From the NCBI GenBank assembly GCA_964016885.1, contig CAXHJY010001071.1:1-64000 (forward strand): 64,000 bases of DNA, in the 5' to 3' direction. A program made the position numbers and the translations under genes. Under the pieces are notes generated by a model, which worked only from the letters and a program-made list of their open reading frames with translations, had not been told where the DNA came from and searched no databases. The first letter of the stretch is position 1; each line of letters starts with the position of its first letter. Positions 1 through 64,000 of the stretch are shown here, piece by piece. The DNA is from Eledone cirrhosa. Its lineage: Eukaryota.

Positions 1-147
1 ACATACATACACAGACATATACATACATATACACATATATATACACAAACATATATACGCATATATACACATATATACATATATATACACGCATACACAC
101 ATACACACACACACACACAAATATATATACCCACACTCTCTCTCACG

Positions 148-239
<92 letters not shown>

Positions 240-320
240 TACACATACACACACATATATGTATATACACATCAGCACACACACACATATATATATACAC
301 ACACACACACATACACACAT

Positions 321-360
<40 letters not shown>
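1..360. repeat. (CA)n/(TA)n compound microsatellite (representative of dozens of such tracts)
   Basis: Directly visible dinucleotide runs; source of the YIYI/CVCV pseudo-ORFs. Confidence 0.97.
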
Positions 361-364
<4 letters not shown>

Positions 365-584
365 TTGCGAGGTTTTTTATATGAAATCGTGTGTCGAAAC
401 AGATATTGTTATATTTGGGGAGGGTCATATTTGCGTAATATTGCCAGAATTAATAACAGAACACACTCACTGTTTGGTTGGTTTTCAGACAGCGAGAAGC
501 GAAAACCAACCAAACAGTGAGTGTGTTCTGTTATTAATTCTGGCAATATTACGCAAATATGACCCTCCCCAAATATAACAATAT
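361..584. mobile_element. Palindromic PLE terminus (inverted pLTR pair), same family as 50160-51590
   Basis: Perfect 84-bp inverted arms 403-486 / 501-584 with a 14-nt spacer. Sequence matches the 3' end of the GIY-YIG element at ~51445-51575. Flanked by (TA)n. Confidence 0.85.
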
Positions 585-1422
585 ATATATATACATATAC
601 ATATATACATACATACACATACACATACATACACATATATACACATATATATATATATATATATACACATATATACATATATACATATACATACATAAAT
701 ATACACACATAAAACACATATACACACATACATACATATATATACATACACATACATATACACACATACACACACATATATACACATACAAATAAATAAG
801 TACTCAATAAATATACCCATATACGCATGCACATAAAAACACCTCTACAGGCAAAAAATGTAGATAGGAAAGATGTACTCACATAACCATAGTGGCCGTA
901 TTTCAGGTCGAGGAGGGGTTGGGGTATGGTGGGAAGGAGGTATAGGGGCCAATTGGGGCAGGTCGTTTTTAGCCATCGGGCTTTAACACTGGCTTAGTTT
1001 AAGAGAAGTTCGAAGATAATTGTAAGATATGCACTCAATATTCTGAATTTGTCTACAGAATTCTCTAAACCTCTGTCACTTAGTAGAACCTTAATGAATT
1101 TAGCTTTTAAAGAATATCCCTTTTCTTTAATTCTATCTACCATGACTGACCCCCCATTGATCTTATAGACATCTGTTAGCTTAAGAGAAACTTAATGACA
1201 AGGAATGGTATGCCATCCGGAACCTGTTTATAGATTTCTGTCTGCCTTTGTTACTCTAAAAACAAAAATTAATAATAATAATAAAAATAAACTATAGCTT
1301 TGTAGAATTAGCTTTTAATGAATTCCCATTTCTATCAACCAATGACCTACACCCATCCCACTCCCCACCCTCTCCTACCACTTGTAGAGACCTATAAATA
1401 CCATATTTATTTTTTGATACCC

Positions 1423-1473
1423 AGATTCCTGATGATTTCTAAAGAATGAAACAGTTCTAGTCCTGTAGAATCT
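1423..1473 (+). ncRNA. Type I hammerhead ribozyme, canonical core
   Basis: AGATTC-CTGATGA-t-TTCT-aa-AGAA-t-GAAACAG-ttctagtc-CTGTA-GAATCT: 6-bp stem I, 4-bp stem II, 4-bp stem III, GUA cleavage triplet. Lies ~15 bp before a (TA)n tract. Confidence 0.8.
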
Positions 1474-1485
1474 CATCTATATTAA

Positions 1486-1520
<35 letters not shown>

Positions 1521-1577
1521 TAAACGGAATACACACACATATATATATATGTGTGTGTATGTGTATATATATATATG

Positions 1578-1619
<42 letters not shown>

Positions 1620-1719
1620 TATAAGTTTATATATATATATACATACATATATATAAATTTATATATATATATATATACATACATATATATAAATTCATAT
1701 ATATATATACATATATATA

Positions 1720-1799
<80 letters not shown>

Positions 1800-2190
1800 T
1801 CACATCACATCATATTAAGTACATTGCATTGTTTTCAGACAATTTCATTCCATATAGTGGTGTACATCTTACAGGCGATTGTCTCATTATATTCTTCAAA
1901 TTGCTTCCCCAGATTTCCTACCCTGTCAGACAGACAATAACACTAAGATAATATTTAGAATGGAAAAAAACATTGAAATTATGAAACAAAAACGAACGGA
2001 AGTAGGAAAATCGACATGAAAAAATAGATCGACATTAGAAAAAAATATACAGAGAGAGGGAAATATATAATATATTCATATTTATAAACAAACACGCACA
2101 CAAATGGATATATATGTATGTATGTATGTATGAGAGTTAAAGGTACGCTTTGCTCATAGACATCGATATCAATAAACCTACTTATATATA

Positions 2191-2249
<59 letters not shown>

Positions 2250-2338
2250 GTACACATGTATGTATGTATTTATATATCTATCTATATCTATATATACATA
2301 TATATATATATGTGTGTGTATGTGTATATATATATATG

Positions 2339-2447
<109 letters not shown>

Positions 2448-2617
2448 AAATATATATTATATATATTTACATATATAAACGTGTGCATGTATGTATATGC
2501 ATGAATATGAATGTAAGTGTGTGTGTACGTATTACATTTTATATCTATCTGCCTATATATATATGTGTGTGTGAGTGAGTGTGTGTGAGTGTATGTGAGT
2601 ATGTATGTGTGCGTTTG

Positions 2618-2703
<86 letters not shown>

Positions 2704-3469
2704 TGTTTGTGTGTCAAAAATACATGAAGGGCCTTTTTTTTACTTTATGAATGTGTATATGCCGTTTTACACATTTCTCTGCATCTGCAAGTTTGTTTTT
2801 GTTCGTTTCCGTGTGAGTGCGCTAGTGTGTTTCTTCATGTGGTGGTTCACATTTGAGCCAGCATGAGATATGTAACAAAACAATATATCGTGAATACAAT
2901 GATATAAACAAACGTGTAACGATGGAGAGAAGACAAAGATAACCTCAAGGCAAACCATACATTTATTTATTTATATATTTTGGCAGGAGGCCAACGACGT
3001 ATTTGTTAAATGTTTTATTAGAATGTATTGACACTGACAGATTACTGATACGGAATTTTTAGAGTGAGTCGTCAAATTGGCAGACACTTTAAAATAGAGG
3101 TTCTTAAACGTTTGGGGCCTCCAAACCTCTCACAGCCACGTATTACCCTCAGCGCCCCTCAATCCTGTTCCCAGAGAGGTCTGGATCTGCCTACACGCAA
3201 ATTGTAAATAATATATAATAAATAAAATCGTTAATTTATTTAGTATATTATATGTATAGATAAATATATATTTTGTTCATTTCACTATATCTATATATAA
3301 TATGTATAATTTGAATCTTAATATACTATTATATCATATCTACCACCTCACCGCACCCTTATGCCCAAGTACCTTAGGGAACTTCTCCAAACCCTGGGGC
3401 AGTAACACCCACTTTGAGAAACACTGCTTTGAGAGGTCGGTATAAATATATCGCATTATTATATCATGA

Positions 3470-3813
3470 ATTACGTCCCTTTACAATCTGTGTTCAAATT
3501 CCGCCGAGGTTGACTTTGCCTTTCATCCTTACGGGGTCGATAAAATAAAGTACCAGTAATGCACTGGGTAATTGCTGGCCTTGTGCCTAAAGTAGAAACA
3601 CTTATTATATCATGAATTGGCCTAGGTATGTGAATTAACAGTTTTGGTAGAGGGTCAGACATGTTTTCCAGCGTAGTTACGTCCCTTCACCATCTGAGTT
3701 CAAATTCGCCGAGGTTAACTTTGCCTTTTATCCTTACGGGGTCGATAAAATAAAGTACCAGTAATGTACTGGGTAATTGCTGGCCTTGTGCCAAAAGTAG
3801 AAACAATTATTAT
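3470..3813 (+). mobile_element. Two adjacent copies of the dominant tRNA-derived SINE
   Basis: B-box GTTCAAAT followed by the conserved body (ctttgcctttcatccttacggggtcgataaaataaagtaccagt...gtagaaacaattatt) that recurs >12 times in the window. Confidence 0.85.
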
Positions 3814-5481
3814 ATCAACGCCTATGCCTTCAAATCAAAGTCAAAATTTGAGTTCAAATCCCGTCGAGGTCAATGTTGCCCCTTATTCATTTAATATCGT
3901 CAAAAAATTGTAAACAATGTATCATTGCCTTTTCTCTCGTTTCTTTTTTTCTGGATGTAATCGGCTACAGAGACTTCTTCATGCCTGTCAACTCCCGCCG
4001 TCCGACAAGGAGATCTCGAACGTACTTTGTGCTGGGTGAAAGATGTTTTCTCTTGTGAGAATTGGTATAGCATTCATTATGTAGAAATCTCCCCATATTG
4101 CCACATTTCCCCTCGGTTTGGAGCACTTTTTTTCATGGTACTGACATTTGGATTTTTAGAGGTTAACATCTCTTCGTCTAAATAATATAATACCCACCAC
4201 CATCCCAGACAAATCTGGGTCATGTAGTCGCTAAACACACAAACACACAGACACACATGGACACCCACACGCACACAAACTTCACCTATATACAAATGAT
4301 AAATGGTCGATAAAAATTAATATATATTTATGTGTACTTAAAAAAAAAGAATCAGTGTTTAAACATTCAAAGAAAAATATCGTACAGAGTGAAGATTAAT
4401 AATCAAATATATTAATCTAGGCCAGAACTAGACTCATATCTCTGTCTACATTCTACGAATTTCACATCTTTGTGTGAACGTCGGATACTCGTTCGTGTTA
4501 TTGGTTTCTGCTTTCTATTCTCTGAGTTCAAATCCCACCGAGGTTAAATTTGCCTTCCATCCTTTTGGTTTCAATGAAAAATATCAATTCAATTCTTCTA
4601 ATTCAATTCAATTCTTCTAAAAAGTTCAATTCTTCCTCTGGAAGAAATTTGCTGTGTTTTAAATCTGGAGAGGGATGTTTTCCACTAGGCTTTTTCTTTG
4701 TGTTTTATCCGTTCTAGCTTGATAAGAAAAAAGTACTAATGTATTACTGTGGCCTATACTTCCTTTACATCTCTTTCTCACCTCCTTTTCACATCTCTAT
4801 CATTCTCTCGAAGAAATATGCTGTGCATTGGCCTGGAGAGGAAATAGCCACAAGAATTGTCATATGCCGACGTCACCCTCAAGAGCTACGGTTTCATACA
4901 ACAGCTTCTTCATTCATATTTTACAACAATCAACACCCAGCTATTATCAGAATTCCGTAAGCTTAAAAAATAACCACATGTTTAACCTAGAAGAGAGCTA
5001 ATGCATGTCATATTAAACGTCAAATAAACATGATCACATGTTAAAATATTCATAGCTAGACACTTCTACGTCCGTTACACATAAAGATCCCACGTAATAT
5101 ATATATATATACATATATTGACTCACTCAAAGAAACAAAACATTTGCAGCTTTGAAACTGCATTTTGATGTTCAGAGTGCACATATAATAGTCAAATACA
5201 GAATGCAATGGCCGTGTTGAGGTAAACACGTGGTATCTACGTCCTGGAGGAATCCTGTTTCTGTGCAATATTCTGCCCAACAACAGTTATTAAAATTGCC
5301 GTGTAGAAAATTTCGCATTACCAGTAGATATTACGCAATTGGGCAATTGAAGGTTTTCAGCAGTTTTACGCCTCCAACATAAGAGCAAGAATGAAGGGTT
5401 CATTTTACTGACATGGCTTTAAAAATGAGGCTTGTTTGCATAATTGCAAACGAATCGAATATTATTATTAATATTCGAAAA

Positions 5482-5657
5482 TGGCAGTATCGGTAGAGGG
5501 TCGGACGCCATGCTTTGACGTATAGAGTTACGGCCCTTCCCATTCTGAGTTCAAATCCCGCCGAGGTTAACTTTGCCTTTCATCCTTACGGGATCGATAA
5601 AATAAAGTACCAGTAATGCACTGAGTAATTGATGGCCTTGTGCCAAACGTAGAAACA
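5482..5657 (+). mobile_element. tRNA-derived SINE with 18-bp TSD, inserted into a fragment of the 432-bp HHR family
   Basis: A-box TGGCAGTATCGGT and B-box GAGTTCAAATCC. TSD attattaatat(t/g)cgaaaa at 5464-5481 and 5658-5675. Flanks match ~26240-26345. Confidence 0.88.
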
Positions 5658-5685
5658 ATTATTAATATGCGAAAATCTCAGATTA

Positions 5686-5722
<37 letters not shown>

Positions 5723-6204
5723 GCAGGCATTTTTTTAATAATAGATAGATTGGTTGTGTCTGAAAATGATATTTTTCTCAATTGATTTCACAGAAACCTT
5801 TCAATTGACTGGTATGGCATTCTTAAATTTTATTTATTTCTCTTTCCGAGCTTGTCTCAATGATTTTCTCGCTCTTAAAATACTTTCGCTCCATTTCTAT
5901 TTATATACAATTCTATCATTCTTCTCTTCATTGTACTTCGCTCTCGTTTCAATGTTTACTCTTTGTGACATATCATTCATTTTCAGAATGTCGGCAACGG
6001 TATATAACGCCTACTTACACCAGTATCCAACCAATATTATTTTTCTCTCATTTTTCCTCACAATCTCTCCCAGTCTTTCCATCATTTGTACATTTGTACT
6101 TTCTTGCGAAGCTCTTTCTCTCTATCACTTGTTTTTCTCACTCGATACATACATAAAGATAAACACACACACACACATTATATATATATATATATATATA
6201 TATA

Positions 6205-6265
6205 TTTCGTTTCTGAATTTGTTGGCAACTTATTGGCAACATGACCCTCCCAAAGTATAACAATA
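6205..6265. mobile_element. Tiny rearranged PLE terminus of the 39311-40200 family
   Basis: ttcgtttctgaatttgtt matches 39311; ttattggcaacatgaccctc..aaagtataacaatat is the reverse complement of ~39368-39403. Confidence 0.7.
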
Positions 6266-6333
6266 TATATATATAAATACATATAGATATACATGAATTA
6301 TATATATATATATATAAATACATATGCATATAC

Positions 6334-6415
<82 letters not shown>

Positions 6416-6572
6416 AAAGAATAGAGGTGTAACACACAAGTTATTATATATTGGTAAACGGAATAGAAAATGCTGACAAATTGTTCACAGTTGAAAAATG
6501 GTTTAATTAGGAATAAAAGAGTATTAGTGATTGTATGGGTTAGTATTCAGTTGTGGTTTGAAGTTTTGAAGT

Positions 6573-6609
6573 TTTTACCGGTTGCGCATTTCTAAATGCT
6601 TTTCAAAAA
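6573..6609 (-). ncRNA. Variant minimal HHR motif in the Naiad pLTR (also ~11353-11390, 12179-12216 on +, 44739-44776, 49632-49669)
   Basis: TTT-TTGAAAA-GCATTT-ag-AAATGC-GCA-ACCGGT-A-AAA: U3:A8 core, 6-bp stem II, palindromic stem III. Position 13 is C (T in the inverted copy) rather than A. Confidence 0.55.
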
Positions 6610-6931
6610 TAATTTTGAGATAGAGTGTCCGTGCTGTTTGCTCTGATCTGATTAGTTTTGGGAATTCTACCTGTTTTTATGTTAAAAAAATGGCTCCAGC
6701 GTTATTTTTGTGTTGCAAAAATGCTTGTGGTCAAAACAATTTTGATTGGTCGGTAGAGGTCATGTGAATGTAAAAAGTTGATTTTGCGCCAAGACTGTTT
6801 TTATGTTAAAATGTTAGAAAAGTGGCTCCAGCAAAAATTATTGGTCAAAACAATTTTGATTGGTCGGTAGAGGTCATGTGGATAAAAAATTGGTTTTGCG
6901 CCAAGATTGAGAAATGACTCTTTCACAACAA

Positions 6932-6995
<64 letters not shown>

Positions 6996-7064
6996 TAGTA
7001 GTAGTAAGGTGTTCGATGCTGCGACAATAGCCAGCAGCGATGTGTGTCAAATGGCTATTAAGAT

Positions 7065-7109
<45 letters not shown>

Positions 7110-7569
7110 CAGCAGAGTCATTCGAAGGTCAAAAGATATTTTTCAGCTTTTGTCTTATACGGAGAAGTGCGTGTGTGTGTGTGTATAAGTCTCTTTGTAT
7201 GTTGATGTACGCGTGTGTATGTGTTTGTGCATATATATGTGTGTGTGGGGGGGGGGACCAGTATTTTTTTCCCCCCGGTAAAATGGTGTACATTATTTGA
7301 TTTTTTCAGTTAATAGAACATAAAAAATCTTAACAATAAAAGGTGTGAAATGATATTCACTATATATATATATACACACACACACACATATTCACTACAT
7401 ATATATATATATATATATATACATATATACATACATATATATGCACATATATTTTTTTGTACTGCACCATAGAGCATGTGTGTTTACGTGTGTCATTGTG
7501 TTTATATGTGGGTAGAGATGTGTGCTGATGTAGGTATGTATGTTGACGTGTGTATGTTGTGGGTTCGTC

Positions 7570-9890
7570 TTAGGGAGAAGTGTTTAGACGGGGTCCGTAT
7601 TTGTTAATGAAGTAAGATTCCTTGCTGATGCGCTGGGTGTGGGTGGCATTATCTTTAAATTTGTAGAGGGGAAAGATTCTGAAGTTGGGATGATTTGGGG
7701 CGGCACAGGTATCAATGTGTTCACTCAGTGGTATTTTCCTGTATTCCCGTATTTTAATTTGGGATCTATGGACAGTCATGCGTTGGCGGAGGCTGTATTT
7801 GGTCTGGCCTATGTATTGTTCTCGACAACCTGAACAAGTTAATACATATAGTAGATTTTCCGATGCACATGTGAAATTGTGTTTTACTATAAAACGTTGT
7901 CCATCTTTGAAATAGAATTCCGAACCCTCTATTAGGTTGATGCAAATGCCACAGTTGGGTCTATCGCATTTTTTTACTGTGGGTTTCGTTGTTGTGGTTG
8001 GCAGTACTTTGGCATGTGTTAAGATGTTTTTCATTGACTTGGATTGTCTTTTGATGTTTATGAAATCGTGTGTTCGTAGAATTTGGTTCATTCTATGGTC
8101 CTTTTTCGATACAGGGATGTTCTGGAGGATGGTGTCAAAGGCCTCATTGTTGAGGGGGTTGTGTGTGGAGATGTATGGAAGAGCTTTTAGTTTTGGTTGA
8201 TTTACTTTAGGGTGTCTAAGGTCCTGGGTACTGAGTTTTAGGGCACGTTGGATTCCATTGTCAATTAGTGATGCAGGGTAGTCCCTGCCTATGAGTGTGT
8301 TCTTTAGTTCTTGTAGCCGTAAGTAGCAGATGTTTTTATTGGAGACTATAGTACAGATTCTCATGGCTAAGTTGTAGGGAATATTAATTTTAACGTGTCT
8401 AGGGTGGCAAGAGTTGAAGGGGAGGTATAGCTTGGAGTCTGTGGGCTTGTAGTATATGTCTGTTTCTATTTTTTTGTTATGGATCTTAATGAGGATGTCG
8501 AGGAAGGGGAGTTGTTGATGGCTGTATTCCATCGTGAAGTTAATATTTGTGTTGAGCCCATTTATAAGGGTGTGAAATTCTTTAAGTTTTTCGATGTTTT
8601 CGTGCCAAAGGATGAAGCAGTCATCTAGATATCGCTTCCAGTTCCTTTCAATGTGTAAGTGGAGGGTGTTGCCAAATTTGTTTAGGACTTTAGTGTAGAG
8701 GGTGATTTCCAGGTATCCCATGACTAGGTTGGCATAAGTAGGGGCTGTTTTCGTTCCCATAGCGGTCCCAGATTTCTGCCTGTAGGGTTTGTTATTGAAA
8801 ACGAAGTAATTGTTCTCCAAGATAAATTTGAGTCCCTCTATCACGAATTCTTTTTTGATGCGTTGTGGGAGTTCATTGTGGAAATTATCCAGCCAGAATT
8901 GGATAGCTTCTATTCCTAGGTTGTGGGGGATGTTGGAGTATAGGTTGACTACATCGAACGTCACTAGTAGGGTTTGTTCAGGAAGTGGCATATTAGGGAG
9001 GTGATTGAGCATATCTAGGTCGTCCCTTATATAGCTTTTGATGTGCTTGAGGAAGGGTTTGAGAAGGGTATCAATGAAGTTGCCAGGACGGAGCGTTTTG
9101 CAAGCGGGGCCTGCTATTATAGGTCTTAATTTGAGATCATTGGGTGAGGGGACATTGATGACTATGTCTATGGCTTCCTAGCATGCCTTACTTATTGATT
9201 CACTTTTATGTACTTTAGGGATACCGTAGAAAAGGCTGGATTTACTTGTGAAGTCTGTGATGAAGCTGAATTCCTTGTTAGTGAGTCCTTCTTTGTATTG
9301 GTTGATTAGAGTTTTTAGGTTTCTCATAATTTTCTGTTGATTGTAGTGTTCAGCCTTTTCGTAGTATGTTTCGTTTTCCAAAGTGGAGGGCGCTAAGTTG
9401 ATATAGAATTCTGTCTCCATTAGGACTACTGTACTCCCTTTATCAGCCTCTTTAATTGTAATGGTTCTGTCGGTTTTTAATCTATTTAATTCTTCCCATT
9501 CTTTCTTGTTGAGGTTTGGCTTGTGTTTTTGTCTGTGCAAGTGTTGGTAAGGGAAGTTTGTGATGTGTTCACAGAATTCGTCCAGGATTTTATTTCTACC
9601 TTTTGAAGGGGTGTAATTGCTTCTATTTCTGGCTAATGATTCATCCTCATTGTACTGGTCGAATAGTTGTTCACTAAGTCGTAACTTTCTACAGAAGTCT
9701 GTGATGTCTTCCTTCATTTCATAGTAGTTAGGACGTAGTGGGGTCGGTGTGAATTTAAGACCTTTGGAGAGTAAGTTGATAAGGTTGGGTGTTGGTTCTG
9801 CACTAGTAAGATTGATAATTTTTATTACTATCGGTTTCTCCTCCCTGTCTTGTGTTATTTTGTTTGCCTGTATCTGTGTGCTGTGTCTAA
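7570..9890 (-). pseudogene. PLE ORF2: reverse transcriptase + Zn-finger linker + GIY-YIG endonuclease (~770 codons, one internal TAG at 9178-9180)
   Basis: One frame carries INLT...LLSKGLKFTPTP, ADKG, PKVHK..(insert)..DLKLRPIIAGP, FDVVNLYSNI, GTAMG, RYLDD, CDRPNCGIC and LLYVLTCSGCREQYIG. Track ORFs 9178-9717 and 7570-9012 are in the same frame. Confidence 0.93.
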
Positions 9891-11164
9891 AAAATGGTTG
9901 GGGTAGGGGGGTTGTCTGCTGATGTTAAGTGGTCTCCTGTGTTTGTTATATTCCTTGTTGTTGTAAAATGTGGTTCGGGTTGGTGGTTGTAGATTGAATG
10001 GGGTGTTCCTGTACTGCGAGTATGGGTGTGTGTTTCTATGTGCCATGTTGTATTGTGGTGTTATAAGTGGCCTACGTTGTTGGTTGTATCGTGTGGTGTG
10101 GGTTTGTTGTGCATTGTGGAAGTGAGAGTTGAGAAAATGGTAATTACCTTGCTGTCCCCTTGAGGCGGGGAAGTTGTTGCATCTATCATGGCGGTGTACC
10201 TTTTCCCTAAGTTTGACGGTGAGGAATCCGCGTAGTAGTTGAGTGATTTGGTATGGTGTCTCCTTGAAGGGGGAAAGTTGTAAATATCATTCTGGAGGAG
10301 ATGATTTCTTGGGTTTTTGTTCATTCTTATGGTAGCGAGGTTGGGAAGTTCATCTTCGGTGTGGTGCTTCCTTCTTCGTTTGTTTGAGGCTTGGGGGTTT
10401 GAGAAGTTGTTGTGCGGTTCAGTTATGGGTTTTCCTATTTTTATGAACGGGTTATTGGAGGTGTAATCCGTTTGAAAAGTCGATTCATAGTGTAGGAACC
10501 AAGCGGCACTTTTTTCCCAGCGTTGAAGGGATTTCAGTTCTTCTCTGTTGCAGTCCCCTTTCCATAATTTGGAGATCTTCTCTACCGTGGGGCCTTCAGT
10601 TTTGTTGTTGATTTCCAGGAGGATCTCTTCATCGATGGTTTTGATTTTTTCCTCATTTGTTTGGGCCCTCAGTTTAAGAAGTTCAATTTCTGTCTTCATT
10701 TTTTCCAATACCATTCTTTCCCTACGGTGTCTTTGAGGTTCGGGTTCATTTGGAATGGACTTTATTTGTAGTTTACGGGGGAGAGTTAGAGGGGTTGAGT
10801 TAAGCCATTTTTCATATATCTCTGCTTTGTTGTGATTTTGTATCATCTTCCAGAATGAGAAATTTCCGTCTCTGAGGGATTTGTTCCATTTTGGAATTGT
10901 TCGAATTTTCATTTTGTGTGAATCAATCTCACATGGTTCTTCGTTGGTTTTTCCTGGGTTGGTAGTAGTGAACATAGTTAGGATAGTATCGCAAAGGTTT
11001 TGGAGTTTGTCGCCGATTTCGGAGGGTTTGTATCCGGTGGCGGTTTCCGTATTTGTGGAGTCAAGTTTGTCGACCAGCAAAGATAGGTTGGTGTTGATTT
11101 TCTTGAGTTCCTGTAGGATCTCTTCATTTGAGTTGATGAGGGTTGTATCCGTTTTTGTTGGCAT
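9855..11164 (-). pseudogene. PLE ORF1 (~436 aa reconstructed): coiled-coil N-terminal half, basic N/R/Q/H-rich C-terminal half; 1-nt deletion near 10196
   Basis: ATG at 11164 (MPTKT...). Restoring the extra base present in copy 2 (gcggtGgtatc) joins track ORF 10061-11218 to ORF 9855-10046, ending ...NHFLDTAHRYRQTK*. Confidence 0.75.
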
Positions 11165-11712
11165 TTTCTGTATCTCGTGTGAGGATATGATAGTTAAAAG
11201 AATAGAGGTGTAACACACAAGTTATTATATATTGGTAAACGGAATAGAAAATGCTGACAAATTGTTAACAGTTGAAAAATGGTTTAATTAGGAATAAAAC
11301 AGTATTAGTGATTGTATGGGTTAGTATTCAGTTGTGGTTTGAAGTTTTGAAGTTTTTACCGGTTGCGCAGTTCTAAATGCTTTTCAAAAATAATTTTGAG
11401 ATAGAGTGTCCGTGCTGTTTGCTCTGATCTGATTAGTTTTGGGAATTCTACCTGTTTTTATGTTAAAAAAATGGCTCCAGCGTTATTTTTGTGTTGCAAA
11501 AATGCTTGTGGTCAAAACAATTTTGATTGGTCGGTAGAGGTCATGTGAATGTAAAAAGTTGATTTTGCGCCAAGACTGTTTTTATGTTAAAATGTTAGAA
11601 AAGTGGCTCCAGCAAAAATTATTGGTCAAAACAATTTTGATTGGGGTGTAGAGGTCATGTGGATAAAAAATTGGTTTTGCGCCAAGATTGAGAAATGACT
11701 CTTTCACAACAA

Positions 11713-11797
<85 letters not shown>

Positions 11798-11879
11798 TGT
11801 GTGTGTAGTAGTAGTAGTAAGGTGTTCGATGCTGCGACAATAGCCAGCAGCGATGTGTGTCAAATGGCTATTAAGATAA

Positions 11880-11910
<31 letters not shown>

Positions 11911-12336
11911 CAGCAGAGTCATTCGAAGGTCAAAAGATATTTTTCAGCTTTTGTCTTATACGGAGAATTGCGTGTGTGTGTGTATAAGTCTCTTTGTATG
12001 TTGATGTACGCGTGTGTATGTGTTTGTGCATATATATGTGTGTGTGGGGGGTGGGGGGTGGACCAGTATTTTTTTCCCGTTTCTTTTCCCCATTTCTTTT
12101 TCCCATTTTTTTAACAGGTAGAATTCCCAAAACTAATCAGATCAGAGCAAACAGCACGGACACTCTATCTCAAAATTATTTTTGAAAAGCATTTAGAAAT
12201 GCGTAACCGGTAAAAACTTAAAAACTTAAAACCACAACTGAATACTAACCCATACAATCACTAATACTCTTTTATTCCTAATTAAACCATTTTTCAACTG
12301 TGAACAATTTGTCAGCATTTTCTATTCCGTTTACCA

Positions 12337-12369
<33 letters not shown>

Positions 12370-12431
12370 TACACATATGCACACATGAATTCTTCGAACT
12401 CCAATAAAATGCATATATATACATACAGATG

Positions 12432-12546
<115 letters not shown>

Positions 12547-12735
12547 GAGAGAGAGAGAGAGAGGGAGAGAGAGAGAGAGGGAGAGAGAGAGAGAGAAATG
12601 TATACATACATATACCAGCACACACATTATATATATATATATATATAAGTTCAAAGTGTTAAGATATTCTCAGGTAAGCTGGACAACGGATCTTCATAGA
12701 CAACACTCCCTCAAGCAAGTTTCTCGAACTTTACC

Positions 12736-12812
<77 letters not shown>

Positions 12813-13340
12813 GAGAGAAGAAACATTTAGTCGAGGAATTTAGGAACAGTTTAGGTATGATACATTTTATTACTAATTATATCTAAATGTTTCTTCTCTC
12901 TTCATAATGTATTTTTAACTCTGATACTGGTTCAGTCTGGTTCAAACTGAATTGGTCTGTCCCAGTCATTCATTGAGCAACATCGGTGAAGTTGGCACCC
13001 TTAACTCACAGTTGGGTGCGGATGCATTCATGTATATATGTGTGTGTCCGCATGTATTCGTGTGTTTCTAAATATATTAATAACTCCCTCTGGTCGAGCA
13101 ATCTTTGAAGTGTGGGGACAACTGGAAAGCTTCCATTACTCATACTTCTCGCCTTCTTCACTACCTCTTCTACGGCCTCGATATGAATACCCCCTCCGCC
13201 TCCGTGGTATTTTCTTCGTGGTTATAAGAGGCTTAGCTCTGTTTCTCGACCGTTATATCGCGTGACTATCTCCCCCTCCGCCTTTTGGGATTCTTTCTCA
13301 CGTCGTGTAGACGCGTTCTTGAGACTAGTAAAATGAGGTA

Positions 13341-13428
13341 TCCTCTTGATAAGTCGGCAGACCTCGCAAGGACTCTATATCTTTGATATATTGTTTTTGT
13401 TTATGCCACGAAACTACGTAGTCGAGGA
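13341..13428 (+). ncRNA. Type I HHR, U3:A8 core, 57-nt stem II domain
   Basis: TCCTC-TTGATAA-GTcGGCA...TGCCAC-GAA-ACTACGTAGT-C-GAGGA. Confidence 0.78.
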
Positions 13429-13932
13429 ATTTAGGAACAGTTTAGGTATGATACATTTTATTACTAATTATATCTAAATGTTTCTTCTCTCTTCATAATG
13501 TATTTTTAACTCTGATACTGGTTCAGTCTGGTTCAAACTGAATTGGTCTGTCCCAGTCATTCATTGAGCAACATCGGTTAAGTTGGCACCCTTAACTCAC
13601 AGTTGGGTGCGGATGCATTCATGTATATATGTGTGTGTCCGCATGTATCTGTGTGTTTCTAAATATATTAATAACTACCTCTGGTCGAGCAATCTTTGAA
13701 GTGTGGGGACAACTGGAAAGCTTCCATTACTCATACTTCTCGCCTTCTTCACTACCTCCTCTACGGCCTCGATATGAATACCCCCCTCCGCCTCCGTGGT
13801 ATTTTCTTCGTGGTTATAAGAGGCTTAGCTCTGTTTCTCGACCGTTATATCGCGTGACTATCTCCCCCTCCGCCTTTTGGGATTCTTTCTCACGTCGTGT
13901 AGACGCGTTCTTGAGACTAGTAAAATGAGGTA

Positions 13933-14020
13933 TCCTCTTGATAAGTCGGCAGACCTCGCAATGACTCTATATCTTTGATATATTGTTTTTGTTTATGCCA
14001 CGAAACTACGTAGTCGAGGA
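13933..14020 (+). ncRNA. Type I HHR, U3:A8 core (second copy)
   Basis: Same motif as 13341-13428 with intact stems. Confidence 0.78.
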
Positions 14021-14254
14021 ATTTAGGAACAGTTTAGGTATGATACATTTTATTACTAATTATATCTAAATGTTTCTTCTCTCTTCATAATGTATTTTTA
14101 ACTCTGATACTGGTTCAGTCTGGTTCAAACTGAATTGGTCTGTCCCAGTCATTCATTGAGCAACATCGGTGAAGTTGGCACCCTTAACTCACAGTTGGGT
14201 GCGGATGCATTCATGTATATATGTGTGTGTCCGCATGTATCTGTGTGTTTCTAA

Positions 14255-14945
<691 letters not shown>

Positions 14946-15471
14946 TATATACATATACATACATACATATACATAGATACACACCCACATACGCACATAC
15001 ACAGACACACAGACACATATACAGGGTGTCCCCCCAAAATGTACACATACATGCTGTTGAAGTGTGGATACATTTCTCGAGACACACCCTCTCACACACA
15101 CTCTCTCTCTCTAAATTGATTTTTTTAGTTTCAGATCATCCTGTTAAGGGTGAAAGCAGCGATTATTTGCTTAAACTTTAATCTTTTATTTTAATAAATA
15201 TCTGGTCTTATATACTTGATATATTTTTATCCTTATCGAGCATTCTTTGGATTTTAGGCTTCACATTTATTATTATTACTAAATAAATAAATATATATAT
15301 ATATATATATAATCTCTGATGATATGGGATCGATTGTGCATTGGATATCGAATGCTCTACTAAATATATAATATTATAGATGTAGCGAGATCTAGGCAAA
15401 TTGATGTCTATTGAAACGTACGTAAGAACCGAATAAATCTCTTTTACTGCATCTTTCTGTTCTTTTTAATT

Positions 15472-15536
<65 letters not shown>

Positions 15537-15883
15537 ATCAATGTGAATAATAATTCATTCAAGTAAAGACGTGGAGTCTTTTTTTTTATTGGAGATCGAA
15601 GAATTCATAAGCAATCAGGCTGAGGGGGTCAATATAATCACTAGCTCATGTTATCAACCAAATGTATTGCCTTGTTTGCAAACAGGGAGCCTGACTATAA
15701 ATCGATTGCTGAGTTTCACAGCGACATCATTCTATTGTGTATCACATTTGTTTTCTGGGAAGATTGCTATTTTAATTAAGTGTCGATATATTGTATTATT
15801 GTTGATACAATCATTACTTAGAAGATAGTCATGATAATGAATATACATTTTTCTCTCTCTCCTTCTCCCTTACACACTCTCTT

Positions 15884-16111
<228 letters not shown>

Positions 16112-16138
16112 TATATATGAACATAATAATTTCTAGTA

Positions 16139-16327
16139 TAGACAAAAGGCCAGTAATTTTGGGGGATTTGAAAGTGGTTAAATCGACCCCAGTACGTTAC
16201 TGGTACTTTATTTTATCGACCCCGTAACGATGAAAGGCAAAGTGAACCTCGGCGGGATTTGAACTCAGAGCGTAAAGGGCCGTAACTCTAAGCTGCAAAG
16301 CATTGTATCCGACAATATACCGATAGC
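16139..16327 (-). mobile_element. tRNA-derived SINE
   Basis: Reverse complement of the SINE body and B-box (ggatttgaactc). Confidence 0.82.
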
Positions 16328-16563
16328 ACATTGCTAGAGTAACGTTTAAAACAACTGAATGTTTTGAAAGACAGCGAAGGGTGAAAATGCCTTACAGGAC
16401 AGGGAACAGTGACCACTGGTCAACAGGCAGAGAATCCACACAGGGGGCGACAGGCAGAGGAAATATAGAAACTATTGAATGAGGAGGTTTTCAAGGAGAA
16501 GTATATTGGCGAACAGAAGTGACTGGAAGACGGAAATAAAGATGTTCAAGTACATATAAATTT

Positions 16564-16599
<36 letters not shown>

Positions 16600-16895
16600 A
16601 CGCATGCGCAGAGACGAAGACAAAAATAAATAAATAAATAAACAGATAAAGTAAAAATGGCGTAGACATACAATACAACAGGAGGAAACATAATGGTACC
16701 ACTGATGATGTTGCAGATGTGCAACGAAAGAACTTCTTAGATTATATAAATGTATTTATATCTGTATTTTTTACCGTTGGTAAGTTAGTGATAAACATTG
16801 ATGGCCAAATGAATTAACTATGGAGATATAAAAGATACAGAAGCGAAAACCAACCAAACAGTGAGTGTGTTCCGTTATTATTTCCGGCAATATTC
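16600..16895 (+). mobile_element. PLE 3' UTR/pLTR fragment with HHR-like core (16698-16740)
   Basis: Matches ~51160-51500. CTGATGA-t-GTTGCA-gatg-TGCAAC-GAAA is present; stem I is not clearly intact. Confidence 0.72.
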
Positions 16896-17300
16896 CAGAC
16901 GCGCCTATCACGTCATTCATTCTTCTTTAGATTATCTTCCCTAGTAGGGCTGCACCAATGACTGAAAATGACCGACGGTGATCCATTTCTTTATATGCCT
17001 TATATATGTGTTAAGAATTTCCAAAGAAAAGGCAAAGAAAAGTCTCTAAGTATAATACAGAGCTATTTAACAGAGCGTCAAGTTCGCTTATCGGAGGAAA
17101 TATTTATCTTTCATCTGATGAGTCAACTAGACGAATGTTAATATTGTCGAGGGTCCTGATACTTTTGGTAATGGAGTAGTTATATTGTGTTGCTACTTCA
17201 TAATTAAATAATAAGCCTTATATATTAAAAACGATGCTGTTGAGTAACCAACAAACCTGTTTCTGCTAAAAGCCTTCCATTTTTAGTAACATAAAATAAT

Positions 17301-17485
17301 TGTTTCTACTTTAGACACAAGGCCAGCAATTACCCAGTGCATTACTGGTACTTTATTTTATCGACCCCGTAAGGATGAAAGGCAAAGTCAACCTCGGCGG
17401 GATTTGAACTTAGATCTTAAAGGGACGTAACTATGCTGGAAAGCATGGCGTCCGATCCTCTACCGATACTGCCAATCCACCGCCC
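17301..17485 (-). mobile_element. Full-length tRNA-derived SINE with TSD
   Basis: A and B boxes on the minus strand; tagtaacataa..ataat on both sides. Confidence 0.87.
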
Positions 17486-18563
17486 TAGTAACATAACATA
17501 ATATTTAAAAATTTGTTAAGAAAAAGAAAACAAACGACTTTGCATAAACTCGTCCTTTTAGAGGACGTCTTGAAAACGATGATTGATTTCTTTTACTATA
17601 AAACTTATCGATGGTCTCGCTAGCCTGACTAGCGCTTCCTCAATAATAAATCACTTCGTTCTTTTCCAATCCCCCACACAAAAAAAAAAAATCTCTAGTA
17701 GAATTTTCCTTTCGAACATATATGTGTATTTCAGAATGTACTCTAATGTCTGTTCCTGCAATATTAAATAGATTTATAAACTATTGTTCCGTCAATAATT
17801 GCAGGTGTTTTTTTTTTAAAAATAAAAACTATTTTCAATTCCATATTCATCATTGTTTAAAAGCACAGTTGTCGTCATCGTCGACATCGTCATCATCACC
17901 ATCACCATCATCATCATCATCATCTTTTTATTTAAATTATTTTCTGTCTGGTAAATTCTTTATATTTAACATTATATATACACGTACACATATATGTATA
18001 CACCCACACACATATATAATATATGATTATATATATATAATATTATATGATTATATATATATATATATATATTATATATGTATATATATTTCATTTAATG
18101 GTCTCTTCTTTTTTTTCTTTTGTAAAGACTTTGTATTAAACCAATATATGAAGGCTGTTATCGAAGTTACAATTATTCTTTCTTCTTTTCATTCTTGTTT
18201 TTCTCTCTTCAAGATTGTTTCAGTATCAATACATACATACATTCAATCATGCATATATCTACACATACACAGACGTATAAATACATACATTTATATATAT
18301 ATATAGTAATAATAATAAATTTGAAGACTAAAATACAAAGAGGTTCACCGCTCCTATTAATGACGTATTATATTCGTTTTTTCCCGTTCTTTGCCAGGGA
18401 ACGTTTACACGAACCAAAGTATTGTCTTCCTGTCTTCCTCCAGTTGCAACGTTTTTTGAAATATCCACTTCTGCGTTTACAGATTGACTTTGTTAGTTTC
18501 AGAAGATCCCGTTAAGGGTGAAAGCAGCTATTCTTTGCTTAAACTTTAATCTGTTATTTTAAT

Positions 18564-18654
<91 letters not shown>

Positions 18655-18874
18655 TATTTGTATGTATTTATACATTTATATTTATATATATATACATATA
18701 TACATATAAATATATATATATATATACATATAAATTTATAAATACATACAAATATATATATATGTCAAGGGCGGTGCCCCAGCATGGCCTCAGCCGGATG
18801 GCTGAAACAGGTAAAAGAGTAAAAGAGTATATGTATTTATATATATATACATATAAATATATAAATACATACAA

Positions 18875-18929
<55 letters not shown>

Positions 18930-18948
18930 AATATATAAATACATACAA

Positions 18949-18994
<46 letters not shown>

Positions 18995-19027
18995 TTGTAT
19001 GTATTTATATATTTGTATGTATTTATA

Positions 19028-19081
<54 letters not shown>

Positions 19082-19333
19082 TATGTCTGTATGTGTAGGT
19101 ATGGGAGTGTATGTATGAGTGTTTGTATATTGAAATTGCAAACAACTCAATCTTCCGCGTAATTTACTTCGTCTAACAGCATTATGTTGTCATTCTAAAC
19201 AGTATCGTGCAGGTTAGTAGTATATTTCGCATTGAAACCAGTCACTCTTATATAATTTTTGCGACTATGTTTCCTTTGCACACCGGGTATGTATAGTGAT
19301 GTCAGGAAATCCTTTTTTTTTTAATAATTCAAT

Positions 19334-19525
19334 TTTTGTTTCTGCTTTTGGCCCAAGGCCTGCAATTAACCAGTACATTACTGGTACTTTATTTTATCGA
19401 CCCCGTAAGGATGAACGGCAAAGTTAACCTCGGCGGGATTTGAACTCAGAATGGCAAGGGCCGTAACTCTATGCGTCAAAGCATGGCGTCCGACCCTCTA
19501 CCGATACTGCCAATCCACCGCCCAT
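19334..19525 (-). mobile_element. Full-length tRNA-derived SINE with 14-bp TSD
   Basis: tttaataattcaat on both sides. Confidence 0.87.
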
Positions 19526-21107
19526 TTTAATAATTCAATAATGCTGTAAAAGTCTATATGCCATATTTCCATGGAAATATATCTTTTGAAGTAAGGGACA
19601 AAACTCTCACCCATAAACTATCATTCTTATTTTCTGAAGTTTTACAACTTCTAAATAACCTAGACCTATTCTTCTTCCAATAAAATCTTCGTGTATATGC
19701 ACTTATATACACCTTCCTTAAACATAAACTGTATATTTTAAAGTAAAGGAAAAATCTCTAACCCATACAGCTATCATATTCTTCCTTCATTTTTACAACT
19801 TCCAAATAAACTAGAGCTATGCTTACTCCAAGACATCGTCTTGTATATTCACGATTGTACAGTCTTTAAATATAAAGAAGTATTAAATCACTCCTGAGGA
19901 AGAAATTATCCCCTTACTTTGTATCCGGAATCATTGTATATTCTTCATGATAACATTTATATATATATATGGAGTTCACATTCTTTTTCTTTTTTCTTCT
20001 TACATTATCCCCTTTGGACCTGTTTGTAGATATGTAGTCGTGTGTTTTCTAGTTTATTCAGTTGTTGAGTGAAACTATTAGAAAAGGCGTACCATTAAAG
20101 CTGTCAACAAGGCTTTAGCGTATGAAAATAAAATCTAATAATGTTTTTTTTCTCTGCAATCAGCGTTTATGTCTACATATATTAATTTTGGATTTCCAAT
20201 ATTTGACGAATCTGCATCCGCTCAAAGAAGAAATTGTAATCAGTACATATGTATGCAATTTTTGTTTTTGCTGTTCTTCACAGATTTCATGTTGAGAACT
20301 AATTTAACGAGGAATTCTACCACATTTGGAAGCTCTAGAAAACATTTGAAGGAAACTTAGCTGCTACTACAGAATGATAAAACCATTTGAGGGTCCAGTG
20401 CTTGCTTGTCCCCAAAGGGGTTTGGGGTTTGGGAGTAAAGAATGTCTGTGGCATATCTAAATAATTAGTCATTAATCTATGATAAATCTATGATGTTTTT
20501 ATTATTTATCCGTATTAGTTACAATTGAGTGGATTTAATCGATGTTCTCCTCCACTAAATGTGTTGGCCTTGCTGTCTAAATCAGAAACCGTTACTCATC
20601 TGTATGGTCGTAATATCAAGATCTCATATAACAAGCTGTGACACAGACACATAATTTGCTATTACTTTGGTTATTTTAATTTTTTTCTTTGATTAAAAAT
20701 ATTCTTTTTTTCCACAGGTTTTCTGAATCACGTTTCAATCAAATAACATCTAAAGATAGTTCTAGAAAATATAAGATATATTAATATAATTAATTATCTT
20801 TCAGTCCACTGGAAATAATCAGAAGTTATCTCAGCTGACTAATTGCTTTTTATTCTCTTATTGGAGAGTAGAAGCCAGTTTGATAGCAGCCATTACAGCG
20901 ACTTGAGTAAACAAAGAGGTAATTCGTATATGAAGATCTGCCTCAAGCTATCGAAACTAATATCAATCAGATTCATTCCGTGATTAGTTTTGATTAAACA
21001 AAATATGTGAAAAATATTTTCAGATTCCTTTGAATCACGTGAGTCGTACGTTTTCTTCTTTTTTTCTGGATCAAGCGAACCAGGGATGGGATTTTGTATA
21101 TAATAAT

Positions 21108-21287
21108 TATTTCTAGTTTTAGCACAAGACCAGCAATTACACAGTGCATTACTGGTACTTTATTTTATCGAGCCCCTAAGGATGAAAGGCAAAGTTAACC
21201 TCGACGGGATTTGAACTCAGACCGGGTCGTAACTATGCTGGAAAGCATGGCATCCGACCGTCTACCTTTACTGCCAATCCACCGTCG
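21108..21287 (-). mobile_element. tRNA-derived SINE with 15-bp TSD
   Basis: tttgtatataataat at 21093-21107 and 21288-21302. Confidence 0.87.
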
Positions 21288-22046
21288 TTTGTATATAATA
21301 ATGACAGCATAGACACCCAAAACTCTCAGTAAACCAATGTTATATGCTATCATATCTTAATTGATTTTATATTAAATTTTTTCAATGTTTTCTTTGTTTC
21401 TCATTCTTTTTTTATGTCTGTAATGTATATATGTCTAGCCATATCGAATATAAAAAATATATCTAATTGAATAAAAGCAGGGAAAATGAAAATGGAAGCG
21501 GCCATTAGATTCAGCCGAATGGGTCAAGATGTACACTGTTCTTTGCAGTGTTGATAATTATCTGCCGGTGGCAACAACTAAAATCAACAACGTATAATAG
21601 AATAATCTGTTTTTCGAATCGTTAAGCAAAAGGAAGCATGAGCATTTTAACGAAACATCAATGTTGTTTAACTATGAAAAATAGTCTTACGGCATATAGA
21701 CCCTGAATAATGTACAGAATTTCCTCCATATTCAGGAATGTATATGCCTTACGTATAAGACGATTTGTCATAGTCAAACAAGGTTGATGTTTCTTTTAAA
21801 TTCTCTAACGTTTAATAATAAAATATTTTATTCAAGACCAACATGTACCAGTGTGTTCGAAAACGAACATACTCCACGATGGCCGAGATTCATACATTCC
21901 TAACATCTAGGCAAGTCAAATATATGCCTGTATGGAAAACTAAACTACTTCTATATCATTTGTTTAAAAAAAAACGAAATATTTACGCAAAAGGTGAATA
22001 AGAATCTATAAACTACATACATTTTCCTTCATTATTTCTATAAGTG

Positions 22047-22260
22047 GAAGCACGTGACCTAGTGGTAAGGGTGTTGGTCTTTCAATCATAATGTCGTGCA
22101 TTCGTTTCTTGGACTGGGTTGTCTAATTTTGTGTTATTGCGCAAAACACTTCACTTTACGTTGTTCGAATATAATCAGTTAAAAATGCATACTAGTATAG
22201 CTTGCTGGGATTGAACCTAGGGATGTACTGACGTCCTGCCTAAGAGAATGCTTGTAACAG
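22047..22260 (+). mobile_element. Older copy of a second tRNA-derived SINE family
   Basis: ggaagcacgtg...agggtgttgg...gcaaaacactt shared with 23575-23850. Confidence 0.6.
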
Positions 22261-22600
22261 AGAGACTTTACTCCTATGGGAATTATATAAACTCTCAATT
22301 ATACAACAGACATTTAGTAATATTTAAATAGATATACGATAATAAATCGGTAGAATTTATTTGTGTTAGGTACGTTAGACATTATCTCATGATAAACGAG
22401 TAGGTATTTTTAAACGAATAAATGAAATAAACAATTTAACTTGAGTTTAAAGTTAATTGTATAAATCGTTAAATCCAATAAGAACATTATTAGATCTTGC
22501 GCTAATGTTTAAAATGATTTCGATTAAAAGAACGAAGTACGGGCTAACTTAAGTAAATTCGGTTTTCAGATTGGAAATGTCACCAATTTAATAATAACGC

Positions 22601-22631
<31 letters not shown>

Positions 22632-22667
22632 CTCACACAAAAATGCTTACACATACACACACGTAGG

Positions 22668-22713
<46 letters not shown>

Positions 22714-23574
22714 ATTACATACATACATACACATATGACACAGTGTAAAGTTCGTTTAGAAAGTTAATGGAAATCCACCAATTAAGGTAAAGTTAGAAAT
22801 GCATGTGAAGAGAATGGCTGACTTTTGTTTACACAATACACGTTTCCTCTGCTATATCAACAGGAAATGTGGACTAGCAGCAGTAGCTACTACAACCGCA
22901 GGCTTTAGAAGTAGACGCTACTACAGTAGAAGAATTCACTATAATCAAGTCATGTTCTCAATTGTTTAACTCGAATCTAACTTGGAATTACATCAACAGC
23001 AACAATTGTTTAGTTGAATGTACATAAATCAATCTGGCAGCCATTTGGTCCCTTACTGCTGGGATATACATTATTAACGTAACACATATTATACATGTAT
23101 AAATCTATATAAACACACATAGATATTTGTACATAACTACATGTATATATAGGAAATGAAAGGGTCGAAAGTGAAAGAATACACAGACATGTACACCAGG
23201 TCCGAACACAGAGGAACCAAACTCCCACTATCATCGCTTCTGTCCCTCCCTCCTTCCTAATCTCTCAATATTATGAGCAAATCGGATCCCGCGCGCTGAC
23301 CGCCCCATGGTGGACAGAATAAAGAAGGCGTTTCTCCGGAGTATGGTAAGGGTGATGTGCTGGAAGGGCCAATCAAGCTCGTGAGGTTCACACTGCAACT
23401 AGACAGGTCTGCGCCGATGATGGTGAGTAGGGTAGTGGCTCTATGGCCAAGGACAACAGAAGCCCCCATTTTCCATAGGCTTAAATCTGTACAAGACCCG
23501 AGAAACTGTTTTCTTGCAGTTGTTCGTATACATCGTGGCTCATCAGAAGGTGGCTATAATACTCAACGGACTAT

Positions 23575-23850
23575 GGAAGCACGTGGCTAGGGTGTTGGAC
23601 TTATGACCATAACAGTTGTGGGTTCAATTCCTAGATTGGGTTGTGTGTTGTGTTCTCGAGCAAAACACTTAATTTCATGTTGCTCCGGTATACTCAGCTG
23701 AAAATGAGTACCACCAACAGCTGGGAGTTTAACCCTGCAATGGTCTAGCGTCATGTCCGGGGGTGAGTATTGTACTCTCAGCCTCTTAACGCCATGGAAA
23801 CCGGGATAAGCACCGGCCTCATGAGCTTGCGGCTTGAAACAGACTTTAGA
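23575..23850 (+). mobile_element. Second tRNA-derived SINE family (conserved central domain, Meta/MESC-like)
   Basis: B-box GGTTCAATTCC, then gagcaaaacactt...aaatgagtacc...aaccctgcaatgg...ggaaaccgggataagc. Confidence 0.65.
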
Positions 23851-24229
23851 TTTAGAAGACTAAATGCCTCAAGGCAATTCTGAAATTGTGTGTGACATTC
23901 AGAAAGCAAATCAAGCTGCAATTTGTATATTACGTCTTTAGTCTCGTTATTTTGTTTATCATTATCTCGTCTTGTCTATAATTACAGGGGGATTCCTTCG
24001 GACGCAATGCATATATTTAGGGCATGTTGGGTATTTAAACCTAATTAATCCCATAATTCTTCATATTTGTAGAAACAGCTGATTTCTTCCGCAAGAATGG
24101 TGAATGAAAACGTATACTTATATACATTATTTTCTATAAATGATTAAATAATTCATATATATCCGCATATAAACACACGCACACACACATATATATAAAT
24201 ATATATACATATATATGTATGTGTAATTC

Positions 24230-24336
<107 letters not shown>

Positions 24337-24355
24337 CTCTCTCTCTCTCACTCTG

Positions 24356-24392
<37 letters not shown>

Positions 24393-24666
24393 GCAATCGC
24401 TCAGTATAATCATCTCTTGACTATAACTGAAATTCTATAAGAATCCAGCTTCTATAATTTTCGGCGAAAGCGGGGATTGCGTGGCTCTGATGATCGCCAA
24501 CAGCGTGAAGCAGACTTAGCTTCTCTCCCTTCTTTCGACGAAAAGAAGTAAGTGACATAGTCACTACTTTAAAACCGATAGCGTATGGTCTTCAAAATGT
24601 GTTTGATTAAACATAGGTTATATTGCCAAATATACTATACATACATTCATATATATAATATTATTA

Positions 24667-24702
<36 letters not shown>

Positions 24703-25907
24703 GGACCTTTCACAATCCAATTTAATTTATTGAATTCAACATTTTCACATATCGTTATCCCTCTTTTATTTTCACTTTGAACCTCCATCTCATCTCCTGA
24801 AACTACTTCCTTTCTCGAGTTTATACTAACCTTTAATCAAATATGATTAAACGAATTACTTCCCTTTAGCTAAATCTCTCATCTAATTAAGAATTTCGAA
24901 TATAACAGTACATTCCAACTTTCCTATTCGGTCAATGATCTTCAAAGTATAAAAATCAATTTAATGTTACATATTTTCTGTTATACAGTAATTAATTTAA
25001 CATTATTAAATTATTAAACCTCAAAGTTAGTCCTTATACACTAAAACACGTTTATATACATCAACATTCATTAATATGCACTAACATACATCGGAACTAA
25101 TAATCTTTCATTTCAATTCTTAAAATAACTTTTCTACTCTCGTATCACAATATATTAAGTTTTTTCATATTTTCTATGTTTTATTCATGGTTTTATGCAT
25201 AATTAAATAATTTAACAAGCCTAAATTATATATCAGTTCTCTCCGACGTAATTATAGTTAACTCAATGCTAACTACCAATGCGTTCATTTCTATAGAGGC
25301 AATGACTTTTCTTCAGCTCTTTTCATTCGATTCTCTTTTATGGATTACTCCTTATTTCACACATATTAATCTAATTTAATTTATATTTATATTCTCTCCC
25401 CATATCTAGAATGTAATCTATGTTACCTTCATATCCGCTATGTACAGGAATCGGTTTTTGATATATTGGATATATTTTTATATCATTTGATTGTTCAACA
25501 GTAGCATGGTTGTGATACATATGAGAGTGAGAGGGAGGGAAAGGGAGGGAGGGAGGGAGAGAGAGGGAGTAAGAAAGCGATGAAGAAGGAAGGAGAGAAT
25601 TAGAGAAGAACAAAGAGAGTGAGAGAGAGAGAAATTAAGATAAGAGGGAGAGAGATAGAGAGAGAGGCAGAGAGAGTGAGAAAGAGCGAGGCAGAGAGAG
25701 TGAGAGAGAGTATGAGATAAAAACGAAAGAGATAACAAGAGAAGGAAAGAAAGTAAGGAAGTAACAGAGGCAGAGAGGGGGGAAGGAGATCGGATGAGAG
25801 GGAGATGAAAAGAAAGAGGGAGTTTGAAAGAGAGACAAAGGGAGAGAGAGAGAGAAAGAGAAAGAAAGAGAGAGAGAGAGCGAGAGATGGACAACGTCAT
25901 GATTAGA

Positions 25908-26765
25908 TCAATCACTGCATATTAGCTAACCTACTGATTAGCCAGATTTGCATATCAGCAGATATGCTATTCGAATATGGTTATTTGAATATGGCAAAGC
26001 CGGCCATTAATCGCTCGTATACATGAAACTGAACAGTGGCACTGCTGATATGCAAATCTGACTGATCAGACAGTCTGCTAATATGCATATCAGGCCGATC
26101 AGTCACTGTATACTTCAGAATATATCCTATTTTCACTAACTCTGACAGTTGACAGGTAAGCAGTATACGGTACTGATGAAGGGTACTCACCCAGAAATAT
26201 TAGTACCTGCCGTTGTGTTTATATGCCAACAAAAGAGTCAGAATGACGCGGTCATTCTACTGAGATGGCTTTTTAAAGAGGCTGTTTGTATAATTGTAAA
26301 CTAATCGAATATTATTATCAATATTCGAAAAACACAGATTACATATATTGTAGTCAGCCATGTAGACCGATAAAACTATTTGTTTCTTATTTGAATATCT
26401 CGCAAATGAAATTGACTGGCCTAAACTGACTGGCCTAACTGTTGATATGCAAATCTGGCTGATCAGTGGGCCTACTAATATGCAGGTCAGACTGATCAGG
26501 TAGTCTGCAAATCTGCAAATCAGGTCGATCAGTCACTGTATATTTCAGAAAATATCATATATTTTTACTAGTTCTGACAGTTGGCAGGTAAGCAGGATAC
26601 GGTACTGATGAAGGGTAATCATGCAGAAACATTAATGTCTACCGTTCTGCTTATATGCCAACACAAGTGGAAGAATGATGTAGTCATTCAACGTACATGG
26701 CTGTTTCCATAATTGCAAACAAATCGAATATTATTATTAATATTCGAAAAGCTCGGAATACAAAT
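25908..26765 (+). mobile_element. ORF-less ~432-bp tandem with HHRs and a 5' inversion
   Basis: CTGATGA at 26173 and 26605 in homologous context. 25910-25962 is an inverted copy of the unit start. Confidence 0.75.
26599..26645 (+). ncRNA. Type I HHR, canonical core
   Basis: ACGGTA-CTGATGA-agggtaatcatgca-GAA-ACATTAATGT-C-TACCGT. Stem II is damaged here but intact (GGGT/ACCC) in the 26167-26213 copy. Confidence 0.75.
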
Positions 26766-26990
26766 ATATATATATATGCATATTACATACGTGCAGTGTA
26801 ATGCTAATGTATAATATTTAGAGCATATTTATGTGTGTATATAGGTAGATAGGTATCTGCATAAGAAGAGGGATGGTAGGAGAGATACTCTCTCTCTCTC
26901 TCTTGCTCTAGCTCTCTCACTTTCTCTCTTTTTCTCTCTTTCTCTCTCTCCATATTATATTATATCATATTATATTTTGTTGTATATACC

Positions 26991-27021
<31 letters not shown>

Positions 27022-27024
<3 letters not shown>

Positions 27025-27147
27025 AAAAAGTATGACCCCGACGGCAGAGCTCAAGCCGTTTCGATGGCTATTTCTGGACTACTACCCTAAGTATTGAGTA
27101 CTCTGGTGCGTTATGGTCCATCTGGTTCCTTACCACAATTACTTCGT

Positions 27148-27150
<3 letters not shown>
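27022..27150. mobile_element. Short inverted pLTR remnant of the 53480-55700 family
   Basis: Inverted HHR stem III segment joined to the forward tail ...ccttaccacaattacttcgttat; in (TA)n. Confidence 0.75.
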
Positions 27151-27210
<60 letters not shown>

Positions 27211-28269
27211 ATATATATTGCAAACAATGTAATATATAATATATAATGTGAAGGAATGAGAGGGATAGAGGTGAAGTAACAACTTGTTATCAGAAAAAAT
27301 ATCCGAATACCAATTAGACCTTATTTATACGTTGTATTAGCATTTCTTTTTTTATGTTTGTGGTTTATTGAATATCAACCGAATTCTGTTTTTCAGGAAA
27401 CGCGTTGAACAAAATAACATACACACTTGATATGCATTATACATGTTTCAGGCTGAATGTATATTTAACATTGGCCCAGCATAAATCATATCTATATCTC
27501 AATAGAATAAGTTAAATATTACTCTCACATAATTTTACCTTCATAAAAGATATGGAAATAAAAATCTAACATGGTATCCATGTTACAACTTGGCGCTATC
27601 ATTGGCAATTCAATTGCTCCGAAAGTTCCTGCCTCCGAGTGAATGGCTTATATAACCAAAGATAATGCAGAAAAAAAAAAAACGAAAACTGAAGATAAAA
27701 TATTCAATAATAAACGGACATAATAATAAAACAAAACCACAAAACAAGCCCAAATAATTCCAGCGAACGATATAAAAGTTCAAAAACAAAATCCGAAAAA
27801 AAAAACCGCGATAGTAATGTATGGAATATCATAAGGGCAATAGATTAACTCTGGTACACTGTTTCTCATTGCTTTAGGAAGTAAAAACAAAATCGATACA
27901 TATATATATATATATATTTAACATGCACATATGTGCATGTTGGAGGTAATGCATTGAGTGTAGTACTATATATAACAACACACACACGCGCGTATATACA
28001 TATATGTGTGGGTGTGTGTGTGTCTGTGTGCGTGTGTGTGTTGCTACTTGTTTCAATTGATACCCTGTTGTGGGAAAGGTAAAACGCGCAGTATTTATTG
28101 TTTCCAGAGCTAGGAATTTGTTGGGGTGGGGAGTCAGTTAAATCGACAATGCTTCGTCCTGACGGGTGACTGTACCAGACACGCACTGGAGTCCATTTAA
28201 TTGACGTTGCAATTGTCCCAAATTGCGGGTCTTGTGCCTAAATTAGAAACCATTATTTCTTTCTTTCCA

Positions 28270-28447
28270 GGGCGGTGGATTGGCAGTATCGGTAGAGCGT
28301 CGGACGCCATGCTTTGATGCATAGAGTTACGGCCCTTGCCGTTAAAATCCCGCCGAGGTTAACTTTACCTTTCATCCTTACGCGGTCGATAAAATCCTTA
28401 CGCTGTCGATAAAATAAAGTACCAGTAATGTGCCAAAAGTAGATACA
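28270..28447 (+). mobile_element. tRNA-derived SINE with 17-bp TSD
   Basis: attatttctttctttcc at 28252-28268 and 28448-28464. Confidence 0.85.
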
Positions 28448-29372
28448 ATTATTTCTTTCTTTCCTTTTAAATTTTACATTTTTTTTCTTCCTTTCAGAAT
28501 ATGGTTTCTAATTTATGCATACATTTAGGTATAATTATTCTTTAAGGCTCGAATTTATAGCATGTTTTGCAGTATTCGTTCCAGCTCTTTGGATTCTGTG
28601 AGTTAAATACCACACCAATCAGCTTCACCTGTCATTCTTTCCACGTCGATAACAATGTAGAGTTTTTCTCGAGAGTTTTTCTCCTCTACAATTCTTTCTC
28701 ACTTCCTCTCTATCATTTCTCATTCTCTTTCTCTGTTCAGCTCTGCAAAGGAGATCCCCGCCCCCTCCCCGTTTAAAAAATGTCCACGTATGTCAGAAGG
28801 GTGGGCCTAAAACTTCATCTTAAAGTTCGAATTTCCAAATAAAAAAATAAGTCCACAATATTTACATTAAGACTTGATTGGTCTATTCTGTTCATATTTG
28901 TTAAATTCATGCACAAACGCCATCTCGCGGGGAGTTACAAGGCGTATATATATTTCCCCCAATGATTCACTGGTAGTTTTATTTATAGATCAAGTTGAGA
29001 TCAAGTAGATTGGTCAGATTTGAACTCAGATGTGTTAAATTAGCGGAACAAATTCGGTGAAGCCTTTAGTTGACACTGTATCTGTTCAACCAGCATGCTG
29101 CTTTTCATGGTATTATAAATAAGATTATCGAAACAGAGAAAGATAGAGGGAGAGGGAGGGGGTGAGAGAGATAAAGAGTGATAGAGAGAGAGCGAGAGAG
29201 TGATAGAGAGAGAAAATGAGATAGAGTGAATGAGAAAGAAAGAAAGAGAGGGAGAGAAAGTGAGAGTGAGAGTGAGAGAGTGAGAGTGAGTGAGAGAGAT
29301 AGACAGAAAGAGAGAGATATAGAGAGAGAGATAGAGAGAGATATAGAGAAGGATATATATATACATACATAT

Positions 29373-29698
<326 letters not shown>

Positions 29699-31241
29699 GA
29701 GAGAAAGAAAGAAAGAAAGAGAGAGAGAAAACGACTTTGTACACAATTTGATCAATACGGCAAAATCCCGGGATTGTTAAATTGACTTAGTTAATCGGAT
29801 ATTTTTGAACGTAAGATTTTTATATCACACTTTCATTAACGTTTAACAAATATTTCATATTATTTTCTCTGGTTACCCTTCTCTTTATATTTGTTTCAGC
29901 CTTGAAGATTACATCATTCATGTTCCATGGCCAAATTTTCCTGACAATATATTGTCGGTTCTTATATAGTTTGCTTTGCCGTAATGAATCTCCTTAAATT
30001 GTAACATCTCCTGGGTTTTTGTTCTAACAATAAATTTCAGATTAGTATCCGCTCACGAATTCAGATTGCTTTGTGTACGTAACTAATATCCTATTGACTT
30101 CCGTATGTTTGTCATCTACACTAAACTTCTCTATTGTCTGTTCATGTGTAATTTAGATCATATTCATGTGTACAGACATGTTTGTAATGTACTACATTGC
30201 TCTGGGCCATTAGTGTTAGATATCAATCAGAAGACAGATTCTTTCAATATTTACATTTGGCATTGTCAATCAGTATGCGTCCATTCTCTAACAATAATAT
30301 GTTCTGCTTTACTCGCGGGGAAAATCGTGCATATCTTACACCTCCTATTTTCATTAACTAAATAAAATAGTCTTTCATTTTACAAGCATGTAATTCCTTA
30401 AAGACTGTCATGACAAGATGTCTGCTAATATGTTATAAAACATCGGTGTTAAAGGCGGACATGAACAATCTATAGAGCTTCGGACGAAATCTCTTTCATA
30501 TTCGGTTAACAGGCTCTAGTCTAGGTTCTGCGTTGAAATCTTGTTTCGCCGTGATCTAATTTTGTTTTACATCATTCAGAGTGCAATAAAATAATGTTAA
30601 TGTACGAGGCTGATATCTGTTAATTCATTGCGCATTCCATATCTATCTGTCTATACCGTCTTGCACGCAATTGTACACTACCCGGGCGCAACCGACCTGT
30701 GGAACTAGGCAGAACAACTGCTGTGCGTGTATGGGACAAATCCAGTTGAGTACCGAGTCCATAGTAAGGATCAAACCGCCAGCCTCTTTCAAAAACGAAA
30801 GAGGTTATATGGTGGACTAGATTGAGAGGACTGAGGACAGATGCCTTTCTCTCCGGACAACAATTGATTCCCTTCTTTAAGTATCACTTTAGAAGGAGAA
30901 TCAGAGTGGAGAGAGAGGTACTGCACCCCAGTATATTTACTGAAAGGTGGGTGAATGAAGCGAAAATGGCCCGAGTAATTGAGCCTTCTCTGTTTATAAG
31001 CCTGTAGATTAAAGAAGAGAGCAAGAGGAAGAAGGGAGCACTTGCACAACACCCTACTGAAGTTGAGGGTTGTTCTATCGACGGGGAATTAAACAACCCA
31101 TGTGTGCCGCCTCCCCGCTATTGGGAATTTCGATTGTTATAATTGTTTGTTTCAATATTTTTACACCACTGTATGTAAAATCCCCGGCATGTGTCTTTGT
31201 ACTTTGTATTGTCCCCTTTTCTTGTGCGCCGCTGTGGCAAA

Positions 31242-31426
<185 letters not shown>

Positions 31427-31439
31427 GTCCAGAGGGTGG

Positions 31440-31783
31440 TGGTGTAATTTGGAGTTACTGTAGTTTCACCCGGGTGAGCACTCGATGTTTAGGTTCATTT
31501 CAGTGTCGAGTTGTAAAACTAGACAGAGTGTATTATAGTTAAATAAGATAACAAGGTCGATTGGTTACTCCTTCATTACGTTTATGGTTGGTGACGCGCG
31601 TTTCGCCACTGACCAGCTCAAGGTTCGATCTGTATCGATCTTACCTGACTCTGTAATCCTGACTCTGTTAGGTCAGCTCGATATAGATCGAACCTTGAGC
31701 TGGTCAGTGGCGAAACGCGCGTCACCAACCAATACACGTAATGAAGGAGTAACCAATCGTGCTTGTTATCTTATTTAACTATA
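31440..31783. mobile_element. Palindromic PLE terminus with HHR 3' half
   Basis: ~105-bp imperfect arms 31534-31638 / 31678-31783; GAAACGCGCGTC at 31712-31723. Confidence 0.75.
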
Positions 31784-33304
31784 TATATAGAGAGAGAGAG
31801 AGATAGAGATAGATAGATATAATCAGATAGATAGATGGATATAGACACATATATGCATACACTCTCACACAAAAATATATATAAAACTTACATATATAAA
31901 CATATACTTATGAAATATGTATATATATATACTTATGAAATATGTAGTTTTAGTGTTATTAGTTATTAGTAAGCAAATAATATGACATCCCATTTACTAT
32001 ATTAAAGATAGGACTTTATAATATAATTCCGTGAGTGGGTTATCGTTCCTGAATGAAGGATTAGTGTCAGGATGACTTTTGTCAGGAGATTCACTTCCTT
32101 AATCTTTAATCTTTAATATTTAATCATGGCTGCATAGGAATCCAATGCTTTATTGATCTCCTCTGATATACACACACATGTGTATCAACCCCAGCACATA
32201 CGCATGTGTGTTTGTTCTCTGTTTCAATCACACACACTCATGTTACACATAAAACTTCCGAATAACACACACAAACCCAGACACATACCCACATATATAC
32301 GCACACACTCACACATATAACCGCATACTATACGCACACACTCACACATACACACATATATACGCACACATATACACCCATATATACGCACTCACCCACA
32401 CACACATATACACACATTTATACGCACGCACTCACACACACACGCACACACACATACATATACGCAGACAAACAAGAAGCACGTATAGATGCTCACACAC
32501 ATTCATATATGTGTGAAGAAAGAAGCGTATCTGCAACAGAAGGAAGCATCGAATGATACCCGTGAATCACACACACACACAGACTGTCACATATATACGC
32601 ACACAGGCACACTGATACATGTATATATGCGCACAGACACACACATACACACTCACATAAGTGTGAAGAGAGCAATACATGTGCAACAGAAGGTGACATT
32701 CGATTGATGGCCCTGAATCACACACACATACACACACACACACACATAACAACACCACTGATCGAGGCGCACTCTCTGCTAACATTCTGTGTACAGAAAT
32801 TCATGAAAAGTGAAAAAAAAACACACTCTCAAACACTGACTACTTCACACCTTATGGTTACCTCAGCTTATATTTCTGCAAACTTCTTTTTCCCAGCTAA
32901 CTACTCACTTGTTTCCCGATGAAGGACTAACACCAGATACGTTGAATACAATATGTTTTTTTTTCATTTTATTCAAGGTTTAAACTAAAAATGTTTTGGT
33001 AGTTCTTATCCGTGTATGTTTATCACGTTGTTTCTGAAAATCTGGTAAAGAAAGGGACAGAAAATAGGACGAGACTAGAACAATGTCGAATCTATCTATC
33101 TATAAATCTATGACGTACACACACATATACATATATATATATATATATATATAATAAGGAGTTGACAGACCCAGCATATTTATCAATGACAGGACCGGTT
33201 GTATCTCAGCGTACTCAATAGGCAATGTAGGATACATTCCCAGAGTATACACATAGTTATTCGTTTCAATACAACACACGTAAAACGAGTGCCTATAGTA
33301 GTTA

Positions 33305-33413
33305 CAGGACTCGAGTTTCGGCCACACTTAATGCAGCAGTAAGGTCCACTGCAACCTCTGTCTGCATATATTATGCAACAATGCATAATCGGCGCATTCG
33401 GCTTCATCAGCCG
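33305..33413 (-). ncRNA. Type I HHR with ~84-nt branched stem II
   Basis: CGG-CTGATGA-aGCC...GGCc-GAA-ACTCGAGT-C-CTG; internal hairpins ATTATGCA/TGCATAAT and TGCAGTGG/CTGCTGCA. Confidence 0.68.
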
Positions 33414-33663
33414 GATCGCCTAATCAATAACCAATCGATCGACAGAATCAAAAATCCCAGCCCATGCCGGCTATGACTGTTTGTGATGGCCAACATATAT
33501 ATATATATTTAGCTGTCGAAACGGCTTGACCTCAGCCGTCGGGGTCCTACTCGTTCCTATATATATATATACATATGTAAAAGTTCTATTTACATTTTTG
33601 GGATACAACAAGCAAATATATTTATAACTGATATCAAGCACTCAACAAATATTTGGAGTGAAA

Positions 33664-33927
33664 CTACGATATTAACAAATGGAAACTATATTTATAAAAC
33701 CATATTTATTTAATTATACATATTTCAAGGACAACAAGTTAAATTATAGTATGCTTTCATCAGATAAAATACAATATAGATCAGTTTTACAAATGAATAT
33801 TGACATACCCTTAAAGAATGCAACCATTACTGTTGGAAGCTCCCGGATAGTCTACCCGGGAGCTTGAAATATGTATAATGAAATAAATATTGTTTTATAA
33901 ATATAGTTTCCATTTGTTAATATCGTA
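33664..33927. mobile_element. Inverted-repeat element (~65-bp arms) with a degenerate HHR motif (33713-33767, minus)
   Basis: Arms 33664-33728 / 33863-33927. CTGATGA-aag...ctt-GAAATATGTA has the same 3' half as the motif at 40460-40500. Confidence 0.6.
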
Positions 33928-34209
33928 TATATATATATATTTATTTATTTATTAAAATAACAGTTTAAAGTTTAAGCAAAGAATCGCTGCTTATTTATCC
34001 TTATCGAGCCCTCTTTGGATTTTAGTCTTCAAATTTATTATTATTACTATATATATATATATAAACTTATATATATATTATATTGGTTCCTATTACCCAC
34101 TCTACTACCTCAAGTATTGAGTACTTTGGTGCGTTATGGTCCACCTGATTCCTTACCACATTTCCTTCGTTATATATATATATATATATATATATACAGA
34201 TATATCGAT

Positions 34210-34242
<33 letters not shown>

Positions 34243-34243
34243 C

Positions 34244-34275
<32 letters not shown>

Positions 34276-34759
34276 CTCTATCTATCCTATCTCTATCTAT
34301 ATAAATATGTATATGTATATTTACATACAAGACATGTCATATTGTATCAAACCATACGTCAGTTGTTATTTTCTTTTAGTTATACTTGACCTATATTAAA
34401 TAAATATGAAAATATGATAGTACAGCCAAACCTATTTACATCATTTTTCATTCATGTCATCATCTTTCAAATGGTTTGCTTTTGCACTGATATATTATCG
34501 TGTAGAAATATTGGCTGTTTAACATTACATTATTGGTTTATGAATAAATACAGAGGAATATTGGATTATTTTGAGAGGATTAAGAATGATATTTTCGAAT
34601 GGATTTTCTAAATACACTTTTGAACAGCAAAATCTATGTAGTTTGAAAGCATCATAATTATTAGAACGACAGGTAGAATGCATTGCGCTTTTCATTCTAC
34701 GACTCTGCGCAGACAATTCTTTATCGTTTCGTTTGTATATAATTAACATGTTAATATTT

Positions 34760-35055
34760 CAAATAGAGTCGCTACTTCACCGAATTGCGTAGTGCCAGCT
34801 TCGATATTACAGACATGTGTTTGGAATGTCTCAGGAAGAATCACTGGAAAAATCTGCAGCTCGGACATCAGAGAGTCGCTCTAAGTAGAGAGGCTGCTTC
34901 TCCGAATTGAGAAATCCAAGCTACGATATAATGGACAGGTGAGTGGAATGTCTCCGGAAAGAAACACTGGAACGATTTGTAGCTCGGACATCAGAGAGTC
35001 GCTCCAGTTAGAGATGCTGCTTCTCCGAATTGAGTGATCCCAGCTCCAATATAAT
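34760..35055. repeat. Degenerate ~123-bp tandem repeat (~2.4 units)
   Basis: agctcggacatcagagagtcgctc occurs twice and cttc(t/a)ccgaattg three times. Confidence 0.75.
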
Positions 35056-35294
35056 TTCGGCAGAAAGACAATAACTCTTTTTTTTTGTGGGGATGTGAAT
35101 AAAAATGGATTAAATCGACACCAGTGAGTTATTACTTATTTTTTCTTTAATTAACCGCGAGAGGATGAAACGCAGAGCTCACCTCGGCGGGATTTGAACA
35201 TAGACGGCCGTAACAACATTGCATATGGCCATACCCCATAGCCAACACAATACGAGACAACAAGAGGAGAATACCATAATTTGGGAGAAAGTAT

Positions 35295-35855
35295 TACGGC
35301 CCTTTATGATCTGAGTTCAAATCCCGTCGAGGTTAACTTTACCTTTCATCATTACGGGGTCGATAAAATAAAGTACCAGTCACGCACTAGGGTCGATTAA
35401 ATCGACTTTCCCCTCCTCAAAAATTGCTGGCCTTGTGCCTATATAAGAAACCATTATATTAGATTCTGGGTTTAAACGAGTTTATTTCCAGGATCCTCAA
35501 TAAATGTTTATTGAGGTTATAAACAGGGATAGCTGCCAACGCACCCATTATACATGTTAACCCTAGCATGACCATTAAGACATCAAGAAACACTTAAATA
35601 TAGCTGATTCAAGCAATGGCAATATAGAGATCAGGACCCTCAATGAGGCTAGCTAAGCAGAGGTATAATAACTGTTTCTACTTTTGGCACAAAGCCAGCA
35701 ATTACCATGTACATTACTGGTACTTTATTTTATCGACCCCGTAAGAATGAAAGGCAAAGTTAACCACGGCGGGATTTCAACGCAGACCATAAAAGGGCCG
35801 TAACTCTTTGTTGCAAAGCATGGCGTGCGACTCTCTACCGATACTGCCAATCCAG
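35295..35855. mobile_element. Two SINE copies in opposite orientation (35295-35455 +, 35670-35855 -)
   Basis: SINE body and B-box. Confidence 0.8.
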
Positions 35856-36464
35856 CGATAACACCATATAACAATTCGCCCACACACAAGAATTGACATT
35901 TGTCTCATATTGAACCTTACCAACGAATTCATAAACATTGTGTTATATATTCTTTTGTATAATATTCGTGTGTAACAAATTCAATACGAGAAGGGCAAAT
36001 AAATATAGGGCAACCATGTCTCTCAAATGAGATACGACAGGTTAACAGTAAAGTAATAGAAATGATCTAGATGGCGGCCAAATTTAAGATGTCACAAATT
36101 TCCGACTAGATGTCTCGGCATCACATAGCCCAGTATGGTCAGAGAAAGAAAGAATATGGAGGTCCTCCAATAAAGGGTTCACCCAACAGTAGTGGGAATG
36201 CCTTGGATTTCGATTACGATTTAGATCCTATGGTTAAATCCAAAGTAGTATCGGGTGAACCCATTTCAGCAATATTTGCTATTACTTAACTGCAACGTTC
36301 GTTAGGATAAGGCCGCATAACACAAACATAATAAGCAGTATCTCTTAATGTTTATTCGATCCCAGTAATCCAAGACAGGTATTCATATTTATATTCATAT
36401 TTAAAGTTAATCTATCAACAGACAACATAAAATAAAACATGATTTGAGACAAGAAATAATTTGC

Positions 36465-36538
<74 letters not shown>

Positions 36539-36652
36539 GTATATATGTACATATATATATATATTATTTGTGCGTGTGGGTATATATGTATGTATGTAAA
36601 TATAAATGTATATATACATATATATATTTGTTTGTGTGTATTAGCATTTATT

Positions 36653-36835
<183 letters not shown>

Positions 36836-37315
36836 TTTTGTGGGAATCAGTGTGTATATAGTTGGCATAGACAGTGTGATATTTGAAATAAAATATATAT
36901 AATAGATAGATCAAGTATTAATGCGTAAATATTGAATATTTTCAATAACCTGTCACCGATAATATAAATATTATACAATTTCAACGATAGCATTTGATCT
37001 TCGAATAAATACTGAAAACGATTTGGTAAATATTAATTAATTATAAAAGTTTAACTTGAAAGTGAAAAGAAAACAAAATATATCATAACGGATAATAAAA
37101 TTCTAATATTCGGAAATGCAGCTTCTAAAATATCTTGTGTACGCGGATATCTATGAGCAAATAGGTAGACAATCTATATTCTCTGTGTATACGTGTGTGT
37201 CTATGTTTATGAATAGAAATTCAACTTGCATCCACGCATCAATTTATCCATTCAGCCGCCACAGACATTATAGTCATTTACATATATATATATATATATG
37301 CATATATATATATTT

Positions 37316-37482
37316 AAGAGATATATTTGATATATCTCATATGAAATAATACAGCCAATTTTCCACACAATACAATTAGTTAGCACTCCGAACATTTAAT
37401 TAGGAATATACTCACTTATTTCCTAATGTTTGTTGAGTGAGTTGGGATTTGGCCGGAGTATCGCTAAAAGCTTTCTCCGATA

Positions 37483-37487
<5 letters not shown>
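37316..37487 (+). mobile_element. Solo post-cleavage fragment of the 684-bp HHR family
   Basis: Matches ~43584-43755. Confidence 0.8.
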
Positions 37488-37532
<45 letters not shown>

Positions 37533-37620
37533 TGGAAAAATTTGAACAGGAACAAAACAGAGAGGCAGTACAACGAATGTTTATTAATTTCACGCTCTGG
37601 AGAGTGGGGTGGTGGTGGGG

Positions 37621-37654
37621 AACGACGTTTCGGGCATAAGCCCTTCCTCAGGTG
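37621..37654 (-). ncRNA. Minimal type I HHR, canonical PLE type, inside a pLTR/3' UTR fragment (~37530-38260)
   Basis: CTGAGGA-a-GGGC-ttat-GCCC-GAAACGTC; stem I only ~2 bp. Confidence 0.75.
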
Positions 37655-38281
37655 AGAAGTGTGTGGGAACAGAGTTCAAAGGGTGTGTAGGGGAGTAGTG
37701 GAGAGACATATAGCGAAAGGAAACGGTGCGAATGAAATTAAAAATAAAAATAAAAATAAAGCATGATCAAATTACAAGGAATGAAATAAATTTAAATATA
37801 AAAGCATGATCAAAATAAACTGAAATTAAAAGGGGGTAAAACAGGTGGCGGAAGGGTGTGGGGTGTGTAGGGGTGGTGGCGGGTGGAGTGGGGAGAGGGA
37901 GACGGGGTGTCCGAGCGGGGAGGGCTGAAGGTGGTGTGTGTGTGTAGGTGTACGTGTGTGTGTGTGTGTGTGTGTATGTGAAAGTAAGGGTTGGGGAAGA
38001 ACGGAGTTGCATGTTCAGGAAGAAGTGTGTGTGTGTGGGGGGGAGGTCGGAGTGTCTCTGCGTGTGTGGATAGAGGGGTGGGGGGAGAGGAATCAGGAGG
38101 CTGAGGGTGTAAATATGTGGTGGAAAGCACGTGTGTGTGGGGTTTAAGCGTGTTGTTGGTGTAGGTGGCGTGTGGGAGAAAAACATTTTTTGGGTGTATG
38201 TGTGGGTGAGTTATATAGGTGATTCCGTAAGAGGATGGTTGAAATGTTGGTAAATTCCTATGTATATATATATATATATGC

Positions 38282-38380
<99 letters not shown>

Positions 38381-38904
38381 CATACATAGATTTATTTCGG
38401 ATATATATAACGGCTCCTTAATTGTAGAGCTAAAGCGGTTGAAAGGACTCAGCTGCTATTTATAGCTGTCGACCACCCTATTCACGCACATGGGAGGACG
38501 CTAGCATGTTGTTAGTAGTTTTAGAAATGCAACACGAGCGACGGATCACTCGCAGATTTGCATTTGATGTGTAAACACAGATAGTTATTTCTTCCCCCTT
38601 GCTGAAGATCCATGATTTGACTACTGTAACTTTGCGGATTATTGGTGAAATCTATTTCTGTAATGAAATATATACAAGGAGGATTAATCATTTTTTAAAA
38701 GGTAATATTTGAAGCTCTAGTTAAACTTTAATTAGTTACCTATCTAGCTATGTGTGATTACACACTTTACAAATTATCACCTGTGATTGTTTCATGTGTT
38801 TATTTTAAATATATATATATATATGTCATTCAATTTCTAGTTGATACACACATACATACATTTCATATATATATACATTTAGATATTACATATAGATATA
38901 TATT

Positions 38905-38939
<35 letters not shown>

Positions 38940-39048
38940 GAATAGGTAAATATTTATATTATATTTTTTAATTTGGATTAATTTTAATTGTATATTAATT
39001 TTGATTTATTTTGAAAAATTGATTGAATTTTACTTGTTCTGCTTATCT

Positions 39049-39145
<97 letters not shown>

Positions 39146-39277
39146 CATATAAATATATCGAAACGGCTTGAGCTCTGCCGTCGGTGTCATATATTTTCCT
39201 ATTACCCACTCTACTACCCTAAGTATTGAGTACTCTGGTGCATTATGGGCCCTCTGATTCCCGACCACAACTCCTTC

Positions 39278-39310
<33 letters not shown>

Positions 39311-39312
<2 letters not shown>

Positions 39313-40200
39313 CGTTTCTGAATTTGTTTAGCAAGATTCTTTATCTGAAAACGTGTGTTGAAACCGATATTGTTATACTTTGTGAGGGTCATGTTGCCAA
39401 TAAAAAACACACGCACCAGTTGCTTCACTCCAATTTATTATAAATTAAATTTATAGATTTAAGAATTTATAAATATCCGGTTGTTTGGTTGGTTCCACAA
39501 CCGGACGGTTGTTCTTATATTATCAAACTTCTTTTGTCACACATTCTGTGACCTCTTCTGTGACTGGGGATTCTTTTCTTTGTTTTGTGCCTCTCCTTTG
39601 TTCTGTCCTACGCCATCTTGTTTTTGTGTGTGTTGTGTGCTTAGTTTGCGCATGTGTTACATCCGGGTGTCTGTGTATGTTTTTATTTGTTTATTTATTC
39701 GTTTATTTATTTGTTTATTTACATGTTACTGGTTGGTTATTTGTTGTATGTGTGTTTTCATTTTGTCTTTCCTTGTAAGTTGTGACGTTGCTATTCCATT
39801 CATGTTTTCTATGTAATTTTGATTGGAGTTCCTTTAGGTTTATTGCCTCTGTGATTTGTCTAAACATTGCGTCTTTTCTGTGTGTAGATTCTATTTTTAT
39901 TTCTCTGTTCTCTAATTTGCCCTTATGTTCTATTTTAGCATGTTGGTGGAGTATTGATGAGTCTTTTTTATCTTGAAGGTCTCGCAAGTGTTCATTGAAC
40001 CATTCTCCTATACTACGAGCTGTCTCACTTATGTACACTATATTCTTATCTTTACATTGTCCTTCAGTACATCTTATGCTATATACTACATTTCTAGTTT
40101 TATAGTTAACATGGGGGCTTAGTTTACAGATTATGCATTTATTATCTATACAGGGAGGTCTTTGAAAAGGGTATGTATTGCTAATAAGTGTTTTTTATGG
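39311..40200 (-). mobile_element. 5'-truncated PLE, GIY-YIG C-terminus and 3' UTR
   Basis: VVYSIRCTEGQC..YISETARSIGE.FNEH..HQH..RQITEA; related to 50197-51036. Confidence 0.85.
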
Positions 40201-40272
40201 AATTAACTGATGTGAGTGAGTGTTTGTCGTGGGCGGATAGTACGGGGCCCAAACCTTGGGTGTACACTAAAG

Positions 40273-40304
<32 letters not shown>

Positions 40305-40309
<5 letters not shown>

Positions 40310-42755
40310 GAGTTAAACAAGATTCAAATAGTACATCAAAGAATGAGTTTTACAGTAGATTGGAAGCACTCTACAGTTAAAAATATTTTCCAGAGTTATT
40401 AATATTAAAATACAAATATTAATAAAATAGATGTTCTTTTGATCAATAAAATGTTATTATACATATTTCAGAGGTACAACAGTACGTCCTCATCAGACAA
40501 AATATAATGATACATGACATACCCTGAGATGTTAAATGGTTAAGATTTAATCAAGGTAGTGATTAAGTTATGAGAAAATTCAACCTTTATACCCTAATAA
40601 TGAGAAAATGCGAAAACGTAATAGAATCAATAGAGAAGGTATGAGTAAAAAAACGTTGCTTTAATATAACAGTTATAGAGACTTTAGAATGTGGGATACT
40701 ATTAATTCGGATTATAGAGGAAGTCGTGTCTGGAGTTATTATTTTATTACAGCTTATGAAAGCTACCGATAGATAATTAAAGAGAGGGAGAGATAAAGGA
40801 GATTAATTTGTGCCAAAAAATGTTTTCCACATATGGACTGAGCGGTTAAATTTCAAAATATTTAATTTATTTTATTTTAGGGTGAAGAATCAAAATTTTA
40901 GGTTTAAAAATTGATGGTTATATATATTAATTTTATTACTTTTTATTTTTGTTTTATTTTTAAGTGTTGCATTTCTAAAATTCTGAATTTTAATGAAACA
41001 AAATTTTAAAGGATTTACTAGGCCCGCGAAAGAAAAATATACAGTGTTGAATATTCCCCATATGTAATCACTAACAAAATTACCTATAACAGTGTCCAAA
41101 TTTTTGGTATGTTACAAATATCGAAGAATTTATTGTCAAGTAGATACATTGTCAAAATATAATGATTAACGCACAGTTTTCAGCTATATATATATATACA
41201 CGCACACACAAACACATGTATATATATATACATGTGTTTGTGTGTGTGTGTGTGTGTGTGTGCAGTTATCGTAATAAATTAATATTTATTATATTATATT
41301 CCTATATTAGTTCTACGTTTAAGGGAAGAATGAACTCTAAATAATGATTATGTTATTGTACAATATATATATATTTGCACAAATTATATATAGCGTTATA
41401 CCGAAACAACAATTATGATTAAGTTATAAATATAGATGCAAACAAATCTAAATGTAGAGATATACGTAACTAATATTATGATTATGTTATTATACAATAT
41501 AAACATATTTGCAAAAAATTAGGTATAGAGAGATATACTAAGTATTAATGAGACAGTATACTTTTGGTAAATGATAACGATTATAATCTTAGATAATAGA
41601 TTGAAATATGTATAAGTTAGATAGATACATATATATAAAAGAGTGTAAACGCATGAATGATTCACAGTTCAAAATAAGGTCAGTAAAAATGTACAGGCTG
41701 GATGTTTGAACTATATTTAAAACATAGATAGAAAAATAAATATAGATAAATAATTCTATGGATCAAAGTTAATAATATTCTAAGAACTATATGTTATGTA
41801 TATCAACGTGCCAGCATGTTATTGAACAAGTGTCATTCATTGAAACGTTATTTCCTTTATAGATGGTTATAAGATAAAGCAATATTAAAGGCCATTAAGT
41901 GTTATAACTATTGATTATGTACGTCTAAAAGCCAAGTTTGGTTGCTTATTGTTTTTTTCCTGGTCTTATTGGAGGCTTGAAATGTAGACAAGGCTTTATG
42001 AAGGCAGTTAGAGAATAATTCACTTTTTTGTTAATTAAGGTCTCATAATTATTAATAATCAAAAGGGTCCCCATTGTACAAAGCGCGCAGTTACTTGATA
42101 TACTTGAGTTGCGGTAAACACCAGTATTACGAAGTTTCGTCCAAAAAATGGAGTATTTTATATTCTTCTCTTTTTAATGACCATATAAGCTGTGATAAAG
42201 AAGTGGATGATTTCCTCTTGGAGTTCGGAAATGAACATTTATGATTCGCAAATCTAACTTTAAATGTAGAAGAAGTCGATCCTATGTAGTTGTATGTCTT
42301 GTAACCAGTTTTTACAGTGCATTTATACACCAAATTACTATCCAAACAATTATTTTGCAGAGGGCAGTCAATTTTATTTCTACAATACAATTTGGTTTAT
42401 TAACATTTATGTTAACACTATTATTAAGATCATTATGCTGATTCTGCTTTAGAATTTTACTGTTTAATTTAGCAATGTTTTGGGCTATATTCATAGTCGT
42501 AGAATAAGATAATTTAATAGTGTGTCTATTAAAAATGGAATGGTATTTATGTTGAGTAGGGAAAGAGGTGTCCAAAGCATTAAAGAATATTTATAAAGAA
42601 TTCTTCGATGTTTGTAAGATAAGTACTTCTTAAACTTTACATACCGAAAATGTTGACACTGTTATAGGTAATTTTGTTAGTGATTACATTTGGGTAATAT
42701 TCAACACTGCATATTTTTCTTTCGCGGGCCTAGTAAATCCTTTAAAATTTTGTTT
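40305..42755 (-). mobile_element. 5'-truncated, frameshifted PLE (WFNPP/Hydra-like type) with long 3' UTR and 5' inversion
   Basis: IFNRHTIKLSYS (42312-42575) and CPLQNNC..NLVYKC..YIGST..FKVRFANH (42127-42390). ~42650-42755 is an inverted copy of ~40997-41097. Degenerate HHR at 40460-40500. Confidence 0.8.
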
Positions 42756-42759
42756 TCAT

Positions 42760-43370
<611 letters not shown>

Positions 43371-43377
43371 GTATATA

Positions 43378-43449
<72 letters not shown>

Positions 43450-43472
43450 CAATATTAGTATTATTGGGGCAG

Positions 43473-43582
43473 CCACTGATGAATTATAGGAGCCCACTTG
43501 ATGGTATACAAGCTCCTACATAAATTGGTATAATTTCACCCAAATTGTAGGAATCCTATAATGAAACGAGACGTCCGTCTGG
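43473..43582 (+). ncRNA. Type I HHR, canonical core, 80-nt branched stem II
   Basis: CCA-CTGATGA-ATTATAGGA...TCCTATAAT-GAA-ACGaGACGTCCGT-C-TGG. Confidence 0.82.
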
Positions 43583-44156
43583 GAAGAGATATATTAGATA
43601 TGTCTCATTTGAAATAATACAGCCAATTTTCCACGCAATACTTTTAGTTAGCACCCCGAACACATAATTGGGAATATAATCACTTATTTCCTAATGTTTG
43701 TTGAGTGAGTTGGAATTTGGCCGGAGTATCGCTAAAAAGCTTTCTCCGATATTGTATTTATTTACTTACTCTTGGCGCAGCAGATTTGAAAAAAATTCCC
43801 GGTATAAGGTTAGCATTTCTTTGTTTATTTTTTATATATGAATATTGATTGTTCCTTATATCTCATTCTGTTATTTTGCCCGAGAAAATATCTGTGTGTG
43901 TCATCACACACATGGATATTTTTTCAATTTCCAATTGAGTTCATAGCACGTGGCCTGAATTCCTTTCAGAGTTCATTGTCACGCGCATGTATTGTTTTTT
44001 TTTGGCGGTAATTCACTTCCTCATTTTTTGAATCAGTTCGAGCACTTCTTTCAGAACTGCCGGACTGGCAACCTGACAGATACCTCAGGCACAGAAAGTG
44101 ATTATCGCTAAATGCTGATGTTGGTTAGATTATCAATATTAGTATTATTGGGGCAG

Positions 44157-44266
44157 CCACTGATGAATTATAGGAGCCCACTTGATGGTATACAAGCTCC
44201 TACATAAATTGGTATAATTTCACCCAAATTGTAGGAATCCTATAATGAAACGAGACGTCCGTCTGG
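44157..44266 (+). ncRNA. Type I HHR (second copy of 43473-43582)
   Basis: Same sequence by eye. Confidence 0.82.
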
Positions 44267-44446
44267 GAAGAGATATATTAGATAGGTCTCCTTTGAAATA
44301 ATACAGCCAATTTTCCACGCAATACTTTTAGTTAGCACCCCGAACACATAATTGGGAAAATAATCACTTATTTCCTAATGTTTGTTGAGTGAGTTGGAAT
44401 TTAGCCGGAGTATCGCTAAAAAGCTTTCTCCGATATTGTTTTTATT

Positions 44447-44501
<55 letters not shown>

Positions 44502-44578
44502 AATATATAATTAAGCATAAAGTGTATTGCAAAATACACTATATATACATAAATATATATACATATATTTGTATATAT

Positions 44579-44618
<40 letters not shown>

Positions 44619-45130
44619 TGGTAAACGGAATAGAAAATGCTGACAAATTGTTCACAGTTGAAAAATGGTTTAATTAGGAATAAAACAGTATTAGTGATTG
44701 TATGGGTTAGTATTCAGTTGTGGTTTTAAGTTTTTAAGTTTTTACCGGTTGCGCATTTCTAAATGCTTTTCAAAAATAATTTTGAGATAGAGTGTCCGTG
44801 CTGTTTGCTCTGATCTGATTAGTTTTAGGAATTCTACCTGTTTTTATGTTAAAAAAGTGGCTCCAGCGTTACTTTGGTGTTGCAAAATTTCTTGTGGTCA
44901 AAACAATTTTGATTGGTTGGTAGAGGTCATGTGAGTGTAAAAAATTGATTTTGCGCCAAGACTATTTTTATGTTAAAAAAGTGGCTCCAGCAACAATTCT
45001 TGTGGTCAAAACAATTTTGACTGGTCGGTAGAGGTCATGTGAATAAAAAATTGGTTTTGCGCCAAGATTGAGAAATGACTCTTTCACAACAAATATGTGT
45101 GTGTGTGTGTGTGTGTCTGTGTGTGTGTGT

Positions 45131-45162
<32 letters not shown>

Positions 45163-45239
45163 AGTAGTAGTAGTAGTAGTAAGGTGTTCGATGTTGTGAT
45201 AATGGTTAGCACCGATGTGTGTCAAATGGCTATTGAGAT

Positions 45240-45314
<75 letters not shown>

Positions 45315-45848
45315 GCAGAGTAATTCGTGGTGGCAGGGATGGTCAGTAAGAATGTGTCTGAAAGCAATGGGGGGTATTTTAGCATGTCAAAAGATATTTT
45401 TCAGCTTTTGTCTTATACGGAGAAGTGCGTATGTGTGTGTGTGTGTATATAAGTCTCTTTGTATGTTGATGTACGCGTGTGTATGTGTGTGTGTATATAT
45501 ATATGTGTGTGTGTGTGTGTTTGGACCAGTATTTTTTCCCCGTAGTAAAATGGTGTACATTATTCGATTTTTTCAGTAAAATCGGTTCTCTTAATAGAGC
45601 ATCAAAAATCTTAACAATAAAAGGTGTGAAATGATATTCACTATATATATATACACACATACATATATTCCCTATATACATATATATATATACATATATA
45701 CATATATATACACATATATATGCACATATATTTTTTTGTGTTGCAACAAAGAGCATGTGTGTTTACGTATGTCATTGTGTTTATATGTGGGTAGAGATGT
45801 GTGCTGATGTAGGTATGTATGTTGACGTGTGTATGTTGTGGGTTCGTC

Positions 45849-48169
45849 TTAGGGAGAAGTGTTTAGACGGGGTCCGTATTTGTTAATGAAGTAAGATTCC
45901 TTGCTGATGCGCTGGGTGTGGGTGGCATTATCTTTAAATTTGTAGAGGGGAAAGATTCTGAAGTTGGGATGATTTGGGGCGGCACAGATATCAATGTGTT
46001 CACTCAGTGGTATTTTCCTGTATTCCCGTATTTTAATTTGGGATCTATGGACAGTCATGCGTTGGCGGAGGCTGTATTTGGTCTGGCCTATGTATTGTTC
46101 TCGACAACCTGAACAAGTTAATACATATATTAGATTTTCCGATGCACATGTGAAATTGTGTTTTACTATAAAACGTTGTCCATCTTTGAAATAGAATTCC
46201 GAACCCTCTATTAGGTTGATGCAAATGCCACAGTTGGGTCTATCGCATTTTTTTACTTGGGGTTTCGTTGTTGTGGTTGGCAGTGCATTGGCATGTGTTA
46301 AGATGTTTTTCATTGACTTGGATTGTCTTTTGCTCTTTATGATATCGTGTGTTCGCAGAATTTGGTTCATTCTATGGTCCTTTTTCAATACAGGGATGTT
46401 CTGGAGGATGGTGTCAAAGGCCTCATTGTTGAGGGGGTTGTGTGTGCAGATGTATGGAAGAGCTTTTAGTTTTGGTTGATTTAGTTTAGGGTGTCTAAGG
46501 TCCTGGGTACTGAGTTTTAGGGCACGTTGTATTCCATTGTCAATTAGGGATGCAGGGTAGTCCCTGCCTATGAGTGTGTCCTTTAGTTCTTGTAGCCGTA
46601 AGTAGCAGATGTTTTTATTGGAGACTATAGTACAGATTCTCTTGGCTAAGTTGTAGGGAATATTAATTTTAACGTGTCTAGGGTGGCAAGAGTTGAAGGG
46701 AAGATATTGCTTGGAGTCTGTGGGCTTGTAGTATATGTCTGTTTCTATTTTTTTGTTATGGATCTTAATGAGGATGTCGAGGAAGGGGAGTTGTTGATGG
46801 CTGTATTCTATCGTGAAGTTAATATTTGTGTTGAGCCCATTTATAAGGGTGTGAAATTCTTTAAGTTTTTCGATGTTTTCGTGCCAAAGGATGAAGCAGT
46901 CATCTAGATATCGCTTCCAGTTCCTTTCAATGTGTAAGTGGAGGGTGTTTCCAAATTTGTTTAGGACTTTAGTGTAGAAGGTGATTTCCAGGTATCCCAT
47001 GACTAGGTTGGCATAAGTGGGGGCTGTTTTCTTTCCCATAGCGGTCCCAGATTTCTGCCTGTAGGGTTTGTTATTGAAAACGAAGTAATTTTTCTCCAAG
47101 ATAAATTTGAGTCCCTCTATCACGAATTATTTTTTGATGCGTTGTGGGAGTTCATTGTGGAAATTATCCAGCCAGAATTGGATAGCTTCTATTCCTAGGT
47201 TGTGGGGGATGTTGGAGTATAGGTTGACTACATCGAACGTCACTAGTAGGGTCTGTTCAGGAAGTGGCATATTAGGGAGGTGATTGAGCATATCTAGGTC
47301 GTCCCTTATATAGCTTTTGATGTGCTTGAGGAAGGGTTTGAGAAGGGTATCAATGAAGTTGCCAGGACGGTGCGTTTTGCAAGCGGGGCCTGCTATTATA
47401 GGTCTTAATTTGAGATCATTGGGTGAGGGGACATTGATGACTATGTCTGTGGCTTCCTAGCATGCCTTACTTATTGATTCGCTTTTATGTACTTTAGGGA
47501 TACCGTAGAAAAGGCTGGATTCACTTGTGAAGTCTGTGATGAAGCTGAATTCCTTGTTAGTGAGTCCTTCTTTGTATTGGTTGATTAGAGTTTTTAGGTT
47601 TCTCATAATTTTCTGTTGATTGTAGTGTTCAGCCTTTTCGTAGTATGTTTCGTTTTCCAAAGTGCAGAGCGCTAAGTTGATATAGAATTCTGTCTCCATT
47701 AGGACTACTGTACTCCCTTTATCAGCCTCTTTAATTGTAATGGTTCTGTCGGTTTTTAATCTATTTAATTCTTCCCATTCTTTCTTGTTGAGGTTTGGCT
47801 TGTGTTTTTGTCTGTGCAAGTGTTGGTAAGGGAAGTTTGTGATGTATTCACAGAATTCGTCCAGGATTTTATTTCTACCTTTTGAAGGGGTGTAATTGCT
47901 TCTATTTCTGGCTAATGATTCATCCTCATTGTACTGGTCGAATAGTTGTTCACTAAGTCGTAACTTTCTACAGAAGTCTGTGATGTCTTCCTTCATTTCA
48001 TAGTAGTTAGGACGTAGTGGGGTCGGTGTGAATTTAAGACCTTTGCAGAGTAAGTTGATAAGGTTGGGTGTTGGTTCTGCACTAGTAAGATTGATAATTT
48101 TTATTACTATCGGTTTCTCCTCCCTGTCTTGTGTTATTTTGTTTGCCTGTATCTGTGTGCTGTGCCTAA
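45849..48169 (-). pseudogene. PLE ORF2 RT + GIY-YIG, copy 2 (shared TAG 47457-47459, private TAA 47127-47129)
   Basis: Same motifs as copy 1. Confidence 0.92.
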
Positions 48170-49443
48170 AAAATGGTTGGGGTAGAGGGGTTGTCTGCTG
48201 ATGTTAAGTGGTCTCCTGTGTTTGTTATATTCCTTGTTGTTGTAAAATGTGGTTCGGGTTGGTGGTTGTAGATTGAATGGGGTGTTCCTGTACTGCGAGT
48301 ATGGGTGTGTGTTTCTATGTGCCATGTTGTATTGTGGTGTTATAAGTGGCCTACGTTGTTGGTTGTATCGTGTGGTGTGGGTTTGTTGTGTATTGTGGAA
48401 GCGAGAGTTGAGAAATTGGTAATTACCTTGCTGTCCCCTTGAAGCGGGGAAGTTGTTACATCTATCATGGCGGTGGTATCTTTTCCCTATGTTTGACGAT
48501 GAGGCATCCGCGTAGTAGTTGAGTGATTTGGTATGGTGTCTCCTTGAAGGGGGAAAGTTGTAAATGTCATTCTGGGGGAGATGAATTCTTGAGTTTTTGT
48601 TCCTTCTTATAGTAGCGAGGTTGGGAAGTTCATCTTCGGTGTGGTGCTTCCTTCTTCGTTTGTTAGAGGCTTGGGGGTTTGAGAAGTTGTTGTGCGGTTC
48701 AGTTATGGGTTTTCCTATTTTTATGACCGGGTTATTGGAGGTGTAATCCGTTTGAAAAGTCGATTCATAGTGTAGGAACCAAGCGGCACTTTTTCCCAGC
48801 GTTGAAGGGATTTCAGTTCTTCTCTGTTGCAGTCCCCTTTCAATAATTTGGAGATCTTCTCTACCTTGGGGCCTTCAGTTTTGTTGTTGATTTCCAGGAT
48901 GATCTCTTCATCGATGGTTTTGATTTTTTCCTCATTTGTTTGGGCCCTCAGTTTAAGAAGTTCAATTTCTGTCTTCATTTTTTCCAATACCATTCTTTCC
49001 CTAAGGTGTCTTTGAGGTTCGGGTTCATTTGTAATGGCCTTTATTTGTAGTTTACGGGGGAGAGTTAGAGGGGTTGAGTTAAGCCATTTTTCATATCTCT
49101 CTGCTTTGTTGTGATTTTGTATCATCTTCCAGAATGAGAACTTTCCGTCTCTGAGGGATTTGTTCCATTTTGGAATTGTTCGAATTTTCATTTTGTGTGA
49201 ATCAATCTCACATGGTTCTTCGTTGGTTTTTGCTGGGTTGGTAGTAGTGAACATAGTTAGGATAGTATCACAAAGGTTTTGGAGTTTGTCGCCGATTTCG
49301 GAGGGTTTGTATCCGGTGGCGGTTTCCGTATTTGTGGAGTCAAGTTTGTCGACCAGCAAAGATAGGTTGGTGTTGATTTTCTTGAGTTCCTGTAGGATCT
49401 CTTCATTTGAGTTGATGAGGGTTGTATCCGTTTTTGTTGGCAT
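48134..49443 (-). pseudogene. PLE ORF1, copy 2 (1-nt deletion near 48790)
   Basis: Homologous to 9855-11164; its frameshift is at a different site from that of copy 1. Confidence 0.75.
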
Positions 49444-49867
49444 TTTCTGTATCTCGTGTGAGGATATGATAGTTAAAAGAATAGAGGTGTAACACACAAG
49501 TTATTATATATTGGTAAACGGAATAGAAAATGCTGACAAATTGTTCACAGTTGAAAAATGGTTTAATTAGGAATAAAACAGTATTTGAGATTGTATGGGT
49601 TAGTATTCAGTTGTGGTTTTAAGTTTTTAAGTTTTTACCGGTTGCGCATTTCTAAATGCTTTTCAAAAATAATTTTGAGATAGAGTGTCCGTGCTGTTTG
49701 CTCTGATCTGATTAGTTTTGGGAATTCTACCTGTTTTTATGTTAAAAAAGTGGCTCCAGCAACAATTCTTGTGGTCAAAACAATTTTGATTGGTCGGTAG
49801 AGGTCAATTGAATAAAAAATTGGTTTTGCGCCAATATTGAGAAATGACTCTTTCACAACAAATATGT

Positions 49868-49915
<48 letters not shown>

Positions 49916-49917
49916 TT

Positions 49918-49954
<37 letters not shown>

Positions 49955-49981
49955 ATATATTTGTATATATATATATATATT

Positions 49982-50024
<43 letters not shown>

Positions 50025-50109
50025 ATATATATATTTATATATTTGTATATATATATATATATATATATGTACACAAATATATATATATATTTGTATATAT
50101 ATATATATT

Positions 50110-50159
<50 letters not shown>

Positions 50160-50162
<3 letters not shown>

Positions 50163-51590
50163 CGTTATACTTGGGGAGGGTCATATTTGTGTAATATTGC
50201 CGGATTTAATAACATATCACACTCACCGTTTGGTTGGACCCAACAGAAATAGAAAGACACATCCAACATTTCATCAACCGCATGTAACTCTCTGGCTACA
50301 ACCAAAGAGACAGAGTCAGAGTATACGAAGGCGCCATGGAGAAGTAAAGACCCTCATAGAACTGGACAGGAAAGGAATTTGCCCATTATACAGGAGCAAA
50401 TCACGGAATAGCTTAGATAGGGCTAGACATAAGATAGGGAAAGCCACCTCATGGCACGACAACCAGAGATACCAGAGTGTCATGCTTGTGGGCGCTACCC
50501 CTGTAGAGAAATTAACTAACCAGTGTAGAAAGGCCCTGAGAAAGACCCACTTAAATATTAAGGTGGTAGAAAAGCCAGGAACCACCATAAAATCTCTGAT
50601 CAGCAAAACCTACCCTTTAAAGAAAACCCACTGTACTAATAGGAAATCTATCATATGTAAGGTAAACCTCCGGATAAACTGTAAAACTAGAAACGTAGTC
50701 TATAGCATAAGATGTACAGAGGGTACTTGCAGAAAAATGACAACAACATACATAGGCGAGACAGCTCGTAGCATAGGTGAGAGGATAGACCAACAATGGG
50801 GAGAACTAAAAGGACGAAAAAACGGTTCAGTATTATACGAACATGCCCGACAACAACACGACGGTAACATAAACAACATAGAAATTAGAATAATATCTAA
50901 ACATAGAAATGACCCAGCAGATAGGCAAATCAGAGAGGCCAGTGAAATAGAACTTAGAAGGCCAAGACTAAACAGAAAGAATGAATGGAATAACAAAAAC
51001 ACCCAAACAAACAACACTGCCCTAAGAGAAGTATAAATAAATAAATAAATAGATAAATAAATAAATAAATACATACACAAGCACAATATCAACAAACGGA
51101 TATAAACACACACTAGTCACCCAATCACGAACACACATCAAACAAAACACTATTCACACACGCAAACGATTCGCAAAGAAGACAAAATAAAATAAACAAA
51201 CAAACAAATAAATAAATAAATATATAGACAGACTAAATAAAAATGGCGTAGACATACAATGTAACGGGAGGAAACAATAGCACCACTGACGATGTTGCAG
51301 ATGTGCAACGAAAGAACTTTGATAAACTATATATATGTGTTTGTGTCTATATTGCATCTGTATTATTTTTGACCGTCGGTCAGTCAATGGCAACATTGAG
51401 GACCGAATAAATTAGATTACCGATATAAAAGACACAGAAGCGAAAAGCGAAAACCAACCAAACACTGAGTGTGTTCTGTTATTAATTCTGGCAATATTAC
51501 ACAGATATGACACTCCCCAAGTATAACAATATTTGTTTCGACACACGATTTCATATAAAAAACCTCGCAAAACTAATTCATCGCCGTTAT
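50160..51590 (+). mobile_element. 5'-truncated PLE (GIY-YIG to 51036) with inverted pLTR at its 5' end and HHR-like core 51283-51322
   Basis: NCKTRNVVYSIRCTEGTC..YIGETARS..RQIREA. 50160-50238 is an inverted copy of ~51455-51535. Confidence 0.88.
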
Positions 51591-51959
51591 ATATATATAT
51601 ATATTTATAAATATATATATATATATGGTGGCTGCCAACTCGTTTAGGAGTACGGCCACTACTCTATATCCATGTAGGCGAACACCTACCGACGCCCTGA
51701 ACGAGTGTGACTTTGTAGTCCAGCTAGTGACTTGAAAACTCTGGTACAAACACTACACTTGTGACAATTATAGGCACATAGTGCTGGGCCCATGGTACCA
51801 TGTGAAGACTAGTGCAGAGAGATTTCCAGATATAAAGCAATGCCTGTGCCGTGAAGCTTTTATAGTGAGCAAAGGCACTGCACAAAGCCAGTCCCACTCT
51901 CTTAACCAAGATGATATTTACCAAAAAGTAGAACAAATCATCATCATCGGATATCATCA

Positions 51960-52235
51960 GAGTTGCAGGAGTTATATCAGAGTTTTCCTTCTCCTAGAAT
52001 TCTGCCTTGACAAAGGCTAAGGGGTCATCTCTCCCGGTGATTTTTGAATGGCCATTGACTCTTAAGAGCTCCTTTGCCCTTTGACAGGTTTTGTTTTTAG
52101 TCCTGCAATATGTCCAAAGTCACCCTCCTAACCAAGAAACCTTGGTGGGGTTGCTAGTTTAGTCGCCAACGACCCAACCATGAGACAGGTTGTACTGGGA
52201 TACATGTTAACAGTAGCACCAACTGGCGACCTGAC
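51960..52235 (-). mobile_element. Possible RTE-type LINE 5' UTR fragment
   Basis: gttttccttctcctag...gcctt..caaaggcta resembles RTE 5' UTRs from memory; no ORF support. Confidence 0.3.
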
Positions 52236-52398
52236 ATATATATATAAACAAATATATATATATATATATATATTTGTATATATATATATATATTTGTATA
52301 TTTATATATATTTGTATATATATATATATATATATTTGTATATATATATATATATATATTTGTATATATATATATATATTTGTATATATATATATATT

Positions 52399-52432
<34 letters not shown>

Positions 52433-52451
52433 AATATATATATATATATAC

Positions 52452-52795
52452 ATTAGAAAGTTAGGTTTTTTTTACAAAATGAAAAATAACCGAGATGTCC
52501 TACACGAGTGAAAGTATAAAGAAAAAGAGATGAAATCGAAAATGCAACTGGAGTCTTATTTTTTTTTAAAATATATATATTTATTTGGTTCCTTTATCGG
52601 TGGTTTCGCAGTACTTTTGCTTTTCAAAAGGTGAGTTGAGATGTAGGGTCTGTAAAAACCAAAGACCCTCCATCTCAACTCACCCTGTGAAAAGCAGAAG
52701 AACTGCGAAACCGGTAAAGGAACCAAATAAATATATATATTAAAAAAAAAATAAGACTCCAATTGCATTTTCGATTTCATCTCTTTTTCTTTATA
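52452..52795. mobile_element. Palindromic PLE terminus with HHR motifs
   Basis: ~135-bp arms 52515-52651 / 52663-52795 plus a tail; same family as 63478-63682. Confidence 0.82.
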
Positions 52796-52891
52796 TTACT
52801 CTTTTACCTGTTTCAGCCATACGGCTGAGGCCATGCTGGGGCATATTTGTATATATATATATATTTGTATATATATATATATATATATTTG

Positions 52892-53003
<112 letters not shown>

Positions 53004-53057
53004 TATATTTGTATATATATATATTCATATATATATATATATGAATATATATATACA

Positions 53058-53123
<66 letters not shown>

Positions 53124-53184
53124 TATATATAAGTATATATATATATAAATATATAAATAAATATATATATAAATATATAAATAT

Positions 53185-53221
<37 letters not shown>

Positions 53222-53366
53222 AACATATTAAAAAATATATATATATATAAGTATATATATATAAATATATTTTTAAAAAATATATATATATAAGTATATG
53301 TATATAAATACATAAAAATATATATATATATATATATATAAATATATATATACAGTATATATAAGC

Positions 53367-53403
<37 letters not shown>

Positions 53404-53423
53404 AATATACATATATATATAAG

Positions 53424-53455
<32 letters not shown>

Positions 53456-53479
53456 AATATATATATACATAAATATAAA

Positions 53480-55807
<2,328 letters not shown>

Positions 55808-55837
55808 ATATAAGTATATTTATAAATATATATATAA

Positions 55838-56566
55838 GTTAACTATTTTCCCATTTTGACGCTATAGTCACTTATATATTATGGAATACTGTTGGCATAT
55901 TGCTACAATACTTTCTATACCTTTCATTTATATATTTATACTAGGATTTCTTTCCTAGAGTGCTTAAATTATTTGTGACTAATCCCGGTATTTAAAAGAA
56001 AAACCGCGCTAATATTGCTTTTTGCTGAACTCCTTATCGGAGAGTTTTTTCGGAATGTTTTTGACTATTGTTTCATGTAAACAAACATTCGTCTCATTCT
56101 GACGTCACCAGCCCTGTTTTTCCACATGTACGTTTTATTTTCATAATCAAGCATGATGTTAAACTAGCCTGCTTTTAAATTCCCTTTTTGGCATATTAAT
56201 CAGTGAGAATTTGGCTATCGTTTTGAGCTCTGCTGACGATCGAATTCCAACCGTGACCATCCCCACTGAAAATGTTCGTGAAATAATATTTTCAAGACTA
56301 TACAGAGCATTTGTAGTTGTTCCAAATTGAAGGATGAGTATTATAAACTTTATTTTATCATGAGTTAAGGCTCTATTGATTTTTCCCTGGATTTCGCTAT
56401 ATTCTGTTGGATTAATCTATATACTGATTCTTTTTTGAATTGAGTTTGAATTATTTTTCCCACATCTTACGTTAACTATTTTCCCATTTTGACGCTATAG
56501 TCACTTATATAATATGGAATACTGTTGGCTTCTTGCTACAATACTGTCTATACCTTTCATTTATAT
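55838..56566 (+). mobile_element. ORF-less unit with ~95-bp terminal direct repeats (period 633) and a degenerate HHR (56230-56296)
   Basis: gttaactattttcccattttgacgc... at 55838 and 56471; CTGACGA-tCGAAT...GTTCGt-GAAA-tAATATTt-TC. Confidence 0.65.
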
Positions 56567-57724
<1,158 letters not shown>

Positions 57725-57994
57725 ACTATGCATTCCACATTTACCATTATACACCCGTGGGCATACAAACTAACTCTATTTATTACTATATCAATTATAC
57801 TAGTCAATCAGACATTTCTTTCACGCCTTCCTTTCCACTGAAATTGATAATATTTCTACCATTTCAAACGATATGCTATCGGCATTACTATGTTGGTATA
57901 GAGACATTAAATTTTTTCATCTCCACAAAACCTAAAACTCTTATTTAAATGGGGAAAGACATTTAGTGCAATCAATTGATAGCAAATACTTCTG

Positions 57995-58975
57995 ATTGTT
58001 GTAGCTGTTGGTGCTGTTTCTGTTGTTGTTGCATCCGTTGTCGTCGCTGTTGTTGTTGTTGTTGTTGTTGTTGTTATATGTGTTGTTGTTACTGTTATGT
58101 TATTGCTGTTGCTGTTGTTGCTGTTATTGTTGGTGCTGTTTCTTTTGTTGTTACATCTGTTGTCGTCGCTGTTGTTGTTGTTGTTGTTGTTGTTATTATT
58201 TTTGTTGTTGTTACTGTTTCTGTTACTGTTTTTGCTGTTGTTGCTGTTATTGTTGGTGCTGTTACTCTTGTGTCTGTCGTTGCTGTTATTGTTACTGCTA
58301 TTGTTGTTGTAATTATTGTTCCTTCTATTTTAATTGCTATAGTTGTTGGTGTGGGATAATGTTGTTGTTGGAACTATAACTGTTGTTGCTGTTATTGTTG
58401 TTGTTATTGTTGTTGTTGTAACTGGTGTTGTTATTGTTGTTGTTGTTGTTATTGTTGTTGCTGTAACTGGTGTTGCTGTTATTGTTGTTGCTGTTATTGT
58501 TGTTGTTGTTATTGTTGTTGTTGTAACTGTTTTTGTTATTGTTGTTGTTATTTTTGGTGTTTTAACTTATGTTGCTGTTATTGTTACTGTTGTTGTTGCT
58601 GTTACTGGTGTTGCTGTTATTGTTGTTACTGCTATTGTTGTTGCTGCTATTGTTATTGTTATTTTTGGTGCTGTAACTTATGTTACTGTTATTGTTGTTG
58701 GTGTAACTGTTATTGTTGCTGTTGTAACTGTTGTTGCTCTTATTGTTGTTGCTGTAACCGTTTTTGGTGTTACTGTTGTTGTTGTTATTGTTGTTGCTGT
58801 AACTATGTTGTTGATGTTAATGTTGTTGATGTTACTATTGTTGTTGTTAATATTGTTGATGTTACTGTTGCTGTTATTGTTGTTGGTCTTAATATTGTTG
58901 GTGTTACTGTTGTTGGTCTTACTGTTGTTGTTATTGTTGTTGGTGCTTTTGATGCGGTTATTATTATTCATTATT
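57995..58975. repeat. Degenerate (GTT)n trinucleotide tract
   Basis: Gives poly-V, poly-L and poly-C in the three frames. Confidence 0.93.
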
Positions 58976-59094
58976 CGAGGATTTTTAGCATCGAAAGAGC
59001 GTTGGCCAACATGCTTTCTGCATATAATTATGTCCATTTACGTTCAAAGTTCAAATAATGGCAATGTGAACGTTCATCCTTACATGGTGTTTAA

Positions 59095-59830
59095 ATAAAG
59101 TACCAGTAACGCTCTGAGGTCAATTTAATCGACTCACCCCTCATCCCATTGTTGGTCTTGTGGTGGTTTGGCAGTATCGGTAGAGGGTCAGACATGCTTT
59201 CTAGCGTAGTTACGTCCCTTTACAATCTGAGTTCAAATCCAGCCGAAGTTAACTTTGCCTTTTATCCTTATGAGGTCGATCAAATGAAGTACCAGTCACG
59301 AACTGGGGTAGATTTAATCGGCTTTACCCTCCCCAAAGTTCTAATTCCACCAAGGTTAGCTGTGCCTTTCATCCTTACTGGGTCGATAACAGAAAGTACC
59401 AATGATGTACTGGGATCGATTTAATCAGTTTTTCCCCTCCCCGAAATATTGCTGGCCTTGTGCCTATTGTATAAATCATCATTGTTATTATAATAACTAT
59501 TATTATTAGTAGTACTAGTATTAGTAGTAGTATCCTCATTATTATTATATACGGGGTCGATAAAATAAAGTACCAGTAATGCACTGGGTAATTGCTGGCC
59601 TTGTGCCTAAAGTAGAAACAATTATTATATATGGTGGATTAGCAGAATTGGGGGATTATCGCATAAAATACAACTGTGTTATTTGATCCGACACTTTTTC
59701 AGTTCAAACACTACCGACGTCAAATTTGACTTTCATCCATTCACATGCAATAAAATAATGTTCCATTTAAATATTGTGATCAATATAATCGAATTTCCCC
59801 TTTCACATCTTTTTTGGCCTTGTGCCAAAT
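59095..59830 (+). mobile_element. Cluster of nested/partial SINE copies
   Basis: Repeated aaagtaccagt / gctggccttgtgcc / gagttcaaa segments. Confidence 0.8.
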
Positions 59831-61234
59831 TTAAAAAAGAAACATTAATGTTGTGGAATGGTAGAATTCCTAAAGCGTTGGATAAAATTCTGTTGCCATG
59901 ACTGATTCAGCTTGTTCTATTCTCATTTAAAATTCACACCGAGATGAGCTTTGATTTTCCTCCTTCCAGCGTCGATAGAATAAAATATCAGTCAATAACT
60001 GAAGTATTAAGATTGGTGGATTAACAACAATATTAAAGCATTAAATATAATGTACAATATCATTTATTTACTGCCTTTTACGTCTAGACATCAAATCTCT
60101 CCGATTATCAATGTACGCTTCTACCTTCCAGAAACGATAAAATCAAGCACGAGACAGTTACTTTAGTTGATTTAATCAACGTTGTCCTTCTTGCGTGCTA
60201 TTTACGACATTACCCTAAGCATAACAGTAAGTGTAAGAAAGGGAGAAACATTACCTTTCTCTCATTTAATGGTCTGAACTTATTGAAGAATATGTACTAA
60301 CACTATGCTGAATATTAATTTCCTGAATTTGGTTATGTATTTATCTGTGTGATTTTTTTTATCACTCCCAGAGCACCTATAGAGATTTTTTCTGTTTTTC
60401 TCAATCTATATTCAAGGCATTTCTATCTCTAGATATGGATATTTGGATATGCTCTCCATTTCTTGGGTAAATATATTGTCGCCTGTGGGATAGATACATA
60501 AATTAGAAGATATTTTTTTCTTTGTTTTCTTTGACAATAATAACCGGTCGGCTGGCTTTGGATTTCCTGTATCTGTGTATCGGCATAACCCAGAATTTAA
60601 TTGTTTGTCATTTTCAGACAGATTTTCTGAGGTCGGTTTGTTCCATCTTTTTTCCTGTTGGTATTTCGTATTGTTGGCATATCTTCGTGTTTATGAAAAT
60701 TCCAACTCTGCTATATCTGTGAAGATTTTTTTTTGGGGGGGCGGGCTTGAGAGACCAAGATAATGAAGTGAACCTTTTCCTTATCCATCACCACATATTA
60801 TGCAGTTACTTAGTGATTATAATTATTATTATGTCGTCCCTTGTGACAAATAGATGAATTATTATTAGTATTATTATTATTATTAAGCAGAATAATTAGC
60901 ATCATTTGTATATAATTTGCTTCTCTCTTAAGGCATGACAATTGTAAATGACACTATATCAAATATTAGTCAGCCATCTTAATTCGGTTTTGTACTAATT
61001 ATATTTATTCCAACAGCAACACTAGTTGCTGCTTATTCTTTACTAATAGAGAAACAGATAGGCCGAGAGTCAGTGAGACAAATAGGCAGATAGTTAGGCA
61101 CACAGCGAACATATAAACAGATATAGGGACAAACGGACGGACAGACACAGGGAGAGACACATATAAAAGAGACAATGATGCAAACAGACAGAAATACAAA
61201 CGAACAGACAGACAGACAAATAGACAGAGAGAGT

Positions 61235-61335
<101 letters not shown>

Positions 61336-61610
61336 TGAGAGAGAGTGGGGTATTTTCACATAATATCTAAGAGACTGATATTAGACAGATAGAGTCAGAT
61401 AATTAATTCACGCGTACATCTCAGACTTATGTTGTTTATTAATGTAATAGCCATTGTGTCCTATGAGCAAATCAAACGTATATTTGCGGTGCATGTGACT
61501 GAAATATTATAGAAGTGGTTATGCCTGGTTCAGGGTGATTCATTTTCCAAACGTATGGTACACTTTATTGTGAATGAAGTATGTTGAATGGAAACTTTGA
61601 TTTCACTTTT

Positions 61611-61906
<296 letters not shown>

Positions 61907-61992
61907 AACAAAAGATGGTTAAATGAGTTCCATGTATTTTATTATGCGCATTATCTGCATTGCTTTATTGTACTACAATAAAACTCACCTCC

Positions 61993-62052
<60 letters not shown>

Positions 62053-62116
62053 TATGTTTACGTACATACATATATGTATACAGACGTACAGTAGTATGTA
62101 TATATATATATATATA

Positions 62117-63230
62117 CCCTGAAATATGCAGATGACATCAAGCTGTACCTTGAAATCAAAAGGAGTGATCCTGAAATGTACAACTCTTTCCTACAATCAG
62201 ACCTGGAGAAAATGCAGCAATGGATCACAGATTGGCAACTGAAGCTGGCTGTGGACAAGTGTACCACCATGCATTTTGGAAGGAAAAATCCAGCGTCCAC
62301 ATACTCCCTCCACAACACTGATATCAAGAAGTCCCCTTGTGAACGTGACCTGGGCATTACTGTAAGCAGCGATTTGCGTTGGACAAAGCTTGTCTCTAAG
62401 ATTGTCAAGAAGGCCGAGGGTGTCTTGGCATCACTCAGCAAGACCTTTGTTAGCCGCTCTCCAGCCATCTATTTAAAACTGTATACAGCTATGGTACGAC
62501 CACACTTGGAATTCGCATCATCAGTCTGGAACCCCTAACTTGCTTAGAACATTGACCTCCTGGAAACTGTTCAGAGACGTGCAACCAAGCGCATACCCTC
62601 CATCAGACACCTACCATACTCTGAACGCCTTGCTTTCCTGGGCATGGATTAATTGAATCTCCGACGTCTGGCAATGGACTTGGTGAATACCCACAAAGTT
62701 ATTAACCATCTCGCCAATTTCAACCCTGATCACCTTTTTGATCTCCATGTGTCTAACACACGTGGACATGCCTACAAAATCAGAAAACAGCACGGCTCCC
62801 ATGACTTTCGTAGACATTTTTTTCACGCTCAGAGTTGCTGAAGCATGGAACAAACTGCCTGCGTCAGTTGTTAGCTGCCGAGACACTGCATCCTTTAAGA
62901 CACTCATGCTTCCCGAAATACGCCAAAACTACACCTGATGTACGCATTCCATACACATGCACACATGTGTGTATCATGACTCCTGCACTGTTCATTTTAC
63001 TGATGTTTGTGCATTGCTATATGTACTGCATATGCACCTTTTGATGAGTTGGGGTGCACCTGGGCACTGTACACAATATTTCATTATTATAATTATTATT
63101 ATTATTATATCATGACTCATACAAAGTTCATTTTCCTGACATTTGTACATTATTCTACGTACTATACATGCACCTTTGATGAGTTGTAGTGCACCTGAGC
63201 ACTGTACACAATAATTTCTTTATTATTATA
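62117..63230 (+). mobile_element. 5'-truncated CR1-group LINE (RT C-terminus + 3' UTR with local duplication)
   Basis: [15 protein letters not shown]...WQL, ERDLGI, VRPHLEFASSVWNP, VQRRATK; contains in-frame stops. Confidence 0.92.
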
Positions 63231-63616
63231 TTATATATATACACGTACACATATATATATATGTACGTATGGATTCACCGAACATTTATTATAATGCTCT
63301 GTGGGTTTGTAAACAAACATCCCGAATTAAGCCGTACAGTGTCTGGCAACCATCGTTGCTCATTTGTTCAACCCTGACAAAGGAACGCTGTACTAGTTTC
63401 AAGCTTATTAGCTATCGTCAGCGACGTATACCTTCCTGCCAGATGATTGAACGTCACTTTCTAATATATATATATATGTATTAGAAAGTGAGGTATTTTT
63501 ACAAAATGAAAAATAACCGAGGTGTCCTACACGAGTGAAAGTATAAAGAAAAAAAGATGAAATCGAAAATGCAACTGGAGTCTTATTTGAAAACAAATAT
63601 ATGTATTTATTTGGTT

Positions 63617-63654
63617 CCTTTACCGGTTTCGCAGTTCTTCTGCTTTTCAAAAGT
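63617..63654 (-). ncRNA. Minimal type I HHR, U3:A8 core (in pLTR fragment 63478-63682)
   Basis: CTT-TTGAAAA-GCAG-aagaa-CTGC-GAA-ACCGGT-A-AAG. Confidence 0.72.
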
Positions 63655-63735
63655 TGAGTTGAGATGGAGGGTCTGTGGTTTTTCTCACATTTTCTCTCTC
63701 TCTCACTCTATCTCTCTCTGTATATATATATATAT

Positions 63736-63770
<35 letters not shown>

Positions 63771-64000
63771 TTATTTTAGGAGGTTCTTGCGTCTTCCACA
63801 CACAGAGACACACATGTAAGCGTATATATGGCATGGTTCCCTAACTCCCGACAGAGTCGTAAGGGTACCGTAGTGGCATACGGTGTTTATTGGGCATTTA
63901 AAACCTGGCCGAGCCCATCTTCTCTTCATGCCTAAGTAGAGCAGAGTTCTTCCAAAGAGAAATAGAAAGTGAGAGTGACGAAATGAGAACGAGATATAGA

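What the first reader, a model, noticed from the sequence alone, without database searches (positions are those of the whole stretch)
43445..44448. 684-bp-period HHR element whose stem II is an 80-nt branched, potentially switchable domain
Seen: canonical core with a 9-bp stem II (ATTATAGGA/TCCTATAAT) enclosing CTTG/CAAG and TCCTACA..TGTAGGA hairpins. The 5' stem II strand can alternatively pair as TAGGAGC/GCTCCTA (43487-43493 with ~43512-43518), which competes with the active fold. Both HHR copies appear identical and there is no ORF. Inference: a co-transcriptional folding switch or delay of self-cleavage in a retrozyme-like RNA of ~684 nt.
Basis: partly seen in the sequence, partly recalled or inferred. 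Interest (0 to 1): 0.75.

Follow-up and report, generated by a model that had tools for sequence, protein, structure and literature searches.

The report
Retrozyme hammerhead with conserved two-armed cap
This is a damaged copy of a non-coding repeat, present thousands of times in this animal genome and likely spread by Penelope-type jumping-gene enzymes, whose predicted self-cutting RNA carries an unusually large two-armed side domain kept by matched base changes across subfamilies, whereas the proposed folding switch pairs fully only in the window's own subfamily and is likely a by-product.

Summary
Both hammerheads, the 684-nt period and the competing helix are real, but this locus is a rare damaged copy. 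The family (7,126 matches of one motif; at least eight subfamilies) has a 93-97-nt stem II domain (50 of 50 sampled). The 80-nt form is a 15-nt deletion seen 4 times genome-wide, here with a stem I mismatch as well. The intact domain is conserved: stems I-III and both arms show compensatory changes. A different pairing, 5'-flank GGGC with junction GCCC, is kept in all subfamilies (pseudoknot brace or lock; no covariation). Stem III is palindromic, as in dimer-acting Penelope hammerheads. Copies have a fixed 3' end about 185 nt past the cut site, run into (TA)n and are 5'-truncated, with 5' ends piling up just after the cut (15 of 68), suggesting cleavage in vivo. Verdict: Penelope-mobilised non-LTR retrozyme, new ribozyme variant; cleavage, circles and the partner enzyme are not shown. 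The scan noted other long-stem-II retrozyme families before, on other DNA; none matched this sequence.

The parts
43446..44448 (+). Whole insertion: 1.46 tandem units of subfamily A1 (unit 1 43446-44129, partial unit 2 44130-44448)
43236..43445 (.). (TA)n target run at the 5' junction
44450..44618 (.). (TA)n run at the fixed 3' end
   Evidence: 86 of 90 sampled copies end in a TA run
43467..43470 (+). GGGC 5' of stem I, complementary to junction GCCC 43492-43495 (pseudoknot brace or lock); copy 2 at +684
   Evidence: 4/4 pairs in 39 of 50 unselected domains, consensus motif the same in all subfamilies; no convincing covariation
43472..43475 (+). Stem I 5' strand, pairing with 43580-43583; G43472 is a private mismatch (family C)
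   Evidence: C-G to U-A change in 11 vs 19 rows; private change
43476..43482 (+). Hammerhead core CUGAUGA, copy 1 (copy 2 44160-44166)
43483..43562 (+). Stem II domain: 9-bp stem, GCCCA junction, arm 1, arm 2 (80 nt here, 93-97 nt in the family); copy 2 44167-44246
43497..43512 (+). Arm 1 remnant; 15 nt deleted between TTGA microhomologies
   Evidence: 4 of 9 arm-1 pairs change on both sides in the intact family
43514..43552 (+). Arm 2: 7-bp stem, internal loop, 3-bp GGW/WCC hairpin
   Evidence: U-A/C-G and A-U/U-A double changes
43487..43518 (+).
43563..43579 (+). GAAA, 3-bp stem III with palindromic loop (43570-43575), GUC triplet; predicted cut after 43579 (copy 2 after 44263)
43586..43606 (+). 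Hairpin just after the cut site, present in each subfamily folded singly; region where 5' ends of copies pile up
43622..43748 (+). Conserved 3' domain and terminal hairpin just before the fixed 3' end (copy 2 44306-44432); likely recognition site for reverse transcription
   Evidence: 8 of 35 predicted pairs change on both sides in 15 rows; function inferred

Best explanation
The locus is a deletion-damaged 1.46-unit copy of an abundant non-coding tandem repeat family, likely a non-LTR retrozyme copied into (TA)n runs by a Penelope-type reverse transcriptase/endonuclease, whose hammerhead is predicted to cut mainly as a dimer and carries a conserved two-armed stem II cap that likely braces stem II to the 5' flank of stem I rather than switching it. 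Shown: anatomy, copy number, subfamilies, compensatory changes, fixed 3' ends, 5' truncation, TA targeting. Inferred: (1) tandem transcripts pair their palindromic stems III and are cut after GUH; (2) the early-forming GGGC/GCCC helix persists as a pseudoknot standing in for the loop I-loop II contact, with the arms as a scaffold or protein dock; (3) reverse transcription starts internally about 185 nt 3' of the cut, behind a conserved 3' domain, on cut linear RNA (about a fifth of copies stop at the cut) or on uncut or re-ligated circular RNA (the rest read through); (4) the UAGGAGC/GCUCCUA helix arose in A1 when two separate compensatory changes made stem II and arm 2 alike, and acts at most as a transient trap, strongest in this deleted copy.
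For: Copy number 900 / 7,126 with zero in reversed controls. Domain 93-97 nt in 50 of 50. Named structure: 95.2% cells paired vs 89.3+-0.5 shuffled and 33-50% slid; 88 double-change cells vs 29; G-U intermediates between subfamilies. Stem III a perfect palindrome of three different sequences in 19 of 32 rows; dimer -6.4 to -14.7 kcal/mol vs monomer 0 to -0.6. Triplet GUU/GUC in 49 of 50. 3' ends mostly +164 to +200, 86 of 90 into TA. 5' ends at +6 to +18: 15 of 68, 1.28 per 100 copy-nt vs 0.15-0.23 in flanking zones, 0 of 53 in the next 20 nt. Short helix I, long helix II and palindromic helix III are described for PLE hammerheads (PMC4209133), internal initiation at AT-rich targets for a PLE (PMC11167929), PLE origin of retrozymes in 10.64898/2026.07.22.740005.
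Against: On the two measures the tool calls robust to relatedness the structure does not beat shuffles (12 pairs with double change vs 10.1, 84/500; further pair types 27 vs 31.8); rows were hand-picked. GGGC/GCCC has no covariation, and a 9-bp stem II against a 4-bp stem I may be poor geometry for a brace (my reasoning; PMC3088659 passages show such pseudoknots are length-sensitive). The 5'-end pile-up window was chosen after seeing the data and overlaps a TA-like tract and a hairpin. No autonomous element sharing sequence with the family was found. In PAc, hammerhead cleavage was dispensable for insertion in vitro (PMC11167929); 8 of 9 Xenopus retrozyme dimers did not cleave (preprint).
Confidence: 0.65

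Rival explanations
1. Same element, but GGGC/GCCC is a conserved lock: it forms first, holds the core inactive, and is released by a protein binding the arms, making a protein-gated ribozyme.
For: Nested folding predicts this helix from early transcription and at P 0.15-0.99 in full-length A2, A4, A5, A7 copies, competing with stem II; stem lengths look mismatched for a brace; most copies read through the cut site (53 of 68); the PAc hammerhead needs its protein to cleave (PMC11167929).
Against: The folding program cannot model pseudoknots, so the competition may be an artefact; loop II/5'-flank pseudoknots enhance cleavage in tested hammerheads (PMC3088659 passages).
Confidence: 0.2
2. One reading: the UAGGAGC/GCUCCUA helix is a selected co-transcriptional switch that delays cleavage.
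For: P about 1 as a folding intermediate in A1 and this copy; final P 0.23-0.80 (window) and 0.03-0.30 (intact A1) depending on flank length; A1 copies stop at the cut less often (2/19 vs 13/61), not significant.
Against: No covariation, broken in 28 of 32 rows; absent from the other successful subfamilies; each strand is explained by its own covarying partner; the form in which it is strongest never amplified (4 junction matches).
Confidence: 0.08
3. The domain is mainly a binding or packaging element for the mobilising protein, and cleavage is slow or irrelevant to spreading.
For: HHR mutants did not affect PAc insertion in vitro (PMC11167929); U-U at 10.1-11.1 and GUU triplets in several subfamilies.
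Against: Core, NUH rule and palindromic stem III are all kept across subfamilies; 5' ends pile up after the cut site.
Confidence: 0.07

Closest known systems
Metazoan non-LTR retrozymes (PMC7229834, parts 2-3 of 6 read; bioRxiv 10.64898/2026.07.22.740005, parts 1-3 of 5 read)
   Same: Non-coding head-to-tail units, one type I hammerhead per unit, thousands of copies, AT-rich, dimer-type stem III, co-existing PLE-like ORF fragments in the genome.
   Different: Units about 650-1,010 nt (170-400 nt in PMC7229834; up to 972 in the preprint); 95-nt branched stem II domain; circular RNA not shown; no autonomous relative found.
Minimal type I hammerheads of metazoan Penelope-like elements (PMC4209133, parts 1-2 of 4 read)
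   Same: Helix I 4 bp, long helix II, palindromic helix III, many sequence subfamilies with compensatory changes.
   Different: Helix II capped by a three-way junction with two covarying arms and a pairing to the 5' flank; 10.1-11.1 pair is A-U, U-U or G-C by subfamily; no ORF between ribozymes.
Pseudoknot-stabilised hammerheads (PMC3088659, passages read)
   Same: Short Watson-Crick pairing links the stem II cap to sequence beside stem I; U10.1-U11.1 is precedented.
   Different: Here stem II is 5 bp longer than stem I and the pairing is invariant, so brace versus lock is open.
PAc Poseidon element of Anolis (PMC11167929, parts 1-2 of 4 read)
   Same: Fixed 3' end internal to the unit, downstream of the hammerhead; AT-rich targets.
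   Different: PAc is autonomous and has two start sites (a tail); this family shows essentially one end.

Membership tests
Type I hammerhead ribozyme | Core CUGAnGA, GAAA, NUH with A15.1-U16.1 | tested here: met
   All 32 aligned rows; GUU/GUC in 49 of 50; the search patterns required most of the core
Type I hammerhead ribozyme | Three helices supported by compensatory change | tested here: met
   Stem I 1 pair, stem II 3 pairs, stem III 1 pair with double changes; window copy has a 3-bp stem I
Type I hammerhead ribozyme | Match to an Rfam hammerhead model | tested here: not met
   No hammerhead hit; expected with a large insert
Type I hammerhead ribozyme | Self-cleavage | not testable with these tools
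   Only indirect: 5'-end pile-up after the predicted site
PLE-type minimal hammerhead | Helix I 4-5 bp, helix II long, palindromic helix III | tested here: met
   4 bp, 9 bp; perfect palindrome in 19 of 32 rows, 1-2 mismatches in 5, palindromic loop in 8
PLE-type minimal hammerhead | G10.1-C11.1 and an extra nucleotide before helix II | tested here: inconclusive
   G-C in 8, A-U in 7, unpaired in 17 of 32 rows; extra nucleotide only in A6
Metazoan non-LTR retrozyme | Non-coding tandem units, each with a type I hammerhead | tested here: met
   Arrays up to about 5 units; longest stop-free stretch 65 codons in the three units tested
Metazoan non-LTR retrozyme | Unit size | tested here: inconclusive
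   About 650-1,010 nt: above 170-400 nt of PMC7229834, mostly within 51-972 bp of the preprint
Metazoan non-LTR retrozyme | Abundant linear and circular RNA | not testable with these tools
   Needs an RNA experiment
Non-autonomous Penelope-like element | Partial-tandem, 5'-truncated insertions with fixed internal 3' end in (TA)n | tested here: met
Non-autonomous Penelope-like element | Sequence homology to an autonomous PLE pLTR | tested here: inconclusive
   No homology to the PLE-like family C ends; no ORF upstream in 5 A6-type loci; genome not searched exhaustively
Non-autonomous Penelope-like element | 30-40-nt tail (second start site) and inverted arms | tested here: inconclusive
   One main 3' end; inverted arms in L011 and L266, not counted cleanly

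The most novel reading that the evidence does not exclude
A natural protein-gated hammerhead: the invariant GGGC/GCCC helix locks the nascent ribozyme, and the two-armed cap is a docking site through which the Penelope protein (or a partner ribozyme in the dimer) releases it, so that cutting and circularisation are tied to loading of the reverse transcriptase; large stem II domains of this kind are a common, descriptor-invisible class of retroelement ribozymes.
Probability: 0.2. Interest if true: 0.75.

Novelty: new variant of a known kind. Interest (0 to 1): 0.47.

Why it matters
Natural eukaryotic hammerheads are catalogued with small loops, and searches cap loop size, so a family with thousands of copies and a 95-nt covarying cap is missed by Rfam. 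Its subfamilies form a natural mutant series for asking why Penelope-type hammerheads cut poorly alone and what helps them in vivo. The 5'-end pile-up is genomic evidence that cut RNA serves as template, where PAc RNA-seq showed no ends at the cut. The locus itself is a dead-end variant and a poor construct for experiments.

Tried and rejected
No RNA holder listed among sequencing runs; laying four contig sets of unrecorded kind, from one study, showed the tandem joint and one contig with the 15 nt present, and could not address RNA ends. Alternative reading of stem III with a cut at the first GUC: rejected, stem I then fails and covariation supports the second. A longer pseudoknot between arm 1 loop and upstream AT-rich flank: rejected, no matching change in A3-A5. 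Pairing of arm 2 loop with upstream GUGAUUAU: rejected, not kept in A4/A5. Search for short-stem-II members: only scattered single-copy deletions; the reversed control exceeded the pattern count, so that total means nothing. Search for a compensating GGGC/GCCC subfamily: none; it returned more subfamilies and point mutants. Pfam on 5 family C ORF fragments: no hit above cut-off, so their PLE identity rests on motifs (YVDD, CxxC linker, YIGET, His/Cys pattern; recalled and PMC8557442 passages). Protein atlas unavailable. Family B alignment had one row on the wrong strand and was not used for counts. Literature searches for a natural branched stem II found no description of this family or architecture; Lunse 2017 and Hammann 2012 were not held and, with unread supplements of the PLE papers, may hold precedents.

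Full report
Observation. The window is contig C1098 of a 3.0-Gb animal genome (probably a cephalopod, from recall and earlier notes, not tested). A 300-nt direct repeat with spacing 684 lies between two (TA)n runs. Each copy has CTGATGA, a 9-bp stem II, GAAA, a 3-bp stem III and GUC followed by UGGG. The stem II domain is 80 nt, the insert 62 nt. The ribozymes are identical; the repeats differ at 5 sites further on. Rfam reports no hammerhead.

The locus is a damaged member of a large family. A stem III/I motif has 900 exact matches and a 3' motif 7,126, both with 0 in reversed controls. The best genomic matches have a 708-nt unit and a 95-nt domain. The deletion junction occurs 4 times: twice here and at two loci on C3 that differ from each other in diagnostic letters, so it probably recurred between TTGA microhomologies. 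Against a consensus of 16 A1 units the window unit has the 15-nt deletion, a 9-nt deletion and 4 substitutions, one breaking stem I; both window copies share the 15-nt deletion and the stem I change, so they came from one template lineage. In 93 loci taken by the 3' motif alone (the first 100 of 7,126 matches, all on C1, array duplicates merged), all 50 complete domains are 93-97 nt.

The intact domain is conserved as structure. Pattern searches gave at least eight subfamilies, with units of about 650-1,010 nt. I aligned 32 hand-picked copies, 2-4 per subfamily; 12 came from one search, which selected a non-C in the junction, and so bias against that pairing. On the named structure 95.2% of cells pair (shuffles 89.3, slid 33-50) with 88 double-change cells (shuffles 29); 12 of 39 pairs change on both sides, spread over stem I, stem II, both arms and stem III. 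Against this, the count of such pairs and of pair types does not beat shuffles (84/500 and 500/500), and the tool warns that relatedness inflates the other measures. G-U intermediates link A2 to A1 in both stem II and arm 2. RNAalifold alone finds both arms, an inner GGW/WCC hairpin and GGGC/GCCC.

The proposed switch. It is 7/7 in 10 of 48 scorable unselected domains, all A1. Predicted probability at full length is 0.80 or 0.23 for the window copy and 0.30 or 0.03 for intact A1, depending on 14 or 22 nt of flank, and at most 0.01 in the other subfamilies folded. During transcription it is the dominant predicted fold in A1 for about 35 nt, with a findpath barrier of 15-16 kcal/mol. So it is a plausible trap in one subfamily, but each strand is explained by its own covarying partner.

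A better candidate for a long-range contact is GGGC, 5' of stem I, with GCCC after stem II. It is the consensus in every subfamily while neighbouring flank letters vary; 39 of 50 unselected domains have 4/4 pairs, 6 have 3, 5 have 2. It shows no convincing double change, and a search for a compensating subfamily found none. It is topologically compatible with stems I and II as a pseudoknot, a known way to brace hammerheads (PMC3088659, passages), but stem II is 5 bp longer than stem I, so a lock is a serious rival (inference). Nested folding makes it the first helix to form in A2, A4, A5 and A7.

Stem III points to dimers. It is a perfect palindrome in 19 of 32 rows, in three sequences differing at central positions that cannot pair within one strand; A1 has a palindromic loop. 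Predicted dimer energies are -6.4 to -14.7 kcal/mol, monomers 0 to -0.6. This matches PLE hammerheads (PMC4209133; PMC6765202 passages).

Insertion pattern. Of 93 loci I dropped 3 (end outside the region, poor reference, atypical end). 3' ends fall mostly at +164 to +200 from the cut (7 higher values reflect alignment into TA runs) and 86 of 90 run into TA, right behind a 3' domain with 8 of 35 pairs doubly changed in 15 rows. 5' ends vary. Among 78 copies at least 90% identical to a reference unit, 15 of 68 reaching the cut zone stop at +6 to +18, 0 of 53 in the next 20 nt, and 2 of 47 at the TA-like tract of arm 1; rate 1.28 vs 0.15-0.23 per 100 copy-nt, p about 1e-7 for a window chosen after viewing (15 of 80 with all 90). 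This fits reverse transcription running off cut RNA and joining at the nearest TA microhomology, but a hairpin covers the same zone. 53 of 68 read through; 15 of 78 exceed one unit; 6 of 18 long copies stop at about exactly one unit, two with doubtful boundaries, compatible with a circle or with microhomology. A1 does not differ from the rest (2/19 vs 13/61, p=0.5). Fixed internal start, AT-rich target and partial tandems match PLE biology (PMC11167929; PMC8557442 passages).

Partner. Fragments of a PLE-like ORF with RT and endonuclease motifs and a minimal hammerhead (family C) occur in the genome and twice or more in the window, end in the first codons of their ORF and sit in TA runs, often next to family A copies. 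Pfam did not name them and they share no sequence with family A, so the partner is unidentified.

Comparison and verdict. It works like a metazoan non-LTR retrozyme, a class that a 2026 preprint derives from PLE pLTRs (10.64898/2026.07.22.740005); RNA-level criteria are untested. The class is known and the scan has noted other such families in this genome, one with a long stem II, though none matched this sequence. What is new is the 95-nt covarying two-armed cap with a flank pairing; my searches found no description, but two key papers were not held and supplements were not read. New variant of a known kind; interest 0.47.

Noticed in passing
window 37316-37496 (+): Solo fragment of an older subfamily of the same element, starting about 5 nt after the predicted cut and ending at the usual 3' end in TA.
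   Followed up: partly
window 50237-50979 (+), 39805-40215 (-): Penelope-like RT/endonuclease fragments, about 83-93% and 47-49% identical to family C fragments.
   Followed up: partly
L095, L096, L101-L103, L109, L117, L127, L141 (family B): Another non-coding tandem hammerhead family (unit 719 in L127) with 2-5-bp stem II, 8-9-bp stem I and a 34-38-nt loop complementary over 10 or more bases to the 5' flank of stem I; frequent inverted 5' arms. Complementarity judged by eye.
   Followed up: partly
L222 and listed relatives on C3, C4, C6; L214; L157: Further hammerhead-like motifs with 80-100-nt stem II regions unrelated to family A; L214 has a long palindromic stem III; L157 lacks an obvious cut triplet.
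   Followed up: no
L030/L336, L073, L221, L242, L112, L328: Family C 3' ends abut family A copies in both orientations; in L030/L336 only 4-5 nt separate the C end from an A copy that starts at the cut site (template switch or shared TA target).
   Followed up: partly
window 29458-29566: Long near-perfect GC-rich hairpin, next to TA/AG repeats; similar letters flank HHR-like hits L139/L140.
   Followed up: no
window 40996-41112 and 42639-42755; 42757-42954 and 43061-43258: A 117-nt inverted repeat 1.5 kb apart and a 198-nt direct repeat just upstream of the element, likely other repeats.
   Followed up: no
window 43691-43709: Invariant motif in the 3' domain containing a GTGAGT splice-donor-like sequence; A4/A5 have GGTAAG about 45 nt upstream of the core. 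Splicing not tested.
   Followed up: no
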